Shown here: positions 1-64,000 of the stretch, in pieces
Layout of the letters: every line of letters begins with the position of its first letter
Numbering within the stretch: the stretch's first letter is position 1
Source: a virus
Taxonomy: Duplodnaviria > Caudoviricetes
IMG/VR virus record: IMGVR_UViG_3300031992_000067
Span: 1-64,000 of that record
Reading direction: 5' to 3' (one strand)
DNA: 64,000 bases
Position numbers and translations under genes: made by a program
The notes under the pieces: generated by a model
Told to the model about the DNA's origin: nothing
Database searches by the model: none
The model's input: the letters and a program-made list of their open reading frames with translations, nothing else

Positions 1-2
1 CT

Positions 3-479
3 GTTCAGAATTGGGCCGTCAATGGCTATACATTCGCGGCCAACGACACTGGCGGAGTGGTCTTGTCGCTACCGACGGCGATGGTGGGGAAGGTGGGGGA
101 CTTCATATTGGACGTGACAAACCCGGCGCTTGACACGACTTCTCTGCCCACGGCATTCAGCGACGCTGCCACTTACGCAGCAGGTGACATTGTGAGCTAC
201 GACTCCAAGATATGGAGGTGCGTGGTCGCAGTCGAGACAGCAGGTGCGTGGACTGGGACAGCGAACTGGGAGGAGGCGTGGCCGTACTTCACGCTGGCCC
301 AGGTGGAGGCGATGACAACCTCCGTTGTGGTTCCGGCAGGCGAGGACTTGCAGGAAATGCTCACATTCGCTCCGGGGACGATGTGCGAGCTGTACTTCAC
401 CCAGACGGCGTTCAACGTGGACTCCAAGCCGACATGGAAGGTGGTCAGGCAGGATGTGGAAAGCGGAGGCGCGTCATGA
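3..479 (+). CDS. Partial tail-associated protein (5' end outside window) with an aromatic CBM5/12-like motif
   Basis: Frame is open from position 3; YAAGDIVSYDSKIWRC...WTGTANWEE resembles chitin-binding-type motifs of phage tail proteins; TGA overlaps next ATG (476-479). Confidence 0.6.
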   Translation, partial: VQNWAVNGYTFAANDTGGVVLSLPTAMVGKVGDFILDVTNPALDTTSLPTAFSDAATYAAGDIVSYDSKIWRCVVAVETAGAWTGTANWEEAWPYFTLAQVEAMTTSVVVPAGEDLQEMLTFAPGTMCELYFTQTAFNVDSKPTWKVVRQDVESGGAS

Positions 480-1771
480 TACCAGGAGTGCCTTACGATG
501 CGGAGATAGAGTACCTTGAGAGTACGGGGACGCAGTACATTGATACGGGGGTACAAATAACATCAACAGACAATGCAAGATTTGTTGTAGATTGTACAAT
601 AACAAACACAATTAAAAATACTTCGGTATTTGTGGGTTCTGGAGTAACAGCTATTGGTGCGCTTCATTATGTTATGGAATTAAGTGGAAGTTCATATTAT
701 ATAAGAACTGGCGGCGGAACAGCCTCAGCGCATATTCCATACATACGAGGACAGAGGGTTTTGATTGATACCTATTATGACTCGCAACATCGTAGAGTGG
801 TCAAAGTCGGAAATGAAATGTATCAAGGTAGTGCATATAATGCTAATACTGGAACACTTTTAATATTATTAGGTACTAGCAATGCGGTGTGGCAAAAACA
901 AGAAGGAAAACTTTATTCCGTTCAAGTTTATATTGATAATATTATTATCCGCGACTTCATCCCCGTCCGCGTAGGCCAGACCGGCTACATGTACGACCGT
1001 GTTACGAGAAGGCTCTTCGGCAACAAGGGCACCGGCTCGTTCGTCCTCGGCCCCGACGTGGCGAAACCCGTAATTGGGCTGTACGGGATGAGGAAGTTCT
1101 ACAGCACTACGGACTACATCCAGGAAGGTCTGGTTGCGTTGTTTGACGGTATTGAAAATGCTGGTTGGGGAGTACATGACAATACAACGCAAACGTGGAT
1201 TGATTTAATGGGAAATGAACTCCCGATAACACCCAATTTCGGTGGTTCAAATGGTTTTTATTGGACAGAAACAGGCGTGTACAACTTTGTTTACAGAGCG
1301 CAGCAAGCATCATCCGTATCTCGTGATTATAGCGCGAATGGAGTGACATTAGAGATAGTGTCCGAAGGTGGTGTATTTCGTGGACACAACAATTTTTATC
1401 AAGATAGTTTTATAAAATGCGGCGGCATACAGAGTAATAATTATTATCTATTCGGGTCGTTTGGTCAAAATTCTAATGCCATATACGCGGCGAATATTTA
1501 TAATATCTCTGGCAAGAGTAAATCTATGTCAATGGTGATAGCCACCTCAGGGGATGGTAATGTATTTTTTAACGGCTCTTACACCGGGGCCATGAATGCC
1601 TCGGCTAAAACACTTCTGCTTTCTGGCTCAGGTCGCATTGCCATAGGCAATAACAACGGGAATTACCATCATCAAATTTTTAATTCCATCCGTCTCTACT
1701 CACGCGCCCTTTCGGCGGATGAAATCGCGCACAACTACGCAATCGACAAAGCGAGGTTCAACCTGCCATGA
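476..1771 (+). CDS. Two-domain ConA-like/LamG lectin tail (receptor-binding) protein
   Basis: Start reassigned to ATG 476 (ATGA coupling); IEYLESTGTQYIDTG...RDFIPVR domain followed by DYIQEGLVALFDG...RLYSRALSADEIAHNY LamG-type domain. Confidence 0.75.
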   Translation: MIPGVPYDAEIEYLESTGTQYIDTGVQITSTDNARFVVDCTITNTIKNTSVFVGSGVTAIGALHYVMELSGSSYYIRTGGGTASAHIPYIRGQRVLIDTYYDSQHRRVVKVGNEMYQGSAYNANTGTLLILLGTSNAVWQKQEGKLYSVQVYIDNIIIRDFIPVRVGQTGYMYDRVTRRLFGNKGTGSFVLGPDVAKPVIGLYGMRKFYSTTDYIQEGLVALFDGIENAGWGVHDNTTQTWIDLMGNELPITPNFGGSNGFYWTETGVYNFVYRAQQASSVSRDYSANGVTLEIVSEGGVFRGHNNFYQDSFIKCGGIQSNNYYLFGSFGQNSNAIYAANIYNISGKSKSMSMVIATSGDGNVFFNGSYTGAMNASAKTLLLSGSGRIAIGNNNGNYHHQIFNSIRLYSRALSADEIAHNYAIDKARFNLP

Positions 1772-2517
1772 GTACTTTCGGAAAAATAGGGGCGAAGTCC
1801 ATGCTTGAACACCGCAAGTTCGCAGATGACTATATTCAGGATGGTCTTGTGGCGATGTGGGATGGACAATGGAATGATGGCATTGGCAAGCATGACCCGA
1901 ATGCTACAGTATGGAGGGACTTAACTGGCAACGGGTATGATGGCGCAGTTGGCTCATCCGTGCAGGTTGAAACGAATTCAATGCTTTTTTCGGGTGTGGC
2001 CAACCTCGCCAATGTAGTTGACCTTGGATATTCGTGGTTTGGAGAGCCATCAAATATCACTGTGGAAGTGGCCGCATACTGTATTGCAGGAGTTGCATAC
2101 GCAAACTGCATCATTGGCGGATACGGTAGCAACACAGACTCGTGGTTATGGCATTTTTTCCGTACTGGCAATGGGGCGGCCATATCTCAGGCGATGACTC
2201 TTGCCGGGAATCGACAAATTGGACATGGTAATGTACAGACAGTTGGTCCGAAATGCTTCTCCATGACAATAGACTCCTCAACAATTACGGCCTATAATGC
2301 GGGTGTTAGGTCAGGTAGTTCTAGTTCTGGGGGCGGGATGGATTGGTCGAAGCCTAAAGCCAGATGCGCAATCGGTGCGCACGGAAAACCAAATGGAGGC
2401 TTTGGATACCCGTTCCATGGCAACGTTTACAATGCACGAGTTTACAACCGTGCTTTAACAGCCGAAGAAGTCGCCTACAATTACTCCATAGACAAAATCC
2501 GCTTCAACCTTCCCTAG
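1768..2517 (+). CDS. ConA-like/LamG domain tail protein (paralogue 2)
   Basis: DYIQDGLVAMWDG...WRDLTGNG and RVYNRALTAEEVAYNYSIDKIRFNLP. Confidence 0.8.
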   Translation: MSTFGKIGAKSMLEHRKFADDYIQDGLVAMWDGQWNDGIGKHDPNATVWRDLTGNGYDGAVGSSVQVETNSMLFSGVANLANVVDLGYSWFGEPSNITVEVAAYCIAGVAYANCIIGGYGSNTDSWLWHFFRTGNGAAISQAMTLAGNRQIGHGNVQTVGPKCFSMTIDSSTITAYNAGVRSGSSSSGGGMDWSKPKARCAIGAHGKPNGGFGYPFHGNVYNARVYNRALTAEEVAYNYSIDKIRFNLP

Positions 2518-2529
2518 AGGGACTTTACC

Positions 2530-3105
2530 ATGAAACTCAACACCCATTTCGCCAAACTTCACAACCGAATCCCCGAATACGCCCCGGTGCCGCTCAAGGT
2601 CGTGACGCACCACCACGAAGAGTATGACATTGATGTTCTCGACCCTGAGACGGGTGAACCAACAGGCGAGACGGAACACATCGTTTCTGACTGGGACACT
2701 TGGGAGAAGAAACTGTTTCCCACAACCGAAGAATACCTCAAGATGGGTTGGCTTCCGGTCATTGACAAGGCCCCTAAAACCGAGGAAGGACACTACGTCC
2801 GCAAGACAGGCTTCGCGGACGAGATTGACGGCAGAATCGTCATGGAGTACGAGCAGGTCCCGCTTCCCCCCGTGGTACACACCTACAGGCGTTCATACCT
2901 CGCCCAGTGGATGAGGGCGAATGGCAAGTGGGATTCCTTCAAGGGGCTTCTGGGGCTGTCGGAGGACTTGGAGTTCTTCTGGGAGACAAGCACCGAGTTC
3001 GACTCCAACCATCCGCAGTGGGGAACGGTCATGGCGGCTGTGAAGTCGGCCCTTGAATTGTCAGACAAGGACATTGCCGAAATGCTTGAATATGGGGAAA
3101 ACTGA
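2530..3105 (+). CDS. Hypothetical tail-fibre accessory/chaperone-like protein
   Basis: Follows the LamG genes; C-terminal half paralogous to 6198-6710. Confidence 0.6.
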   Translation: MKLNTHFAKLHNRIPEYAPVPLKVVTHHHEEYDIDVLDPETGEPTGETEHIVSDWDTWEKKLFPTTEEYLKMGWLPVIDKAPKTEEGHYVRKTGFADEIDGRIVMEYEQVPLPPVVHTYRRSYLAQWMRANGKWDSFKGLLGLSEDLEFFWETSTEFDSNHPQWGTVMAAVKSALELSDKDIAEMLEYGEN

Positions 3106-3116
3106 GGGGAGTAGGA

Positions 3117-3839
3117 ATGCTACTTGCAAGCAGAAATGGATTCGCGGTCAAATTCCCGATAACCGCAAAAAACTATGCCCAAAGCGGTTTGGTTGCCATG
3201 TGGGATGGGGTGGAGAACGTGGGGTGGGGGAGGCACGAGGAAAATCCTTCTGTTTGGAAGAATCTGGTTGAGGGGAGCGCGTTTTCAGACTTTCTCATAT
3301 CTGGTGGCAAGAAGTTTGGGAAAGACCATCTCATAGTTGACGGGAAGGGGACTGCTGAATCTGTTGCGGCGTGGCCTGACGCATTTACTGTGATGGAGGT
3401 GGTTTACAGGTTTGATACTGGGTATGCGTTTTTATGTACTAATGTGAGGAGAAAGATATGGTGGGGGGAGCAGTTTGGCGGAAGTACGTATCCGTATCCT
3501 CAGTTTTCCGGGATGGGGGTTTCCGGGCAGAACATATTCAGTTATCCTGAATTCGCCTATGGGAGACACAACGGCTTGTCGGTGTTTTATGTGTCTTCTG
3601 GAAATTCGGGGGCATATAGGATAGGAATGAACGGTGAATTGCGCGGGCCGACGGGGACTGGAAGCCAGAACACGACTGCGCCGTCTAAAACCAGCATAGG
3701 CGGAAGGAATGGTGTGAGTTCGTCATACAATTCGGCAACGGGAATAGTGAATTGCATAAGGCTGTACAATCGTGAGTTGAGCGCGAGGGAGGTAATGTCG
3801 AACTACGCCATCGACAAAATCCGCTTTAACCTGCCTTAG
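3117..3839 (+). CDS. ConA-like/LamG domain tail protein (paralogue 3)
   Basis: NYAQSGLVAMWDGVEN and RLYNRELSAREVMSNYAIDKIRFNLP. Confidence 0.8.
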   Translation: MLLASRNGFAVKFPITAKNYAQSGLVAMWDGVENVGWGRHEENPSVWKNLVEGSAFSDFLISGGKKFGKDHLIVDGKGTAESVAAWPDAFTVMEVVYRFDTGYAFLCTNVRRKIWWGEQFGGSTYPYPQFSGMGVSGQNIFSYPEFAYGRHNGLSVFYVSSGNSGAYRIGMNGELRGPTGTGSQNTTAPSKTSIGGRNGVSSSYNSATGIVNCIRLYNRELSAREVMSNYAIDKIRFNLP

Positions 3840-3859
3840 AAATGGTGTACAATTGAACC

Positions 3860-4102
3860 ATGGACAACCAAGTTTCAAACCCACCCACATCCAATGACTA
3901 CCGTGGCAAGATCCGGGTGTTCGGCAAGAACATGCTCGCCGGCCCCCTCTTCGAGTCGTCCGACGCCCAGACGATCGTCATGTACGACGACAACGGCACT
4001 CCGTGCGTGCTGCTGGCCAGGCTCGTCGACAACACCTGGGCCATGGGGACCGTGGCCGACGACGACTGGGAGAACGTGAAGCAGCGATTTGGAGTGTATT
4101 AG
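3860..4102 (+). CDS. Hypothetical protein
   Basis: 80-aa ORF, ATG 7 nt after a TACAAT -10-like box (3848-3853). Confidence 0.7.
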   Translation: MDNQVSNPPTSNDYRGKIRVFGKNMLAGPLFESSDAQTIVMYDDNGTPCVLLARLVDNTWAMGTVADDDWENVKQRFGVY

Positions 4103-4134
4103 CGGCTGAAACTGGTGAGACGGGGCGCATTGGC

Positions 4135-4260
4135 ATGAACGGGCACGATGGGATAGACTGGAGGGCCGCCGCGTTCGCGGTCATATCCGCCTTGGTGGCG
4201 GCAGCCGTGGCAGTCGTGTCCATTGTTGCCGGGAGGATTTTAACGTATATCAAACAATAA
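4135..4260 (+). CDS. Small single-TM membrane protein
   Basis: MNGHDGIDWRAAAFAVISALVAAAVAVVSIVAGRILTYIKQ hydrophobic core; ATG 4135. Confidence 0.45.
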   Translation: MNGHDGIDWRAAAFAVISALVAAAVAVVSIVAGRILTYIKQ

Positions 4261-4265
4261 ATCTC

Positions 4266-4356
4266 CCGGCGGGGGTCTTTGGTGTTTTCTACCCCGCCGG
4301 CGGGCCCCCGGGTGGAGGGCTTTCTTCATTTCACCTTCATCCGGGGGCCCTTTTTT
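4266..4356 (+). terminator. Two tandem GC-rich stem-loops, the second followed by T6
   Basis: CCGGCGGGG(4266-4274)/CCCCGCCGG(4292-4300); GGGCCCCCGG(4302-4311)/CCGGGGGCCC(4341-4350)+TTTTTT. Confidence 0.7.
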
Positions 4357-4383
4357 GCTATAATGGACAAGGAGGGACTTACA

Positions 4384-6201
4384 GTGGCAGATATAAAGGT
4401 GGTACCATACAACTTGGGGCAGATACCGTTCGGGAGCAAGGTATACACTTCCGACCAGGTCGACTACATCGTGAAAAACGCCGGCCTTGACGTAGGCATA
4501 TACAAGTACAGGGGCACCGTGCGTTCATACGATGACCTGCCATGGCCTTCAGACTCCACAGACTCCACTGACTCCATTGATTCCAACGACTCTCCGTCAG
4601 TAGGCGATGTATATGACGTAGAGGAAGGCTACGAGGACAGCTCCGAGAGCATACCTCCGGGAACCAACTGGGCCTGGAACGGGGAGAGATGGGACCCGCT
4701 ATCCGGTTCGTTGGCTGACTACCTGAGCAAGCAGGCCGCCGAGGAGACGTACGCCACAAAGACGGAGCTGTCAGCCCATACCGGGAATACCAGCAACCCT
4801 CATGGTGTTACAAAGAGCCAGGTAGGTCTCGGAAATGTAGACAACACATCCGATGTCAACAAACCTGTTTCAACTGCCACTCAAACCGAGCTTGACAAGA
4901 AACTTGACAAAACCGAGGCTGCAACCACATACGCCACGCAGGCCGCGGTTGCCAACAAAGTCGACAAGGTGTCCGGAAAGGGTCTTTCGACAAACGATTT
5001 TACAAATTCGGAAAAATCAAAGCTTTCAGGAATCGAGACAGGAGCCCAGGTAAACACCATTTATGATGTCTTTGGCGCGTACAATGACTCGTGTCTCACC
5101 GGGAATGCCCAGCCTGAGTCTATCAACGCTCCGGACGGTCCCATTGTGCTTACGCCAATGGATAGGCTATATGCGTATCCGGACATGGATGGCAATGTCA
5201 AGTTGGGCGACTTCGCAGTCAATTTCATCAGCGAGATGGACATACCATCCCGTGAACTTATGTCGGAATGGCAGTGGAGCGTGTCCGACCCGGAATACGC
5301 CAAGACATCCGAAGTGCAGCCAGTATACAACACCGACCTGGGAGAATGGATGCTACCTCCGGAAAGTGAGCTTGTCACAAAGCTTGGTATGTATATAGAC
5401 GGCGGAGAAAACAACGACAGCATGGCGACTTACTTAACCGTCATTGGGTACTCGGTGGAGTATGAAATCACAGTAGACACCGGGTTAAGCTACGCTGACT
5501 TTACGAACGACGGATACGGTCGAATTGGCGCCCACGCGCACTTCACATACGCCGACGGTAGCACTGCGGAGATTGTATACGATGTAAACGTCAACCCGCT
5601 AGGCGTATACAGCATGGAGTACGACCACACAAACAACAGCTGGAGAATCCAAGTCGACACCCCCAGCGCGCTGCCGGGAACCTCGGACCCGTTTACCAGC
5701 GAGATGGTTGCGGCATGCCACGCGGTGTTCACCGTTGAAACGGAGACGGACGCGTCTGACCAGTCGACATGGGCTGATCCCAACGGTCTAAACGCAGGCG
5801 ACATGATGCGTGTTTTCGGAGGCGTGGATGTCTATGCGAATTTCACGAGGACGTCGTCCGGCACGGAAAGATATCTTGGGGATGTCATGTTGCCGCCATC
5901 TCCGAATTGCAATTGGACGAGGCCTGGTTCGGACGGGTATGCTTCGCACTTCATACTTGAGATATGGGTTCCGCAGGAAGGCATGTCAGGTCCTTCATTC
6001 GTGCATTCCGACGACGACGCGTCGATCATGCTGGTTGACGGTGGAATATCCATGACGGCCGGCGAACGCAACGTGATAGAGTTCATAGAGCTGTCACGCG
6101 ATTTTGACACTGGGAATCGAACGATTCTAGCAAGGAAATTGCCAACATCCGGCGTAACTGAGATTTCGGCATCCGCACCCTGCGACGGAGGTGGTATGTG
6201 A
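4384..6201 (+). CDS. Tail/head fibre-like virion protein
   Basis: GTG 4384 after AAGGAGG; HTGNTSNPHGVTKSQVGLGNVDNTSD and KVDKVSGKGLSTNDFT repeats typical of phage fibres; 9-bp tandem repeat (DST)n near 4552-4590. Confidence 0.75.
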   Translation: MADIKVVPYNLGQIPFGSKVYTSDQVDYIVKNAGLDVGIYKYRGTVRSYDDLPWPSDSTDSTDSIDSNDSPSVGDVYDVEEGYEDSSESIPPGTNWAWNGERWDPLSGSLADYLSKQAAEETYATKTELSAHTGNTSNPHGVTKSQVGLGNVDNTSDVNKPVSTATQTELDKKLDKTEAATTYATQAAVANKVDKVSGKGLSTNDFTNSEKSKLSGIETGAQVNTIYDVFGAYNDSCLTGNAQPESINAPDGPIVLTPMDRLYAYPDMDGNVKLGDFAVNFISEMDIPSRELMSEWQWSVSDPEYAKTSEVQPVYNTDLGEWMLPPESELVTKLGMYIDGGENNDSMATYLTVIGYSVEYEITVDTGLSYADFTNDGYGRIGAHAHFTYADGSTAEIVYDVNVNPLGVYSMEYDHTNNSWRIQVDTPSALPGTSDPFTSEMVAACHAVFTVETETDASDQSTWADPNGLNAGDMMRVFGGVDVYANFTRTSSGTERYLGDVMLPPSPNCNWTRPGSDGYASHFILEIWVPQEGMSGPSFVHSDDDASIMLVDGGISMTAGERNVIEFIELSRDFDTGNRTILARKLPTSGVTEISASAPCDGGGM

Positions 6202-6710
6202 ACAATTTAGACTACGGAAGAATTGTTGACGGGAAGGTGGTCGACGCTCCGTCAACACTGGTCATAGACGGCAAATTGGTCGTCAACCCGTCACACGCCC
6301 AGTTCGTAAGCCAGAACTGGAAACGCAAGGTATACGCCTCCAAGCCGCGTGACACCAGGTACGACGTATTCGAGGACAACGGGTGGAAAGAGGTTTCAGA
6401 CTGGCTCTTCCACACATGGAAGCGCGTGCCGAGGTGCAGTATCCGCCACACATACCGCAAGTCATGGATTTCACAGTGGCTGTATGCGAACGGGGAGTGG
6501 GGCAAGTTTAACACGCTGCTTGAATCCGCGCCAGACATCAAGTTCATGTGGGACATGTCAACCGAGTTCGACTCAGACCACCCTAAATGGTCTCCAATGC
6601 TTTTGGCAGTAAAACTGAGACTTGGACTTTCGTCAGCGGAATTGAGGGACATGCTGTATTTCGGCGAACACGGAGAGTCGCAGGATGACTCGAATGACTT
6701 AATCAAGTAA
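6198..6710 (+). CDS. Hypothetical accessory protein (paralogue of 2530-3105)
   Basis: GTGA overlap; HTYRKSWISQW..ANG.W...STEFDS.HP.W motif shared with 2530-3105. Confidence 0.65.
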   Translation: MNNLDYGRIVDGKVVDAPSTLVIDGKLVVNPSHAQFVSQNWKRKVYASKPRDTRYDVFEDNGWKEVSDWLFHTWKRVPRCSIRHTYRKSWISQWLYANGEWGKFNTLLESAPDIKFMWDMSTEFDSDHPKWSPMLLAVKLRLGLSSAELRDMLYFGEHGESQDDSNDLIK

Positions 6711-6721
6711 AGGAGGACGAC

Positions 6722-7492
6722 ATGAAGAAGTTCATCGCCAAGATCAAGAACTGGATCCGCAGGATCCTCGGCAAAATCGCCCCTGAGACGACCACCCCGT
6801 CCTGGAAGGAGTGCGTGCACGCCTCGTGCTGGGACGGCAGCAACGCCCAGAGGCGCATGATGAACATGCTCAGTCCAAAGTTTTCGGACGGCAAGTTCAA
6901 GGAGTACCTGGACTGGATGAAGGGCAGGGGGTGCGACACCGCCCATGTGTTTCTCATGAACGGGGCCGATGGCGAGGGCGCCGGCTACACGGCGGTCGAT
7001 AATGTCGGACTCACCATCAAGCGCCTCAGGCAGTTCCGAGCCGCCGGTTTCGCCGTCGTCCCCTGGATCATCGCGGACGACTCGTCGGCCTACGCCAAGA
7101 AGCTGTTCGCCAACCCGGGGCAGTTCATAGCCGCCTTCGACGCCGCCGACATCTTCGAGTACGCGTCGATGGTCGTGCTAGGCCTCGAAATGGACGAGTA
7201 CGGCAATGCGAATCAGTGGAACGCCGTGCGAAAGGCGATCAAGAACCACTGCCCGAAGATGAAGCTCGGCGTGCACCACACGTCCGGCAAGTACACTTTC
7301 GCCAACCTCGGCGACGTGGTGTTCGACCAGCTGGATCCGAAGGCGGCCACCAAGTCTGCCATAACGGCCTCCATCAGGAAAATCCGCTCCATGGGCAAGG
7401 AGGCGGTAGGTTTCGAGTATTCCCGTAACGCCAACAGGCAGAAGGCGCAGTGGGCCCTTGACGCAGGAGCGTTCGGAGTTGGAAACTGGTAG
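6722..7492 (+). CDS. Putative glycoside hydrolase-like TIM-barrel protein (possible lysin/depolymerase)
   Basis: Strong SD AAGGAGGA; beta/alpha pattern with LGLEMDE and GFEY glutamates placed like the clan GH-A acid/base and nucleophile (inference). Confidence 0.5.
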   Translation: MKKFIAKIKNWIRRILGKIAPETTTPSWKECVHASCWDGSNAQRRMMNMLSPKFSDGKFKEYLDWMKGRGCDTAHVFLMNGADGEGAGYTAVDNVGLTIKRLRQFRAAGFAVVPWIIADDSSAYAKKLFANPGQFIAAFDAADIFEYASMVVLGLEMDEYGNANQWNAVRKAIKNHCPKMKLGVHHTSGKYTFANLGDVVFDQLDPKAATKSAITASIRKIRSMGKEAVGFEYSRNANRQKAQWALDAGAFGVGNW

Positions 7493-7496
7493 CATT

Positions 7497-7565
7497 TCCG
7501 CCCGGTCCGGTCATTACATGTCTAACGGCAAGCAAAGGGAAAGTGGGCCGGGCCGGGCGGATTTT
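7497..7565 (+). terminator. Long-stem hairpin with T tract
   Basis: TCCGCCCGGTCCGGTC(7497-7512) pairs with GGCCGGGCCGGGCGGA(7546-7561), then TTTT. Confidence 0.6.
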
Positions 7566-7571
7566 CAAGAC

Positions 7572-8120
7572 ATGACACCGTATCAGACAGGTTTTTTGAC
7601 AAAGTGCGCCACGCTTGGCGTTCCGGACCACGTGGCCGGGCGTCTGTTGAAACTCGCGGAAGGCGGGTCCGACCCCAACCTCCAAAAGGCCCAGCAGGTG
7701 TTCCAGGAGTGGCTCACCACGAAGAAGCACGTAGTGCGCCGTGGTGAGATACTCACCGGAATAGCCCGCAAGGAAGGTGTCACTCCTGAAGAGATAATGG
7801 AGGCCAACAACCTGCCATCCATAACGGCAATCAAGCCTGGCCAGGTGCTTAAGATGCCCAACGGGCTTGGAAAGCCGAAATCCCAAAAGAAGGCCGAGTA
7901 CAAGACGGATTTGGATTCGCCTGTATGGGGAGATCTGGGCTACAAGGTGCACAAGGGGCGGTATTTTCCGTTTCTGTTCCCTAGCCAAAGGTGGCTGACT
8001 GTTCCGCAAGGCGCGACATACGGTTCGGTGTCGAAGCTGTTCGGAATACCGCAGGAAACGCTTACGACTTTGAACCGCGGCAAGGAACTCCAAGCCGGCG
8101 GTGTCATGCGACTAAGATAG
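7572..8120 (+). CDS. LysM-domain protein with shared MTxYxxGFxTKCA leader
   Basis: HVVRRGEILTGIARKEGVTPEEIMEANNL..IKPGQVLKMP and TVPQGATYGSVSKLFGIPQETLTTLN..LQAGGVMRL are two LysM repeats. Confidence 0.8.
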   Translation: MTPYQTGFLTKCATLGVPDHVAGRLLKLAEGGSDPNLQKAQQVFQEWLTTKKHVVRRGEILTGIARKEGVTPEEIMEANNLPSITAIKPGQVLKMPNGLGKPKSQKKAEYKTDLDSPVWGDLGYKVHKGRYFPFLFPSQRWLTVPQGATYGSVSKLFGIPQETLTTLNRGKELQAGGVMRLR

Positions 8121-8132
8121 TGGGAGGACGTC

Positions 8133-8501
8133 ATGCCAGCGGTATCTGAAAGTCAGCAGCGGTTGTTCGGAATGGTGCACGCCTATCAGAATGGGAAACT
8201 AAAGCACGCCCCTGCCAAGATAAGGCGTATCGCGAAACGCATCTCAGAAGAGGACGCCGAGCACTTCGCCAGGACAAAACACGACGGTCTTCCGGAAAGA
8301 AAGAAAAACGAAAGTGAAAAAGACGCTTCGTCAAATCAGCCAGTCACGGTCAAGATAGGCAAGAAAGTCTTTACCTTCCCATCCAAAAAGTCTGCGTTGG
8401 TATACCTTTCGGCATTGCCTGGGATACCACATATAAAAGCCAGGCGGGCCCTTGAAGGCAACGAACCAAGCATAGGGAACGTACTGCTTTACTACCCCTA
8501 G
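8133..8501 (+). CDS. DUF3008-like protein
   Basis: MPAVSESQQRLFGMVHA...EDAEHFARTKHDGLP matches the DUF3008-type motif common in large phages. Confidence 0.65.
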   Translation: MPAVSESQQRLFGMVHAYQNGKLKHAPAKIRRIAKRISEEDAEHFARTKHDGLPERKKNESEKDASSNQPVTVKIGKKVFTFPSKKSALVYLSALPGIPHIKARRALEGNEPSIGNVLLYYP

Positions 8502-9316
8502 GCTCTGGCAAGCGCCCGTTCACGCAGCGTCTTGTCCTTTTCATGGTCGTTGTACCCCATGTATTTCTGCGGTATGTGGTACAAGTGCTGATGTCCGGAT
8601 ATCGACACGCCTATATGGGCGAACGCGATGTGATCCCCGTAGTGGACCTGCGTCTCCCATCCGACCGGCCATGCGACGAAAGGCGGTTTTGACCCGTAGT
8701 CTGTCTTCATGTTGTACTTCTGCGCCGCATACCGTTCCACGACCGCCGGTTTGGCGTTTTCAGGGTATTGTCCGACAAGGTCGTATATCTCCCGCGTTAT
8801 TATGGCCACCTGGTTGTTGAACGTGAACATCTGGCGATCGGCGGAGGCTATTCGCCACAGGTCCGGGTTCGCGGTCACATCGTTGGTGTCGTTTGGGAAT
8901 CTGACGAGCTCGTGCCGCTTGCGGAACATCATCCCCATTCTCAAGGACCCGATTCGCAGCCGGTCCATCTTGTCCATCCACGGCCCTATGTCCAGATCGA
9001 ACTTAAGAAGCCAGTCGTCCTCGATCCTTAAGCACTTCGTCGCCGAAGGGTCGGAAAAGGCGTCCTGCAGGCCAAGGTTCATGACGGCGCCGAGACCGTG
9101 GCGATTTGGGGCCGTGACGTGTACCGATGGCCGTATCCCATGTGCGCGATACACTCTTAAAACCGCCTCTACATGGCCGGGCTCGGACATGTCGTCGCAC
9201 AGGATGTGACGCTGTTCCCAGCCCGTGGACTTGAGATGCGAGAGAAGAGCCTCGACCGTCGCGCAGGCGCAGCAGGTCCGGTTCCTGGTGAACAGAACTA
9301 CGGGCAGTGTGTTCAT
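8498..9316 (-). CDS. Glycosyltransferase, GT-A fold (family 2-like)
   Basis: VVLFTRNR, ILCDDMS, GLGAVMNLGL, RIEDDW (DxD-like) motifs. Confidence 0.75.
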   Translation of the reverse strand: MNTLPVVLFTRNRTCCACATVEALLSHLKSTGWEQRHILCDDMSEPGHVEAVLRVYRAHGIRPSVHVTAPNRHGLGAVMNLGLQDAFSDPSATKCLRIEDDWLLKFDLDIGPWMDKMDRLRIGSLRMGMMFRKRHELVRFPNDTNDVTANPDLWRIASADRQMFTFNNQVAIITREIYDLVGQYPENAKPAVVERYAAQKYNMKTDYGSKPPFVAWPVGWETQVHYGDHIAFAHIGVSISGHQHLYHIPQKYMGYNDHEKDKTLRERALARA

Positions 9317-10950
9317 TTCGTTATCCTGAGCATGTTTCCGATCATGAGGCCTGTACCTGGGTCTCCGGCGTATCTTTGCCTGGCGTTGGCGGGCGTAAAC
9401 GTCAGTTCTCCAAGATACGGTTTTCCATCAAGCTCGAAGAAGTCCACCCGCACAAAGTCAAACGGCTCGGACAGCCTGGATGCGTACTCCCTCATCAATT
9501 CAAACGATTTCGGCCTTTGGTGCATTACCGACCGGTTGTTCCTTATGTAGTCAAGCCGGCATATGTCGACGAACTTGAAGTCCATGTCATAGTAGTTGAG
9601 AACCGCATTGCGTGTTCCCGCCCCCGATACCACCTGGCAGTATGCCGGAACCCCGTTGAAGCATATGAACTTGTAGTCGACAGCTTCGTTTCCGTTGTTT
9701 CCTCCTACGTGCTTCTCCGCAAAGGCCCTTCTCGGTATTTCGTGGTATTGCAGTTCATATCCTTTGAGCGCATAGTCCTCGGACAGCCATTTTTTTATTT
9801 GCCCCACCGCCCATGCCTTGTCAAGCCTCGACTTGTCCCCCACTATGATGTTGTAGTGTGAGCCGTGGTTGCATTTGAGCGCGAACCTTTCGGGAAGCCT
9901 TGAAAAGTCAATCTCGTCTCCCGACCTGTACACGGCTATTACCGGCACGCAGATGTCAACGCCCAGCTTTTCGCGTGCGTAGTCCTTTACCTGAAGCTTG
10001 TCGGCGCACCTTGTCATTTCAGGCTTGATCCCGAACAGCTTTATATGGGCGATCTTTTCCTGTATTGTGCGCGGGTTGCCGATGAAATCTCCATGCACGT
10101 ATCCCTTGGTGAAGGCTATGGCCCTGTCGCGCAGCGTCGGTGTCGGTGTCGCCGTCGGCGTCGGCGTCCTGCCATGTGCCGCGATCTCCGCCACGACGGC
10201 GTCTTTCTCCGGGGTGCGCTCGTTTATCTTGTAGAACTCGGACAGCTTGTTGCTGTACTTGTTCCAGTCGTCGCCACGGCCAAGTTTGCATCGTGCAAAC
10301 TCCTCTATGGTTTTCGTGCGGTAGTGGTTGACTCTGGCCATGTGCCACGTGGCTGGTCCGGCGTTTTTTTCCATGAAGCACTCGCATGGCCGGCCCAGCG
10401 TGTCGCACGCCCTCACCCCGGCAGCCCCGTGACAGCTGAACTTGTACGGCGCGCACGACCCGCGTACAAAGCTTTTGCACTCCCTGTTTTCATTGAATTC
10501 CAGAGGCAGCGGCGTTTTAAACCTTTCAACCACCGGCCGGCTGTCGCGCCGTACAAGCCCGCAGTCACCGAATATGCGCCAGTGAAGCCTTATCTCATCA
10601 AACCCGCGGTACCTGGCGTCGGAGAGGAATTCGTCCAGCGACACGTCGGCGTCCACGAACTCGTCAATGTCGAAAAAACCAAACCAGTCAAACTCGTGGC
10701 GCAGCCTGTTGAACGTGTCAAGATACGCCCGGCACTGTACAAACGACCTCACTCCGACGTATTTCTCGTTAACCTCGCAGAAGTCGCCAAGCCCGAACTT
10801 GTTTACAGCGGACTTAAGCCCCGGCATGTCATTGTTGTCGAACACCACTGCTTTCCGAAATCCAAGTCCGATGTAGTGTTTGAGCCATTCCTCGATGTAG
10901 TCGTTTTCGTTTCTGGCTATCGCCACTACGCATTTTCTAAGTCCGTTCAT
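9313..10950 (-). CDS. Glycosyltransferase (GT2/GT92-like) fused to TupA-like ATP-grasp domain
   Basis: Start ATG 10950 after GGAG; AIARNENDYIEEWLKHY..GF, FFDIDEF, NHYRTKT; (TP)n linker; ADKLQVKDY, FALKCNHGS, DYKFICFNG, FVRVDFF..GELTFTP. Confidence 0.85.
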   Translation of the reverse strand: MNGLRKCVVAIARNENDYIEEWLKHYIGLGFRKAVVFDNNDMPGLKSAVNKFGLGDFCEVNEKYVGVRSFVQCRAYLDTFNRLRHEFDWFGFFDIDEFVDADVSLDEFLSDARYRGFDEIRLHWRIFGDCGLVRRDSRPVVERFKTPLPLEFNENRECKSFVRGSCAPYKFSCHGAAGVRACDTLGRPCECFMEKNAGPATWHMARVNHYRTKTIEEFARCKLGRGDDWNKYSNKLSEFYKINERTPEKDAVVAEIAAHGRTPTPTATPTPTLRDRAIAFTKGYVHGDFIGNPRTIQEKIAHIKLFGIKPEMTRCADKLQVKDYAREKLGVDICVPVIAVYRSGDEIDFSRLPERFALKCNHGSHYNIIVGDKSRLDKAWAVGQIKKWLSEDYALKGYELQYHEIPRRAFAEKHVGGNNGNEAVDYKFICFNGVPAYCQVVSGAGTRNAVLNYYDMDFKFVDICRLDYIRNNRSVMHQRPKSFELMREYASRLSEPFDFVRVDFFELDGKPYLGELTFTPANARQRYAGDPGTGLMIGNMLRITK

Positions 10951-10960
10951 ATCGGGTCTC

Positions 10961-13009
10961 CTACCATGGAAAGTCCTGCGCGGCCATCTGCCTGGCGGCG
11001 TCATACGCGTCGCGGGCCTCCTGCACCACCAGAGACCTGGCCCTTGCCTTTGTGTAAGGCTTGACGAACTTCTCGGAAAGCACGTCTGGGGCCGCCATGC
11101 ACAGCGCCATTACCGCATCCCACCGTTTTCTCACCGACGCATTGTTCCAGCCGCTCAGCTTGTTGTCGCTCATGTACCGTATGAACGGAAACGACGTATG
11201 CGCCACGCTGTCAACCGAGTCGACTTGCCTTAGAAATTGAACAACGTCGTTGGCCATGCGCCTGTCAGGGATGAATCGGCACACCTTTTCGGACTTAGTC
11301 ACCCTGGTCCACGGGGCTATGGCCTGCTCGCGTGACATCTGCTCGGGATTGCGGGCGGTGAATTTCCTGGTATGGCCGCTTTTATCGAAGACGAATGCGC
11401 ACAGCATGACGTCCGGACGGCCGTTTTTTTCAATCTCGGCCGCCAGATTCGCCATTGAACGCCGGTTGTACAGCACGTCGTCGGAGTCGAGAAACACAAC
11501 GTAGTCGCTCTCAACACCTAGGTCAAGCGCCGTGTTTCTGGCCCCTCCGGCCATTGTGCGGCTTTCATTTCTCACAAACGTGACAAACCCGTATCTTGCG
11601 CAAGCCGAGCGAGCCTCATTGGACTCGTGTTCATCGGAGGCGTCATCCACCACGGTCATGGAGATTCTTGACATGTCGAACTCCTGGGACGCCACGGATT
11701 CAAGACACCGCTTCAGCTGCCCGGAACTGTTGAAGAACGGGGTCACCACGTGAAACGTGACTCCGGAACCGCCGTACACGGGCGTTGCCTGCGCCGTTGT
11801 TGCATTTTCCATGTCGTTTTCACCAACCGCCACGGCGTGATCGTCTATAAGCAGTTTTCGCCGTTCCAGCACTGCGTCCATGGACGATGACAGCGGTCTG
11901 ATCCGCCTGACGACCCTGTTAGGCTTTATCCAGCTGTAGACATGTGGAACCACATACATGTCTATGCCCGTATCCAGCAGGTATTTGGCCACAAGCTCAT
12001 CGTCACCCGTGTTTTTCGCAGTCTTGAACTGGTCGAACGACAGACCTATCTTACGCGGCATGCAGCAGCTTGTGGCATTGCCCGGCACAGATACCTTCAC
12101 AAACGATGTGCACGTGCGCATAGTCGACTCATATCTCGCGGCCTTAGACACGTCGAGCCGGCCGTCCCTGCCCATTTGGTATAGAACGCCTTCACACGAT
12201 ACAAACGCCCCGCCGTCGAACTTCGCGCATCCAGAAACCATTTTAGCCACATAATTCGCCGGGTATAGCCAGTCATCGTCCACGGTCAGGAAATAGTCGT
12301 AGTCGCCGCACAAGTCAACGGCCCGGAACTTATTCTGGCATCCCAGGTCGTCCTCCCCCGCATAGGCCTTTGGAAACACGTTTTTATATGGCTCAAGACG
12401 CCTGAGGACCTTTGCCAGCCTGTCTCCCTCGTACTCGTTGAGCGCGACGTGCATTTCATCGCACTGCGGTGAAATCGCCTTCACTACGGCCATCATGCCA
12501 TCTTCACGGGCGGGGTATGAGGCCAGCCCCACTATGACACGGCTGTGCGTTTTAGATGTCCTAGATCCGGTATCCGCGGTTTGCACGGTGGTGTCAACGG
12601 CAGTTGGTTTAGGCTGGCCTGAAGCCTCTCTGAGACTCCCCGCGGTAAACGAGAAGCTGCCTCCTTTGGCTATCTTGTCCAGCACCTCTTCCGACATTGG
12701 CTTTTCAACAGCTTGGAAATGCTGCGAGAACGCATACGACATGCCTGGTTTCGGAGCCCCTTTCGCGGCCATGACGTGGTAGGCCTTTGGCATCGGCGAG
12801 CACACCACTAGGTCGTCATCGTCGAACCTGCCAAGCGTCTTTCTGAGCGAAGCCATGTCGGCGACCTTGCAGTCTGCCCGCACCGACCCGCTGAAGTACT
12901 TGGAAACCACTATGGTAACCTCGAACTTAGCCTCCCTCATTTTTTGCAGGCAGAACGACTGCGACATCTGCCCCATTCTATCCGCGACCAGCACTCCTAT
13001 TGTCTTCAT
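10961..13009 (-). CDS. Multi-domain glycosyltransferase (two GT-A-like domains)
   Basis: VGLASYPARE...FLTVDDDWLYP domain and VVTPFFNS..VVDDAS..GGARNTALD..VFLDSDD GT2 domain. Confidence 0.8.
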   Translation of the reverse strand: MKTIGVLVADRMGQMSQSFCLQKMREAKFEVTIVVSKYFSGSVRADCKVADMASLRKTLGRFDDDDLVVCSPMPKAYHVMAAKGAPKPGMSYAFSQHFQAVEKPMSEEVLDKIAKGGSFSFTAGSLREASGQPKPTAVDTTVQTADTGSRTSKTHSRVIVGLASYPAREDGMMAVVKAISPQCDEMHVALNEYEGDRLAKVLRRLEPYKNVFPKAYAGEDDLGCQNKFRAVDLCGDYDYFLTVDDDWLYPANYVAKMVSGCAKFDGGAFVSCEGVLYQMGRDGRLDVSKAARYESTMRTCTSFVKVSVPGNATSCCMPRKIGLSFDQFKTAKNTGDDELVAKYLLDTGIDMYVVPHVYSWIKPNRVVRRIRPLSSSMDAVLERRKLLIDDHAVAVGENDMENATTAQATPVYGGSGVTFHVVTPFFNSSGQLKRCLESVASQEFDMSRISMTVVDDASDEHESNEARSACARYGFVTFVRNESRTMAGGARNTALDLGVESDYVVFLDSDDVLYNRRSMANLAAEIEKNGRPDVMLCAFVFDKSGHTRKFTARNPEQMSREQAIAPWTRVTKSEKVCRFIPDRRMANDVVQFLRQVDSVDSVAHTSFPFIRYMSDNKLSGWNNASVRKRWDAVMALCMAAPDVLSEKFVKPYTKARARSLVVQEARDAYDAARQMAAQDFPW

Positions 13010-14625
13010 TCACCCTCCTTGATTGGTTTGAGCTTTAGCGACCCGCATTTCACCGGTTTTCCAAGCTCAACGGGTTCAGATTTTTCAACACGGCAGTTTT
13101 CAGCCAGCTTCGACACCACGTCTCGCCACGCGAAGCCCGCCACGGTGTAAAACGCCACATACGGGCTGAGCCCAAGTTCAGAATACGCTTTCTGCACCAC
13201 TGATCTCATCCTGTCCGCTACAAGGTCTTTCCAGGCCATTCTCACTGAAACGGCGGGGAAACCCCCTCTGGCGGTCACAGTACACTCAAACATCTCGTCG
13301 TCCCCGGACATTCTTCTGGAATCCACCGACAGCCCCACATTTGCCATCGGCTCCCTGACCCCGTTCATCTTGACGGCGAACACCCCGTCGGGGCCGCAGT
13401 GAAGGGTGCGACCGTTGGCCAAGGCCACGTTGCTCGGCTCTCCGCAGTCCGACGACCCCAGAAGTTCCGTCAGTTTTTCCGCCGGCTCCGAGTTCCCGCC
13501 GAATCCGCCACGTATGGCAAGCTGTGTCTCCGCCGTGGACTTTATGAGGTTCCTGACGACCATTGGCACCTGCACGGAGTCGAGCACGGACAGGACTTCC
13601 GCGCCTTTGCCGTCGGACACCATGGACGCAAATCTCTTGGCCACCATGTACTGCAGGTCATTGTACCTGGCCTTGGTCGCCTTGAAGTCGGATATGTCGT
13701 CATACCTGAGCGAGTCGACGGACGATCTCCAGTCAACCGCCCTTATCTCCGGGGCGCGACCGGCCTTTATCTCCGGCGCCGACAATGTCTCGAGAAGGAA
13801 CTCGGTCGATACCGGGGCGTCAGCCGTTGACAGCAGGTCGATTCTCGTCGTGTTCCTGAACGCTTCAGGCAGCGGGTAGCCATGGAACGCCACGATCGGC
13901 GGACGGCGTGTTGAGCCTGATCCATGAACGGCCCACAGCTTGGCGGCCACCTCCGGCCTTTCAACGGCCAGCACCCGTTCACCTATGTCGGCCGACGCCT
14001 CCCCGAACACGCCGGTGTCAGGGTGCGTCACGACCGCCATGTATCTGAAACTGGGGTTGGCTGGGTCTAGCACCTCTATGCGAGTCACTTCCCCGGACAT
14101 GGTGAACGGGTACAGTATGAAAGTAGATTTACGGTACTTTGGCTTCGTAAGCTCCCTGAGGCATCTTGGCACACCCGAATCCAGGAACAGCCCGACTTCA
14201 GGGTGGAGAAGCCTGAGGTTGTTGAGGGACATGCCGGTTCTGACACCGGCTTTCTCCGGCTGTCGTCTGAGGGCCCTCACGCATCTGGCCAGATATGCTT
14301 TCAGCACCGTTTGAGCGTCTGCCTCCTCGAAATACGCTTCGACGTCGGACGCTAGAAGCGGTTTCAACATGCAGTCTTCAAGTTCGCCGCCTTCAGCGAA
14401 TAAGCCCACGGCCTCCGAAAGTGGAATATCCCTGGCCAGCGACACAAGCGCAGCGGCGTCGCCTCGGAACCGGCAGACCGGATGCGCGCACGAAAACACG
14501 ACTTCGGGTCCTGGAGACGCGGAAAGGCACATGTCCCCGTCGGAGTGGAGAGGGCATCTCCATTTCCCGTCGAGACACTGCGCAGACCCGAGGTGTTTCA
14601 GAAGCTTGTCAGGCGAGACGTTCAT
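13006..14625 (-). CDS. Hypothetical protein with N-terminal zf-CHC2 (primase-type zinc-binding)-like domain
   Basis: WRCPLHSD...FSCAHPVCRFRGD...LSEAV; no Toprim acidic motifs recognised downstream. Confidence 0.6.
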   Translation of the reverse strand: MNVSPDKLLKHLGSAQCLDGKWRCPLHSDGDMCLSASPGPEVVFSCAHPVCRFRGDAAALVSLARDIPLSEAVGLFAEGGELEDCMLKPLLASDVEAYFEEADAQTVLKAYLARCVRALRRQPEKAGVRTGMSLNNLRLLHPEVGLFLDSGVPRCLRELTKPKYRKSTFILYPFTMSGEVTRIEVLDPANPSFRYMAVVTHPDTGVFGEASADIGERVLAVERPEVAAKLWAVHGSGSTRRPPIVAFHGYPLPEAFRNTTRIDLLSTADAPVSTEFLLETLSAPEIKAGRAPEIRAVDWRSSVDSLRYDDISDFKATKARYNDLQYMVAKRFASMVSDGKGAEVLSVLDSVQVPMVVRNLIKSTAETQLAIRGGFGGNSEPAEKLTELLGSSDCGEPSNVALANGRTLHCGPDGVFAVKMNGVREPMANVGLSVDSRRMSGDDEMFECTVTARGGFPAVSVRMAWKDLVADRMRSVVQKAYSELGLSPYVAFYTVAGFAWRDVVSKLAENCRVEKSEPVELGKPVKCGSLKLKPIKEGE

Positions 14626-14633
14626 TTACTCTT

Positions 14634-14662
14634 TTGCTTGCAAAGCAGATTTGTGCTACAAT
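14634..14662 (+). promoter_or_regulatory. Sigma70-like promoter with extended -10
   Basis: TTGCTT-17 nt-TACAAT with TG at the extended position; in the divergent intergenic gap. Confidence 0.55.
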
Positions 14663-14713
14663 GAGTATAGCATATTTGGATTCCTTGTGTGTAAAACCAG
14701 ACAAAGGGGTGCT

Positions 14714-15997
14714 ATGGACATCACTGACGATACTCTACATTCAACGCTGCTTTACGTCTGCAAGGCCGGCAAGGCCCCGGACTACGTTCTGGACGCGAAC
14801 CCGAACGGCATGAGCAAGGAGGCTTCCGAGAAGCTTCCCGACACTCTGTTCGCGGACCGTGTGAACAGGCGTTATCCGATTGACTCCAAGGCCAGCACAT
14901 GGCTGTCGGCGGCGTACTTCGCCAAGACCGCCCAGGACGACAACTACTCGTCCGGCCTTATGAGGAAGATCGTGGAGAAGACCATCAAGCTGGCTGCAGA
15001 CCGGTATGGCATCCGCAAGGACGTCGACGAGGTCATGGACCTCATGTCCCGCAAGCCGGCTGAGAAGAAGGCGGCTGACGACGAATCCAACTATGGCTGG
15101 CCGTCCGAGAAGAAGTACCCCATGTTCGACGAGCACGGGGTTAAGATGGCCAATAGCTATTTCGCGGAAAACTGCTTCAATTATCCGCCCGAGATGAGGC
15201 GCACGATTGCGGAGCGCATCTTCCAGAAGTGTGCGGAATATGGTGTCGAGGCCAACGACACAGTGCGCCGCGAGGCCGGGCAAGGCTTCAACCTGCGCGA
15301 GGATGTCGGCGTGGAGCTTATGGACCGGGTGAAGATGGCCAGCCATACCAGCCCTGAGGTTGCAGGGGCAATGGCCAAGGCCGCGTCGGCCCTTATGCTG
15401 ATGCCGATGTCGGGCTACCAGGCCAATATGCAGAAGTTCGCGTCGCTTCTCGATTCGTTCGATGAGGCCATGGGCTTCGACGACCAGTATGGCCGTCGTT
15501 TCCGCTCTCCCATGGAGATCCTTCACTCCAGGAACGTCAAGGAGGCCCAGGCCTTCATGGACGACTCCGTGCAGCTCGGTGACGCCCTGTTTAGCATCAC
15601 CAAGCTGGCGGGACTCCCGATGGATTTGTTCACCTCCGCCCTGGGGGACGGATTTGGTGACATGATTCGCGGGTGTGATGGCGAGTCCTGTGGTCATATG
15701 AAGGCCATGCGCATCACTAAGAAGGTTCCGGGTGGGATGATGCGCATCACGATTTCCGGCGGCATGCCCGATATGATGGACGGCGGGTTCGGTTTTGACT
15801 CGGACAAGACGCTTGACGCGGAAGACGCCGAGTGCAACCCGGAGGAATGCGAGAAGGCCGAGGAACCCAAGGAATCCGAGGAGGATGGTGGAGAAGAGGG
15901 TGTCATTGACGTCAAGAAACTCGGCAAGGCTTTGAAGGCGCTGCCGGAGCGCGACAGGAACGCGCTCCGTAAGGCGATCGAACTGTACATGGACTAA
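14714..15997 (+). CDS. Conserved-looking phage protein with two DUF6582-like repeats and an acidic tail
   Basis: ATG 14714; RRYPIDSKASTWLSAAYF...IKLAADRYGI and KKYPMFDEHGVKMANSYF...IFQKCAEYGV. Confidence 0.7.
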   Translation: MDITDDTLHSTLLYVCKAGKAPDYVLDANPNGMSKEASEKLPDTLFADRVNRRYPIDSKASTWLSAAYFAKTAQDDNYSSGLMRKIVEKTIKLAADRYGIRKDVDEVMDLMSRKPAEKKAADDESNYGWPSEKKYPMFDEHGVKMANSYFAENCFNYPPEMRRTIAERIFQKCAEYGVEANDTVRREAGQGFNLREDVGVELMDRVKMASHTSPEVAGAMAKAASALMLMPMSGYQANMQKFASLLDSFDEAMGFDDQYGRRFRSPMEILHSRNVKEAQAFMDDSVQLGDALFSITKLAGLPMDLFTSALGDGFGDMIRGCDGESCGHMKAMRITKKVPGGMMRITISGGMPDMMDGGFGFDSDKTLDAEDAECNPEECEKAEEPKESEEDGGEEGVIDVKKLGKALKALPERDRNALRKAIELYMD

Positions 15998-16689
15998 TGG
16001 ACCCTTTCCTTCAGCAATTCGGCCACGACACCTCGGACCCCTTCACGGTCCGGCAGGATCTCATCCAGTCGCCGGAGACAATGGCGACAGTGGTCCACGC
16101 CATAATCCGCGACAAGTACGGGGACGAGGCGTACTGGTGGGATCCGCTCACCGTGGCCCTCGAGCTCAAGGCCGACTTCCAGGTCGATCCGTGCCCGGAG
16201 TTCATGGACCGCTGGGGGGCCATGCAGGTCGTGATGACCGGGGACGCCTTCTTCAACCGCATAGACGCCTTCTTCGGTGTTTGCAACGCCCTCTCGGACG
16301 GCAACCCGTTCTTCGGCGCCTTCGATCCGGTAACGGTCGAGGAGGCCGCCTGGGCAGTTGCCGAGGTTGGCATGAACCGTGACATGCTACCGTTCTCACC
16401 GACCATCAAGAAGTACTGTTCCATCATACTGGAGAAGAACGGCTACGGGAAGGGGAACTTCCCGCCCATTTTCGACGTGGTGTTCGACGACGACACCACG
16501 CTCAAGGACATACGGGCAGGTCTGGTTTCGGACGAGAATGGAAAAGCCATACATCAGTACCTTTCGGAGAATGTCGACGACATCGAGAAGCAGTTCGACT
16601 CATTGGCCGACCTGAAGAACGTGGACGACGACCTGCTCAAGAAGGGTCTTATCAACGCGTTAAAGGAGAACCACAATGACAAGGTATGA
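15997..16689 (+). CDS. Hypothetical protein
   Basis: 230 aa, TAATG coupling, typical codon usage. Confidence 0.8.
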   Translation: MDPFLQQFGHDTSDPFTVRQDLIQSPETMATVVHAIIRDKYGDEAYWWDPLTVALELKADFQVDPCPEFMDRWGAMQVVMTGDAFFNRIDAFFGVCNALSDGNPFFGAFDPVTVEEAAWAVAEVGMNRDMLPFSPTIKKYCSIILEKNGYGKGNFPPIFDVVFDDDTTLKDIRAGLVSDENGKAIHQYLSENVDDIEKQFDSLADLKNVDDDLLKKGLINALKENHNDKV

Positions 16690-17176
16690 ACATGGGTTTA
16701 TGACCAAGTGCGCCGAGTACGGTATAGACGGCGTAAGTCTCCTTAAATACGCGCAGCAAGCGGCGGCACAGTCTCGACCACAACCGCAAAAGGGCGGATT
16801 TATGCGTAATCTGGCTGGCTTTGGCAAGGCCCTGGCCTGGACAAATCCACTTACGGCTCCAATTATGGCTGGAATGGCCGGCGCGAACTACCTGGGTCGA
16901 AAGATTAGGGGATGGACTGGTCAAGGTCAGCAACCTCAGTCGCAACAGCAACCTCAGTCGCAACAGCAACAACAGCCGCAGCCAATGGCACAGCCGGCGC
17001 AACAGCAACAGCAAAAGCCAAGACAATGGGCTGATCCCCGTGTATATGGCACATGGACAACTGCTCCAAAATTCGATTTCAAGAGCGTAAACACGGGCAA
17101 GCTGCGGGAAATAGCCTCTAAAAAGGGGTTCGGCTGGGAATCCGGGCCAGACCGTAGCCGCTGGTTTCAAATGTAA
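16676..17176 (+). CDS. Q-rich protein with shared MTxYxxGFxTKCA leader (possible internal virion protein)
   Basis: MTRYEHGFMTKCAEYGID...; 18-bp tandem repeat encoding QQPQSQ near 16928-16975. Confidence 0.7.
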   Translation: MTRYEHGFMTKCAEYGIDGVSLLKYAQQAAAQSRPQPQKGGFMRNLAGFGKALAWTNPLTAPIMAGMAGANYLGRKIRGWTGQGQQPQSQQQPQSQQQQQPQPMAQPAQQQQQKPRQWADPRVYGTWTTAPKFDFKSVNTGKLREIASKKGFGWESGPDRSRWFQM

Positions 17177-17194
17177 GATGTAAGGAGAACAACA

Positions 17195-17374
17195 ATGAAC
17201 GCACGCAGCAAAATCCTAGTTAAGCAGGCGCAGATGCTCGCCCTGCACAACAGGTACGTCAGGGCCATGAAGGCCGGGCAGCGCGAGATCCAGAAGATCG
17301 CGGCAGCCGAGCTGGCGAAACAGGCCATGTACCGCAAGGTATATGCCGGTCTTAAAAACCTCAGGAAAGGATAA
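17195..17374 (+). CDS. Small basic helical protein (59 aa, not in ORF track)
   Basis: SD AAGGAG; MNARSKILVKQAQMLALHNRYVRAMKAGQREIQKIAAAELAKQAMYRKVYAGLKNLRKG*. Confidence 0.7.
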   Translation: MNARSKILVKQAQMLALHNRYVRAMKAGQREIQKIAAAELAKQAMYRKVYAGLKNLRKG

Positions 17375-17377
17375 CCA

Positions 17378-17725
17378 ATGAGCCAGGACAAGATCATAGC
17401 AGGCGTCACAACCCTCATCGGGCTGGCGACGATGATTTTCGGGATGTCTCAGGAAACGGCTTCCGTAATCCAAGGCGCCGTACCTCAGGTTGTTGGAGGT
17501 GCAATGGCACTCTGCACGGTCATAACGTACCTCCGCAACCGCCAGAAGAACAAGGACCGTGAGTTCAACAAGCGCTCCATGATTTTCCAGGCGATGGTTT
17601 ACAGTGGTTCTCCCGTATCTGACAACGGGTCTGTACGATCCCCGGAAGAGGTGAAGCGCGTTGACAGCCATGTAGCCGAAGCTGCCAGAGCCGTATTTGG
17701 ACCTGATGCGTGTGCGCAGGATTAA
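17378..17725 (+). CDS. Two-TM membrane protein, holin-like
   Basis: IIAGVTTLIGLATMIFG and VVGGAMALCTVITYL followed by basic RNRQKNK. Confidence 0.5.
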   Translation: MSQDKIIAGVTTLIGLATMIFGMSQETASVIQGAVPQVVGGAMALCTVITYLRNRQKNKDREFNKRSMIFQAMVYSGSPVSDNGSVRSPEEVKRVDSHVAEAARAVFGPDACAQD

Positions 17726-17739
17726 CAGGATATACGCCA

Positions 17740-18366
17740 ATGACACCATACGAATACGGGTTTATAACAAAATGCGCCGAATACGGCATAGCTGAAGACG
17801 CCGCGCTTGAGCTTTTGAAAATGCGCGGTGGACTAGTCAAATCCGCCGCCTTAGCCAGATTCGGGTTTTCGCCGTCTGCCACGTATTCAAAAGTGATGGA
17901 CTTTGTCAAACGCACGTTTGGGCGCAAGGTACCTATATCCGGGATAAGGCGTAGCAACTATATCCGCGAACTTGTAAGCGGAAACCCCGAGTACGCGAAA
18001 CTGCGCCGCAAGCTTAACAGGGTTGAAAGGGTCAACTACGAAATAAGAAAGCGGAAGGCACCTATTCTGGACGAGCTTAAAACGCTTAACTATGAACAAG
18101 GCGTCATGGATGGCACTATAAATCCAAATCCGTTTCCGCGTGGTTGGTCCGGACGAGGGGACTTTGCGGATGACATCGTGGCCATACGTCCTGGAATAAC
18201 CAGGTCTAACATACAGTCAAAAATAAATGAAGCCACAGACAAACTGTGGAAACTCAGGCAGCACGAAGCCAAAGTCCATCCATATTACACAAAATACACG
18301 TCTGCGCTTGACAATCTTGAAAATTCAGCGTTTAACGCGGCTCCCAAGTACGACTACGTGTGGTAA
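17740..18366 (+). CDS. Hypothetical protein with shared MTxYxxGFxTKCA leader
   Basis: ATG 17740; MTPYEYGFITKCAEYGIAEDAALELLK. Confidence 0.75.
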   Translation: MTPYEYGFITKCAEYGIAEDAALELLKMRGGLVKSAALARFGFSPSATYSKVMDFVKRTFGRKVPISGIRRSNYIRELVSGNPEYAKLRRKLNRVERVNYEIRKRKAPILDELKTLNYEQGVMDGTINPNPFPRGWSGRGDFADDIVAIRPGITRSNIQSKINEATDKLWKLRQHEAKVHPYYTKYTSALDNLENSAFNAAPKYDYVW

Positions 18367-18374
18367 GGGTGTAA

Positions 18375-18824
18375 ATGAGAAAACTGTCAAAACTGGTCAA
18401 GAAGATACCTGCCGTCGGCCACATGGCTGGCGACGACGTACCGAAGCGCGTCTTGATGAAGTTCGAGGACGGCGAAACTGGTAAGACCAAGTGCGCGGCG
18501 TTCGTCGAGATAGCCGACACGCAGCCCCTGCGTACCAGGGGGCTCTCAAAAAGAGCTTCGCTCGGCAAGTCGTCCGGTATGTACTTCGACTGCCACGGCC
18601 CGTTTTGGATGAAGGATGTGGAATTTCCGCTTGACCTGTGCTACCTGGATGAACGCGGCGCCGTCACAGAGAAGGTGGCGATGGCCAAGGACAAACTTGG
18701 AAGGACCCTGTACCCGCGAAAAAGCGCCGATTCCGTGCAGGCGATCGAGCTTCCGGCTGGATACTGCACCGAGCACGGCATAAAAATAGGGGACGTTCTA
18801 GTCCCAATGGTGAGGATAGACTGA
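18375..18824 (+). CDS. DUF192-family protein
   Basis: VEIADT..LRTRGL, GMYF, FWMKDVEFPLDLCYLD, AIELPAG, GIKIGD. Confidence 0.85.
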   Translation: MRKLSKLVKKIPAVGHMAGDDVPKRVLMKFEDGETGKTKCAAFVEIADTQPLRTRGLSKRASLGKSSGMYFDCHGPFWMKDVEFPLDLCYLDERGAVTEKVAMAKDKLGRTLYPRKSADSVQAIELPAGYCTEHGIKIGDVLVPMVRID

Positions 18825-19588
18825 TGGACAACAGGTTCAAGCCTATAGGCGGAATGTTTCAGGGTGTTCGAGGCTCGACCGTTGAAGGCGGGTCTGCCAA
18901 GCACGCCTCCAAGCTGGTGAAGCTCAACGGTTCTGGACTTGTGGACGTGTCATGCCTCCCTGAAGGCGTAAAGGAGGCGTCAAAGCTGGCAGCTGACCTG
19001 GAGGCTGAAATTAGCGCCAGAAAAGAGGGTGACATAGACCTTTCGCTCCGCCAGGAGACGTATGAGAGCGCCGTTGCGGCCAAATTTGACCAAGTTGACG
19101 CTGGATTGTTGGATAACGCCCACGACATTGGCTGCCTTTCCGAAAAGCAGTCAGATGACATGTCCTCCGTGAACGGCAGATTTGACAGCGTGGAATCCAG
19201 AGTGTCAAATGTGGAGGATCAGTCCGATAGGAACTCAGACGATATTTCAGCCCTTGGCAACCGGGTGTCAGGCGATGAAACCCGAGTACAGTCCCTGGAA
19301 GGGTCGGTCGCATCGCTGGATGGAAGAATGGACACCGCAGAGTCAGAGATATCGCAGCTTAGACGCGTTTCCGACTCCATAGCCTCTGACATCAGCACCG
19401 TTATGACACAGGTTTCCACGTGGGTAAACGGCCTTAACGACCTTACTCGCGACATGGCCGGGGTGAAGTCGGAACTCGCGGCGTTTGAAGAGAGCACAAG
19501 AGGCCAGTTTGACACGGTAACAATGGCAATAAACGACTTGAACCAGAGAATTTCCGATCTTTACAAGCGGTTGTTCCCGGACGGGTGA
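18824..19588 (+). CDS. Long coiled-coil (fibre/needle-like) protein
   Basis: Heptads such as VESRVSNVE, VQSLEGSVASLDGRMDTAESEISQL. Confidence 0.65.
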   Translation: MDNRFKPIGGMFQGVRGSTVEGGSAKHASKLVKLNGSGLVDVSCLPEGVKEASKLAADLEAEISARKEGDIDLSLRQETYESAVAAKFDQVDAGLLDNAHDIGCLSEKQSDDMSSVNGRFDSVESRVSNVEDQSDRNSDDISALGNRVSGDETRVQSLEGSVASLDGRMDTAESEISQLRRVSDSIASDISTVMTQVSTWVNGLNDLTRDMAGVKSELAAFEESTRGQFDTVTMAINDLNQRISDLYKRLFPDG

Positions 19589-19595
19589 CTTAGAG

Positions 19596-19943
19596 ATGTA
19601 CTCGCGTGTTTTTAGCCATGCTTCGCTTGAAAAAAGAGAGCTTAAAAGACTGTTTATCCTAAAGTTCAGAGCCATGCACGACGTTAACCACATGACGTGG
19701 GACGACTGCGCTTCGGTTTACGAGTCTGAGACGGGCGAGCCAATTTCAGGCAACAAACTGCGCCTGAAGGTGAAAAGGGCGGCCAAGGACGCAGGTTTCG
19801 TGCATATTTCCGAGTTTCCGGAAAAAATCGTGGTGTCTGTGTTCGAGCTGTCGTTTTTTGGGTGTTTTTGGTGCGCTGTCCGGAAATTTTTCGCTAAAAT
19901 CGGTGATTTTTGGAGAAAAACCGGGAAATTGGTGCAAAAATGA
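19596..19943 (+). CDS. Hypothetical basic, possibly HTH DNA-binding protein
   Basis: MTWDDCASVYESETGEPISGNKLRLKVKR helix-turn-helix-like; C-terminus runs into the A-tract region. Confidence 0.45.
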   Translation: MYSRVFSHASLEKRELKRLFILKFRAMHDVNHMTWDDCASVYESETGEPISGNKLRLKVKRAAKDAGFVHISEFPEKIVVSVFELSFFGCFWCAVRKFFAKIGDFWRKTGKLVQK

Positions 19944-20017
19944 CCATTTTTGACCTAAAAACAGGCAAAAATCATGAAAAATTCGGCGAAAACGTAGCTT
20001 TTGCCGAAAATTTCATG
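19854..20017. repeat. Helically phased A/T tracts (~10.4-bp period) ending in a dyad
   Basis: Tracts start at 19854, 19865, 19884, 19896, 19906, 19916, 19926, 19936, 19946, 19958, 19968, 19978, 19989, 19999, 20007. Confidence 0.85.
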
Positions 20018-20479
20018 TCTTACGGCATCCCAGACGTCGCCGAACTCATATCACGCGCCGAAAAATACAAGCTGAAGCACCGCGAAGTGTTAAACGAGTT
20101 CACGTACGAGCAGATTTGCGACGAATTCAATGGAGTTGGGCCCGACAGATGGTCGCAGGAGCTTCGTGACATACTGTCCTGGGTGTTCCAGGACGTGCTG
20201 GAAGCCGTGATGGTGCATGACATGGACTACGTCAAGGGCGGAACGCACGAGGAGTTTCTTGAGGCCAACGCCGTGTTGGCCAAGAATGTGCGCCGCCTGG
20301 CGCGTAAAAAATACCACTGGTGGCAGGCGCGCCGTTATTTTCTTTACGTTTCATCCGTCAAGATGGAGCAGTTGACCAACGAGTTCGGCTGGGAAGGCTG
20401 GAACAAGACGGATGACGTTGAGTCTGGTTTCTGCGCGGATAGTTCAACAAAGGCGTATGCGACGACCTATGACGTCTAG
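20015..20479 (+). CDS. PLA2-like/DUF1353-like protein (NGxG...HDxxY motif)
   Basis: CDEFNGVGP...AVMVHDMDYVKGG; probable start ATG 20015 just after the A-tract region. Confidence 0.55.
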   Translation: MSYGIPDVAELISRAEKYKLKHREVLNEFTYEQICDEFNGVGPDRWSQELRDILSWVFQDVLEAVMVHDMDYVKGGTHEEFLEANAVLAKNVRRLARKKYHWWQARRYFLYVSSVKMEQLTNEFGWEGWNKTDDVESGFCADSSTKAYATTYDV

Positions 20480-20598
20480 GAATCTGCAGCTCTACTAGAC
20501 GGGGTTTGGCGCATATGCACGGAGAACGCCCTGAGGTTCCGGAGCCGACGGGAGATCTGGGGTGAAAAGCCCCACGCCTGCCTTTTGGAGGTAAAAAC

Positions 20599-21372
20599 AT
20601 GCTGATTGACAAGATAAAGCTACTTTGGAACATGCTGGTGGGCAAGGCGAAGCTCACGAGCCGCAAGGACACCGCCGTGGTGTGCGTGGGCATGCAGACG
20701 TCGGCAAAGTACGGTGCATGCCCCGGCGCGCAGGTGGATTCGACGTCAATGGCTAGCAGGCTTGGAAAGTACGGGTCGGTTACGCTTCTGCAAAGCCGTA
20801 ACGCCACTACGACAGCCGTGTCAGAAGCGCTTAGAGGCGCTTTGGAGAAGGACCTTTGCATATTCTATTATTCCGGACACGGTGGCCAGCGTAGGGACCC
20901 GAAGGGGGAAAACGGCATGTCTGAGTTCCTGTGCCTGAACAACGGCCCGCTGCCCGACTACGAGATTTGGAACATGGTATCAAAGGCCAAGGGTAGGGTC
21001 GTGATGATATTCGACTGCTGCCACTCGGCAACCATGTTCAGGGAGGCCACAGCAAGCAGCGACGTGGAACAGCCAGAGGTAGTAAACCTCGGATTTCGGT
21101 TCAAGATGCTGGAAGGAGTGGCGACGGCCAGAGACAACTCCGAAGTGGAGGCAGCAAAGAGCCACGGCATCCTGGTGTGGTCCGGGTGTCCGGCAAATAG
21201 CTACTCATACGGGGACGACAACGGAGGCGTGCTGACCAACGGCATCAAAAAAGGCATGAAGTCAGGCGCCACGTACGACAGCGTGTGGGAGACGGCCAAG
21301 AAGGCCGCCAAGAGCCAAAACCCCGTGAGGACCGTCATCGGGTCAGGATTTGACGGACTTGTCTTCAGATAG
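20599..21372 (+). CDS. Caspase-family (peptidase C14, metacaspase-like) protease
   Basis: FYYSGHGGQ (catalytic His) and IFDCCHSA (catalytic Cys); WSGCPANSYS..GGVLT; SD GGAGG. Confidence 0.9.
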   Translation: MLIDKIKLLWNMLVGKAKLTSRKDTAVVCVGMQTSAKYGACPGAQVDSTSMASRLGKYGSVTLLQSRNATTTAVSEALRGALEKDLCIFYYSGHGGQRRDPKGENGMSEFLCLNNGPLPDYEIWNMVSKAKGRVVMIFDCCHSATMFREATASSDVEQPEVVNLGFRFKMLEGVATARDNSEVEAAKSHGILVWSGCPANSYSYGDDNGGVLTNGIKKGMKSGATYDSVWETAKKAAKSQNPVRTVIGSGFDGLVFR

Positions 21373-21395
21373 GTTCAAATCAAACCAAATATCAC

Positions 21396-21425
21396 GGCCG
21401 TCCTTCGCAAGAGGGGCGGCCTTTT
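21396..21425 (+). terminator. Rho-independent terminator
   Basis: GGCCGTCCTTC-GCAA-GAGGGGCGGCC-TTTT. Confidence 0.85.
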
Positions 21426-21441
21426 AAGTTATTGACAGGTT

Positions 21442-21470
21442 GTAAACATATTGTAGAAAAAGGTTATAAC
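21442..21470 (+). promoter_or_regulatory. Early-type promoter (GTTATAA class)
   Basis: GTTATAA at 21463-21469, 5 nt between the TATAAC box and ATG 21476; a TTGACA also at 21432. Confidence 0.55.
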
Positions 21471-21475
21471 AAAGT

Positions 21476-22114
21476 ATGAACACACTGTTAGCTCCCTCTG
21501 AGCCCGACGAGGTTAAACTCGGGCAAGTCCGTCAATTCTCGTTCGAAGGCAAAACCGCTCTCGGCTTGGTTTTCCGGGAGTGGATTAAAGAAGACGGTGA
21601 CCCGGGAATTTGGCTGGTGTGCCCGGTAAAGGACATTGAGGAAAGCGGAGACGAAGACCCCACAGGGATTTCCGTCTACGCCCAGGGCGCGAACCCGATT
21701 GAGACCATTTTCGGGCTTACCGGCTGGGACGGCGGCTACGCCATGCCGTACCTTGGCGGAACCGTTGATGGGGAAATCATTCTCAAGACTCCAATTGTTG
21801 GTACTGTAATACCGGAAACGGTTGACCAGTGCTGGCGGTTGTTCCGGTCACAGTTCACCGGAAAGATGCCAGACCCTGAAAAGGATTTTTGGTACTTCTC
21901 CGAAAAGGAGCACTCGCAGTCCGACTGGGAAAAGAGTTTCATAGTCCTCTATGAACCTGATTTCTGGGAGGACGATTGGACAGAGGCCTATGAGAATGAC
22001 AGCGCAGGTCCATACGACACGACTGACAACTGGGGCCCGGTGTGCTCCGGCTGCCAGTTTTTCGGACAGTCACACAAACCCTGCGCGGCCTGCGAAAAGG
22101 CCAAAGCAGGATGA
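21476..22114 (+). CDS. Acidic hypothetical protein with C-terminal Cys cluster
   Basis: CSGCQFFGQSHKPCAAC; no SD (probably leaderless). Confidence 0.75.
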   Translation: MNTLLAPSEPDEVKLGQVRQFSFEGKTALGLVFREWIKEDGDPGIWLVCPVKDIEESGDEDPTGISVYAQGANPIETIFGLTGWDGGYAMPYLGGTVDGEIILKTPIVGTVIPETVDQCWRLFRSQFTGKMPDPEKDFWYFSEKEHSQSDWEKSFIVLYEPDFWEDDWTEAYENDSAGPYDTTDNWGPVCSGCQFFGQSHKPCAACEKAKAG

Positions 22115-22119
22115 ACAGG

Positions 22120-22157
22120 AAAATCCCCGCCGCCAAGGAGCCGGCCGGGATTTTTTT
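22120..22157 (+). terminator. Terminator hairpin
   Basis: AAAATCCC...GGGATTTTTTT. Confidence 0.65.
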
Positions 22158-22173
22158 ACCTATTGGAAAAATG

Positions 22174-22202
22174 GTTAAGATTTACCTTATACAGGTTATA
22201 AA
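22174..22202 (+). promoter_or_regulatory. Early-type promoter
   Basis: GTTAAG-17 nt-TATAAA. Confidence 0.6.
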
Positions 22203-22293
22203 AAGATACCCAAGGAGCTTTCTCCATTGTACGGAGTACCCCGGTGTAAGAAAGGCGCCGGAAATTTAACCAAAGGTTCCAAGGGTCGTAATC

Positions 22294-23256
22294 ATGAACG
22301 AGAACATGAACACATACGCCCTCTCCAACCTCCCCTTCAACGGGGACCTTCTGACCTCGAAGGAGCGTGAGGTTATCGTCGAAAGCTGGGACGGGGAGGC
22401 CCAGCTCATCGACGACGTGGCGTCCATCCACGTCGCGGTCCATAGCGGGCAGGAGTTCCACGCCGACGAGGCGTTGGCTCTGGCTCTCCTCCGCGTCCTC
22501 TCAGGCGCGGAGATCACGTGGACTAGGACCCGTGACCCCAAGGTCCTCTCCGAGGCCGACCTCCGGGTCGACGTCGGGGAGGGTCTCCTCGACCACCACG
22601 GGGCCAGGGCCGAGGCCGGGGTAGCCGCCTGCACTCGTGTCTTCGCCCTCCTCCGCAACTCTCGCACCCAGCCCCGCGAGGTGTGGGAGGTCCTGGAGCC
22701 GGTCGTGATCGCCACGGCCGCGATGGACACCGGTATGTCCACGGTCAATGTGAACCCCTGGGTTCACGCGGCGTGCCAGGCGGCCCGCGCCCGCGGCGAG
22801 AACCCCGACGAGGCGTTCGCGAAGGTCGTTGAAAAGATGACAGAGTTCGTCGTCGACCTCGTCGAGGCGGCCCGGGCGGCGGCCAAGGCGAAGGCCGCTG
22901 CGGAGCGCGAGATGGATGAGCTTGGTGACGCTCCAATCGTCATCTTCTCCTCCGCCTCGCGTCTGGCTGACGTGAAGAAGATGATGTGGGAGAAGAAGCG
23001 CGCCTGCATCTACTTCATCAGCCCCGAGTCCGAGTCGGATTGGCGCGTCCTCTGCGCCGCCGACCCGGATAAGCCCTACAGCCCGTTCGACTCCCGCCGT
23101 CTGATCCCGGAGAAGTTCCGGGGTCTCCGCGGCGTGAGCCTTGACGAGGCCGCTGGGACGACTGGCGGCGTATTCTGCCATGCCGCCGGCTTCATCGCCG
23201 GGTTCTCCACGCGCTCGGCGGCCTTCCAGTTCGCCACGGCGTGTCTGGAGGACTAG
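22294..23256 (+). CDS. MYG1 (UPF0160) family DHH-type nuclease
   Basis: HSGQEFHADEALA, RTRD..L..AD..VDVG..LDHH, GGVFCHAAGFIAG. Confidence 0.9.
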   Translation: MNENMNTYALSNLPFNGDLLTSKEREVIVESWDGEAQLIDDVASIHVAVHSGQEFHADEALALALLRVLSGAEITWTRTRDPKVLSEADLRVDVGEGLLDHHGARAEAGVAACTRVFALLRNSRTQPREVWEVLEPVVIATAAMDTGMSTVNVNPWVHAACQAARARGENPDEAFAKVVEKMTEFVVDLVEAARAAAKAKAAAEREMDELGDAPIVIFSSASRLADVKKMMWEKKRACIYFISPESESDWRVLCAADPDKPYSPFDSRRLIPEKFRGLRGVSLDEAAGTTGGVFCHAAGFIAGFSTRSAAFQFATACLED

Positions 23257-23322
23257 CCACCGCACCCCATGCACGTGGGGGTTTCACAAACTTCAAGGCC
23301 CCGGCGCGTGCACGCCGGGAAC

Positions 23323-23354
23323 AAAAGAGGCGGCTAGTAACCGCACTCTTTTTT
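23323..23354 (+). terminator. Terminator after MYG1 gene
   Basis: AAAAGAG-GCGG-ctagtaa-CCGC-a-CTCTTTTTT; preceded by hairpin CCGGCG..CGCCGG. Confidence 0.7.
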
Positions 23355-23380
23355 ACCTTTTTGAGACATGGGTAAAATGG

Positions 23381-23409
23381 CTTAAAAAACGCATAAAATA
23401 CGTTATAAG
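23381..23409 (+). promoter_or_regulatory. Early-type promoter upstream of ncRNA candidate
   Basis: CTTAAA-17 nt-TATAAG. Confidence 0.65.
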
Positions 23410-23415
23410 TATTTA

Positions 23416-24358
23416 CACGGGGAAGATTACGCATCGGCATGGTTCGGTGACGAAACCGTTTCCCGTTGCTCTGGGGTCATCTGGAATGGGACGCACCCCG
23501 GATCCCGTGGAAGCGGGACACTTGAGAGCGGCAGGTCTGGCCGGCGAGCTCGTCGGTTAAGATAAAACTGCGTGGAGATGGATTACCACGCAGGACTTGT
23601 CGCACGCGCCCGGACGGCGCGTGACCTTCCCCCGGGTGGCGGTGAGGGGATGCCGGAATCAAGTAACCGGTATGGAGTTCAGACACGGGCTCCGGCTTGT
23701 TGTGGTTTGGCAACGCAACAGGTTATAAGTCGTGAGGGCATGGCTTAGCGACTACGTGTCTAACCTCTAAGCAGCTCCTTAATCCGGGGAGCATAGGGGC
23801 TGATCAGGGATAGCCTTCTTCCAGAGGTGCCCAGGTGGAATGACGGTCCACCGGCTGCGGATCATAACGATGGTATAACTGCCGCAGCAAAAGACTGTTT
23901 CGGGCCAAGCCTGTTTCGAAGCAGTCCACGTCATTTCAGCTTCTCGGGCCATGTGGAATTCTCGCATCCGCCCCATGGTCCATGTAAAGAGCGATCCCCC
24001 GCGCAAGTGGTTGGCAACATGCGCGGAAGGGTATGCGAGGTACGTCGGAACATCGGCAGCAATGCCATGTTTCTCGGGCGTAGGATAATTCCGGATGGGT
24101 GAGCGTCTCCCCTACCCGGGCATGCCAAAAACCCCTCGAAAGGTGAGGCTGGTTGAATGAGACGCCTGCACGGAATGTCCACGGTCCGTGCGAGTACACC
24201 GCGCCAACGGCGGTAGTGGAACGTTTTCCGGCTTAGGCCGGTAAAGCCCCAGGTCGCAAGGCCAGGGGCGAGGTGGAAGGCCAGGTGCTCCAGCGGACTT
24301 ACAGGCGCACGTTGCGTCTGGGTTTCTGGAAGCTTGGTGGCCCACTAGGCTAGTAACC
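23416..24358 (+). ncRNA. Large structured non-coding RNA candidate (GOLLD/ROOL-class)
   Basis: ~940 nt without a credible ORF, own promoter, many short helices, GNRA loops, long-range helix 23419-23425/23626-23632 and pseudoknot 24103-24109/24159-24165; family assignment not verified. Confidence 0.7.
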
Positions 24359-24377
24359 TTCATAGGAAAGGATTTTT

Positions 24378-24620
24378 ATGAAAACAACTGCGCCGTATCG
24401 CTCCTTCGGCAAGGGCAAGCCCGACAACCTCAACCGGCGTTTCGCCGACCGTACCCGTACCGAACAGGTCGAGCGGGTCTCGGAGGGTGTGGTCGTCCAC
24501 TGGGCGACCCCACGTCCGGACCGCCTGACCGAGAACAAGTCCGAGGAGGAACGCAAGTTCTTCCGGGACTTCGGTCCCAGGTACACCAAGAGGCACCCGG
24601 GGCCGCAGGCCCGCGGGTAG
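24378..24620 (+). CDS. Small basic hypothetical protein
   Basis: SD GGAAAGGA; 80 aa; codon usage like the MYG1 gene. Confidence 0.65.
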   Translation: MKTTAPYRSFGKGKPDNLNRRFADRTRTEQVERVSEGVVVHWATPRPDRLTENKSEEERKFFRDFGPRYTKRHPGPQARG

Positions 24621-24770
24621 TCGGGTGGCAGTCGGGAAAGACCGACCCCAACGTACAGGCGTTGGGGGGTGAAAGCCCCCAGATGGAAAGAAGTGCATCG
24701 TCCGTGCGCCGCATCCAGCGGTGAATACGGACGATGCACGAAGGGAGCCGCGCCTGTGAGCGTTCCTTTT
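24621..24770 (+). ncRNA. Second structured RNA element / 3' UTR ending in terminator
   Basis: CCCCAACG/CGTTGGGG, GGGGGT-GAAA-GCCCCC, 13-bp GTGCATCGTCCGT/ACGGACGATGCAC, then AAGGGA..TTCCTTTT. Confidence 0.5.
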
Positions 24771-24787
24771 ACCTGTTATCCGTGTGG

Positions 24788-24816
24788 CTTAATAAAAGGC
24801 CTAACGGAGTTATAAC
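24788..24816 (+). promoter_or_regulatory. Early-type promoter
   Basis: CTTAAT-17 nt-TATAAC. Confidence 0.65.
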
Positions 24817-24907
24817 AATTTACCGGGGCCCGACTATTACGGACTCGGCCATGCGGGTGCATGGTCAGGACGCGTAATACGGCAGGTTCCACAACCAAGG
24901 AAACACA

Positions 24908-25123
24908 ATGAAGAAACGTTTCTTCGGCCGCGCCGTACAAGACGGCGTGGTAGTTTGCGAGGGGTTTGAGATCACCCCCCGCGAACATAAGGTCGCGATC
25001 TCCCCTAGGCTCGAGGCCCAGCGCCTCATGCGTGAGCAGGCACAGCGGAGGATGTCCGCCACCACGCGCAGCAATGTCGCGTGGAAACCCATCGTCGCCA
25101 AGGTGGAGGTGCAGAATGGATAG
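24908..25123 (+). CDS. Hypothetical protein
   Basis: 71 aa, SD AAGGA. Confidence 0.65.
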   Translation: MKKRFFGRAVQDGVVVCEGFEITPREHKVAISPRLEAQRLMREQAQRRMSATTRSNVAWKPIVAKVEVQNG

Positions 25124-25538
25124 TAAGTTCTGCCCCTACTGCGGGTCGCCTCTTGCAGGCGACGGCCGCTACTGCGACGCATGCGGGAGCGAAATGCTCC
25201 CCGGCGACGCGCTGACGGCGGATCAGCTCCGTAACTGGGTGCGCCTGCCCCAGTCGGGGTTGCTCTGGGCCTTTGGGCTCGGGGCGGCCTCGGTCGGCAT
25301 CGGCTACATAATCAGCATCCTGTCCATGACGTCAGTCGGCATTATGGGCGCGATGCTGGTAATATCAGCCGGCGCGACCCTCTCGGCGGGAGTGGCCTTC
25401 GCCGGCTACCTTGTCATCCGGCACCTCTTCGGACATCTTGCGGCTCGTCCGCTTGACCGAATGCTGGGTGCGTCTCTCAGCATGGCCGCGGCCTTTGGCT
25501 TCTGGCCGCTTCTCGGGCTGCTCATGGCTGCCCTGTAA
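25116..25538 (+). CDS. Double zinc-ribbon membrane protein
   Basis: ATG 25116 after GGAGG; CPYCG..CDACG followed by about three TM segments. Confidence 0.75.
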   Translation: MDSKFCPYCGSPLAGDGRYCDACGSEMLPGDALTADQLRNWVRLPQSGLLWAFGLGAASVGIGYIISILSMTSVGIMGAMLVISAGATLSAGVAFAGYLVIRHLFGHLAARPLDRMLGASLSMAAAFGFWPLLGLLMAAL

Positions 25539-25542
25539 CACC

Positions 25543-25628
25543 GAACCGACCTAATACCTGGCGGTTCCTTAGATTAGTTCCTTCGCTGGAACGAAATCTC
25601 TGGAACTGCCACGGTATTAGGCCGGTTC
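25543..25628. repeat. 86-nt rod-like inverted repeat
   Basis: GAACCGACCTAATACC/GGTATTAGGCCGGTTC outer arms, GGCGGTTCC/GGAACTGCC, AGATT/AATCT, GTTCC/GGAAC. Confidence 0.8.
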
Positions 25629-25680
25629 AAAACAAGGGATGGGTGGGAGAACCGTCCCCTTTACCTATTGGAGAAACACT

Positions 25681-25947
25681 ATGACAAACGGAACTGAGCA
25701 TCTTACAACAACTGAAATCCAGCAGATCATCCAAAAAGAGCGAGACACATCCAAGAACCGTAACAGGTTCGTGTCGCTTATATCAATTGACTACGGGGCG
25801 CAAGACCCGCTTGCCACAGATCCGGACGACCTTGAGTTCTTCAAGGGCCGTTTCGTGGTAGCGCGGTTTTCTGACGGGACAGAGTACATCCCAGTGGAGA
25901 ACATTCTCTCCATCGGATTCAAGTACGACAACGAACATGAGGACTAA
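25681..25947 (+). CDS. Hypothetical protein
   Basis: ATG 25681 after GGAG. Confidence 0.7.
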   Translation: MTNGTEHLTTTEIQQIIQKERDTSKNRNRFVSLISIDYGAQDPLATDPDDLEFFKGRFVVARFSDGTEYIPVENILSIGFKYDNEHED

Positions 25948-25950
25948 CAA

Positions 25951-26172
25951 GTGGAGATCATACGCAACGAAGACCGCACCATCACACTTATGGCCAGTTG
26001 CCGGCTGTGCGGCGAGAAGCACCTCATAAAAGTGCGCCCGCAGGATTTGGACGCGTGGAATGACGGATCGCATTGTCAGGACGCCTTCCCATACCTTTCT
26101 CCGGGCGAGCGTGAGATGCTGATATCGCACACCTGCGACAAGTGCTGGAGCAAGATTTTCAGCGAGGAGTAG
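25951..26172 (+). CDS. Small zinc-finger protein
   Basis: CRLC...QDAFPYLSPGEREMLISHTCDKCW; GTG start. Confidence 0.7.
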   Translation: MEIIRNEDRTITLMASCRLCGEKHLIKVRPQDLDAWNDGSHCQDAFPYLSPGEREMLISHTCDKCWSKIFSEE

Positions 26173-26175
26173 ACA

Positions 26176-26424
26176 ATGGCTAAAACATACTACATCGTTG
26201 AGACGGGCGCAATCAGCAACGCCGGCCGCGGCGAGCAGATCGTGGCTAACGTTCTTTTCGGGTCATTTTCCAGAAAGAACGCGGCGGAAAGAAAGATCCG
26301 CGAATACTGGGAAAAACATTATTCAGACGCTGCGGACGTCCCGTTTGACGACAAATTTCACAAGTTCTACATCGAGGATGGAGACAGCGTCTGGACCGTA
26401 CTCATAGCGGAAAGGAACTCATGA
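26176..26424 (+). CDS. Hypothetical protein
   Basis: SD GAGGAG. Confidence 0.7.
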   Translation: MAKTYYIVETGAISNAGRGEQIVANVLFGSFSRKNAAERKIREYWEKHYSDAADVPFDDKFHKFYIEDGDSVWTVLIAERNS

Positions 26425-26798
26425 AACGTGACGTATGCGGGGTCTACACGGCCCTTGAGGAACGGGCCAAGCTCGAGACGTCCCACTGGGACTTCAACGC
26501 CTGGTACCAGGACGGTGTCGACTGCTATCTGGCGCGTGAGGTCATCTACCTGTGCCTGGAGTGGAACGAGCCGGAGAAAACCGGCATATCATTCGACAAG
26601 TACACGGACTACCAGATCGCGCTGATGGCCTGGGAGTACAACCAGGAGATGGACGACTTTACGCGTTTCTGGAATTCCGACGAGACGAAACTGGAGGTGC
26701 TGAAGGAGTGCAAGCTCTGGATACAGAATGCATATCCTCAAGTTGAAGGATGGTTCGGGAGGGACGACAATGGAGACAACGGAAACGATGACGAATGA
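26421..26798 (+). CDS. Hypothetical protein
   Basis: ATGA coupling. Confidence 0.7.
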   Translation: MKRDVCGVYTALEERAKLETSHWDFNAWYQDGVDCYLAREVIYLCLEWNEPEKTGISFDKYTDYQIALMAWEYNQEMDDFTRFWNSDETKLEVLKECKLWIQNAYPQVEGWFGRDDNGDNGNDDE

Positions 26799-27570
26799 CA
26801 CACACGGCGCAGCCGGCAAGGGCTGGTACGGGTTCGACCTCGACGGTACACTGGCCATGTACGACGGATGGAAAGGCATCGACCATATAGGCGAGCCAAT
26901 CACCCCGATGGTCCAGCTCATGAAGCGTATGCACGACGCCGGCGATGTCGTCAAGATCATGACGGCCCGCGTGGCACCGAGGGACGTTCCGGAGCTGCGG
27001 CCCAACCCATACTTCGAGTCCGGAGTACCTGGTTACGTCCGTCAGAATGACAGCACGCTGAAGTACCTGTACCACACGCGCCTTTGGAATGCCAAGACAT
27101 TCATCATGGATTGGTGTCTTAAGAACCTCAGGTTCATCCCAGAGATCACGCACCAGAAGGACGGGCTGATGATAACCCTGTACGACGACCGCGTGAAGCA
27201 GGTCGTGCCGAATGAGGGAATTCTTGTAGAGGACATGGTTCCGAAACCTGAGCCAGACTCTAACTGGGAAGACACATGTGCGAAGTGCATGGACGGCGAG
27301 ATAGAGCCTCTTCAGTGCAAGTACTATGGAGACCCCAACGGGTGCAATTCGCCTATGTACGGCTGTCATCCCAAGATGTGTTCCTGGGATGGCGGCGCCG
27401 TGTACATGGCGTTGCGCAACTTGGTAGACGCGGTTCACGACTACCACGAGAACGCGGCGAAGTACGTCGGGAAAAGCGTGCTTTCCGTGCTGGCTCCGCA
27501 GCTGAATGCCGCGACAGACGCGCTTTCCACGTGGCGGACGAAGCAGGTCAAGGAAGAAGGTGAGCAATGA
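26770..27570 (+). CDS. HAD-superfamily phosphatase-like protein with C-terminal Cys-rich domain
   Basis: GFDLDGTLA (DxDxT motif I), IMTAR, LYDDR. Confidence 0.7.
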   Translation: METTETMTNDTHGAAGKGWYGFDLDGTLAMYDGWKGIDHIGEPITPMVQLMKRMHDAGDVVKIMTARVAPRDVPELRPNPYFESGVPGYVRQNDSTLKYLYHTRLWNAKTFIMDWCLKNLRFIPEITHQKDGLMITLYDDRVKQVVPNEGILVEDMVPKPEPDSNWEDTCAKCMDGEIEPLQCKYYGDPNGCNSPMYGCHPKMCSWDGGAVYMALRNLVDAVHDYHENAAKYVGKSVLSVLAPQLNAATDALSTWRTKQVKEEGEQ

Positions 27571-28166
27571 CCAGTAAGAGTCCTACTCCGTGGACGCTCG
27601 ACCTGGACAAGGTCGGGCCTGAATTCACGGATTGGCCGATTCGTGACGCGAACGGCAACCCGGTTGTCCAGACCGATTCTGGCTGCTACCCGCCGGACAA
27701 CGAGACGGCCGCAATGATTGTGGAAGCTGTCAATGAACACGCGATGGCAAGCAGAAATTTCAGAATCGAGCTCGACATCAAGGACAGCGAGGGTGACGCA
27801 CGGTACGATTACACTGAGGAATACCTGGTGTCGTCTGACGTGAAGCCGGATGGATTTGAAGATGCTGTGAAGGAGTTTAAGAACCGTGTCAAGGCGGCCA
27901 TCTCCGATCTTGTCACTGTTGACCCGGATCTGGCGGAATACATCGTGTGCAACTACGGATACGCCAGTGGCATTAACTTAGACGACCCGGAGGATTTTCT
28001 ACCATACATTCTAAACAACTTCCCGCTGAGGGGAGTCGTGCAGATACCATCTGAGATTCTATTGAAACACGGAATCAAGGCGGTTGCACCTCCGGAATAC
28101 CAACTTGTATCGTACGACGACTCGTTAATTTTCGAGGAAGACGATGAATGTTCCGGTGAAGGATGA
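27567..28166 (+). CDS. Hypothetical protein
   Basis: ATGA coupling, 199 aa. Confidence 0.75.
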   Translation: MTSKSPTPWTLDLDKVGPEFTDWPIRDANGNPVVQTDSGCYPPDNETAAMIVEAVNEHAMASRNFRIELDIKDSEGDARYDYTEEYLVSSDVKPDGFEDAVKEFKNRVKAAISDLVTVDPDLAEYIVCNYGYASGINLDDPEDFLPYILNNFPLRGVVQIPSEILLKHGIKAVAPPEYQLVSYDDSLIFEEDDECSGEG

Positions 28167-28407
28167 AGTCACTATCCCATGGATAAGCACCAGGGAGATA
28201 CCCGCGGTCAAGCTCATGCTCTCCGCGTGGCGGAAGCTGAGGCGAGACCCCGAGGCCAGAAGGCGCAAGGCCGAGTTCGTGTCTTCCATCACCAACGTGG
28301 ACAGCGTGGCTGTCGACGAGACGGCCGGGATGTGCGCGGAGTTCATGGAGGAGCTGGCGCTGTTACATGAACGTGTAAAGAAGGAGAAGAAAAATGGCAA
28401 GCGATAA
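28144..28407 (+). CDS. Hypothetical protein
   Basis: SD GAGGA. Confidence 0.65.
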   Translation: MNVPVKDEVTIPWISTREIPAVKLMLSAWRKLRRDPEARRRKAEFVSSITNVDSVAVDETAGMCAEFMEELALLHERVKKEKKNGKR

Positions 28408-28918
28408 AGATCTGGCATTCGACTTTTGCCTGAATCTGGCGGGTCGAGTCGCCACAACGAAGGTGAGGCTGTACAATATCATCAGGGATGTAGGGTACGG
28501 CAAGCTATCGGCTGACCGTGCCCTTCACCAGCTCATCGAGGACTACCACGAGCTTGGCAGGACGGTCGACTCAATGCACGACCTCGCGGACAAGATAGAC
28601 GAACTGGCCGTAACGGGGGCCGACTCGCAGAAGGACGACGATTACGACACGGGATTCTACGTGATTGACATGCCGAAATGGAAGGAGGTCACGCGCAGCA
28701 GGACCAGGGGCAAAAACCACCCCAGGCTTACAAGACGCGACCTCTACAACGGCCGAATGGACATCGCCGAGTGCAATTACGCGCACGAGTTCATGTGCAA
28801 TGCGTTTCCGTCGGATGATGACCCAGACCGCCCGTCGAAGGATAGGTGGCTCGACATGGCGCCATACCCATTCGAGGTTGATGAGTTCCTGTCCGAGAAA
28901 CTGTTTCCGAGGACTTGA
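28394..28918 (+). CDS. Hypothetical protein
   Basis: SD AAGGAG. Confidence 0.75.
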   Translation: MASDKDLAFDFCLNLAGRVATTKVRLYNIIRDVGYGKLSADRALHQLIEDYHELGRTVDSMHDLADKIDELAVTGADSQKDDDYDTGFYVIDMPKWKEVTRSRTRGKNHPRLTRRDLYNGRMDIAECNYAHEFMCNAFPSDDDPDRPSKDRWLDMAPYPFEVDEFLSEKLFPRT

Positions 28919-28920
28919 AG

Positions 28921-29211
28921 ATGAGTAGCTACACCGAAATCAGAATCGACCGGTGCCCCATGTGCAGGCGCCGGCCGTCCGTGCACTGGGACCGGTCTCC
29001 GGGCGGGGCGTCCGTAAAGATTGTCTGCAAACCTATTTTTGGCGCCATGCACATGGAGGTTGAGCGGGGAGGCGCGTCCGACTCGTGGGCCATGGCCAAG
29101 GCCATGCAGGCCTGGAACATGAAGGCCGCAAGAGTCAAGAAGGCGCTAACCGACCCGGTCGACGAGATGAAGTGTTGGAATCCTCAGAAACGGAGGTTTG
29201 AGACTGTATGA
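28921..29211 (+). CDS. Lar-like zinc-finger protein
   Basis: RCPMCRRRP...VC...AMQAWN pattern. Confidence 0.5.
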   Translation: MSSYTEIRIDRCPMCRRRPSVHWDRSPGGASVKIVCKPIFGAMHMEVERGGASDSWAMAKAMQAWNMKAARVKKALTDPVDEMKCWNPQKRRFETV

Positions 29212-29387
29212 ACATGGACACTGAAAAGGATGCGGTTCTGCCGCACTGGCACAAGTACGAGACGTCTGGGCTCTTCAACTACGTTCCCGACTGCGGGAAG
29301 GAACCGAAGAACCCGAAGTTCGCAAGGCCCAGCCAGAAAAAGATCCGCCTGAACAAACGCCGGGTCAACGGAGGCAAGAGGAAGTGA
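29208..29387 (+). CDS. Small basic protein (59 aa, not in ORF track)
   Basis: ATGA and GTGA overlaps on both sides; MNMDTEKDAVLPHWHKY...NGGKRK*. Confidence 0.6.
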   Translation: MNMDTEKDAVLPHWHKYETSGLFNYVPDCGKEPKNPKFARPSQKKIRLNKRRVNGGKRK

Positions 29388-30040
29388 AAGTGGATTCACG
29401 AAAGTACCCCGAACTGGTAATGACTGACGATGAACTGTTCAATACCAGCCCGAACTGGGACGTGATGAACGAATTTGTGACCGGGATCATGGATTATTGC
29501 CAGGCGGCCGGGTTTAAGGTCGGTCCTATCGCGGCAGCAGAAGACTTCATCCCGGAATGCCTTCAGCACCTGTACCAGGAGTGGCACTGCTTCGGCGAGT
29601 TCACGAGAGACTCGTTTACGCTTGCGATGCTCAACGGGTGGATGAATGAATGGCGTGACCTCATTGAAAACGGCAACGCCACCGACGATCTGCTTGATAA
29701 CAGGAGGTCGTACACGATAAGAGATGCCAGAAGACGGGCAAGGTATGCGTTCATGCGCGTCAAAAACCACGACGGCTGCGGAAGCGCCGCCGAGTTCAGG
29801 AAGCTTGTCAACGACAACGTCCGCAGCTGGGTGCGCGAACAGCTCCGCAAGCGTGAGGAGGCCAGCGCACACAGGGCGAAGCTGGCCCAGACGGTGAGGG
29901 TGCGCCTTCGCAAGTCCGACATAGACCTCCTGTCAGGAATGCTAAAGGACGGAAAGAACGTCAGCTTCCAGAAAGAGTTCGCGGACAGGGTCGTCGCGTG
30001 CCTGTCCGGAGACGAGAACGCGGCATTGGAGGGATTATGA
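29384..30040 (+). CDS. Hypothetical protein
   Basis: GTG start overlapping previous TGA. Confidence 0.75.
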   Translation: MKVDSRKYPELVMTDDELFNTSPNWDVMNEFVTGIMDYCQAAGFKVGPIAAAEDFIPECLQHLYQEWHCFGEFTRDSFTLAMLNGWMNEWRDLIENGNATDDLLDNRRSYTIRDARRRARYAFMRVKNHDGCGSAAEFRKLVNDNVRSWVREQLRKREEASAHRAKLAQTVRVRLRKSDIDLLSGMLKDGKNVSFQKEFADRVVACLSGDENAALEGL

Positions 30041-30495
30041 AACCTATTGATACGCCAGCCCTTATGGAGCTGAAATGTGCGAACTGTTCGCGCTACCGGT
30101 GCTCCAAGGAAGGCGGCGTGTACTGCCGCCGTGGGGTGACCGGAGTGGCGGCCGAGCGCCCAGCGTGCCCTGAGTTCATCTTCTCAAAGGAGATGACGGA
30201 GAAGAGGCTTCAGCACTGGCGCGAGTTTGTAAACGGATTTGGCACAGCCGACAAGCTTGACATGCTCAGGAACCCGTTCTCACAACCTGAGCCAAACCAT
30301 TTCGAGACCGCCGTGGACCACATGCTTGAAGAGCTGTCGTGGTCCGAGGGGAACCTGAAGGAGTGGTATCAGGACTCGGTGGACAGAACTGTCGAACCGG
30401 TATGGACAGACAAGCACATCGAGGAGGTATGCAAGGACTTCTATCTTGTGCCAAGGCCAAGGAGGGACAATGGGGAGGAAAAGGAAAACAGCTGA
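30037..30495 (+). CDS. Hypothetical Cys-rich protein
   Basis: CANCSRYRC..C..C; ATGA coupling. Confidence 0.7.
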   Translation: MKPIDTPALMELKCANCSRYRCSKEGGVYCRRGVTGVAAERPACPEFIFSKEMTEKRLQHWREFVNGFGTADKLDMLRNPFSQPEPNHFETAVDHMLEELSWSEGNLKEWYQDSVDRTVEPVWTDKHIEEVCKDFYLVPRPRRDNGEEKENS

Positions 30496-30835
30496 TGCCA
30501 CGGTCGTAAAAGACAAGGCCAAAGCTTCGAAGCCCAAGAAGCTCAGGGTGGTGTTCCCGCAGGAGCACCGGGAGCACATAGCCAGAATTCTTCGGAATAC
30601 CTTCATGCACTGTGGGCTCTCGATGGAGCAGGCCGACAAGGCCCGCACCGCCGGTTCGCAGGGAATGCAGAAGTGGATCGAGTGGTGGATCGGCAGGCAC
30701 ACCGACTACCTTGAGACCAAGAAGTCCGGAAGAATCACCAACTCCCAGATCCTGCAGGGGCTGGGAGCCTGGATTTACTACAAGTCAACCGTGGAGGTCG
30801 TCGACAAACTCGGACCTACCGCCGCGGATGAATAG
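30470..30835 (+). CDS. Hypothetical basic protein
   Basis: ATG 30470 after AAGGAGG. Confidence 0.7.
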   Translation: MGRKRKTADATVVKDKAKASKPKKLRVVFPQEHREHIARILRNTFMHCGLSMEQADKARTAGSQGMQKWIEWWIGRHTDYLETKKSGRITNSQILQGLGAWIYYKSTVEVVDKLGPTAADE

Positions 30836-30844
30836 GAGAAGACA

Positions 30845-31426
30845 ATGCCTAAGTTTACAATTGTAGAAATCACCGACTGGGAGCGGGACGAGCATGAAAT
30901 GGCCGGTGACGGCTGTCACATGCCGGAGTCGGAGATACTGTACCGGCTTGCCAAGGAAACCGAGGAAAAGGTCGAGAACAACAAATGGCCAGGTCTTCCG
31001 TTTACCTGTGAGACAGAAGACGAGGATGCGGCGCTAGAGAAGTACCGCATGAAGTTCTGCGACGGGGACTACATAGTTCCGATCGGCGCGGACATAGAGA
31101 AAGTCGCTTACAGAGTTGTCTGGAGCAACGAGCACTGCGCCGACGCGTTCGACGCCGGCGACGACCTTGATTCAGCCAAGGAGGAGGCGCTCAACCTCCT
31201 TCGCGCCTGGATGTCCCAGTTCATGGAGGAGTTCCACGAGGACCGCGCCGCGGCATGGGACATGATGATCCTGAACTCCGAAGTCGGGGTGTACGAGTGC
31301 GACAGCGAGGAGGCGGCATGGGAGCCCGACGACAATGACCTGTCCAAAATCGGATGGGTTGTGTCCGACGAGCTCGACGACGACATGAAAAAGACCTATC
31401 TTGGAAAACTGGAGGACAAGCCATGA
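30845..31426 (+). CDS. Acidic hypothetical protein
   Basis: SD GGAG. Confidence 0.75.
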   Translation: MPKFTIVEITDWERDEHEMAGDGCHMPESEILYRLAKETEEKVENNKWPGLPFTCETEDEDAALEKYRMKFCDGDYIVPIGADIEKVAYRVVWSNEHCADAFDAGDDLDSAKEEALNLLRAWMSQFMEEFHEDRAAAWDMMILNSEVGVYECDSEEAAWEPDDNDLSKIGWVVSDELDDDMKKTYLGKLEDKP

Positions 31427-32406
31427 TCTATTTCATTACGAAAGCCGAGGCGAAGAGTCTTCTGACGCCCGACGAGCACGGCAAGTACCACGGTCCAAAA
31501 CCCGGAATGGAGTTCGACTGGTACCTGGTGTTCGATGATCCGGGATGGACGGCGATCGACAACTCCAGCGGCGACGCGTGGACGGAGGACTTCAAAACCA
31601 TTGAAGATGCCATTCGGTGGCTGGAGTCCGGGGAGTCAAAGGAGGACATGTACGATGAATATGAAAAGAAAGAGGATGAACCAGCGACGCTCGCCAACAG
31701 CGGGAATTCGGAACGCGACTACTCAGCCGACGATGGAGAAACAGACAACTTGAAGCACGACTTCGAGACGGCCTTCGACCAGGACCGGCTTCTCCATCTC
31801 CACGAGTCCGACGTTGATCTGACTGGGTTGATAACAGACTTCTATGAGAAAGAGACTGGTCAGTCATGCGTATCCTGGGGTGCTTGTGGTGAAGAGGCGG
31901 AACGCTACGGCGTGGAGATCAGCGAAGACCTGCCAAGGCCTGATGAGTTCCAGACATTCGGATATACCGAGGACTTCTGGAAATGGATGGGTGAAATAGA
32001 GGGCAAGGCCATCGAGTCAGGGGCTGAGACCGTATTTGAAATGGCGTCCTTCTTCCTGGGGTACCTGATGCCTGAGGCTGCCGAGAGGCGAGGGAAGAAA
32101 CTGCTTGAGAAACTCGCCAATGAGGAGCCGTCAGGAGACGGACCGCACAAGCCCACGCTCGGAGAATTGCTTCCGCTGATCTACGGGGCGGTAGAGGTCC
32201 ATACCATGAAGCCAGGACCATTGACATGGAGTGCGTGGTTCAAGGACTCGGCCGAAGCCGTGGAGGCGCTGAGCAAGTACGAGGACGGGAAACTGCTCGG
32301 GCAAGAGGTAGTGACCGTCATGGCGTACTCCGCCAACGCGACGCTCACGAACGGGTCGACATGTCTCGACGGTGATCCGAAAACCGTCGTGAGTGTAGCC
32401 GGGTAG
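31423..32406 (+). CDS. Multi-domain acidic hypothetical protein
   Basis: ATG 31423 (ATGA); AIDNSSGDAWTEDF N-terminal module. Confidence 0.75.
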   Translation: MIYFITKAEAKSLLTPDEHGKYHGPKPGMEFDWYLVFDDPGWTAIDNSSGDAWTEDFKTIEDAIRWLESGESKEDMYDEYEKKEDEPATLANSGNSERDYSADDGETDNLKHDFETAFDQDRLLHLHESDVDLTGLITDFYEKETGQSCVSWGACGEEAERYGVEISEDLPRPDEFQTFGYTEDFWKWMGEIEGKAIESGAETVFEMASFFLGYLMPEAAERRGKKLLEKLANEEPSGDGPHKPTLGELLPLIYGAVEVHTMKPGPLTWSAWFKDSAEAVEALSKYEDGKLLGQEVVTVMAYSANATLTNGSTCLDGDPKTVVSVAG

Positions 32407-32407
32407 C

Positions 32408-34312
32408 CTATTCCCGGGCCATGTAGTCCTTCGGGTCAACCAGGACATCCTTGGGCTTTCCGACCGCGATGCCGCCGGAGAAGGCGGACTGCGGGATGAG
32501 GTCGAGGATGTCCAGGCCGGCTACCTTTACAGCGGCCATGAGGACAAAGCACAGAGCCATCGCAAAGTCGTCAGGTCTTGCGGGATCCCGGTGATACACA
32601 ATTGTCGTAAGCCCGCCTGACTCTATGATGTGCTCGAACGGTGACAGCAGGTCTGCGGTGTACGGCTCGAACTCAAGGTACGGCGGAAAGTATATCCTGC
32701 CGTACTTTATGGCCAGGAACATCGCCCTAAGCCCGGAGGTCTTGTCAATGGTCCACCGTTCGTTGCCGCGGTTTGTTGTGGAGAAGCCCAGAGGCGTATT
32801 CTGACGCACAAAGTTCATCTGCACAACTGGTATTTCGAACCGGTCCATCATGATCAAGTTGTTCTGGAACCCCAGCCCGTAGTCGGCGGCCATTATCCCG
32901 CACTTGTACAGACGATGGGCCTTGGCTATGTTCAGGAACATGCGGTCTGGGTCAAAGGCGTGGTACCGCTGTGCGTATAGCACGTCCACACGGCCGTCCA
33001 GGCGTATTCCAATGATAACGTGGACCGTGAATGAGCTTTCCTCCGCGCCGCCCCAGTCAACACCAGAAAGGGTCATGGCGTAACGGTCTAGATTGTTTCT
33101 GAGAACTTCCATGGACGGGAGCGTGGACTGCTTCCTGATGTGGGTCTCGTCGATGATGCGGGTTCCGGAAGATTCTGAAATCCCGAACACCTCCTGCATG
33201 ACCAGCGATTCCGGCAGCTTCTGGATGTCAGCCCAGATCTGCCCCCACCGGCCCTCGTCCTCGACCATGAACGGCACCACTATCTGGGGGATGTGGAAGC
33301 CGCGGAACGACATGTCCTTCTCCGGAGCGAACGCAATCCAGCGTCCTTGGCGGACGTCCAGCTTGCCACGGCACCGTGGGTTGACGCAGTGCACTCCGTC
33401 CGGCTGCGGCATGTCCATTATCCGGCCGTCCTTTGTCGGAATGTTCTCATAGCCGCAATGCGGGCACTTCATGACCCATTCGCGCTTGGAGCTTTGCTGC
33501 CATAGCCGCTCTATGGTGTTGTCAAGCGTTTTTGCAGTGCCCGTGAACTTGCGGATTCCGTACTTTGACGCCTTCAGGGACTGGGATATGATCGGGACCG
33601 AGTCGAAGAGCTGGTCCTGGATCTCGTCGAAGTCTATTCTGTCGGCCATGATGCCGCGTGCGCGGTCAGGGGATGTCTTCGCGTACATGAGCTGAAGGCC
33701 GGCGCCGTTTGCAAACGACTGGTGGCCGACGGCCTTCATGATCTTTGAATCTGCAAGGACGCCCTCCAACTCCTTGGACTGAAGCTTCAACGCGAAAGGA
33801 CAGGACTGGATGGCCTCCTTGATATACAGCGTCGAGTAGCGTTGCGCCTGAGACTGCAGGGGCGCAACGTACAAGAGCTGCATGTTGGGAGTGGTGATGC
33901 AATCGAAAATCTCACTATAGCTGAGGCTCTTTGACTTGGATACCTGACGACCGCAGCACAGTATCGTGTTGCGCACGTACTCCTTGTCGAAGAACTCCCT
34001 CATCTGTATGTGGTCCTTCAAAGTGTATGGCGCGCCACCCAGCTTAAACAGGAATGGAAGTAAATCTGCACGACGCATGTCCCGGAATCTGCTGACAAGG
34101 TCCGGGCGCGTGAATTGAAACAACAGGTCAGGTAAGGAAAGGCCACTCGAAAATGAGGGATCCAAACCACCTGAAATACCGCCGACGTTACAAGAATTCA
34201 CACCGTAGCCGTCAGCCACGCCCCCCTGAGTTTCCCGAGAAGTTCGGAATGAGGGAGGCGATTGGCGTATGCCGGCTTTCGCTTGCTGAATGCTTGCTGT
34301 CTGTGGTATCAT
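32408..34312 (-). CDS. terL: Terminase large subunit (GpA-like ATPase + RNase H-like nuclease)
   Basis: Read directly on the minus strand (CAT 34310-34312, CTA 32408-32410); Walker A CGRQVSKS, Walker B FDEIQD, coupling motif GTAKT, CPHC..CVNPRC zinc site, GVDWGG nuclease Asp, PDDFAMA; true start may lie downstream of 34312. Confidence 0.9.
   Translation of the reverse strand: MIPQTASIQQAKAGIRQSPPSFRTSRETQGGVADGYGVNSCNVGGISGGLDPSFSSGLSLPDLLFQFTRPDLVSRFRDMRRADLLPFLFKLGGAPYTLKDHIQMREFFDKEYVRNTILCCGRQVSKSKSLSYSEIFDCITTPNMQLLYVAPLQSQAQRYSTLYIKEAIQSCPFALKLQSKELEGVLADSKIMKAVGHQSFANGAGLQLMYAKTSPDRARGIMADRIDFDEIQDQLFDSVPIISQSLKASKYGIRKFTGTAKTLDNTIERLWQQSSKREWVMKCPHCGYENIPTKDGRIMDMPQPDGVHCVNPRCRGKLDVRQGRWIAFAPEKDMSFRGFHIPQIVVPFMVEDEGRWGQIWADIQKLPESLVMQEVFGISESSGTRIIDETHIRKQSTLPSMEVLRNNLDRYAMTLSGVDWGGAEESSFTVHVIIGIRLDGRVDVLYAQRYHAFDPDRMFLNIAKAHRLYKCGIMAADYGLGFQNNLIMMDRFEIPVVQMNFVRQNTPLGFSTTNRGNERWTIDKTSGLRAMFLAIKYGRIYFPPYLEFEPYTADLLSPFEHIIESGGLTTIVYHRDPARPDDFAMALCFVLMAAVKVAGLDILDLIPQSAFSGGIAVGKPKDVLVDPKDYMARE
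34302..34312 (+). promoter_or_regulatory. Extended -10 promoter TGTGGTATCAT
   Basis: Identical 11-mer at 63626-63636; TTGCTG 18 nt upstream of TATCAT. Confidence 0.5.
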
Positions 34313-34416
34313 GTATCTCCAGGTTCAATAGAGTGCGCAACTCTATAAGATACACCATTTAGGATGAAAGGTCAACCTGGAAGCCTTGATTCCGACTCTG
34401 CAAGGAGTAAAACGCA

Positions 34417-34704
34417 ATGAATCTCAACCCGATCCGCCCATGCGATGGACGTGACAACTGTTCTGCAACTCCGCCGCCGCGGCCTAAGATACGCGTACGC
34501 AGAAGCAAGTCAGCCCTTCTATACCTCAGGGTGCAGGACGCCCGGAGAAGCGAAGAAGGCAGAAAGTGCGGCTGCGCAAGGTGTCTGGGGCAACGTCTTG
34601 GAAAACGTGACCGCCGTTACGGCTTCCCGAAGCGGTATGGTTTGAAGACCACTGTGACGACACGCAGGGTGGACAGGGTTGACCCGGTGAGAAAGCTGTA
34701 CTGA
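34417..34704 (+). CDS. Small Arg/Cys-rich hypothetical protein
   Basis: SD AAGGAG; TGATG coupling to next ORF. Confidence 0.5.
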   Translation: MNLNPIRPCDGRDNCSATPPPRPKIRVRRSKSALLYLRVQDARRSEEGRKCGCARCLGQRLGKRDRRYGFPKRYGLKTTVTTRRVDRVDPVRKLY

Positions 34705-34814
34705 TGCTCGCATTGACATTACTTGGTGGCGTATATTGCTATCTTCTGTACGGTCCATTCCTGAGGGAGTCCGGCAGGGCGTGCAAGGCGCTTGAGAAGA
34801 AGCTGTCTGAATAG
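34704..34814 (+). CDS. 36-aa single-TM peptide (not in ORF track)
   Basis: MLALTLLGGVYCYLLYGPFLRESGRACKALEKKLSE*. Confidence 0.45.
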   Translation: MLALTLLGGVYCYLLYGPFLRESGRACKALEKKLSE

Positions 34815-34833
34815 CGGCGCACACAATTCAACC

Positions 34834-34889
34834 GAGGCCACTTCGCACGTGTTTTTGCTTTTCATGGCGTGCGAGTGGCCTCCATTTTT
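34834..34889 (+). terminator. Long-stem hairpin with T tract
   Basis: GAGGCCACTTCGCACG/CGTGCGAGTGGCCTC then CATTTTT. Confidence 0.6.
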
Positions 34890-34902
34890 CACAGGAGGAT
34901 TT

Positions 34903-35286
34903 ATGAATCTGATTGGAATGGCCGCCATTGGGGCGGCCGTTCTGGCCTTTGGACCGGGATTCCTGGTCCAGGCCGGAATAGGCTATGTGCTTGGCACCGG
35001 ATGCGGCGCCTACGCGCAGAGCAAGATGAAGAAGCTCCACAATGAGATCTGCCGCCATACCGGCGACAGGACTTCGGACATGGACGAACTGTCGGAATAC
35101 GCCGTCAAGGCCAGTCAGATAGGCGGTGTGATATGCCCCGTCATCCCGCTGGTCTCGGTCGGCGTTGGCATGGTGTGTGACCGCAGGGCCGAAAAGCTCC
35201 GTGCGCAGTCGGCCATTAAAACCGTGAAAGAGGAACGTCCTGCGATAGCCTGCGGCATGTCAGGGGCGCATGGCGTAAGACTTTAA
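34903..35286 (+). CDS. Membrane protein
   Basis: ATG 34903 after AGGAGG; hydrophobic glycine-rich segments. Confidence 0.7.
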   Translation: MNLIGMAAIGAAVLAFGPGFLVQAGIGYVLGTGCGAYAQSKMKKLHNEICRHTGDRTSDMDELSEYAVKASQIGGVICPVIPLVSVGVGMVCDRRAEKLRAQSAIKTVKEERPAIACGMSGAHGVRL

Positions 35287-35296
35287 GGAGAAACAC

Positions 35297-35569
35297 ATGG
35301 CAAAGATGGCAAAGCCCGGGTCTTTGATCCACGGCACGGGACGGTCGCGCCAAGACGTGGTCGACGACAACGATGTGGAAACAGTATTCAATCATATCAT
35401 ATGGAACGCTGTTGGCTCGGACGCTTATGACAGAATAGCCTGTCTCCTGTGGAGCGATGTGCTTCAGGACGTAAAGGAGTGCAGCGAGTTCCCTAAGAGG
35501 TTTAATGACGATGACGTACGAATGGCCATTGGAAGGGCCCTCTGCAAGAAGCTTGGACTGGAGGAGTAA
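35297..35569 (+). CDS. Hypothetical protein
   Basis: SD AAGGAG. Confidence 0.75.
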   Translation: MAKMAKPGSLIHGTGRSRQDVVDDNDVETVFNHIIWNAVGSDAYDRIACLLWSDVLQDVKECSEFPKRFNDDDVRMAIGRALCKKLGLEE

Positions 35570-35573
35570 TGAC

Positions 35574-36167
35574 ATGGTACGCATGGTAGCAATCGGCGCC
35601 GCGCTGTTCATGTGCGCTCTAAGCGTGGTGTTTGCCAGAGGCGCATACTACGTCAAAACAGATCCAGTTCCGGCATTCGTGTCGGACGACGCCTCGAATC
35701 TGTCGGTGGAGACGGTGGAGTGCATGTACCTAAAGCCGGACTTGAGATATATCGAGGCCGGAGATACGCATTGCGTGATCAACGCGACCGTGCACATAAG
35801 GCAGGTTTCGTCAAACTTCTATGACTATGCCTACGCACGCAAGCCTGAAAACAACGCGGTGGAAGGCGTAATGGCGAGATTTCTGGATTCCGATGGCCGC
35901 AGACTGCTGTCGGTGCCATGCGTCGTAACCGGGTCAGACATGATGTGGGGCATGGACGGCGTCAGGCTGGTGCAGTTCACGTGCTCGTTTATAATGACGC
36001 ATGGGAGACTGGAGTATCTGCTGGGCCGGGCGTGCAAGGTGTGCTTCGCGGATTCGCGTGGCAACTTGCTTGACCAATCAGGCAAGCCCATCGAATACAC
36101 GCTGTCTGATGAGGATATCGAAAAGCTGCGCAATCTGATGTCACTGGTTAAGCGCAACATAGGATGA
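35574..36167 (+). CDS. Signal-peptide-bearing hypothetical protein
   Basis: MVRMVAIGAALFMCALSVVFARG signal-like N-terminus; SD GAGGAG. Confidence 0.7.
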   Translation: MVRMVAIGAALFMCALSVVFARGAYYVKTDPVPAFVSDDASNLSVETVECMYLKPDLRYIEAGDTHCVINATVHIRQVSSNFYDYAYARKPENNAVEGVMARFLDSDGRRLLSVPCVVTGSDMMWGMDGVRLVQFTCSFIMTHGRLEYLLGRACKVCFADSRGNLLDQSGKPIEYTLSDEDIEKLRNLMSLVKRNIG

Positions 36168-36171
36168 TGAG

Positions 36172-36558
36172 ATGATAACCGAGAAGGTTGTCGAGCGGCT
36201 GCTCGACCTGTTGGACGAGTCGGTAAGCAAGTTCCGGACGCATATTACGCCGGGTCCAGAATGGCTGAGCGAGGTAAACTGGCTGGTTCACGACCTACGA
36301 CGTGACCTGGATTTGCAGCGGTTTGAGTTCGAAGGTCTGGCCCCGTACTCCGAGCTGAAGAAGCTCAAGGACAGGATCGACGAACTGGAGAAGGACAACA
36401 ACAAGCTTGAAGACGAGCTTGACGAGGCCCCTGACCAAGACGAGTTCAACGAGCTGGTCGAGGATAACGAGGATCTCAGGAAGCGGCTGTCCGAGCTGGA
36501 CAAGCTAATCGACGAGCTCACAAAAACCGGCATGGAGGACAAGGGTGTTCACGCATAA
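36172..36558 (+). CDS. Coiled-coil hypothetical protein
   Basis: E/D/K/L-rich heptads. Confidence 0.7.
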   Translation: MITEKVVERLLDLLDESVSKFRTHITPGPEWLSEVNWLVHDLRRDLDLQRFEFEGLAPYSELKKLKDRIDELEKDNNKLEDELDEAPDQDEFNELVEDNEDLRKRLSELDKLIDELTKTGMEDKGVHA

Positions 36559-36844
36559 ATTCTCGGATGTCAAAGGGGACGAATGCCCAAACAGCTATGA
36601 CTACAAACAGGTTAGAAAGAAGTACGAGGCAGGCGGGTACTGCAACTTCGGTATGGACAAGCTTCTGGCCTATGGTTTCATAGACTATCGCGGTTGGAGA
36701 TACGTATTCCACGACAAGGGCGAGCTACGCCGGTACCTGTATCTCCTTGACAACGGGGACACCGGAACGGGCTGGGCTCCGAGCATAAAGCTGCTTGAAA
36801 GGAACCTGCACCACAAGTTGGCAAGGGCATTCAGGATAAGCTAA
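36545..36844 (+). CDS. Hypothetical protein
   Basis: GTG after GGAGGA. Confidence 0.65.
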   Translation: MFTHKFSDVKGDECPNSYDYKQVRKKYEAGGYCNFGMDKLLAYGFIDYRGWRYVFHDKGELRRYLYLLDNGDTGTGWAPSIKLLERNLHHKLARAFRIS

Positions 36845-36857
36845 AAAGGGACCAAAT

Positions 36858-37241
36858 ATGATGGTATGGCTTGAAGGCGTTGAAGGCGCCTCGCTGGCAG
36901 GCATCCAGGTGTTCAGGACCTGGGAGAACCTGCGTGAGCATTGGCGTTTGAATCACAACGCCAGTAAAGCGCTGCTCGCCAGTCTTGACGAAGATGTGCG
37001 GAAGCTTATGAACGGCACCGCCATGTTCGCGGAGGTTGGATTTTACACGCAGGGAGACTATGGAGCAATACACTATTGTGCGCGACCCGTGGTCGTGGAC
37101 GACTGGTACGAAACCCCGGCCGATCGTGTCGAGGCGCTCAAGGGTGCTAGATTCACGCGGGACGAGATTGAGGACGCCCGTGGCATTCTGAACACCGTTG
37201 AGCAAGTGTTAAACAAGGAGGAGAACGATGACAACCAATGA
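36858..37241 (+). CDS. Hypothetical protein
   Basis: 127 aa. Confidence 0.7.
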   Translation: MMVWLEGVEGASLAGIQVFRTWENLREHWRLNHNASKALLASLDEDVRKLMNGTAMFAEVGFYTQGDYGAIHYCARPVVVDDWYETPADRVEALKGARFTRDEIEDARGILNTVEQVLNKEENDDNQ

Positions 37242-37740
37242 ACCTACCGGCGTTGAACTGCCGGTGACACAGGACGAAATCAACAAGTGGATCGTTGACG
37301 CAGGTCTCAAGGCCGTCACGGCCAAGCGCCTGTGCAACGTGATCGACAAGCTCGGAATCGACGGATTCGCGGCGTCAGGCAAGGGCGTATGGAACGAGAC
37401 GTACCACACGTGTGTTGAATCCAACGTAGACCTTGGAAAGGCCGGGCTCAAGGTCTTCGAGGACTGCGCCCGCTTCATCAAGGAGCGCAAGTTCCAGAAG
37501 AAACTCGAGATCCGCAAGCAAGAGAAGGCCAAGGCCGAAGAGGCCGCAATGGAGGCCGAACTCGCCAAGAAAGTGGCCGAAGACGAAAAGCGGATCAACC
37601 CGAAGTTCACACGTGCGCAAATGAAGAAGGTCGCGGACTTCATGGAGATGGAGGACATCCCGGAGGTCGACCTGAGGTGGGTCAACGACTTCTTCAAGAT
37701 GTTCCCCGTCAAAGAACCGGAACAAACCAAGGAGAACTAA
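37228..37740 (+). CDS. Hypothetical protein
   Basis: SD AAGGAGG; strong codon bias. Confidence 0.75.
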   Translation: MTTNEPTGVELPVTQDEINKWIVDAGLKAVTAKRLCNVIDKLGIDGFAASGKGVWNETYHTCVESNVDLGKAGLKVFEDCARFIKERKFQKKLEIRKQEKAKAEEAAMEAELAKKVAEDEKRINPKFTRAQMKKVADFMEMEDIPEVDLRWVNDFFKMFPVKEPEQTKEN

Positions 37741-37940
37741 TGAAGGCCAAGCCATGCACGGTATATGCCAACAACCGCTGGGGCTACTGCTACCAGCCGT
37801 TGAAGTGCGGCAGTATCAAGGAGGCGAAGGAACTTGTGCGAAACGCCGGGTTCTTCTTCGCCAGGATTGTCCCAGACAAAGTTCCAGGCACTACTGAGAA
37901 GGCGTGCGGGCGTGTTATCCGCATGTACGGGAGGTACTGA
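37740..37940 (+). CDS. Hypothetical protein
   Basis: TAATG coupling. Confidence 0.65.
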   Translation: MKAKPCTVYANNRWGYCYQPLKCGSIKEAKELVRNAGFFFARIVPDKVPGTTEKACGRVIRMYGRY

Positions 37941-38293
37941 TGGGATCTGGAAACAGGATAAAGCAGAGGCACACGAACGAACAGTTCCTTGAGATGGTTG
38001 AATACTACTACAAGGACTGGGAGGAGGCCAAGGACAACCTCAAGCACACGACGCTGAACCTGATCGTTGGAATGCTGGGCATGTTCCACAACAAGACATG
38101 CTGGCTGACCACTGTATACTGGGGCGCGAACGACGTGGTGTACGTCAAACTGGTAAGCCGTGACAGGGATCCTCAGGTCGTGTTCGGGTCCGACTTAGAC
38201 AAGGTTGAACGCGATGTGTTCGACCTGCCATTCGAAACCATGGCCAGTATCGCCGAGGAACTGCACGACGTTGTGACCCATAGGACGGTGTGA
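37940..38293 (+). CDS. Hypothetical protein
   Basis: TGATG coupling. Confidence 0.7.
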   Translation: MGSGNRIKQRHTNEQFLEMVEYYYKDWEEAKDNLKHTTLNLIVGMLGMFHNKTCWLTTVYWGANDVVYVKLVSRDRDPQVVFGSDLDKVERDVFDLPFETMASIAEELHDVVTHRTV

Positions 38294-38294
38294 C

Positions 38295-38711
38295 ATGACG
38301 ATTCCAGAGGTTGTAAAGGCGATGCGCCACTCCGTTCGGCCGGTAAGCTACGGCGGCGACATAGTGAGCGCCACGATGCCCGTTCCGGCCGACATCGAAC
38401 TGTGGGCATGCCGAATCGACGAGGCATACGGAGAGCTGGTGTCGGAACTGGTCAAGTTGAGTCGCGGCATTGACGGCATGCATCCGAATGACTGCGACGG
38501 CTGCGAACCGTCGGACGAGTACCTCAAGGAATACGCCGAGTCCGTTGACGCCAAGTACCCTCCGGAAGAAAGGAACGACGCCTGGACCGAAGACGCCAGG
38601 TGGGACATGGACTGTTGCGAGCAGTGCGGTAACAGCGACTGCGCCACGGTCAAGCTGCGCGAGTTCGTGGCTGCGCTCAAGTCAGAAGTCGGTGAAAAGG
38701 AGAAGAAATGA
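38295..38711 (+). CDS. Hypothetical protein with CxxC pairs
   Basis: CDGC...CCEQC...C. Confidence 0.7.
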   Translation: MTIPEVVKAMRHSVRPVSYGGDIVSATMPVPADIELWACRIDEAYGELVSELVKLSRGIDGMHPNDCDGCEPSDEYLKEYAESVDAKYPPEERNDAWTEDARWDMDCCEQCGNSDCATVKLREFVAALKSEVGEKEKK

Positions 38712-39787
38712 AGATAATGCACGTTTCAGACCTCCACCTGGGCTGCCGCCAGTACGGCATGGCCAGGCGCGAGGAGGACTTCTACACGGCGCTGGACAAC
38801 ATACTTGCCATTGTCAGTGATAAAAAAGTCGATAACGTAATCCTGGCTGGTGACGTATTTGACAGCCCGAAGCCGCCGGCTAAGGCCGTGCTGAAAATGA
38901 CGGAGTTCGTGAGAAACCTCTCGTACGCCGGAATCCCGGTGTACGGAATCGAGGGAAACCACGACAAGACTCAGGACAGCTACTGGCTTCGGGTGTGCGG
39001 TATACGACCGCTATACGGGGACAGCAAGTGGAATCTCGGCGACGGCGTATTCGCCTTCGGCCTTAACTTCGACCGTACCGAGGAGGTGCTTTCCTCGCTG
39101 GAGAAATTGGCGTACAACGCAGGCAAAATCCAGCTGATGGCGCTTCATCTGGGCGTGGCCGAGATGGGGGCCGGGTTCAACCCGGACTTGTCGCTGGACC
39201 AGCTGGCACCGCTCCTGGAGGAGCTGGGCGTACAGTACTGCGCGCTCGGGCACATTCACGTGCCGTCGGCGCAGAAGCGAGGGAACATCTGGTTCGTCCA
39301 GCCAGGCTCCATCGAGATGAAGTCCATTGACGAACCACAGGAAAAGGGCGTCGAAATCGTGGAGTTCAAGGACGGCAAGGTCATGAGCATGGAGCGCGTG
39401 GGCTTCCCCACCCGCAGGGTGCAGTTCCTTGACATCCGCTATGACGCGGACCTCGATCAGCTGACAGCCGGGCGTGCGGATGAACTAAGGGACGCGCTCG
39501 TAGTGGCGTATGTCCTGAACTCCATTCCAGACGGGGTGCGCCGCGTGACGGACTGGGGGCGCGAGCACGAGCTTATGTGCCGCGTGATGCCGGTCGGCGA
39601 TGACGCAAAGGTTCAAAAGGAGTACGACAGGTCAAACTCCATGAATCTTCTCAATGAGGCCGTGGAGACCTTCTTCGACGAGGACTCCGAGCAGTACAAG
39701 CTCGTCCTGGACATCCTCCACACCGGAAATCCGAGGCTGGTGATGGAGCGCTACATGAATTCGGACACAGACAAGGAGAACGCATAA
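38708..39787 (+). CDS. sbcD: Mre11/SbcD-family metallophosphoesterase nuclease
   Basis: SDLHLG, AGDVFD, EGNHD, MALH, ALGHIH, QPGS. Confidence 0.92.
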   Translation: MKIMHVSDLHLGCRQYGMARREEDFYTALDNILAIVSDKKVDNVILAGDVFDSPKPPAKAVLKMTEFVRNLSYAGIPVYGIEGNHDKTQDSYWLRVCGIRPLYGDSKWNLGDGVFAFGLNFDRTEEVLSSLEKLAYNAGKIQLMALHLGVAEMGAGFNPDLSLDQLAPLLEELGVQYCALGHIHVPSAQKRGNIWFVQPGSIEMKSIDEPQEKGVEIVEFKDGKVMSMERVGFPTRRVQFLDIRYDADLDQLTAGRADELRDALVVAYVLNSIPDGVRRVTDWGREHELMCRVMPVGDDAKVQKEYDRSNSMNLLNEAVETFFDEDSEQYKLVLDILHTGNPRLVMERYMNSDTDKENA

Positions 39788-40227
39788 TGCAACTGACAAT
39801 CGAGATACGACTGAACAATGGTGACCCGTGCCGCGTGGTTTATGAGGACGGCGCGATTCGCAAGTTCAACATCGAGATCCCCGGAACGTCCAAGGACCAG
39901 GTTAACGAGGCCAAGCTCATCCAGGCCGCACAGGGTCTGGCAGCGTATGAGGATGTCATCCCGTCACTCGTCAATGAGCTAAACGATATGATGAATGTTC
40001 CGGAAGAGCCTCCTCAGCCTTCTACACCACCTCAACCACCGGCCGGCATCGCCATCGACATGTCCGGGGAGCCGCATGTTGTTTCCACCGAAATCACCGA
40101 AGCCGAGGCGGAGAGCATGGACCCGGACAGTTCTGGCTATGAAGACACAACCCGTGCAGAGGCGGAGCTGGAAAACGACCCGGTAGCCAAGGACGCTTTT
40201 CCGTTTAATGGAGGGGAGCCGGCATGA
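39787..40227 (+). CDS. Acidic/Pro-rich hypothetical protein
   Basis: TAATG coupling. Confidence 0.7.
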   Translation: MQLTIEIRLNNGDPCRVVYEDGAIRKFNIEIPGTSKDQVNEAKLIQAAQGLAAYEDVIPSLVNELNDMMNVPEEPPQPSTPPQPPAGIAIDMSGEPHVVSTEITEAEAESMDPDSSGYEDTTRAEAELENDPVAKDAFPFNGGEPA

Positions 40228-40706
40228 CATACCCTCTCTTCGTAGACGTTGACTTCGAGCCCGTCGGAGAAGGTGAGACCCCCACGCCGCTTACCCCGGT
40301 GTCGGGGGTTTACCTGGGATACGAGGGCGAGAACGGCCTGGAGGCGTCGGAGTACTTTGACTGGGCTGCCGTCGCCGAGTACATCCGGGATTTCACATCC
40401 CAGTTCACCACGCGTATCGTAGGGTGGGACTTGAGGAACCTTGTGTGGCCGGCCATCGTCATGAACATCGTGTCGATGGGAGTCGATTTCCCGTCCAAGC
40501 TTGTAATTCCAATGGAGCGCAAGTGGAACGACGTTCCGATGGTGGACCTGAGGAACGTAGTGCTCCAGGGAGGGTTCTCGGATCGGAACATCAGCCTTGG
40601 AGACGCGTATCTGGCACTGACAAACTCAGCGGCTGACTTGAGCGGATCCAACAGGCTCATCGCGATACGCGACATTTACAACATGTACGTGAAGTACGAC
40701 AAGTAG
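40224..40706 (+). CDS. Degenerate PolB-type 3'-5' exonuclease-like protein
   Basis: FVDVDFE...IVGWDLRNLVWP..RKWN...VDL echoes the DxE / VGxN..FD pattern but lacks canonical ExoII/III acids. Confidence 0.4.
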   Translation: MTYPLFVDVDFEPVGEGETPTPLTPVSGVYLGYEGENGLEASEYFDWAAVAEYIRDFTSQFTTRIVGWDLRNLVWPAIVMNIVSMGVDFPSKLVIPMERKWNDVPMVDLRNVVLQGGFSDRNISLGDAYLALTNSAADLSGSNRLIAIRDIYNMYVKYDK

Positions 40707-40715
40707 GAGACAAGT

Positions 40716-40958
40716 ATGCGAAACATACCAGACAAGGACATGGCGATGATAACCGACTCCGTCGAGAGCCGCATCGTCGAGGCGCTTACGCCTCTGTACA
40801 ACCAGCTGGCAGAACAGTATGGATTCCCAAAGACCAACGCGGACGACATGTACGACGAGGGGATCGACACCGGCAAGCTACAGGAGATGCGTGAGCTCGC
40901 CATCCAGATGTTCTACCACTTAGGAATGGACATCCAAGGTGACGGAAAGGGATTCTAG
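40716..40958 (+). CDS. Hypothetical protein
   Basis: SD GGAG. Confidence 0.7.
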   Translation: MRNIPDKDMAMITDSVESRIVEALTPLYNQLAEQYGFPKTNADDMYDEGIDTGKLQEMRELAIQMFYHLGMDIQGDGKGF

Positions 40959-40971
40959 GAGGAGAAAAACG

Positions 40972-41262
40972 ATGACGAAAGAAGCTGAAGTAAAGTTATG
41001 CAAGGCCGCGGAAAAGGTGTTTGAACTCCGCGCCCAGAAGAAGGCAATTGAGGAAGAACTCAAGGGCTATGAGGATGAACTCAAGCAAGGGCTCAACGAG
41101 AACAGCCTGATTTCTGGCAGGTTCGGGTACTACAACGTGAAGCTCACGAAGGTTGCAGCGTCAAAGGTGGTGGACACCGTGGCGCTCAAGGCCGCCGGGC
41201 TCTTCGAAAAGTACTCAAAGGACAAGGCCGGGTACGACAAGCTCACCGTGGAGAAGGCGTAA
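40972..41262 (+). CDS. Helical basic protein
   Basis: ATG 40972 after GGAGGAG. Confidence 0.75.
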   Translation: MTKEAEVKLCKAAEKVFELRAQKKAIEEELKGYEDELKQGLNENSLISGRFGYYNVKLTKVAASKVVDTVALKAAGLFEKYSKDKAGYDKLTVEKA

Positions 41263-41802
41263 ATGGATCTTGGATTTCTAGACGGCCTTGCCGAGCCGAC
41301 AAAGTCGGAATGCCGGCGGTTGATTGCCGCCGCAATCGACATCAAGTCCGGCAAGCTGGCCGATGCCGTGATAAAGCTCCAGGCCTTCGCGGCCAACTGG
41401 CGTGTGGACCATCCGGACCTTCCGCTGGTACCCAGGCCGGACTACAAGAACGTCGAGGACAACCGGACGCCCACGGACAAACAGAAGGAGTACGCGCTCA
41501 AGGTGTCGATGTATACCGGCGTGCGACTCCCGGCGAAGTTCACCAGGTCGGAGATCTCAAAGTTCCTCGACGAGAACGCCCCGAAGTTATACAAGATCCT
41601 GGCGGACGCCAAAGAGCAGGGTGAGAACGCCGAACCGTTAATAACGGAGGAAGAGGCCGTTATGGACCTGAAGTCGGGTGCGTCCTGCGGCGTCGGTTCA
41701 GGAAGCTCCGGATGCAAGCGGTGCCAGGAGCGCCAGAAGGAATACACGGAGAATCACAAGGACGACGGAGAAGTCCAATACGCGGATGAAATGCCATTCT
41801 AG
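41263..41802 (+). CDS. Hypothetical protein
   Basis: PTDKQKEY..K...GV.LP..FTRSEISKFLD module. Confidence 0.75.
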   Translation: MDLGFLDGLAEPTKSECRRLIAAAIDIKSGKLADAVIKLQAFAANWRVDHPDLPLVPRPDYKNVEDNRTPTDKQKEYALKVSMYTGVRLPAKFTRSEISKFLDENAPKLYKILADAKEQGENAEPLITEEEAVMDLKSGASCGVGSGSSGCKRCQERQKEYTENHKDDGEVQYADEMPF

Positions 41803-41804
41803 GA

Positions 41805-42125
41805 ATGGTTATGAAGAAGTACACGCTTAATGGCATACGAAAGTCGGAAAGACGGCTTAAAAAGTGTCCGTTTTGCGGTAAGAGGCCTAAAATCGTCTTC
41901 ACGGACGACGAAGGCAATCCCAAGAACCAGGACTCCGAGGAGTATCTGGACGAACCGTGGTCTGGGCTTTATTTCTGGATCTCGCATCCGGAGAAGGATT
42001 GCGTAATCAGAACGGACTGGCGCGATCGTGACCACTACACGTGGGCGTACGACGCGCCTGAAGCCGCCGTCAGGGACTGGAACAGGAGGAAAAATGACAA
42101 AGTTGCCAAACCCGCCAAAAAGTAA
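41805..42125 (+). CDS. Lar (restriction-alleviation)-family-like zinc-finger protein
   Basis: LKKCPFCG...EAAVRDWNRR. Confidence 0.6.
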   Translation: MVMKKYTLNGIRKSERRLKKCPFCGKRPKIVFTDDEGNPKNQDSEEYLDEPWSGLYFWISHPEKDCVIRTDWRDRDHYTWAYDAPEAAVRDWNRRKNDKVAKPAKK

Positions 42126-42372
42126 AAAGCTGACCAAGAAGGTCGGTCTTGAATGCCTGGCGATACTGAACGACATTGACCGCGTGCTGTTTGACAGCAT
42201 GGCGCTGTGGCGTCCCGCCATGTGGATGACGATAGGCATCGCCGCAAAGACGGACGATGTAAACACATGGCTTCAGGAGCTCCACGACCGGATAGGCGCT
42301 GCGCGTGCGAACCTCAACGCATGGCACGACGCCGAGAAGGAGAAGGCGAAATGCCGAAAAGGGAGGAAGTGA
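42094..42372 (+). CDS. Hypothetical protein
   Basis: ATG 42094 after AGGAGG. Confidence 0.7.
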   Translation: MTKLPNPPKSKKLTKKVGLECLAILNDIDRVLFDSMALWRPAMWMTIGIAAKTDDVNTWLQELHDRIGAARANLNAWHDAEKEKAKCRKGRK

Positions 42373-42572
42373 TCTCCGTTGACAATCCGGAGTTCGCCAT
42401 TCTGGTACTGGGCGTGGAACGTCTGAACCGCGCCCGGTACCTGTGGAAGGGCAAGGATAGGACATACCCTGTAGACGAGATGACCGATGAGCATCTGGAG
42501 AACACGATAGCCCTGTTGCACAGGGTCATCGAGAAGAAAGACACCGTACTCGAGAACAAGGAGGAGCTATGA
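42351..42572 (+). CDS. Hypothetical protein
   Basis: ATG 42351; VDEMTDEHLENTI motif. Confidence 0.65.
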   Translation: MPKREEVISVDNPEFAILVLGVERLNRARYLWKGKDRTYPVDEMTDEHLENTIALLHRVIEKKDTVLENKEEL

Positions 42573-43144
42573 CACGGGAAGAAGAGGAATTGTGCGCCAG
42601 GATCAGGGAGACTGGCATGAAAAAGCTGGCGGAACGGCTTGACCGCCTTTCAGAGGTGACTGGCGTGCCGTGGTCGCGTGATTGCCTGGAGCACAGCGTA
42701 TATGCGGCGACAAAAGCCATGTGCGAGGCCGTATACGACTGGATACACGAGGTGTACTGCGAGCAGCGCGCCGGACGGGATACGTTCAGGAACCATGGCA
42801 TAAGAGTCGACGACCTGGACTACGCCTATTACGGAGGCGACGTCTCAGGGAACATGACTCTTGGCGACGGCGACTCCAGAAGGGAGATCAAGCTCGGGGG
42901 GCACGCCACCTGTTACGGCGGCAGGATCGCCTACCCGAGCATGAGGTGGAGCTACAAGAACGACAACACGTCTACACAAGTCCTTGACCTTCTGGCCGAT
43001 GATCTGAGGTACGTGGACGACCTTGTCGATTTCTGCGTCCGCTACAAGGCCGCAAAAGGCGAACTTGACGGCATCAAGGTCAACGAAAGCCTGGAGCGCG
43101 CCGCAAAGGCCCGACACCAGCTGGAGCTGCTGGAGAAACTTTAG
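42569..43144 (+). CDS. Hypothetical protein (paralogue of 50814-51356)
   Basis: C-terminus KARHQLELLEKL. Confidence 0.75.
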   Translation: MTREEEELCARIRETGMKKLAERLDRLSEVTGVPWSRDCLEHSVYAATKAMCEAVYDWIHEVYCEQRAGRDTFRNHGIRVDDLDYAYYGGDVSGNMTLGDGDSRREIKLGGHATCYGGRIAYPSMRWSYKNDNTSTQVLDLLADDLRYVDDLVDFCVRYKAAKGELDGIKVNESLERAAKARHQLELLEKL

Positions 43145-43152
43145 GAGGCGGC

Positions 43153-43503
43153 ATGAGCTTTAATGACTGTTTGTCCGGACTGCCCAAAATCAACTGGGCC
43201 AGGGTCAACCGGGAGAACGCACAGTATTACGCGGAGTCATACTGGTGCGTGGTTCACTACGAGACAAACCGCGTGTGGCGCCACGGGTATCCGAGCGACA
43301 TCACCAAGAACTGGGACAAGACGCATCCCATACGAGGGTTCGACCATGCCGAACGCCGTATGCGCTGGCTAACCACTGGCGACAGGGGCCTGTGGAAGAT
43401 TCGAGAAGTGTCTCCATACGAGTTGGAGCACGACTGTATCAGCAGCAAGGACAACCTTGGCAACGACGTCTACACGTTCAAAGACCTGAAGTACCCAGCG
43501 TAA
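43153..43503 (+). CDS. Hypothetical protein
   Basis: SD GGAGG. Confidence 0.7.
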   Translation: MSFNDCLSGLPKINWARVNRENAQYYAESYWCVVHYETNRVWRHGYPSDITKNWDKTHPIRGFDHAERRMRWLTTGDRGLWKIREVSPYELEHDCISSKDNLGNDVYTFKDLKYPA

Positions 43504-43525
43504 TACGCAACTGTAAGCAAGGATA

Positions 43526-43771
43526 ATGGACATGCCAAACTTGGAAGATGTCTCAGAGTACATGAAGGGCGTGGTGTGCAAGCCTTACAGCGATGGCGTG
43601 GACTATGACAAGATGGCCGAAAAGTTCCGGAAGCTAATATCCAGCACCCTTGGCACTGATAAGTTTGAAATCACCAAAGGTGAAACTCCAGGATCTCTCG
43701 TCGTCAATCTGTCGCCTGAGGCTATCGCGGCATACAATACCTTTATGGGGGAGGGATGTCATGAAGCTTGA
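43526..43771 (+). CDS. Hypothetical protein
   Basis: 81 aa. Confidence 0.65.
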   Translation: MDMPNLEDVSEYMKGVVCKPYSDGVDYDKMAEKFRKLISSTLGTDKFEITKGETPGSLVVNLSPEAIAAYNTFMGEGCHEA

Positions 43772-44171
43772 TTTTGACAAGCTTGACAACCGGATGCGTC
43801 TGGCGTTGAAGCAGAAATGCCTGATCGAGAAGGCCAGTCCGCGATGGCCTGGCGAGTATGAGAGACAAGAGGCTGACAAAAGAATTTCAGACTCGGAGCT
43901 GAAAGAATGGTTCGACGGCTATGACGGCGAGTTTTCTGAAGACGACTTGTGGCCCGAGGACACAAAACTTGTCGAATCAGGTGTGTTTCGCAGCCTCTCC
44001 GAAGACGAACAGATGGAAGCTCTTGAACTTCTTTCGCAGGCCTGCTCGGATCTTGATGCGTATGCATGCGACCGAGGATTCAGTTCATCCGCCGATGCTG
44101 ACGACCCGAAGGCGTTCCTGCTGAAAGTCGGGTATTTCAAAAGGGTGTGGGATGGAAAGGACAGGACATGA
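43761..44171 (+). CDS. Hypothetical protein
   Basis: ATG 43761 after GGAGGG. Confidence 0.7.
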   Translation: MKLDFDKLDNRMRLALKQKCLIEKASPRWPGEYERQEADKRISDSELKEWFDGYDGEFSEDDLWPEDTKLVESGVFRSLSEDEQMEALELLSQACSDLDAYACDRGFSSSADADDPKAFLLKVGYFKRVWDGKDRT

Positions 44172-45409
44172 CATATCTCGCGGGTGACCTCTTTTGTGGA
44201 TGCGGGGGCATGGCAACCGGGTCCATAAACGCGCTGGTGAAGCGTGGCCTTCCGTATGAGTTCTGGGCCGTTAATCATTGGTATAGGGCGGTGCAGACGA
44301 TGCAGCTCAACCATCCGAACGTCCATGTCTTCGAGGCCGACCTGTCATCGGCCAGGCCCCAGGACATCGTGACGTGCGGAAGGCTCAACCACCTTCATGC
44401 AAGCCCGCAGTGCACGCACTTCAGCAGGGCCCGCGGGGGAAGGCCAAAGGACCCGCAGCTCCGCGCCCAGCCCAACTGGGTGCTGGACTGGCTGGACGCC
44501 CTAAACGTGGACCGGCTGTCCATCGAGAACGTGCCAGAGTTCACGACGTGGGGTCCGCTGGACGAGAACGGGAAGCCGATCAAGTCACAGAAGGGGACGC
44601 TGTTCGACATCTGGCTCAAGTCCATCGAGGCGAGGAACTACAAGCTGGAATGGCGCGTGGTCAACTGCGCCGATTATGGCGACGCGACCACAAGGAAGCG
44701 CTTCTTCCTCAAGGCCGTCAAGAAAGGCTGCGGTGAGATACGTTGGCCGACTCCCGAGTTCTCGAAGGACGGGTCCACTGGCCGCAAGTGGCGCGGCGTC
44801 AGGGAGTGCATCGACTTCTCGGACATCGGAACGTCGATATTCAACCGGAAGAAGCCGCTGGTCAAGGCGACAATGGAGCGGATAGCCGTGGGGGCGAGGA
44901 AGTACTGGGGCGTTGACCTGGAGCCGTTCATCGTCAGGATGAACAACCACTGCTACGCGGAATCCATCGACGACCCGTGCTCGGCGCTTACGACTTCAGG
45001 GGCGCACCACATGCTGTGTACCCCTATAATCGTTGACCACTGCAACAACGGTGGGTGCCAGGACGGATCGAAGCCCACGGGCGTAGTCATGACGCACGAC
45101 CGGTACTCACTGGTTACCCCGATGGTGCTGGGGCAGCAGGGCGGAGCCGCGTGCAGGCCGACGGACGAGCCGTGCCCGACGCTGTCATGCGCGGGTGCCG
45201 TACGCGGGATATTCCCGCAGTTGGCTGACGGAAGGATTATCGACATCCACATCAGGATGCTTCGTCCAGACGAGCTGGCGAAGGTTCACTCGTTCCCGGA
45301 CAGCTACGTGATTACGGGCAACCGGAGCGAGAAAGTCAAGCAAATCGGGAACTCGGTTCCCGTCAGGACGGCAGAGGCCATGATGGCCGCCGACTTGGAA
45401 GTGGCATAA
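44168..45409 (+). CDS. C5 cytosine DNA methyltransferase (orphan)
   Basis: Motif I DLFCGCGG, IV ASPQC, VI IENV, VIII TRKRFF, X QIGNSVP. Confidence 0.92.
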   Translation: MTYLAGDLFCGCGGMATGSINALVKRGLPYEFWAVNHWYRAVQTMQLNHPNVHVFEADLSSARPQDIVTCGRLNHLHASPQCTHFSRARGGRPKDPQLRAQPNWVLDWLDALNVDRLSIENVPEFTTWGPLDENGKPIKSQKGTLFDIWLKSIEARNYKLEWRVVNCADYGDATTRKRFFLKAVKKGCGEIRWPTPEFSKDGSTGRKWRGVRECIDFSDIGTSIFNRKKPLVKATMERIAVGARKYWGVDLEPFIVRMNNHCYAESIDDPCSALTTSGAHHMLCTPIIVDHCNNGGCQDGSKPTGVVMTHDRYSLVTPMVLGQQGGAACRPTDEPCPTLSCAGAVRGIFPQLADGRIIDIHIRMLRPDELAKVHSFPDSYVITGNRSEKVKQIGNSVPVRTAEAMMAADLEVA

Positions 45410-45429
45410 ACAACAAGGAGGACAAGACC

Positions 45430-45852
45430 ATGAGAATGTTTGAAAAGCTGAAAGTCGGCACGTCGTACAAGTACGTAACCGAAGACGAGCTGAAATACGC
45501 GAACGAGGTGTACTCACGGTACGCCGACTACGCGAAGGAACGAGGGTGCAAAGTGCGTACTCTGGCAGAGTTTCTGCTGGAAAACGTTGAGCGCGACCAG
45601 TTGGACAGCTTCATCTGGGACAAGGGGCAACTGGTTAAGACATCGGACGGCAAACTGGGTATGACCACCGGATGGACACGTATAGGATTCGGCACGTCGC
45701 ATTTCGCCGTGTCAGTCAAGACGGCTAACGGGAATGTATCGTATCTGGCGGACGCCCTTACCAAGGCTGATGTGCCACCGGAGGTTCTCGAATACGTCAA
45801 GTCGACACTGCAGGACAAGGTACACGACAAGGTGGACGAGGCGTTCCAGTAG
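45430..45852 (+). CDS. Hypothetical protein
   Basis: SD AAGGAGG. Confidence 0.75.
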   Translation: MRMFEKLKVGTSYKYVTEDELKYANEVYSRYADYAKERGCKVRTLAEFLLENVERDQLDSFIWDKGQLVKTSDGKLGMTTGWTRIGFGTSHFAVSVKTANGNVSYLADALTKADVPPEVLEYVKSTLQDKVHDKVDEAFQ

Positions 45853-46127
45853 TGTACGACACGTTTCTGGTGAGGTGCTCCGGGTGCCGCAAGTGGCACC
45901 CGTACACCTCTTCGCCGATGATACGTGACGACCTGTGGAAACGAGTCTCCAACGAGCACTGGAACGGTGACGCATACGTGCGCGAAATCCTGTGCCTCGA
46001 GTGCATGGAGACAAGGCTCCGCAGGAAGGTTACGCCGAAGGACTTCGGGATGTATGACGGGTCGTACCACAACGACATGTTCATGAAGAACTACTATAAG
46101 AAGAACCATGAAACATCCAAGGCTTAA
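45852..46127 (+). CDS. Small zinc-finger protein
   Basis: CSGC...MIRDDLWK...LCLECMETRL.R. Confidence 0.65.
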   Translation: MYDTFLVRCSGCRKWHPYTSSPMIRDDLWKRVSNEHWNGDAYVREILCLECMETRLRRKVTPKDFGMYDGSYHNDMFMKNYYKKNHETSKA

Positions 46128-46347
46128 AAAGGAATACGCCGGGTGCTACACGTACACCGGAAACGAACACGTCTACAGAATCAGCGAGACCTACGACACC
46201 GGGGTGCACCAGCGGGTGTGGCGCGTGCTGTACAAGCCTGGAACGGTGTTCAGGTTAAGGTTCAAGGCCGTCTCGTTGAAGGAGGCGGTAAAGATTCTGG
46301 ACGAAACTGACGGAGGTTACAATAATGAATGTGACAATCAACATTGA
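46108..46347 (+). CDS. Hypothetical protein
   Basis: 79 aa. Confidence 0.6.
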   Translation: MKHPRLKKEYAGCYTYTGNEHVYRISETYDTGVHQRVWRVLYKPGTVFRLRFKAVSLKEAVKILDETDGGYNNECDNQH

Positions 46348-46735
46348 CGACGACACGCTGTCGGACCTTATCAAGAAGGGCATCGCGGGGCTGTCTGAGG
46401 CAACTATCGGAACCATTGCCAAGGAGGCGGTGGAGCGTGCGTTCTCCGACAAGGAGGTCGTAGAAGGCCTCCTTTTCAAGAAGGAGAGCGGATGGGGTGG
46501 CACCACGCAGCTGGAACTTCGTAGCGGCATCGTTGACATGCTCATGAAGTCATTCAATGACGAAGACCTTGCGAGGTATCGAAAGCTCATGCTCGATACG
46601 CTGGACGAAAAAGGAGGAGACCTTGTCATCGACGCGCTTTCGAGGACGCTTGCCAGAAAGCTGTTCGATGAACAGTATGGACTTATAAATGACGTGTACA
46701 ACGAGCTTCGGGCTACAATGGAGGGAAGACGATGA
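46325..46735 (+). CDS. Hypothetical protein
   Basis: SD GGAGG. Confidence 0.75.
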   Translation: MNVTINIDDDTLSDLIKKGIAGLSEATIGTIAKEAVERAFSDKEVVEGLLFKKESGWGGTTQLELRSGIVDMLMKSFNDEDLARYRKLMLDTLDEKGGDLVIDALSRTLARKLFDEQYGLINDVYNELRATMEGRR

Positions 46736-47028
46736 CGCTGTATGCGGTTTCATTGACAACGTTCGACAAGGTGTCGAACAGGTTCAGCAACGTTGAGCCG
46801 GACATCTGCGTGAAGCAGGACGAGGCCATTGATCTTGCCAACTACATGATCAATAACGAAGTCAGCCGGCATCTGGACACAGACCCGAGAGACGCCGCCG
46901 GGTATGCAGACGCCATAGCCCGCATACACCATGTGACCAGTGTGTGCTATGGAAAGTTCCACAGGGACAGCACCTACATAGACGACGAAATGGCTGTTAT
47001 AGCAGCAGTTCAGGAAACGGAGGTATAA
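46732..47028 (+). CDS. Hypothetical protein
   Basis: ATGA coupling. Confidence 0.7.
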   Translation: MTLYAVSLTTFDKVSNRFSNVEPDICVKQDEAIDLANYMINNEVSRHLDTDPRDAAGYADAIARIHHVTSVCYGKFHRDSTYIDDEMAVIAAVQETEV

Positions 47029-47029
47029 C

Positions 47030-47257
47030 ATGACACACGACCAAGTCAACGCCTGGGAGAAGAAGCTGCGCGACGCCCAGAAACTGGTAGAGGAGGCCGG
47101 CCAGGACATCTGCAGCGTCCGCGGCATGGCGGATGTGTGGAGCCTGTGCAACACCACGTCCGAGCTCATTTCTCAGATCATCGGGCAGCAGCACCGTCTG
47201 CGCCCGTACAACGGGCCGGAGGACTGCCCGAATAACGAGGAGCTGAACAATGGCTGA
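47030..47257 (+). CDS. Hypothetical protein
   Basis: SD GGAGG. Confidence 0.7.
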   Translation: MTHDQVNAWEKKLRDAQKLVEEAGQDICSVRGMADVWSLCNTTSELISQIIGQQHRLRPYNGPEDCPNNEELNNG

Positions 47258-47456
47258 CGTGGTTCTGCAGCCGCTTCAGCGGAGCTCGGTCCAGCTGGCC
47301 GACAGCATAGCCCAGCTCACCGGAAGGCTCAACAAGCTCAAGGCGGAAAAGAAGTCCCTGGTGAAGGACTACAACGACCGCATCAAGGACCTTGAAGCAG
47401 AGATCGACGGCGAGCAGCGCCAGTACGACCTGATGAAGGCGAAGGAGGAGGCATGA
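47250..47456 (+). CDS. Coiled-coil hypothetical protein
   Basis: LKAEKKSLVKDYNDRIKDLE. Confidence 0.7.
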   Translation: MADVVLQPLQRSSVQLADSIAQLTGRLNKLKAEKKSLVKDYNDRIKDLEAEIDGEQRQYDLMKAKEEA

Positions 47457-47701
47457 GTGACTGTTTTTGGCCAGGATTCGTGATGGGGGCCATTACGACG
47501 GGTTTCATAGCGTTTCTCGTCCTTTGCATCGTATCAAAGGAGACAGGGTCGTCCGTGATGGCGACAGGGTACTGGCAGCCACGTGTGCACAGGGTCTACG
47601 TCGGAGACAACCTGTGGGTGAGTGACTTCACGTATGACGTGTCACCGTCAAACGCGCTTGTCACGGTGAAGTTCGCGCCGAAGAACGAGGTTGCGAAATG
47701 A
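47453..47701 (+). CDS. Single-TM hypothetical protein
   Basis: FWPGFVMGAITTGFIAFLVLCIV. Confidence 0.7.
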   Translation: MSDCFWPGFVMGAITTGFIAFLVLCIVSKETGSSVMATGYWQPRVHRVYVGDNLWVSDFTYDVSPSNALVTVKFAPKNEVAK

Positions 47702-47946
47702 CATTCACATACGACACGACTCCGACGAAGTTCCTGTACAGGTTCAACCTCGACCACGCCGTGATACAGGACTTCATAGACAGGCTCGAAAATTCATCGT
47801 TCTCGGACGAGGAGTTCGACGAGTACGCGTCCGACGAGTGGGACTACGAGTGCGACGAAAGCGCGTTCTACGACTGGATCAGATTTGACTCTGACAAGAT
47901 ATTCCGCGGGATGGAGGAACGTTATGGGAAAAAAGAGCGCTCATGA
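47698..47946 (+). CDS. Acidic hypothetical protein
   Basis: ATGA coupling. Confidence 0.7.
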   Translation: MTFTYDTTPTKFLYRFNLDHAVIQDFIDRLENSSFSDEEFDEYASDEWDYECDESAFYDWIRFDSDKIFRGMEERYGKKERS

Positions 47947-48280
47947 CGAACCTGGTTACACGATGGAGCCGAAAGCCATGGGGGCCAAAGGATGCGACGT
48001 GTGCGGACGCACCGGCATAGAAGGCAAGTGGGGAGTGGTTTACTCATCCACCGTTGACAAGAAAAAGCTTCACGCGTGCCTGGAATGCTTTGCTCACCGC
48101 CACCTGCCATTACTGCAGGATCAGTGGAAAAAGGCCGTCGACAAGGCTTTTCCGAATCTGGTACAATACTGGGCCGACAAGCCAAAGGAGGAGGACAATG
48201 ATGAAAAGCAAGAAGGAACCGAAGGAACAGAAACAAAAGAAGACAAGAAAGACTGGCAAGACGGGCACCGCGAAGACTGA
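47924..48280 (+). CDS. Zinc-finger hypothetical protein
   Basis: CDVC...CLEC; ATG 47924 after GGAGG. Confidence 0.65.
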   Translation: MGKKSAHDEPGYTMEPKAMGAKGCDVCGRTGIEGKWGVVYSSTVDKKKLHACLECFAHRHLPLLQDQWKKAVDKAFPNLVQYWADKPKEEDNDEKQEGTEGTETKEDKKDWQDGHRED

Positions 48281-48590
48281 TCAGCCCGACGATGTGCAGC
48301 AGCTGATTACCGAGGAGTTCAAGCGAAGCCAAAGAATGGAGTCGCTTCTGCTTGAAATCCGCAACCTGCTAAACGAGATCCGCGACAATCAGGTCAAATG
48401 GCCGTTCAAGATGCATGACCACGACTACAATGACAAGCGTGGCTGGGACAGGAACACCACGCCTCCAGACGATCCGCCCGCTAGGCACTGGCCTTCGCAT
48501 ACGCCGGGCACACCGGGGTGGCCTACGGACATCTGGGGTAACCCGTTGCCGTACGCCGTGTACTGCGGCTGCAATGAAAGGAAGAGATAA
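48198..48590 (+). CDS. Hypothetical protein
   Basis: ATG 48198 after GGAGGAGG. Confidence 0.65.
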   Translation: MMKSKKEPKEQKQKKTRKTGKTGTAKTDQPDDVQQLITEEFKRSQRMESLLLEIRNLLNEIRDNQVKWPFKMHDHDYNDKRGWDRNTTPPDDPPARHWPSHTPGTPGWPTDIWGNPLPYAVYCGCNERKR

Positions 48591-48592
48591 CC

Positions 48593-49030
48593 ATGGCAAC
48601 ACTCGACGAAAAGGTAAAAGACTACCTAACTGGAAAGACGGTTGTTCCAGAGGGCAAAAAGACCGTTCTCTGCCAGGTGTGCGGCTTGTTTGAACCTAAA
48701 AGCATCGTATACGACGGGTCAATAGAGTCAGTGCTTTGCGACAAGTGCCTTAACCAATCTAAAAGGGATGGCCTGGCATACTTGATGTGCAGAAAGTGTG
48801 GTAAGTTTCTCGGATTCTACAAGCCAGGCGTGGTGAAACTGGAGTCTGGCGTGCGGGTGCTGGTAGAGCCGGGTGACACCCTTCATACCGAATGGTGCGG
48901 CCACTGCAATCCGAACGAGCCAAGGGCTGACGTGTCCGAGTTTAAAGACATCATGAAGATGAAGCACCTTGAGGCGGTAAAGGACTCAATAGTCGACCGG
49001 GGCAAGGAGCTCAAGGTGGAGGGTGTATAA
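48593..49030 (+). CDS. Multi-CxxC zinc-binding protein
   Basis: CQVC, CDKC, CRKC, CGHC. Confidence 0.75.
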   Translation: MATLDEKVKDYLTGKTVVPEGKKTVLCQVCGLFEPKSIVYDGSIESVLCDKCLNQSKRDGLAYLMCRKCGKFLGFYKPGVVKLESGVRVLVEPGDTLHTEWCGHCNPNEPRADVSEFKDIMKMKHLEAVKDSIVDRGKELKVEGV

Positions 49031-49629
49031 TGGCCAAGGCAAACTGGCAGAAGCGCGCAGAGGTCTACGCCGGCGACGTAAAGCGCAACAAGGAGGAGGA
49101 CTTCACGGCCAGAAGGCTGCTGCGTGGCCTGGGGTGGACGGAGCGGGGCCTCCCGCTCCTCTGCTCACAGCTGGGAATGGAGTTCGACCCTGAAGTCCCG
49201 ACGCTGACGACCGTCATAGACGTGCTGGACTCACTGTCCGGAGGGTGGTTCTCCCCGGCGTCTCCGTACCGGCGTTTCATCATCGACACCAGGACGCTTC
49301 CAAAGACAAGGGCCGGCTGGGACAACCCGGCCGTGCAGGCCTTGGCGCATATGGCCGGTAGTATGCCGGTTGGCAATGGTGTGATCGTGGTGTCCAAGGT
49401 GGACGACACCGCTGGCGGAGCCAAGTGCATGGCCACTGTGTTCTTGCACGACAGCTACTGCGTCGAGAACATTCCGAAGTGGCTGCTGATGCCGGTGTCG
49501 GTGATCAAGGCACGCGTAGGCGGTGGAATGGTGTCCGTATGGACAAGGGATGCCGAGGAACTTATACGGGATATGGCCGTCGTTCATGACTGGCCAATCC
49601 CGGAAAGGAGCGAGAATAACAATGCCTAA
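49030..49629 (+). CDS. Hypothetical protein
   Basis: TAATG coupling. Confidence 0.75.
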   Translation: MAKANWQKRAEVYAGDVKRNKEEDFTARRLLRGLGWTERGLPLLCSQLGMEFDPEVPTLTTVIDVLDSLSGGWFSPASPYRRFIIDTRTLPKTRAGWDNPAVQALAHMAGSMPVGNGVIVVSKVDDTAGGAKCMATVFLHDSYCVENIPKWLLMPVSVIKARVGGGMVSVWTRDAEELIRDMAVVHDWPIPERSENNNA

Positions 49630-50221
49630 TTTTGTAATGTGCAACTGCACGATTACCGGTCCTGCCGAGTCTAAATGCCGATTCGTTGACGCGGGATACT
49701 TCAAGAACAACGACAATGGATACGAGTACATGGACTTCGACATGATCGTGCCGCAGCCGCGCACCGCTAGCGAATGTCCTCCTGAATACGTGGTTAACCA
49801 GAACAGACCCGGAATTGAGCTGGAAAAGGACAGGCCGTGGTTCAACTGGTACAAGTGGAACTGTGACAACTGGGGTACGAAGTGGACCGGTGAAACAGTG
49901 TGTAAGCCGCATGACTCCGATGATGGTTCAAGCACCATGTTCACGATGCAAACCGCGTGGAGCTTTCCTGCTCCAGTAGTCGCCAAACTCGGACAGCTAT
50001 ACCCTGATCTTACGTTCAAGTGGACATACGCCGACGAGGACATCGGTCACAATTGCGGGGAGGTTACCGTGCACGGCGACAACTTCGAGTTCACTGACCG
50101 GGAGGGGGATTGCAAGTTCGCGTGCGAAGCATTCGGGTACAACTATGAAGAGTTCAAAGCGGGCTTGGACGACTGCGATGAGTATGAATCGGAGAATGGG
50201 AACCCGGATGAAAAGCAGTAA
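49622..50221 (+). CDS. DUF1281/YubB ferredoxin-like-domain protein
   Basis: WYKWNCDNWGTKW, QTAWSFP, YPDLTFKWTYADED.G.NCG. Confidence 0.75.
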   Translation: MPNFVMCNCTITGPAESKCRFVDAGYFKNNDNGYEYMDFDMIVPQPRTASECPPEYVVNQNRPGIELEKDRPWFNWYKWNCDNWGTKWTGETVCKPHDSDDGSSTMFTMQTAWSFPAPVVAKLGQLYPDLTFKWTYADEDIGHNCGEVTVHGDNFEFTDREGDCKFACEAFGYNYEEFKAGLDDCDEYESENGNPDEKQ

Positions 50222-50417
50222 AACTGCAAAAGTGCGCACTAAGTGCTACGACAAGGAACGTGAATGGCCGTCCAGGCAGGCGGCCATTGACTTTTTCACG
50301 GAGGGAATGTGGTCCTGCGACCCCAACTCCTCCGAACACGAACGCTACGCGACAATAGTCGCCAAACTTGAGTCAGGTGCGGATTACGCCACCGACGAAT
50401 ACTGGGAGACGGAATGA
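50208..50417 (+). CDS. Hypothetical protein
   Basis: VRTKCYDKEREW..RQAAIDFF.EGM..C..SEHERY..I. Confidence 0.65.
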   Translation: MKSSKTAKVRTKCYDKEREWPSRQAAIDFFTEGMWSCDPNSSEHERYATIVAKLESGADYATDEYWETE

Positions 50418-50770
50418 CTGTTTTAAGCAAACCAAAGGACGACAATGTCAAGGCCGCAAAGCTGAGGCCGGTGTGGGTTGTTGCCAACGTCTACCTTGAA
50501 CGTGACAACGACAACAATCTCGTGACATGCGGAGTGGTGTGCAAGTCACTCAAGGAGGCCAAGGACATTGCATTCGAGAAGGCCCAGGGCCTTCTGGAGG
50601 TCATGAACGAGGACATGCGGTTCAATGGCATGCCTGAGGTCAGGTTCGACGAGGCCTGGCGCCGCGTTGACCACTATGACGGGATTGAGCAGGAATACGG
50701 CTACGACCCTGTCGACGGACGTGTTTCATACGCCTCCATCCGAGTGTTCAAATGCGAAGTGGTGAAATGA
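50414..50770 (+). CDS. Hypothetical protein
   Basis: ATGA coupling. Confidence 0.7.
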   Translation: MTVLSKPKDDNVKAAKLRPVWVVANVYLERDNDNNLVTCGVVCKSLKEAKDIAFEKAQGLLEVMNEDMRFNGMPEVRFDEAWRRVDHYDGIEQEYGYDPVDGRVSYASIRVFKCEVVK

Positions 50771-50813
50771 AGGACCGTTCTAGATCTGGTTGAGACGATG
50801 GAGAAGAGCTCAA

Positions 50814-51356
50814 ATGATCACTGAAAAGGAGGAGAACCTCGTAAACGAGATATTCGACGAGGGAAGCCGCAAGTACAACGAGAAGCTGGCTGTACTGGCC
50901 GACGTGATCGGCTGCGACGTGGGTCTGGCACTTGACCGCTGCAGCTACATCGGCAGGTGGCTGATTGAAAACGAGTCAAAATACCGGTGCGAGTTCAAGA
51001 GGCACGGCCTCGCCGTCAGGAACACCGACGATGACGGAACGACGTTCACCATGCACGGCAACTACGGTTCCGGCGGAGACAGCCCAGTTGTATTCCACGT
51101 TCACTGGTATAGGGTCTGCGGCGACGTGAACGCAGTTCACTACATGCATCCTAGCGAGGAGCGAACACGGTTCAAACATACAGCCGAAGACGCCGTGGAC
51201 TCTGTTGCCGGTACGTTGAGAAACATAACGATGTGGACTCTGCTGGCGGCCAAGTACAAGGCCATCAAGGCGGACGTCGACGACATCGAGGTCAAGAAGT
51301 CTGACGCAAGGGTCGAGAAGGCCATGCACCAGCTGGAGCTGCTGAGGAAGCTATGA
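50814..51356 (+). CDS. Hypothetical protein (paralogue of 42569-43144)
   Basis: C-terminus KAMHQLELLRKL. Confidence 0.75.
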   Translation: MITEKEENLVNEIFDEGSRKYNEKLAVLADVIGCDVGLALDRCSYIGRWLIENESKYRCEFKRHGLAVRNTDDDGTTFTMHGNYGSGGDSPVVFHVHWYRVCGDVNAVHYMHPSEERTRFKHTAEDAVDSVAGTLRNITMWTLLAAKYKAIKADVDDIEVKKSDARVEKAMHQLELLRKL

Positions 51357-51709
51357 GCGACACGGCAGAAAACCACAAGGTCCTGCAGAAGTTCACGACC
51401 CAGGATCTCTTCAACGAGCTCTGGGCCCGCGACGACGTGGCCGCGATTAAGATGTGGACCCGCACCGACATATTCGAGCAGGCCGCGGACCTGGTATCAG
51501 ACTTATACCCGGAGCTTATGGACGACCTCGACGAAATCGTCGACATAGCCATGTCCGGCGACTACGACTATCTCAAGGACTGCACCGACGCGGAATGGGA
51601 CCACATCGCCAGCCAGATAATCGAGGCGGCCCAGGAAGTGCAGAAGGAGAGGGACGAGGAAAACGAGAAGAAGGAGGAAAACGATGGCGACTGCAAAGAA
51701 GAACAATGA
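51353..51709 (+). CDS. Acidic hypothetical protein
   Basis: ATGA coupling. Confidence 0.7.
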   Translation: MSDTAENHKVLQKFTTQDLFNELWARDDVAAIKMWTRTDIFEQAADLVSDLYPELMDDLDEIVDIAMSGDYDYLKDCTDAEWDHIASQIIEAAQEVQKERDEENEKKEENDGDCKEEQ

Positions 51710-52061
51710 GATGATGGAGGTAGATGTCGGGATGAGGTTCGGCCTCATCGAGGACAAGGACCTCGCGGAACGCGCCGTATACGGCACTCGTGCGATTCTC
51801 GACAAGGTCGACAGGGGGTACAGGATCTCGTTCGTGCCGGGGCGCACAAGCGTCAAGGGGTACACGAAGGACCTGGACAAGATGGAGAAGTTCCTGAACA
51901 AGGCCTCCACGAAGAAGGAGATCAACAAGTTCGCGAGCAAGGTGGGGACAATGTCCCGCGAGAAGCTCGAGCTGTGGTCCCCGGACGGCTTCAGGCTGAC
52001 CGCGACCCCTAACGGCTCCGGGGGCTACATCTACGTGAAGATGGTGTGGCCGGAGGACTAG
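51684..52061 (+). CDS. Hypothetical protein
   Basis: SD AAGGAGG. Confidence 0.75.
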   Translation: MATAKKNNEMMEVDVGMRFGLIEDKDLAERAVYGTRAILDKVDRGYRISFVPGRTSVKGYTKDLDKMEKFLNKASTKKEINKFASKVGTMSREKLELWSPDGFRLTATPNGSGGYIYVKMVWPED

Positions 52062-52063
52062 GC

Positions 52064-52417
52064 ATGACGAGGAAGCAGTACCTCGAAAAATGCATACCCG
52101 TGTTTGAGTACTATCTCGAGGGAATGCAGAATGACGGCGTCATGGCCGTGGCCAACGCGTTCGACATCGCCGTGGTCAAGGAAGTTCTGTTCCGACTAAA
52201 CTACGACGCCGACGACAAGGACGACGAAGTCCCGGAGTTCGCCGAGATGACTCCGGAGTTCTTCCTGCAGGACATCCTCAACATGTGCGAGGACTGGGAC
52301 AACATTGGCGAGATTTTCGTCAATGACTGCGGTCAGGGCTACGAGACATATTGCCAGATTGTCAAGACCGCCGGAAAAGACTGGGAGGCAAGAGGTGAAG
52401 AAGACGAAGAAGGTTAA
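52064..52417 (+). CDS. Acidic hypothetical protein
   Basis: ATG 52064 after GGAGG. Confidence 0.7.
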   Translation: MTRKQYLEKCIPVFEYYLEGMQNDGVMAVANAFDIAVVKEVLFRLNYDADDKDDEVPEFAEMTPEFFLQDILNMCEDWDNIGEIFVNDCGQGYETYCQIVKTAGKDWEARGEEDEEG

Positions 52418-52940
52418 AGAGCCGGTCCATGCCGGCAACGCGTGCTCAGTTGTATGCGCCTTTCAGGGCGTTCCATGCTCAATCGACGTATACGAGAACG
52501 AGAAGCAGGCAATCAAGGCATATCACAGGCGCGTCGACATTCATGCCGAAATCAAGAGACGCGAGCTGGGCCGCGACGAGAACATGAGGGAGGAGTGGAA
52601 TGACAGGAGCCGCGTGAAGACATCGTGCTCCGGGCTTCCGCATTGCGTGTTCGATGACGGCTACGGAATCGCGGTTGTCAGGGGCCCGATGTACACGACG
52701 ATGAAGGCGACGATGCCTTTCGTTGCGGTGAACTATGATGACGGTCGGTTGAACGTTGTTGGATTCGAGGATACCGCAAAGGCATATGAGACATACGACA
52801 CGATACTCAAGTCGCATGACGGCTCCGACATCCAGGAGATGGAGGACGGAGCGTACAAGGCGTTCTCGACTGACGAGATCTCAGTGGCGGTGGGAATCGC
52901 GGACGTGGTGGCGAGGGGCGACGAATGCCGGCTGGTGTAG
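52395..52940 (+). CDS. Hypothetical protein
   Basis: Probable GTG 52395. Confidence 0.65.
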   Translation: MKKTKKVKEPVHAGNACSVVCAFQGVPCSIDVYENEKQAIKAYHRRVDIHAEIKRRELGRDENMREEWNDRSRVKTSCSGLPHCVFDDGYGIAVVRGPMYTTMKATMPFVAVNYDDGRLNVVGFEDTAKAYETYDTILKSHDGSDIQEMEDGAYKAFSTDEISVAVGIADVVARGDECRLV

Positions 52941-52957
52941 GCGTAACATCCGCGGTC

Positions 52958-53179
52958 ATGATGGGGCCGGCGGCGTTCGAGGACGAGCTGATGAAGCTGT
53001 GGAACGCCCAGCGGGAGCTCACCGACAGGATCGGCGGCCTGCTGGACGTCTGCGGGTTCAAGTCCGAGGAGTACGTCGACTGGCTTAACGACTACTGCCT
53101 CGGCGAGAACGAGCAGATAGAGAGGCTGGTGGACATGTACAATGAGAAGTACGAGAAGGAGTCTGAGAAATGTCAATAG
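52958..53179 (+). CDS. Hypothetical protein
   Basis: 73 aa acidic ORF. Confidence 0.6.
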   Translation: MMGPAAFEDELMKLWNAQRELTDRIGGLLDVCGFKSEEYVDWLNDYCLGENEQIERLVDMYNEKYEKESEKCQ

Positions 53180-53505
53180 GGGCATGGGTGCTGGCATATC
53201 TAGTGGTTGGCGTTGTCACGGCGTTCGTGATCATGTTCCTTTCGAGACTGCTGTCATGTGACGTGGACTCGGTGTTCATACCGGCGTTCGTAGTGATGTG
53301 GCCGCTCTGCATGCTATTCGGCATTCTGTTCCTGTTCGTCTCTTTGATAGAGAACGCGGCAAATAAGGCTGCCGACGCGTTCGAGGACTGGCGTAACAAT
53401 GCCAGATACAAGGCACGTGAACGGGAACGTGAAATCGAGCTCGAGCAGACCACCAGACGAATGGAGGAGGCGCGGGCAAGAAGAGCGGCAAGGGAGGCGA
53501 AATGA
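53170..53505 (+). CDS. Two-TM membrane protein (paralogue of 57939-58292)
   Basis: WVLAYLVVG...MWPL. Confidence 0.7.
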   Translation: MSIGAWVLAYLVVGVVTAFVIMFLSRLLSCDVDSVFIPAFVVMWPLCMLFGILFLFVSLIENAANKAADAFEDWRNNARYKAREREREIELEQTTRRMEEARARRAAREAK

Positions 53506-53864
53506 ACTGGCAAGTGACATTGGTGCTGATGCTGGCCGGTCACCTTGTGGCGGACTACACGCTGCAGGGGTTGCTGATCGACTTGAAGCAGAAGTCGTGG
53601 TGGTTCAAGATCTGCAACGGAAACCTGCCTGACAAGTACAGGTATGACTACATCGCGGCTCTTGTGTGCCACTCGCTGTACTGGAGCATATTCGTGTGCT
53701 CCGTGTTCTACAAGTCGAGCCTGTTCCTTGCGGCTATAGCGGTGAACACGTTGGTTCACGCCGTTGTCGACGATCTCAAGGCCAACAGGATGAAGATAAA
53801 CCTGATTGCCGACCAGCTGCTGCACCTATCGCAGATTCTGGTCACGTTCTCAGTGCTTAACTAA
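53502..53864 (+). CDS. DUF3307-family membrane protein
   Basis: GHLVADYTLQ...HAVVDDLKAN..IN..DQLLH. Confidence 0.8.
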   Translation: MNWQVTLVLMLAGHLVADYTLQGLLIDLKQKSWWFKICNGNLPDKYRYDYIAALVCHSLYWSIFVCSVFYKSSLFLAAIAVNTLVHAVVDDLKANRMKINLIADQLLHLSQILVTFSVLN

Positions 53865-53873
53865 GGAGAAGCT

Positions 53874-54224
53874 ATGGCAGGAAAAAAGGTACCGAAATCA
53901 ATGACGCTGCAGGAAATGCGCGACGATGCCGAGATGCGACTCAAGCAGGGAATGGACCCCGATGCCGAAGTCGTAATTCTCGGTAATGGGCACACGGCCC
54001 GTATTATCGCTACAACGCCTATTCGCGGCAAGTTGCATCTGCATCGTTCAAACGAGCGTAATTGCGACAGGTTCGCCAAGGGTATGGATGCTGTAAGGGC
54101 ATTCGCCGACGAAATTGGAGAAACGCTTAACGGACCTGAAGATGTGTTTGCAAACTTCAGGAATTTTGTGGACTGGCTTTACAAGAAGCCGTCAAAACGC
54201 AGAGCTAAGAAGGGAGCGAAGTGA
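53874..54224 (+). CDS. Hypothetical basic protein
   Basis: SD AAGGAG. Confidence 0.7.
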   Translation: MAGKKVPKSMTLQEMRDDAEMRLKQGMDPDAEVVILGNGHTARIIATTPIRGKLHLHRSNERNCDRFAKGMDAVRAFADEIGETLNGPEDVFANFRNFVDWLYKKPSKRRAKKGAK

Positions 54225-55348
54225 TGGCAAGAAAACTGGCAAGTGTTGTTGAGATTGAATCGGTAGAGCCGATTCCCGAGACGGAGCGGCTCTCCGTGGC
54301 TACCATGCATGGCAAGGGCTGGAAGGTCGTCGTGGGACGAAACGACTTCCGGCCTGGTGAAAAAGCGGTCTACTTCGAGATCGACTCGTACCTTCCGGAC
54401 GAGGAGCGCTACGCATTCCTTCGCGAGCGCTGCATGCGGAAGTTCTGCACCAAGGGCGGAGAAGTCCTGAAGCAGGGTCTCCGCATCAAGACCATCAAGC
54501 TCCGGGGCGTAATCTCCCAGGGGCTCCTGATGCCGGCCACCAAAGAGCTGTTTCCGGAATGCTACGACGAGCGCGGGTTCAGATGCGTCTTCGACGCTGA
54601 CCTCACGGAAACCCTGAAGGTAGAGCACTTCGACGAGGTGAAGGCCGCGCTGGTCCCGGCGATGGGCAATCCGATATCGGCAGAATCCGCCGGTTCGTTC
54701 CCGTCGTACGTCCCCAAGACCGACGAGGAGCGAATCCAAAATCTGGTCGAATACTTCACCACGATGAAGAACCGCACGTTCGAAGTCACGGTTAAGGCCG
54801 ACGGTAGCAGCGTCACGATGCTGTACGCGCCGAACGAAGATCCGGAGGCGCCGTTCAAGGTCTGCTCGCGCAACCTCAACCTGAAGCCGGAGAAGGCGGA
54901 CGGAACCAAGCCGCTGCCATGGCAGATGGCCTTCAAGTACGACGTGGAGAACAAGCTCCGCAAGTACTGGGAGGACCACGGGGTTGAGCTGGCCGTGCAG
55001 GGCGAGCTCATCGGCCCGGGCATCCAGAGCAACCGCGACATGCTCACCGAGCATGAGTGGCGGGTGTTCAAGATCTATGACATCACCAACCAGAGGTACC
55101 TTCTTCCTGGCATCGCGAAAAAGGTCTGCGACGACCTTGGGCTGAAATACGTCACCATCGTCGCCGAGTCGATGCCGGTCTTCCAGAAGTTCAGGAACGT
55201 CGACGAGCTACTGCTGTTCGCCGAGGGCAAGACCGACCGCGGCAACGAGCGCGAAGGGCTGGTGTTCAAGACCACGGACGAACCCTACCGCACGTTCAAG
55301 GCGGTCAGCAACCGCTACCTGCTCAAGCAGGCGGCAAAGGAGGACTAG
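54224..55348 (+). CDS. RNA ligase, DRB0094 (Rnl5) family
   Basis: RKLASVVEIESVEPIP, YFEIDS, PKTDEERIQN, motif I VKADGSS, QGELIGPGIQ.N, REGLVFK, FKAVSNRYLL. Confidence 0.92.
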   Translation: MARKLASVVEIESVEPIPETERLSVATMHGKGWKVVVGRNDFRPGEKAVYFEIDSYLPDEERYAFLRERCMRKFCTKGGEVLKQGLRIKTIKLRGVISQGLLMPATKELFPECYDERGFRCVFDADLTETLKVEHFDEVKAALVPAMGNPISAESAGSFPSYVPKTDEERIQNLVEYFTTMKNRTFEVTVKADGSSVTMLYAPNEDPEAPFKVCSRNLNLKPEKADGTKPLPWQMAFKYDVENKLRKYWEDHGVELAVQGELIGPGIQSNRDMLTEHEWRVFKIYDITNQRYLLPGIAKKVCDDLGLKYVTIVAESMPVFQKFRNVDELLLFAEGKTDRGNEREGLVFKTTDEPYRTFKAVSNRYLLKQAAKED

Positions 55349-55349
55349 C

Positions 55350-55931
55350 ATGAAGCTGCACGAACTCATGGCAGAATTTGCTAGAATATGCTCCGACAAA
55401 CCTGGCGGCATAACCGATGACACAGATGTCAGGGCGTATAACGGAAAAACCGATGGCGTCGAGCGGGAGGTGCTTCACGCCAGGCCCAGGCGGTTTGGTG
55501 ACTGCGTGCTGCTTGAAATCGGGGACGAACACGATGACCTCGATGGAGACATGAGGGAACTTGCCGCCGATAAGGCGGACAAGGAGACCAAGGAGTCGAA
55601 CGAGAAGGAGAATGTGAAGGTCACCAAGTACAGGCTGACCTGCTACGAGGACTCGGAACCGTATGAGCCCGGAACGCGCACGCTAGCCGAGTTCGAGGAC
55701 GACACAGGCGGAATACTGTGCAGGACCGCCATGTCCAAGGCCGTGGACTATATCCACGACCTCCTGGCGGCCGTCACCGACTCCAGGTTCGACCTGACGC
55801 ACGAACTGCGCAAGATCGCGGATGACATCACTGTTCCAACCGGCCTCCGGCAGTTGTCTGTGTACGACCTTCCGCTGTCGGTCGTGAACTTGCTGATTTC
55901 CAAGTACGGCCTTGAGCTGGAGGTAGCCTGA
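55350..55931 (+). CDS. Hypothetical protein
   Basis: SD GGAGG. Confidence 0.7.
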   Translation: MKLHELMAEFARICSDKPGGITDDTDVRAYNGKTDGVEREVLHARPRRFGDCVLLEIGDEHDDLDGDMRELAADKADKETKESNEKENVKVTKYRLTCYEDSEPYEPGTRTLAEFEDDTGGILCRTAMSKAVDYIHDLLAAVTDSRFDLTHELRKIADDITVPTGLRQLSVYDLPLSVVNLLISKYGLELEVA

Positions 55932-56248
55932 TGCCGCTGCTGAAGCTGCATGACGAGAAAGGCAGCCCTGTGTACGTCAACCCTGACTACGTGACGTTCG
56001 TCAGCAAGTCACCCACCTCCCGCGGGACGGTGGTGGGGCTTGTCGGCGACGACCTCGGGTGCGACGTGGCCGAGACTGCCGACCAGGTGGCCCGGATGCT
56101 CTGCTCGGGTCAGGACACGACCGAGAACAAACCGGAGCCGCCACCGCTGCAGCAGAGGCAGCGGCGGAGGTTCCCGACTTTCAAGAGGGAGATAGACAAT
56201 GCCGGGAAAGAAGAAACGAAACCAGGGAATCAAGACCACGACCATTGA
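55931..56248 (+). CDS. Hypothetical protein
   Basis: LKLHD.KG.PVYVNPDYV module. Confidence 0.65.
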   Translation: MPLLKLHDEKGSPVYVNPDYVTFVSKSPTSRGTVVGLVGDDLGCDVAETADQVARMLCSGQDTTENKPEPPPLQQRQRRRFPTFKREIDNAGKEETKPGNQDHDH

Positions 56249-56480
56249 GCGCGTCCCGCAATGGGCGGCCTACTACCTTGAGTACGGAGAGTCCGAGGGG
56301 CTCTCCGACAAGGAGAAGAAGATGGTCGACGACTGGGTCGAGGGGCTGCGCAAGGAGGGTTACCGCCTGCTCGGCCCAGTCGACGGCACCGAGAACGAGT
56401 TCGACTCGTGGCCGGCCTTCGGGCTTCCGTGCGCCGTCCAGGACTGGACCGCGGAGGTCGTTGGCAAGGAGGAGTTCTGA
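56199..56480 (+). CDS. Hypothetical protein
   Basis: VPQWAAYYLEYG...GL. Confidence 0.7.
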   Translation: MPGKKKRNQGIKTTTIERVPQWAAYYLEYGESEGLSDKEKKMVDDWVEGLRKEGYRLLGPVDGTENEFDSWPAFGLPCAVQDWTAEVVGKEEF

Positions 56481-56821
56481 TGGAGCTCAAGTGGACCAAG
56501 GTGGAGGACGGGCTTCCGTCCTCCACGGGGTGGTACCTGACGTATTCCCCGGACTACTGGCGTGCCAACGCCTTCACAAACCGCGAGAAGTGCGATGGCC
56601 TCGTATTCGCCAAGTTCGCGGTGTCCAAGAACGGAAACAAGTGCTGGAGCATTGAGGGACCCGAAGGTTGCATTAACCACGGCGTCGTCAAGGCCTGGAT
56701 GCCGCTTCCGCTGCCCGAGTGGGCGAATCCGTGGACGGACGTGCCGTTCGACGCCACACCCGGCTATCCAAGCGCGAAGTTGGAAGATGAACTCAAGAGG
56801 AAAGGCATGGAGGAGCCATGA
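56480..56821 (+). CDS. DUF551-like protein
   Basis: WTKVEDGLP...V.AWMPLP. Confidence 0.65.
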   Translation: MELKWTKVEDGLPSSTGWYLTYSPDYWRANAFTNREKCDGLVFAKFAVSKNGNKCWSIEGPEGCINHGVVKAWMPLPLPEWANPWTDVPFDATPGYPSAKLEDELKRKGMEEP

Positions 56822-57450
56822 TAAGGAACGCAACTGTATTCGAGTACGACCCTGGATGGATGGAACACATGTCCATCGGGAACTTGTCAGATTTCTACAG
56901 GTTCGTCAACATACTGCGGGAAGTTGCGCGGCTGTCCGGGGCTCGCGTCAAACTCAACGTGGTTGAGCCTGGGTCGGAGTGCTATACGTACTCTCTGGTG
57001 TTCGTGAACTGGACTGAGAAGTCTATGGGAGACCTGGAAGCGTGGATTCGCGTACACCCGCATGACGACATATTCCTGAAAAAACGTTTCGACATGCCCA
57101 CAATCATGTCAGAGCTCAGAAACCTAATTTCAGGAAAAGACAGGTTCGGATATGACATGCCGCCACGCTTTCCAGAGGCTGCCTGCAGGGATGACGAACC
57201 TCAGAAAACGCTGCGCATATTAAGACCAGTTAAAAGGGAGACCATGTGCACGGCGGACGGTGTGTTCGCAGGCATGTCGTTGGACGAACTTGTGAAGATA
57301 ATTGCAAACATCTACGCCGATTCTGAAGCAGGCTGCCCAATGCCACTGACTGACAGGGAAACCGGGTACCTGGCCGTAAGGGAGGCGATCAGACGTCTGA
57401 AGGCGCTTGACGCCACACCTGAGAAATGCCGGCCTGAATGGCTGGGCTGA
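56818..57450 (+). CDS. Hypothetical protein
   Basis: ATGA coupling. Confidence 0.7.
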   Translation: MIRNATVFEYDPGWMEHMSIGNLSDFYRFVNILREVARLSGARVKLNVVEPGSECYTYSLVFVNWTEKSMGDLEAWIRVHPHDDIFLKKRFDMPTIMSELRNLISGKDRFGYDMPPRFPEAACRDDEPQKTLRILRPVKRETMCTADGVFAGMSLDELVKIIANIYADSEAGCPMPLTDRETGYLAVREAIRRLKALDATPEKCRPEWLG

Positions 57451-57466
57451 ACAAGGAGAATGAACT

Positions 57467-57937
57467 GTGAGGCACAGACAAAGATACGAGAGAATGAACG
57501 CACGAAAGGTGCGTGACGCCGTCAAATGGCTCATCGACACACAGGAGGGGTGCGTCCACTACCAGGTTGGCGCGACCAGCCTCATGGACGTCTTCGTGGC
57601 CATTGGCTGGCGCGAATGCGATGATGCGCAGCCGGCGCTTGACGGAAGATTCGAGCACAAGCCGGTATGGCGCGTGTGCTGGAAAATCGGTGTCCAGACC
57701 GCCGGTTACTATCACATGCAAACCGACTTGGATGTAGACTTTGACTACCCGTGGGGCGGAGAGTATGACGACTGCTACGTGGTCGACGGCGAGATCTGCG
57801 ACCAGAACGGCCCTGTACCCACTTGGAAGGCCTGCCAGCGCATCTCAAAGTACATCAACGGGGAGATCATGGGCGTCATCAAGTTCCAGAAGGAGATGGA
57901 GCGCAATAACGAGGGCTCCGGAAAGGCGAAGGAATGA
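57467..57937 (+). CDS. Hypothetical protein
   Basis: SD AAGGAG; start GTG 57467 or a later ATG. Confidence 0.7.
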   Translation: MRHRQRYERMNARKVRDAVKWLIDTQEGCVHYQVGATSLMDVFVAIGWRECDDAQPALDGRFEHKPVWRVCWKIGVQTAGYYHMQTDLDVDFDYPWGGEYDDCYVVDGEICDQNGPVPTWKACQRISKYINGEIMGVIKFQKEMERNNEGSGKAKE

Positions 57938-57938
57938 C

Positions 57939-58292
57939 ATGGAAGCTGTAAAATGGGTGCTCGGGTACCTCGGCATAGGCCTGGCGGTGGCCACGGCATT
58001 CGGATGCTGGTGCAAGCTGGGTAGCTGGCATGACCATCTGATGGATTGCGATCTCGAAGGCCTGTGGATGACGTTCCTGCTCTGGCCGCTGGTGGTGCTG
58101 GCGTTTCCGATATTTGTCATCATTACGGTCTTCGAGGAACTTGAGAAATCGCAATGGTGGCAGAAGCTACCGGACAGCAAGGACCTGTACCCGGTGGAAT
58201 GGCTGTTCTGCTGGCCGGTCAAACTGTATGAACTCTGGAGGAAGAGACATGACGGACGAAAAGAAGACGGAGATGGAGACAGCGGCAAGTGA
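57939..58292 (+). CDS. Two-TM membrane protein (paralogue of 53170-53505)
   Basis: WVLGYLGIG...LWPL. Confidence 0.7.
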   Translation: MEAVKWVLGYLGIGLAVATAFGCWCKLGSWHDHLMDCDLEGLWMTFLLWPLVVLAFPIFVIITVFEELEKSQWWQKLPDSKDLYPVEWLFCWPVKLYELWRKRHDGRKEDGDGDSGK

Positions 58293-58599
58293 CGTCTCAA
58301 AAGAGACCAGCAAACTGACAGACAAGGCACTCGACGACACGGCTCTGGACAAGCTGTTGGGCGTCATAAAGGACGCAATGGTCGAGATGAAGGACTCCAT
58401 CACCGGCCTTGTCCTGGCCGGGATGGACGAGGAGGCCATCGGAAAGTCGGTAAACACGATAATGCACATCTCGATGGAGCTGGCCAAGAAGGCCTTCGCC
58501 ATCGGCGTGCAGTCCGGCGGCGACGCCATGAACCAGTCGTGGATGGCGTCCCTGGAGACAGTCCAGAAGAACTTCCTGAAACGAACCGGGGGCATGTAA
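58249..58599 (+). CDS. Helical hypothetical protein
   Basis: ATG 58249 after GGAGGA. Confidence 0.7.
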   Translation: MTDEKKTEMETAASDVSKETSKLTDKALDDTALDKLLGVIKDAMVEMKDSITGLVLAGMDEEAIGKSVNTIMHISMELAKKAFAIGVQSGGDAMNQSWMASLETVQKNFLKRTGGM

Positions 58600-58881
58600 A
58601 TGGACTACAGGAACAACGGCAACGGCAGCTGGACATGGTTCTGCGAGGATTGCGGCAAGGAGGAGATCGTCTTCAACGGAAACAGTCCGAAAAAGATAAA
58701 GTCATTCTCTGGGTGGTGCGAGAGCATACTTCCAAAACTGAATCTCGACTGGTATATCAGACCGAGAGTATGGGAGTGGATGCTCCACTGGGGCGGCATG
58801 GGGCTGTGCAAGCGGTGCGCTACGAGAAAGATCGATTACTGCACCAACCATCCGTCCCCTGAGGAAAGGGAACTGGCATGA
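58600..58881 (+). CDS. Zinc-finger hypothetical protein
   Basis: CEDC...CKRC. Confidence 0.7.
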   Translation: MDYRNNGNGSWTWFCEDCGKEEIVFNGNSPKKIKSFSGWCESILPKLNLDWYIRPRVWEWMLHWGGMGLCKRCATRKIDYCTNHPSPEERELA

Positions 58882-59111
58882 CTGTACGCGAGATGAAAGA
58901 ACGGCTTGACGCCATGGTCAGAGATTGCCCATGGCTTCTAGACGCCAACGTGTGCACCTGGAACGACGAGTTCCAGAGATGGGATAACACCGATACCGTG
59001 GAGGACCTGAATGTCATACGGTACAAACCTGAGGGTGGACGTTTTCTTGGAGTAGGTATCAGGCCATACGACTGGGAGGATGAATACGAGGTCATTTGGC
59101 CTGAGAATTGA
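58878..59111 (+). CDS. Hypothetical protein
   Basis: MTVREMKERL. Confidence 0.7.
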   Translation: MTVREMKERLDAMVRDCPWLLDANVCTWNDEFQRWDNTDTVEDLNVIRYKPEGGRFLGVGIRPYDWEDEYEVIWPEN

Positions 59112-59122
59112 AGGAGACCGAA

Positions 59123-59413
59123 ATGAAGGTTAGGTGCACTCATATAGACTGGGACATCTCTGACGAGGACCTGTTCGATAACTTCGGCAGCACCGTTGAC
59201 AAGAACGGGTTGCCATACACCGCCAAGGCCCTTGGTCTGCCGGCATACGATGCGATTGTAGAGGTTGAAGTCGATGACGATGACTGGAACGACGCCGTGG
59301 AAAACTTCGAAGAATCGTCGCTTATCGCAGACGCATTGTCAGACGAGTATGGCTGGCTTGTGAACTCACTCCTGGTATTGGAGGATGACGCTGGAGACCC
59401 TGGCGACCTATGA
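59123..59413 (+). CDS. Acidic hypothetical protein
   Basis: IDWD...LP...IADALSDEYGWLV motif. Confidence 0.7.
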   Translation: MKVRCTHIDWDISDEDLFDNFGSTVDKNGLPYTAKALGLPAYDAIVEVEVDDDDWNDAVENFEESSLIADALSDEYGWLVNSLLVLEDDAGDPGDL

Positions 59414-59652
59414 CGGAGTATGCCATCAAGATAGGCGGAAGCATATGGGATGGCGGGTACGTCGGTGAAAAATGTCGTTTCGACACCTACGAAGAGGCCC
59501 AGGCCGCAGCGGACGAAATGCGTAGACAATCCGAGTTATTTCGTACGGAATTCAACATGTTAAAGCTTCCAAAGCTTCCAAAATGCACGTATACCGTGGT
59601 TGAACGAGAAGTGACGCCATGGAGAAAAGCCAAGAAGGAGAAGAAGTTATGA
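59410..59652 (+). CDS. Hypothetical protein (tandem paralogue A)
   Basis: YAIKIG...REVTPW. Confidence 0.7.
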   Translation: MTEYAIKIGGSIWDGGYVGEKCRFDTYEEAQAAADEMRRQSELFRTEFNMLKLPKLPKCTYTVVEREVTPWRKAKKEKKL

Positions 59653-59867
59653 GGCAGTATGCAGTAAAGTCAGGACGGACAGTCCTGGACAACAACGTGT
59701 GCAAAACCAGGAAGAAGGCCGAGGAATACCTGGCCGATCTGGAAGCTGCGGACAGGGCCTACGACAGGCCAAACACGACTAGGCGCGTCATAGTATGGCG
59801 CGAGGTGACGCCGTGGATTGAGTCCAAGGAGGACAACAATGATTCTAAGAAGCATTAGCCTGCGCAA
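59649..59867 (+). CDS. Hypothetical protein (tandem paralogue B)
   Basis: YAVKSG...REVTPW. Confidence 0.7.
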
Positions 59868-61965
59868 CTACAGGCAGCATCGTGAACTGGACATTGACTT
59901 CACCGGACACATGATCGCGGTCATAGGCCGTAATGGGTCCGGCAAGTCTAACTTCCTTGGAGCCATTCAGTTCGCGCTCACCGGAGAGCAGCCGGGGTTC
60001 AACAAGGAAGACCTTCTGAACTGGGAGGCAGCCAAGTCCAATGAAGGCGGGTACGTCGACTTGTCATTCGAGCACAACGGCGTGGAATGCAGGATCCAGC
60101 GCCGAATCGAGAAGCCGGCCGTCACTCTGACCGTCGACGGGGAGAAGTTCACCGGTACGAAGAAGGTTCAAGAGCATCTGGAGCTGATGGGAATAGACAA
60201 GGACGTACTAAGACAGTCCGTGTTCGTCCGGCAGACCGAGGTTGAGTCTGTCCTGTTCGACGACCCGCGTGAGCGCGAGCTGGCCTTCCAGAAGCTGGTA
60301 GGGCTTGGCGACGCGGCCAAGCACCAGAAGTTCCTGACGGACTTCCTGGCCGCGCTTGCGGAGCCGAAGAACCTCAACGACGAGATCGAGCGCCAGAAGG
60401 ACACCATCGAGTCCCAGAAGGCGTCGCTCAAGGAACTTGAGAACCGGTCGCGTGAGATGGATGACACAATGGCCAAGGCCGGCGACGAGTCTTCCATCAT
60501 GTCGAAGATGTCCACGCTGGATTCCCGCATCTCGCTCATCGAGAGCGCCATATCGAAGCACGAGGCGCATGACGCGGCCGTAGAAGGGCTTGCCCAGACC
60601 ATGCTGTCCCAAAATGGAGTCAACATGGCCGAGACGGATCTTCAATGGTTCGACGACCAGATAGACGCCGTCAAGGACGCAATCGTTAAAAACGATGCGG
60701 TTATCGAACGGAACAAACAGCGTTCTGACGCCGTATCCCGTCTTGAATCCGCAAAATCCTCGCTGGGACAAATCCCTAGCAACATCGGGGAAGTCGCCGA
60801 CATGGTGAACTCGGCCAAGTCCGACCTTGCGGAAACCCGTGGTCGAAAGGCCCAGCTGGAAAAGCTACTGGCGGACGCGCCTGACGGCAACGTGTGCCCG
60901 CTGTGCGGATCTACAACGGATCACAATATCAAGGCGGAGATTCAATCCGAGCTTGACAAGGTAAAGCAAACCGAATCAGACCTGGCGTCAGTGGTGAAAG
61001 ACCACGGCTACGCCCCGGCGCTCCTGCTTGAAAAAGGCCGTAGGGAGGACGAGGTAAGGCGTCTTGAGGAATATGTCGACGGGCTTGGACCAAACGAGGG
61101 GTATCAAGACCGGGAAGTCATGGCCAGCAAGGAACGGGAACTTCGAGAAGAGCGTGCTAAAGCCGCAACTGGAAACGAGCGCATCCGCGCCGCAAACACC
61201 AGGCTGGCGGCCGCGAAGATAGCGGTTGACCGAGCCAAGGAGGAGATGGACAAGGCCATGGCCAAGATTCCTGGAAACCACACGGTGGACGAACTGGGAA
61301 CGGCCCTGCAGGCCATCCGAGGCCAGCGCGAGACCTTGTTTGCAAGTCTGGGCGCCCTGTCACAGCTTAAGGCCCAGAAGGCCGAGCTCGATGGTGGCAT
61401 CTCCCAGCTGAGGAAATTCATCACCGACGCCGAGAACGGGCTTGCCGAGCTGGAGCGCCTGAACGCCGAGAACCAGGTCAAGACAAAGAAGATCCAAGTT
61501 ATCCGTGACGTCAAGGACTGGTTCAGCTACAAGAACGGGCCGAGGGTGATGTCACAGGCTGTAATGGGTATGCTGGTGGATGAAACCAACAAGTTCCTGA
61601 ACCAGTTCGGTTCTCCGTTCGTGGTGACGCCAATGGAGGAGGGGATGGGGTTCCGGTGCGTCTTCACCGACGGTCGTGTAACCTCCGAACCCCCGCCTGA
61701 GGCAACCATGCTCTCAGGAGGCCAGAAGATCGCGCTTGCGGTAGCGTTCAGGTTCGCGGTATACATGATGTTCGCTGGCAAGCTTGGGCTGCTCAGCCTA
61801 GACGAACCGACTGCGTATCTTGACGACGAGACGATCTCCAGGTTCGCGGACCTTCTCGGAAAGATACGTGATCTCGCCGCAAACATGGGCGTCCAGTGCC
61901 TTGTGTCAACTCACGAGTCGTCGCTATCTACGGCGTTCGACCAGACCATCTCGATCGGGAGGTAG
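59839..61965 (+). CDS. sbcC: Rad50/SbcC-family SMC-like ATPase
   Basis: Walker A GRNGSGKS, Q-loop FVRQ, coiled coils, zinc hook CPLCG, signature LSGGQ, Walker B LSLDEP, H-loop STH. Confidence 0.92.
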   Translation: MILRSISLRNYRQHRELDIDFTGHMIAVIGRNGSGKSNFLGAIQFALTGEQPGFNKEDLLNWEAAKSNEGGYVDLSFEHNGVECRIQRRIEKPAVTLTVDGEKFTGTKKVQEHLELMGIDKDVLRQSVFVRQTEVESVLFDDPRERELAFQKLVGLGDAAKHQKFLTDFLAALAEPKNLNDEIERQKDTIESQKASLKELENRSREMDDTMAKAGDESSIMSKMSTLDSRISLIESAISKHEAHDAAVEGLAQTMLSQNGVNMAETDLQWFDDQIDAVKDAIVKNDAVIERNKQRSDAVSRLESAKSSLGQIPSNIGEVADMVNSAKSDLAETRGRKAQLEKLLADAPDGNVCPLCGSTTDHNIKAEIQSELDKVKQTESDLASVVKDHGYAPALLLEKGRREDEVRRLEEYVDGLGPNEGYQDREVMASKERELREERAKAATGNERIRAANTRLAAAKIAVDRAKEEMDKAMAKIPGNHTVDELGTALQAIRGQRETLFASLGALSQLKAQKAELDGGISQLRKFITDAENGLAELERLNAENQVKTKKIQVIRDVKDWFSYKNGPRVMSQAVMGMLVDETNKFLNQFGSPFVVTPMEEGMGFRCVFTDGRVTSEPPPEATMLSGGQKIALAVAFRFAVYMMFAGKLGLLSLDEPTAYLDDETISRFADLLGKIRDLAANMGVQCLVSTHESSLSTAFDQTISIGR

Positions 61966-61981
61966 GGTCTGTATTCGCCGA

Positions 61982-62018
61982 TCCCGCATCACGTGCTGGA
62001 GCACGACCCGATGCGGGA
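61982..62018. repeat. Nested intergenic hairpin
   Basis: TCCCGCATC/GATGCGGGA enclosing CGTGCT/AGCACG. Confidence 0.6.
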
Positions 62019-62070
62019 CGCCAAGTAACAACAGGCTGTCCTACCGGCCATACGGGGAAAGGAGAAAAAC

Positions 62071-62634
62071 ATGGGACAATACTACAAGGTCCTTGCGGAA
62101 GACAAGGACGGAAAACGCACGGCCTATGACCGGAGCGTGGACGGGAACTACACTATGGCCAAGCTCATGGAGCACTCGTGGTGGAACAACAGTTTCTGCC
62201 GTGCTCTTTCGGAAACGCTGGTCGACAACCCAAGGAGGATCGCCTGGGTCGGGGATTACGCGGAGGAAGACGAGTGCAAGGCGCTCGGGTTTGAATACTG
62301 GGAGGTGTGGGGCAGCGAGGACCAGGACCCCGCAGTCGGCATCAGCTCGACCGACTTCACGCTCGACCGGGTCAAGTATCTGGTCAACGTCACCAAGAAG
62401 CTGTACGTAGACCTGGCCAAATACAAGGAGTCAAGCATGGATGAGAACGGCCGGACCATACACCCCATTCCCGTGCTTACGTGCATCGGGAACGGACGCG
62501 GTGGCGGGGACTACCATCCTGCGGACGGCGTTTCCGGCGAATGGATCGGGGCATGGGCGTTCGACGCGATCATGCTCACGAACGACAAGCCAGAGGGCTG
62601 TGCCGAAGTCTGCCCGGTTTTCCGGGAAAACTAG
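62071..62634 (+). CDS. Hypothetical protein
   Basis: MGQYYK...KLMEHSW...GNGRGGGDY. Confidence 0.8.
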   Translation: MGQYYKVLAEDKDGKRTAYDRSVDGNYTMAKLMEHSWWNNSFCRALSETLVDNPRRIAWVGDYAEEDECKALGFEYWEVWGSEDQDPAVGISSTDFTLDRVKYLVNVTKKLYVDLAKYKESSMDENGRTIHPIPVLTCIGNGRGGGDYHPADGVSGEWIGAWAFDAIMLTNDKPEGCAEVCPVFREN

Positions 62635-62752
62635 AACCAACAATAAGTGGTTTCGTGTTACCCCTCTGCCACCGTCTCGGGGAATGCCGGCCAGTGAGAT
62701 GGCGCCGTACATGCGGGGAGCGACCCGCACAACCATTTTCAGGAGGACAACT

Positions 62753-63610
62753 ATGAACACCGACTACAAGGAACTGGCCATGTATCTGGCCAACAGAATG
62801 TATAAGTGGTTTGAAAAGGAAGCCGGGTACAAGAACAAGAAGGATTACAAGGCTGTCATCGGCATCTCCGGAGGCAAGGATTCAGCAGTGGCGGCGGCCA
62901 TAGCCTGCGAGGCGATCGGCAAGGAGAACGTGTACGGAGTGCTGATGCCGAACGGCGAGCAGGCCGACATCGAGGATTCAGAAAAGGTCTGCAGGTTCCT
63001 GGACATCAAATGGGGCGTGTGCAAGATTGACGGCCCATACGTAGCGATGCTCGCCGCGCTGAACGTCTCTGACGTCGACATCAGAGACAGGGAGAAGTGG
63101 TGGAACCCAGACAAGTTCGAATGCGACACGAGAGTCACGACGAACCTGCCGGCCAGACTCCGCATGTGCGCGCTGTACTCGATCGCCGCCAGAATCAACG
63201 GCCGCGTCATCGGCACCGGAAACTTCTCCGAGGCCATCGCCGGCTACACCACGCTGTGGGGCGACTCGGCCTGCGACTACAATCCGTTGGCCCGCATGTA
63301 CGCCGACGAGGTCGTGGAGGTGGGGCGTGCGCTGGGCGACCTGCCGGAGGAGGTACTGTCAAAACCGCCGTCCGACGGAATGTCCGGGAAGACAGACGAG
63401 GACAACCTCGGCTTCACCTACGCGGAGCTCAAGGCCGCGATGCACAGGACTGGCGACGAGGTCCCGCCGAAGTACGACGAGGTGATGAAGCGGGCGACTG
63501 CCGCATCGTTCAAGCGCAGGCTTCTAATAGGGATACCGCATCCGAGCGTGGAGCGCCACCTTGACGGCTCAATCGACATGATACGCACGATGGACGCCTG
63601 GAACAAGTAA
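62753..63610 (+). CDS. nadE: NH3-dependent NAD+ synthetase
   Basis: ATG 62753 after AGGAGG; GISGGKDS PP-loop, N..ARLRM..LY, GTGNFSE, GY.T.WGD, PSDG, DED.LGFTY; no glutaminase domain. Confidence 0.92.
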   Translation: MNTDYKELAMYLANRMYKWFEKEAGYKNKKDYKAVIGISGGKDSAVAAAIACEAIGKENVYGVLMPNGEQADIEDSEKVCRFLDIKWGVCKIDGPYVAMLAALNVSDVDIRDREKWWNPDKFECDTRVTTNLPARLRMCALYSIAARINGRVIGTGNFSEAIAGYTTLWGDSACDYNPLARMYADEVVEVGRALGDLPEEVLSKPPSDGMSGKTDEDNLGFTYAELKAAMHRTGDEVPPKYDEVMKRATAASFKRRLLIGIPHPSVERHLDGSIDMIRTMDAWNK

Positions 63611-63625
63611 CGCCGGCGCCCGGTT

Positions 63626-63636
63626 TGTGGTATCAT
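63626..63636 (+). promoter_or_regulatory. Extended -10 promoter TGTGGTATCAT
   Basis: Identical to 34302-34312; upstream of helicase gene. Confidence 0.5.
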
Positions 63637-63658
63637 ATACGGGCTTAGGAGAGACAAA

Positions 63659-64000
63659 ATGAAAAACAACCCCAACGCGGTGGAGGTGATTCTGCGCGAC
63701 GGGTTCATGGAGGTGGTAGGCGAATGCCAGCGCCTCAAGAACAAGTTGCGCTATTTCCGCAAGGAGGTCGAACTGGTCGGCTACGAGCGGAAGGTTACAA
63801 AGCACTTCGAGGAGCTGTTCACGGAGGGTTCAAACGACGAGAACTATATCGTCACGATGCCCGGGTTCGCGCACAAGGTCCTGGACTTCTTCAGGAAGTC
63901 CGGGCGCAAATACGTGTTCAAGGATGCGCGAACCCCGTTCCCGGCCCCGGACTACAAAAAGGCTTTCAATGGCCTAAGACCGTATCAAGTACCTTTAGTG
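63659..64000 (+). CDS. Partial SF2 (UvsW/XPB-like) helicase, N-terminus
   Basis: ATG 63659 after AGGAG; open to window end, finishing on the Q-motif-like LRPYQ. Confidence 0.6.
   Translation, partial: MKNNPNAVEVILRDGFMEVVGECQRLKNKLRYFRKEVELVGYERKVTKHFEELFTEGSNDENYIVTMPGFAHKVLDFFRKSGRKYVFKDARTPFPAPDYKKAFNGLRPYQVPLV

Follow-up and report, generated by a model that had tools for sequence, protein, structure and literature searches.

A portable N-terminal leader on unrelated small basic proteins of uncultured Arash-related phages: a candidate capsid-loading tag

The window analysed here is the whole stretch of 64,000 nucleotides, taken from a phage contig of 82,359 bp. Three of its plus-strand genes encode proteins that open with a common leader of about 30 residues, and a fourth, gene 14714, encodes a protein with a similar element in its interior. 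A gene for a DUF3008-type protein and a caspase-family gene are also considered. Proteins are named by the first position of their genes.

7572..7661, plus strand: leader (residues 1-30) of the LysM protein, gene 7572-8120
8133..8501, plus strand: DUF3008-type protein, a second portable N-terminal module, adjoining the LysM leader gene
15191..15283, plus strand: leader-like helix-turn-helix in protein 14714 (gene 14714-15997), C-terminal helices of the second DUF6582 repeat
16676..16756, plus strand: leader of a Gln-rich protein of 166 aa, gene 16676-17176
17740..17829, plus strand: leader of a helical protein of 208 aa, gene 17740-18366
20599..21372, plus strand: caspase-family (Peptidase_C14) gene (Pfam E 2.6e-15), co-inherited with the leader, a putative processing enzyme

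The initial annotation held that proteins 7572, 16676 and 17740 share a leader and then diverge. This is confirmed, as all three plus-strand ORFs open with it. BLASTP alignments of the full proteins are limited to residues 1-30 (E 1e-5 to 1e-8 for the three proteins), the alignment of the 16676/17740 pair reaching residues 1-50, and no significant BLASTP match was found among the portions beyond residue 32. Profile searches of the whole contig, which the annotation had proposed, recovered exactly three leader copies and one internal match (15224-15391 in protein 14714), with nothing further. The DNA of the leader is only 66% identical among the three window copies, many of the differences are synonymous, and no conservation was seen in the DNA upstream of the three leaders. 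Thus it is the peptide, not the DNA, that is kept.

Downstream of the leader the three proteins are strongly basic, with net charges of +10 (7572), +13 (16676) and +14 (17740), and the Cys at position 12 of the leader is the sole Cys in each of them. Protein 7572 contains a LysM domain at residues 53-96 (Pfam E 1e-15) and has an orthologue with 49% identity in the portal-proximal leader cluster of a related genome, G001. The Gln-rich protein belongs to no family in Pfam or PHROG, and for the whole 17740 protein neither tblastn nor pattern scans turned up a relative. When residues 1-40 of the leader were used in a word-based search, the query was the sole match.

AlphaFold2 (AF2) models the start of protein 17740 as a helix at residues 3-14, a turn and a helix from residue 19, followed by a low-confidence stretch; the pLDDT is 94-95 for residues 1-20 and 86 for residues 21-30. 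The model thus supports, with high confidence, a leader that folds as a separate helix-turn-helix ahead of a flexible linker. The consensus of the first helix (residues 3-14), MTRYEQGFLTKCAEYGV, is amphipathic. Across the leaders Tyr4 and Phe8 are near-invariant and Lys11 and Cys12 invariant, and many leaders have a Lys at residue 24 or 27. The second helix ends in LLKxA, a motif present in 161 of the 207 distinct leaders, and the linker that follows is rich in Gly, Ala and Pro. The annotation took this motif for a processing site, and that LLK-x-A might be cut is pure conjecture. No Leu/Ile-x-Glu site is conserved in the leaders. Inspection of the consensus revealed no features of a Sec or lipoprotein signal: there is no hydrophobic core and no lipobox, and the invariant Lys directly precedes the Cys. 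The ESM Atlas returned only weak helical look-alikes of the leader. Complex prediction with the capsid protein and leader residues 1-40 scored 0.00, a value that carries no weight for or against binding.

A profile built from the three leaders matched 371 representative proteins (clusters) at E<=1e-3 among 1.84 billion metagenomic proteins. Because so many representatives match a profile of only three leaders, the recurrence of the leader lies far beyond chance. The motif begins exactly at Met1 in 133 of 146 of the best matches. About one match in ten has the module elsewhere than at residue 1 (internal, repeated or C-terminal), which indicates that a free N-terminus is not required. No match to the leader was found in GenBank phages (tblastn), in 185,579 prokaryote genomes or, for the leader alone, in Pfam even at E<=10, and it is absent from the PHROGs. 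The leader is restricted to one clade of uncultured myovirus-like phages with genomes of 143-190 kb, distant relatives of Salmonella phage Arash. Five related genomes carry 3-12 copies each, and their portals, 64-66% identical, place them in one clade; tandem arrays of 2-5 tagged genes occur on many short metagenome contigs. Within one of the genomes (G002) the DNA identity among seven leader copies is 92%. Across genomes the peptide is kept while the GC content of the sampled regions ranges from 37% to 57%.

The proteins that follow the leader, here called cargoes, are highly diverse. Those of 212 tagged proteins fall into 145 groups unlinked by BLAST, 109 of them singletons. Together with the failure of the window proteins to align past the leader, this upholds the earlier view of a portable N-terminal module rather than simple paralogy. 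Simple paralogy is ruled out, since homology stops at the leader and the downstream parts are unrelated. The median cargo is about 165 aa long. Cargoes have a mean net charge of +7.8 and 92% are positive, against -2.5 and 42% for other small ORFs of the same phages. Cys makes up 0.05% of their residues, compared with about 0.5-2.5% for background proteins; such Cys-free proteins would fit storage in the particle and threading through a narrow channel.

In the related genomes G001 and G002 the tagged genes occupy slots between the portal gene, two RNA-polymerase genes, conserved head genes, a protease-like gene and the capsid gene, and the same slots hold tagged genes in the independent contigs L023, L024, L028, L034, L039 and L054. 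The RNA polymerase is of the virion type. The protease-like gene encodes a 470-aa homologue of prohead proteases, for which a sequence search of the PDB found nothing. Genes flanking these slots are homologous to gp204, gp206, gp216, gp218, gp220, gp222 and gp226 of Arash. Of these products, a study of Arash particles (PMC10585845) lists gp206, gp216 and gp226 with the most detected proteins, and the Arash record annotates gp218, gp220 and gp222 as 'structural protein'. Counting against a link with the head, none of the three tagged genes of the window sits in a recognisable head module: they follow the tail-fibre genes or belong to the block that runs from gene 14714 to the caspase-family gene. 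The head genes of the window phage are absent from the 82-kb contig.

From this analysis we propose, at about an even chance of being right, that the leader is a tag which loads internal or ejected proteins into the capsid, similar in its working to the T4 capsid-targeting sequence and not homologous to it. This portable module of about 30 residues, which heads small, hypervariable, strongly basic and Cys-free proteins, would serve for docking. It would bind one conserved component of the assembling head (the scaffold core, the capsid interior or the portal), and this binding would carry the tagged proteins into the prohead. Once packaged, these proteins would remain beside the DNA and may enter the host by ejection, and the tag may be removed at some stage.

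The T4 capsid-targeting sequence, found on IPI, IPII, IPIII and Alt, attaches to the scaffold core and is cut off by the prohead protease (PMC9026906; PMC3012670), and its residues 4 and 7 matter most for targeting (PMC9026906). The initial annotation drew the analogy with these T4 internal proteins. It holds for the small, hypervariable and basic cargo and for the location in the head module of the complete relatives, and it fails where it would imply homology or a T4-like phage. In both systems a short N-terminal peptide heads otherwise unrelated, diverse and basic proteins, the genes are hypervariable between relatives, and aromatic residues stand at similar positions (Tyr4, and Phe7 or Phe8), which is a resemblance and not homology. 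However, the leader has no sequence homology to the T4 tag, is three times longer, forms a two-helix hairpin and has an invariant Cys, and the head module of its clade is of the Arash type rather than the T4 type. Packaging and cleavage are putative for the leader.

Short terminal helical peptides joined by flexible linkers also direct cargo to the interior of other shells, as in the cargo-loading peptides of encapsulins, the encapsulation peptides of microcompartments and the C-terminal helix-turn-helix of the P22 scaffold. The leader is likewise a short terminal helical peptide with a linker ahead of unrelated cargo. The sequences and the shells differ, and binding of the leader to a shell is putative. 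If the tag does load heads, the set of internal or injected proteins of a whole uncultured clade could be read from sequence, spanning hundreds of dark, fast-evolving small basic proteins, and a compact handle of 30 residues could serve to package foreign cargo into capsids.

The caspase-family gene suggests another role for the leader, as above all a recognition or cleavage tag of the C14 peptidase. A cut after Lys11 or after the Lys of LLK would free or activate the cargo, and packaging would be optional. Metacaspases cut after Lys or Arg, a preference that suits the invariant Lys11 and the common Lys at residue 24 or 27. The motifs of the predicted catalytic His and Cys dyad are intact and invariant in four homologues. 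All five leader-bearing genomes carry a C14 gene, and Arash has neither this gene nor the leader. In G001 and in the metagenome contig L030 the C14 gene overlaps leader genes or is directly next to them, and in the window, in contig L042 and in G004 a few kb separate the two. However, the five genomes belong to one clade and so their co-occurrence is not independent evidence. The enzyme is encoded far from most leader genes in G002 and G003, related caspases (38% identity) occur on viral fragments that show no leader, in records that are only 13-18% complete, and a conventional prohead-protease homologue is also present. On balance we regard this role as unlikely. A literature search found no paper on a role of phage metacaspases in head maturation.

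A more specific chemical idea concerns the contrast between the invariant Cys of the tag and a cargo purged of Cys. It may mark a chemical step, namely caspase-dependent, cysteine-based loading or release of capsid cargo that is unlike the described pathways of head maturation. The Cys could provide a covalent tether (disulfide or thioester) to a head component, or the C14 peptidase could cleave next to Lys11-Cys12 or after LLK. We consider this idea a long shot. The invariant Cys, the Cys-free cargo and the linked caspase-like peptidase are leads to a possibly new maturation chemistry.

The leader could instead be a common plug by which interchangeable proteins are anchored to another part of the virion (portal, neck, tail or outer capsid surface) or gathered into a single complex. 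This explanation draws equally on the late and structural gene neighbourhoods, one window copy comes after the tail-fibre genes, and the repeated and internal copies of the module suit a binding or oligomerising domain. The cargoes speak against it, because strongly basic, low-complexity, Cys-free proteins with a median length of about 165 residues are unlike adhesins or decoration domains, and only one collagen-like cargo was seen. A plug of this kind seems improbable.

It is also conceivable, if quite doubtful, that the leader brings proteins to the envelope or membrane of the host, where they would act in lysis, in superinfection exclusion or in remodelling, with no connection to the virion. 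The few cargo domains that can be recognised (LysM, NMB0315 domain I and Gly-zipper/2TM, about 15 family matches among 150 members) act on the envelope, and a TM-like window is found in 33 of the 212 cargoes. The LysM and Gly-zipper cargoes are as compatible with action at the cell envelope, in lysis or exclusion, as with head loading. However, envelope-acting domains suit ejected proteins too, the leader is not hydrophobic and on inspection has neither signal-peptide nor lipobox features, and in many independent contigs the tagged genes sit between portal, protease and capsid genes. That the repeat acts mainly at the DNA level, as a recombination handle for swapping downstream cassettes, with a functionless peptide, is very unlikely: the seven copies of G002 would fit gene conversion or recent duplication, but the peptide is kept through the synonymous changes of the window copies and across the range of GC content, and its position at Met1 and invariant residues argue for selection at the protein level.

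Protein 14714 matches Pfam DUF6582 (PF20223) in two stretches. The initial annotation pointed to a KCAEYG helix inside this protein. The match is present; it is not a leader, however, and corresponds to the last long helix of the second DUF6582 repeat. AF2 places helices at residues 159-176 and 182-187, and KCAEY is invariant in four orthologues with 59-82% identity. The first helix and turn of the leader resemble this last long helix, with an identical KCAEYG and the same hydrophobic spacing, and hhalign aligned the leader with protein 14714 over 12 columns (probability 64%). The leader differs in having neither the beta-hairpin nor the first helix of the domain. Its Cys is invariant, whereas in the wider 14714 family the position is occupied by Cys (27), Ala (13) or Ser (12). 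No match to protein 14714 was found in G004, which is 95% complete and carries six leaders, so that this protein is unlikely to be an obligatory receptor. A split domain was also considered, in which another protein would supply the N-terminal half of DUF6582 minus the helix, and was rejected, as no such protein was found in the sequence searched. A Foldseek search of the PDB with the model of protein 14714 returned nothing meaningful, a sequence search of the PDB gave no match, and a literature search found no paper on DUF6582, DUF3008 or KCAEYG.

The DUF3008-type protein next to the LysM gene carries the second portable module. Its match to Pfam DUF3008 is below the cut-off, and its first 66 or so residues match the starts of several PHROGs of varied length with E values down to 4e-14. 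In other phages three representative proteins (P0009, P0056 and P0087) have this module fused ahead of the leader.

Three proteins encoded in the window begin with the same leader of about 30 residues, and the N-terminal similarity quoted in the initial annotation is confirmed. The sequences place these genes, and that of a caspase-family (C14) peptidase, as follows.

7572-8120, + strand: gene for a LysM protein, leader at its start
16676-17176, + strand: gene for a Gln-rich protein, leader at its start
17740-18366, + strand: gene for a helical protein, leader at its start
20599-21372, + strand: gene for the C14 caspase-family peptidase; relatives lie at L002 5653-6570 (genome G001) and L030 1190-2110 (a metagenome contig)

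In pairwise BLASTP the first ~30 residues align and essentially nothing else does, with up to 50 residues for the 16676/17740 pair. The rest of the three proteins gave no significant match to each other, so the earlier statement that they diverge completely holds against a search for full-length homology. The window covers bases 1-64000 of an 82,359-bp contig with a CheckV completeness of 55%. Searched end to end by pattern and by profile, this contig yielded the three copies and one weaker internal match in protein 14714. The leaders share 66% DNA identity, often use different codons for conserved residues, and are preceded by DNA that does not align, which points to selection on the leader peptide. 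In each of the three window proteins the sole Cys is C12 of the leader; their downstream parts carry net charges of +10, +13 and +14.

A profile scan, as proposed earlier, showed the tag to be widespread. A profile built from the three window leaders matched 371 proteins (E<=1e-3) among 1.84 billion representatives. The core motif lies near the N-terminus in 146 of the best 150 of these matches, and starts exactly at Met1 in 133 of the 146. The consensus is MTRYEQGFLTKCAEYGV, followed by Asp or Pro, a spacer of either of two length classes, and LLKxA. No variation is seen at F8 or K11, C12 is present in 145/146, and M1, T2, Y4, E5, G7, A13, E14 and G16 are nearly invariant. An LLKxA-like motif occurs in 161/207 distinct leaders, its Lys being residue 24 or 27. 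A few proteins have two or three leader copies, and a few carry an internal copy behind a DUF3008-type N-terminal module. The leaders matched no Pfam or PHROG family, and the tag was found neither in 50,697 GenBank phage records nor in prokaryote genomes (one per species for 185,579 species). The heptad KCAEYG was not found in a literature search. The leader forms a well-defined new family that no catalogue lists.

An AF2 model of protein 17740, built with a 150-sequence alignment, predicts that the leader is a small self-contained helix-turn-helix. A helix at residues 3-14 is followed by a turn, a helix from residue 19 and then low-confidence sequence (pLDDT 94-95 at residues 1-20 and 86 at residues 21-30).

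The DUF3008-type module is a second portable tag, of ~60 aa from Met1, encoded in the window at 8133-8501. It heads PHROG families of varied length, occurs in 157 T4-like cyanophage records as a hypothetical protein, and in three representative proteins precedes the leader as a fusion.

The cargo downstream of the leader is hypervariable. The downstream parts of 212 tagged proteins form 145 BLAST-unlinked groups, including 109 singletons. Known domains are few: Gly-zipper families, LysM, NMB0315 domain I, DUF3008 and one collagen-like protein. Cargo has a median length of ~165 residues, is rich in Gly, Ala and Arg, and is strongly basic (mean net charge +7.8, 92% positive), whereas other small ORFs of leader-bearing phages average -2.5 with 42% positive. 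It is nearly Cys-free, with 16 Cys in 32,135 residues against a background of roughly 0.5-2.5%, and several of the 16 belong to proteins with extra leader copies. Disorder alone is insufficient to explain this loss, since the other order-promoting residues Trp, Tyr and Phe are near normal.

Besides the window's own, four IMG/VR genomes of 143-177 kb bear the leader, with 11 (G001), 12 (G002), 3 (G003) and 6 (G004) matches. Portal identity among these four is 64-66%, and the GC content of sampled regions is 57% in G001 and 37-39% in G002. Seven G002 leader copies, on L013 and L016, share 92% DNA identity, compared with 66% in the window, a pattern suggestive of recent duplication or gene conversion. 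Among cultured phages, Salmonella phage Arash is the closest relative. Homologues of its portal, two RNA-polymerase subunits, gp218, gp220, gp222 and capsid protein gp226 occur in the clade in conserved order. The Arash record annotates gp218, gp220 and gp222 as structural proteins. The tag, protein 14714 and the caspase are all absent from Arash.

Tagged genes occupy slots among the conserved head genes in G001, G002 and six independent metagenome contigs, and many short contigs carry tandem arrays of 2-5 of them. The head module runs from the portal through a 600-aa gene, two RNA-polymerase genes and genes of 627, 790, 129, 311, 446, 187 and 309 aa to a 470-aa prohead-protease homologue, an acidic scaffold-like gene and the capsid gene. 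The two multisubunit polymerase genes lie within this module at L003 17-5146 and L006 9480-15709. The most-detected proteins of Arash particles include the polymerase subunits and the capsid protein (PMC10585845), and this homology implies that the clade may package a polymerase in its virions. Just 3' of the capsid gene in G001 and G002 is a gene for a small protein (L008 2642-3043; L007 9588-9998) whose N-terminal stretch, Phe-x-Glu-Gly ... Phe-Cys-Lys-Gln-Ala, is loosely leader-like and did not match the leader profile.

The window shows a second setting, a conserved block from gene 14714 to the caspase-family peptidase, which recurs in metagenome contig L042. Protein 14714 is a core gene product of most of the clade (59-82% identity in G001-G003); G004, with its 6 leader matches, gave no match to it. 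It comprises two DUF6582 repeats, each a beta-hairpin and three helices, a helical middle domain, a disordered acidic Cys-containing stretch and a conserved basic C-terminal helical pair. The KCAEYG helix noted earlier inside this protein is present and corresponds to leader helix 1, but the match is weak, spanning only 12 profile columns, and its Cys is replaceable within the 14714 family. The basic helix pair is reminiscent of scaffold coat-binding ends, and an acidic Asp-Ala-Glu-Cys stretch similar to that of protein 14714 opens the scaffold-like protein adjoining the G002 protease gene (L008 55-579). Between the window's two leader loci, the run of + strand late genes is broken by a block of four minus-strand genes at 8498-14625; the fourth gene product, 539 aa long, is Cys/His-rich at its N-terminus and matches no family.

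We consider the chances about even that the leader is a tag by which DNA-associated internal proteins, which may also be ejected, are loaded into the head. This reading is favoured by analogy with the T4 internal proteins and their capsid-targeting sequence: both systems place a constant short N-terminal module on small, basic, hypervariable cargo. In the clade a constant helical module, flexible linker and variable cargo recur many times in each genome, set within the head module. Architecture and genomic setting partly support the analogous packaging signal suggested in the initial annotation. There is no homology between the clade tag and the T4 tag. The latter reads MKTYQEFIAE, and the Tyr4 and Phe7/8 pattern common to both is a resemblance only. 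The T4 sequence attaches to the scaffold core, the prohead protease cleaves it away, and targeting depends chiefly on its residues 4 and 7 (PMC9026906; PMC3012670). By analogy, the clade tag would load DNA-associated proteins into the head, from which they might be ejected; the envelope would then be where LysM and Gly-zipper cargoes act. Tags resembling capsid-targeting sequences are known as a type; unusual here are the 30-residue two-helix form, the single invariant Cys over Cys-free cargo and the co-inherited caspase-like peptidase.

That peptidase raises the rival that the leader is its recognition tag. The C14 gene is present in all five leader-bearing genomes with its His/Cys dyad intact, often adjoins leader genes and in G001 overlaps the next one. 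However, the five genomes are one clade, and related caspases also lie on viral fragments in which no tag appears, in records only 13-18% complete, so the linkage is suggestive only. The leader could also plug its carriers into a different part of the virion or target them to the envelope. The synonymous changes seen among the leaders argue against a mere recombination handle.

The G001 and L030 caspases have an extra hydrophobic N-terminal segment that the window form lacks. A strong terminator-like hairpin lies 3' of the window caspase gene, at 21396-21421.

Follow-up and report, generated by a model that had tools for sequence, protein, structure and literature searches.

The ORF-free stretch behind the MYG1 gene of an uncultured phage lineage carries, at its 5′ end, what we consider a convincing case of a strand-specific, conserved, non-coding structured RNA domain of ~520 nt that represents a new family. 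Judged by sequence comparison, this family of large phage RNA is known from three lineages, and its members appear to be the leading parts of transcripts that also encode a small basic protein. We give about an even chance to the explanation that fits the findings best, namely that the stretch yields a genuine + strand RNA of a family outside Rfam, and that its folded 5′ domain would be a functional product working with the adjacent 80-aa protein (ORF80) as a ribonucleoprotein.

The window, meaning the whole stretch of DNA analyzed here, covers the initial 64 kb of an IMG/VR virus record that is 82,359 bp long. The same phage is present in two other JGI samples at 100% identity, the sequences L030 and L031 match the window at 100% identity and add no variation, and contigs with MYG1 and ORF80 proteins identical to those of the window reach up to 190,627 bp. 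Samples containing this phage include JGI 3300028833 and 3300035054 as well as SRR9006729 and SRR9006730. Because the large terminase is only 27% identical to the terminases of cultured phages of about 180–187 kb, we place the phage in an uncultured lineage. MYG1 lies at 22294–23256 (Pfam MYG1_exonuc, E 1e-31), and an IMG/VR relative (G001; loci L002, L004 and L005) is syntenic with the window up to this gene, with 84% identity in MYG1. Past MYG1, G001 is wholly different from the window until about position 32400, and the ORF-free stretch is therefore the start of a hypervariable region. The stretch is flanked by MYG1 and unknown small proteins, and no iterons or long repeats were found within it.

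The stretch is non-coding. A preliminary description of this DNA had held that no credible ORF lies between MYG1 (22294–23256) and the ORF at 24378–24620, and this proved correct, the longest + strand ORF there being at most 91 aa. Coding under alternative genetic codes was rejected for want of a long frame: reading TGA as tryptophan gives a longest + strand ORF of just 129 aa, and reading TAG as glutamine opens no frame in the gap. On each of four independent contigs from this phage, gene callers leave ~1.1 kb without a call at this place.

Homologues were reached only via the neighboring 80-aa protein. A protein 76% identical to ORF80 (P0051) is encoded on the ENA contig L016, and another with 41–48% identity (P0055) on two short ENA contigs, L021 and L022. 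The family of the window’s RNA, here called G0-type, is defined by a ~520-nt 5′ domain upstream of an ORF80-family gene, an arrangement found in the window phage and in L016. Contigs L021 and L022 carry the ORF80 homologue together with a module of the 3′ part (block D, see below) and stop before the 5′ domain. Searches with the DNA itself returned little. No match was obtained by blastn of positions 23300–24400 against 50,697 GenBank phages, and four of five DNA patterns taken from the RNA had no match in IMG/VR. The fifth pattern led only to L017, which was rejected as a homologue since the matching 20-mer lies inside a coding ORF. The only match in a scan of JGI metagenomes, L020, was attributed to chance, as it has nothing but the 22-mer in common with the RNA and reads like bacterial coding DNA, and GTDB genomes gave only seven chance matches of 20–22 nt. 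None of 14 loci examined on the basis of MYG1 had the window’s RNA, and a search with the downstream zinc-ribbon gene found one distant contig, which does not extend upstream.

Covariance-model searches point to a class outside the catalogued ones. The preliminary description had raised the possibility of a new class, which agrees with the lack of any Rfam 15 match to the RNA, either at the gathering score across the whole window or at E ≤ 10 between 23200 and 24500; with permissive filters the latter search returned three noise matches, all of them outside the RNA. It had also proposed a comparison with the Rfam models of GOLLD, ROOL, OLE, RNase P and introns, and when this was carried out none of them matched. 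Specifically, the GOLLD, ROOL, OLE, RNase P, group I intron, group II intron and tmRNA models gave no match at the gathering score or at E ≤ 10. The 3′ “words” that had been likened to GOLLD were not borne out by these searches, nor was the suggestion of a divergent GOLLD, for which no covariance-model match appeared at either threshold. Within the 64 kb of the window, ARAGORN called no tRNA and no tmRNA; the closest tRNAs are about 53 kb distant, in the same record but outside the window (L006, 13675–13831).

The stretch sits within a promoter and terminator architecture that recurs throughout the clade. The MYG1 unit ends in an intrinsic terminator, read from the sequence as GCGG-CTAGTAA-CCGC followed by a T run (23326–23351, + strand) and identical in L016. 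Directly behind it lies a clade-specific promoter module (23352–23409, + strand), recognized from pattern counts and from the relatives, which is composed of TTTACC, CTTAAA (23381–23386), a 17-nt spacer and TATAAG (23404–23409). The CTTAAA-N17-TATAAG promoter claimed earlier is accordingly present at 23381–23409, as part of a module that is conserved in the clade. In pattern counts against shuffles, CTTAA-N15-19-TATAA occurs 2 times in the 64-kb window where 0.03 occurrences are expected. The order of the clade module is terminator, T-run, TTTACC, about 12 nt, CTTAAT, 17 nt and G[GT]TATAA; it heads successive units in every related locus, with 3–5 copies per locus, and the terminator-TTTACC arrangement stands upstream of every promoter module in the relatives. 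The terminator and promoter module of L016 are 92% identical to those of the window, and the stretch from −35 to −10 is identical. The next promoter module (24768–24815, + strand; TTTACC ... CTTAAT-N17-TATAAC) marks the end of the unit and, together with its UTR, is 82% identical to L016.

Between these two modules, the unit comprises the promoter, the 940-nt structured RNA, the small basic ORF, a structured 3′ element and a terminator, for a total of ~1.35 kb. No convincing terminator was found between the structured RNA and ORF80, and terminator-like matches at 23673 and 23685 were rejected because they correspond to a hairpin of the second subdomain without a real U run. Because no terminator precedes ORF80, the RNA would be the 5′ part of an mRNA-like transcript of ~1.35 kb, and we take it to belong to this protein-coding transcript rather than to be a free-standing gene. 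The three lineages (the window phage, L016 and L021/L022) agree in this layout: structured RNA is followed immediately by a gene of the ORF80 family, which has a conserved Shine-Dalgarno sequence, and no terminator is clearly recognizable between the two. The unit is presumably expressed early.

The folded portion of the RNA consists of two predicted subdomains. Subdomain I (23419–23632, + strand) is a multi-helix junction closed by the helix GGGGAAG/CTTCCCC, with GUGA- and GGAA-capped hairpins, and is recovered in the single-sequence, joint and L016 folds. Subdomain II (23635–23935, + strand) is a second multi-helix junction with about nine hairpins, recovered in the joint fold with L016 and in the fold of L016 alone. 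All of the helices proposed earlier were located, each at its proposed position, and several of them belong to the minimum-free-energy fold. When folding energies were compared with those of shuffled sequences, the whole 943 nt had a z score of −6.5 on the + strand (−420.7 kcal/mol) and −1.7 on the − strand, and the 5′ domain (23416–23940) had −5.5 and −1.8, respectively. As a background, 41 control windows of 500 nt from the same genome had a mean z score of −1.4 on the + strand, the only strand used for these controls, with a standard deviation of 1.75 and a minimum of −5.4. The 3′ part (23941–24358) lies within this 500-nt background, at −2.2 on the + strand and −1.2 on the − strand. Thus, folding beyond shuffled controls holds for the stretch as a whole and for the 5′ domain, on the + strand only, and fails for the 3′ part; the thermodynamic signal resides in the 5′ domain. 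The 5′ domain of L016 folded alone gives z scores of −5.4 on the + strand and −2.5 on the − strand, with the same set of hairpins in subdomain II.

Sequence conservation marks out the same domain. Between 23413 and 23935, the window and L016 are 92.6% identical, with five indels of 1, 2, 2, 1 and 2 nt that would break a reading frame. By this alignment conservation is higher in the 5′ domain than in the protein gene beside it, as ORF80 is 85.6% identical in the comparison of DNA segments, and mismatches amount to 6.0% in the 5′ RNA domain versus 14.7% at third codon positions of ORF80. Since the domain is more conserved than its neighboring gene and yet tolerates frame-breaking indels, it is likely to be a constrained RNA and not a decayed gene.

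The substitutions in L016 are also consistent with the predicted pairing. In a joint fold of the window and L016, the 165 pairs contain 13 compatible one-sided changes, 3 compensatory double changes and none that is broken. Because this fold was fitted to both sequences, pairs were also predicted from the window sequence alone, with the expected number of broken pairs taken from permutations that preserve substitution types. In the plain minimum-free-energy fold, the L016 substitutions break 11 pairs where 15.5 are expected, a marginal result (P about 0.05), while in the 106 pairs with a probability of at least 0.95 they break 3 where 8.3 are expected (P = 0.009). The support for the fold is real, but the covariation is thin and comes from one full-length homologue, L016, which is 93% identical and provides 1–3 double changes, at permutation P values of about 0.01–0.05. 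No palindromic kissing loops that covary were evident, and the GAGCUC loop at 23545–23550 is lost in L016.

The picture of one ornate RNA of ~940 nt therefore stood for the first ~520 nt, which form a conserved compact fold, and not for the ~420 nt that follow, where folding is at background level and, as far as the available relatives indicate, the sequence is a lineage-variable mosaic whose modules have been swapped, inserted or lost. Between 23936 and 24377, the window and L016 are 45% identical and thus not homologous, except for a 27-nt block common to both (24122–24148, + strand; CATGC.AAAACCCCT.GAAAGGTGAG). The preceding module (23936–24121, + strand), which includes the CTCGCAT/ATGCGAG helix, the AACAT..GCAA hairpin and one arm, the 5′ one, of a proposed pseudoknot, is found only in the window phage; L016 lacks a counterpart, and no homologue turned up anywhere searched. 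Block D (24166–24227, + strand) consists of two predicted hairpins joined by GAGTA. It is absent from L016 and about 90–92% identical in L021/L022, where the sequence differs in predicted loops and bulges, while the ORF beside it in L021 has about 72% identity in DNA and 41–48% in protein. The variable modules that follow (24228–24358, + strand) comprise a phage-specific insert and then a hairpin region loosely common to L021 and L016. The insert, at about 24218–24300, starts inside the end of block D and contributes the CCGGC-TTAG-GCCGG hairpin and the GCAA-capped one. The tail leading up to the start codon is loosely common to the relatives and shows some compensatory changes. Most of the 3′ hairpins listed earlier (CTCGCAT/ATGCGAG, AACAT...GCAA, CCGGC-TTAG-GCCGG and the second GCAA stem) lie in segments without a homologue. 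As for the proposed pseudoknot, L016 lacks the region, the L021 contig stops before the 5′ arm, and the 3′ arm GAGACGC is changed in L021.

A Shine-Dalgarno sequence (AGGAAAGGA) and ORF80 itself (ORF 24378–24620) occupy 24362–24620 on the + strand. The protein of 80 aa has a pI of 10.6; among its homologues (n = 4), the C-terminus is conserved and an indel of 15 nt keeps the reading frame. It has no Pfam or PHROG family and no match by tblastn against cultured phages, and AlphaFold2 models it with low confidence (pLDDT 56). A weak A-U hairpin with the Shine-Dalgarno sequence in its loop recurs in the window phage, L021 and L016. Behind the ORF lies a structured 3′ element of 155 nt (24621–24775, + strand), with a z score of −6.5 and 91% identity to L016, which includes GGTGAAAGCCCC at 24668–24679 and ends in a terminator-like hairpin and T run. 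Compensatory changes are carried by its GUGCAUCGUCCGU hairpin and by the final terminator-like hairpin. The motif GGTGAAAGYCCC occurs once each, with its position kept, in the window phage, L016, L021 and L002, and the L002 copy lies behind an unrelated ORF of 67 aa. The MAFFT alignment of this element with L021 is too noisy for pairs to be counted, and local alignment of the L002 post-ORF element with the 3′ region of the window’s RNA gave a score of 20, which is not significant against a shuffle maximum of 27.

Further candidates for large RNAs are found in the same region of related phages. An ORF-free stretch of 0.76–1.1 kb, here called G1-type RNA, stands behind the same promoter module in L002 (4735–5495), L007 (about 9893–11000), L008 (about 9522–10270), L009 and L010. 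It begins with ATGATGTAGGGGA, has a core of ~270 nt that is about 80–90% identical across lineages between flanks of very different lengths, shows some covariation, including the replacement of one whole hairpin, and has no match in Rfam. The G1-type RNA resembles the window’s RNA in its clade, its promoter module, its place in the variable early region and its conserved core with variable flanks, but it ends in a terminator of its own and lacks an adjoining ORF80. Homology between the two types was rejected: blastn and the reverse search were empty, and a profile of the G1-type core found nothing below E = 5 in the window by nhmmer. Shared 9-mers are at chance level. In L011/L012, an ORF-free stretch of ~560 nt lies directly behind MYG1, with z scores of about −4.7 on both strands, and L015 contains the start of another ORF-free stretch. 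L007 and L008 additionally have a conserved 35-aa ORF embedded in structured UTRs; structured UTRs around tiny ORFs occur in the relatives, and therefore heavy structure may be general to these transcripts. We tentatively suggest, as a possibility that we hold with less than even confidence, that the variable early region is a cassette site for several unrelated structured RNAs of 0.5–1.1 kb (the G0-type, the G1-type and probably those of L011 and L015), among which the G0-type would be a new ornate class acting with a dedicated small basic protein.

In the explanation that we prefer, the clade-specific promoter behind MYG1 would drive a transcript of ~1.35 kb from the variable region, beginning with a core of ~520 nt made up of two multi-helix subdomains (23419–23632 and 23635–23935) and continuing with ~420 nt of small exchangeable modules. 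The same transcript would also encode the basic protein of 80 aa and end in the structured 3′ element and terminator. The folded 5′ domain would then be an RNA scaffold or decoy, not a passive spacer, and would form a ribonucleoprotein with the co-transcribed ORF80, possibly after processing; we infer this partnership from adjacency alone. The main rival is a purely cis-acting long 5′ UTR that controls translation or shields the ORF80 mRNA from nucleases. This is a reading with real merit, albeit one that we think is probably wrong. It would account for the missing terminator between RNA and ORF80, for the adjacency of RNA, Shine-Dalgarno sequence and ORF in three lineages, for the recurrence, in the window phage, L021 and L016, of the weak A-U hairpin whose loop displays the Shine-Dalgarno sequence, and for the tiny ORFs in structured UTRs in neighboring units of the relatives. 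However, a 520-nt fold with two junctions that is more conserved than the gene it would regulate far exceeds known bacterial and phage leaders, more than 440 nt separate the conserved 5′ domain from the start codon, and the sequence in between has been freely replaced. We think it very improbable that the stretch is non-functional sequence, whether the remnant of a decayed gene, filler left by recombination, or an element acting at the DNA level (an origin or a packaging site, for example). The region is indeed hypervariable between relatives, and its 3′ part combines background-level folding with lineage-specific inserts; but conservation in the 5′ domain and in block D exceeds that of the coding sequence next to them, folding is strand-asymmetric, as expected if G-U pairs contribute at the RNA level, iterons and long repeats are missing, and the stretch has its own conserved promoter.

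Three other readings were weighed. By analogy with GOLLD and ROOL, which are phage-borne cage formers (10.1101/2024.12.08.627333), the RNA could be a free-standing ornate RNA that self-assembles into RNA-only multimers independently of ORF80, an idea compatible with its size class, its phage origin and its several GNRA-capped hairpins. We consider this unlikely, given that the RNA matches neither GOLLD nor ROOL in sequence or structure, has no 3′ terminator of its own, lies about 53 kb from the nearest tRNAs, and shows no evident covarying palindromic kissing loops, the GAGCUC loop being lost in L016. Outright membership in GOLLD, as a divergent form, would have in its favor only the likeness of short words proposed earlier, and we give it next to no credence: no match appeared at the gathering score (window) or at E ≤ 10 with permissive filters (23200–24500), and the conserved part is 5′ here and 3′ in GOLLD (10.1101/2024.12.08.627333). 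The position directly behind MYG1, which recurs for the ORF-free structured stretch of L011/L012, could instead suggest that the RNA is a partner, adaptor or substrate of the MYG1 3′-5′ exonuclease, as Y RNA is with Ro60 and PNPase. Against this analogy, a separate promoter and terminator serve MYG1, the same RNA is preceded in L016 by AT-rich repeats in place of MYG1, the closest relatives (84% MYG1 identity) have other units after MYG1, and L013 lacks such an RNA. MYG1 may be simply the last conserved gene before the variable region, and we regard the exonuclease connection as quite improbable.

To our knowledge, RNA classes of bacteria or phages that combine a complex fold with a length above 500 nt are very few, mainly GOLLD, ROOL, OLE, raiA and HEARO. 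Each such class has opened structural and functional work, and the role of the phage ones is still unknown. The window’s RNA family differs from these large classes in that its transcript apparently also encodes a small basic protein, and this link offers a direct experimental handle through binding and co-expression. A second difference is its place in a region that holds large RNAs of other kinds in related phages, which hints at a broader phenomenon, and if the cassette reading is true, the region would be an uncharted reservoir of large functional RNAs for host takeover or counter-defence. Should the fold and its expression be confirmed, the family would offer a new and tractable system in which to study why phages devote resources to RNAs of this size and structure.

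The RNA can be compared with several known systems. Autoregulatory leaders and operators, such as the ribosomal-protein leaders and those of T4 RegA and gp32, range from tens to about 200 nt; they too are structured RNA that immediately precedes the gene of a small basic protein and is co-transcribed with it, but the RNA described here is 940 nt long and its best-conserved fold is more than 440 nt from the start codon. ROOL, an Rfam family of phages and prophages, has a conserved domain of about 580 nt, similar in size to the ~520 nt found here, and shares the phage origin and the lack of a known protein partner or function, whereas the window’s RNA has no ROOL model match and lies away from a tRNA island. 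GOLLD, likewise an Rfam family of phages and prophages, is often beside or around phage tRNA genes, a placement that is typical of it and not strictly defining. The RNA of the window is similar to GOLLD in being phage-borne, longer than 500 nt and multi-junction, with one conserved and one variable half, but it has neither a model match nor a tRNA neighbor and appears to be co-transcribed with a protein gene. Moreover, its conserved half is the 5′ one, in contrast to GOLLD, in which the 3′ region is universally conserved (10.1101/2024.12.08.627333). GOLLD and ROOL are both phage-borne RNAs of unknown function, forming a 14-mer and an octamer cage, respectively (10.1101/2024.12.08.627333). OLE is an RNA of about 600 nt that acts with the small proteins OapA/B/C and bS21 (PMC12054373). 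It is a chromosomal RNA of Bacillota; the window’s RNA has no OLE model match and no OapA or OapB neighbors, and no relation of ORF80 to the OLE partners could be detected. Nevertheless, as a large structured RNA that works with small basic proteins, OLE offers the nearest parallel to the pairing proposed here between the window’s RNA and ORF80.

The variable early region behind MYG1, the upstream neighbor of the window's structured G0-type RNA, contains successive short transcription units headed by a promoter module that is found clade-wide. This module consists of a T-run, TTTACC, about 12 nt, CTTAAT, N17 and G[GT]TATAA. It is located at 22175, 23382 and 24789 in the window, and loci L002 and L007-L012 of related phages carry 3–5 sites each.

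Related phages also possess a second large ORF-free RNA of 0.76–1.1 kb, here termed G1-type, that is unrelated to the G0-type RNA yet has the same promoter module. It is found at L002 4735-5495, L007 9893 to about 11000, L008 9522 to about 10270, L009 9525 to about 10270 and L010 9005-9328. Its start is conserved (ATGATGTAGGGGA), as is a core of roughly 270 nt with about 80–90% identity whose hairpins covary, whereas the flanks vary strongly. The L002 copy yielded folding z-scores of −7.2 on the plus strand and −4.7 on the minus strand, and searching the G1-type RNA against Rfam returned no match.

Immediately 3′ of MYG1, a stretch of about 560 nt runs from promoter module to terminator (L011 7045-7615; also L012 5160-5730); its sole gene call is a 175-aa ORF on the minus strand, its fold is stable on both strands (z of −4.6 and −4.8), and it may be a further large RNA. 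Another ORF-free stretch, beginning GGTATAAATAGATGTAGGGAATGG, follows a promoter module in L015 (2640-3227, the contig end) and showed no similarity to G0-type or G1-type RNAs by blastn. The unit immediately 3′ of MYG1 at L007 7050-7540 and L008 7055-7540 contains a conserved 35-aa ORF (L007 7200-7307) with substitutions of coding type, set between two structured segments, a leader of about 140 nt and a trailer of about 230 nt.

A conserved structured element lies 3′ of small ORFs and 5′ of the terminator/TTTACC module (window 24621-24775; L016 1333-1487; L021 412-555; L002 about 4560-4700). It contains the invariant, single-copy motif GGTGAAAGYCCC. The window copy has a folding z-score of −6.5 and is 91% identical to that of L016, a contig with a full-length G0-type homologue, with compensatory changes present. 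The L002 copy is preceded by an unrelated 67-aa ORF.

Further downstream, two overlapping plus-strand frames (window 24908-25123 and 24966-25538) were called as a 71-aa gene with an 8-nt overlap with a 140-aa zinc-ribbon gene, an arrangement also present in L016 and in L030, a contig identical to the window. The control window with the highest fold stability, 25501-26000, is strand-symmetric (z of −5.9 plus, −6.5 minus) and carries a 16-nt inverted repeat (25543-25558/25613-25628) in an inter-ORF gap.

The 20-mer GGTGGCGGTGAGGGGATGCC of the G0-type RNA (window 23635-23654) is repeated exactly on one IMG/VR contig and on seven contigs from unrelated bacterial genomes, and both of the copies inspected lie inside sequence that is coding or resembles it; GC-rich 20-mers are thus unreliable as unique identifiers.

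The record's only tRNAs, tRNA-Met (CAT) and tRNA-Arg (CCT), lie beyond the window at L006 13675-13831 (record 77675-77831), with no Rfam large RNA beside the pair. In L016, an AT-rich region (1-225) replaces MYG1 5′ of the terminator preceding the G0-type RNA. The region repeats the words GTTAATAA, GTCAATAAC, TTGTAAA(C/T)A and GTTGACA; possible readings are an array of operators and an origin-like element.
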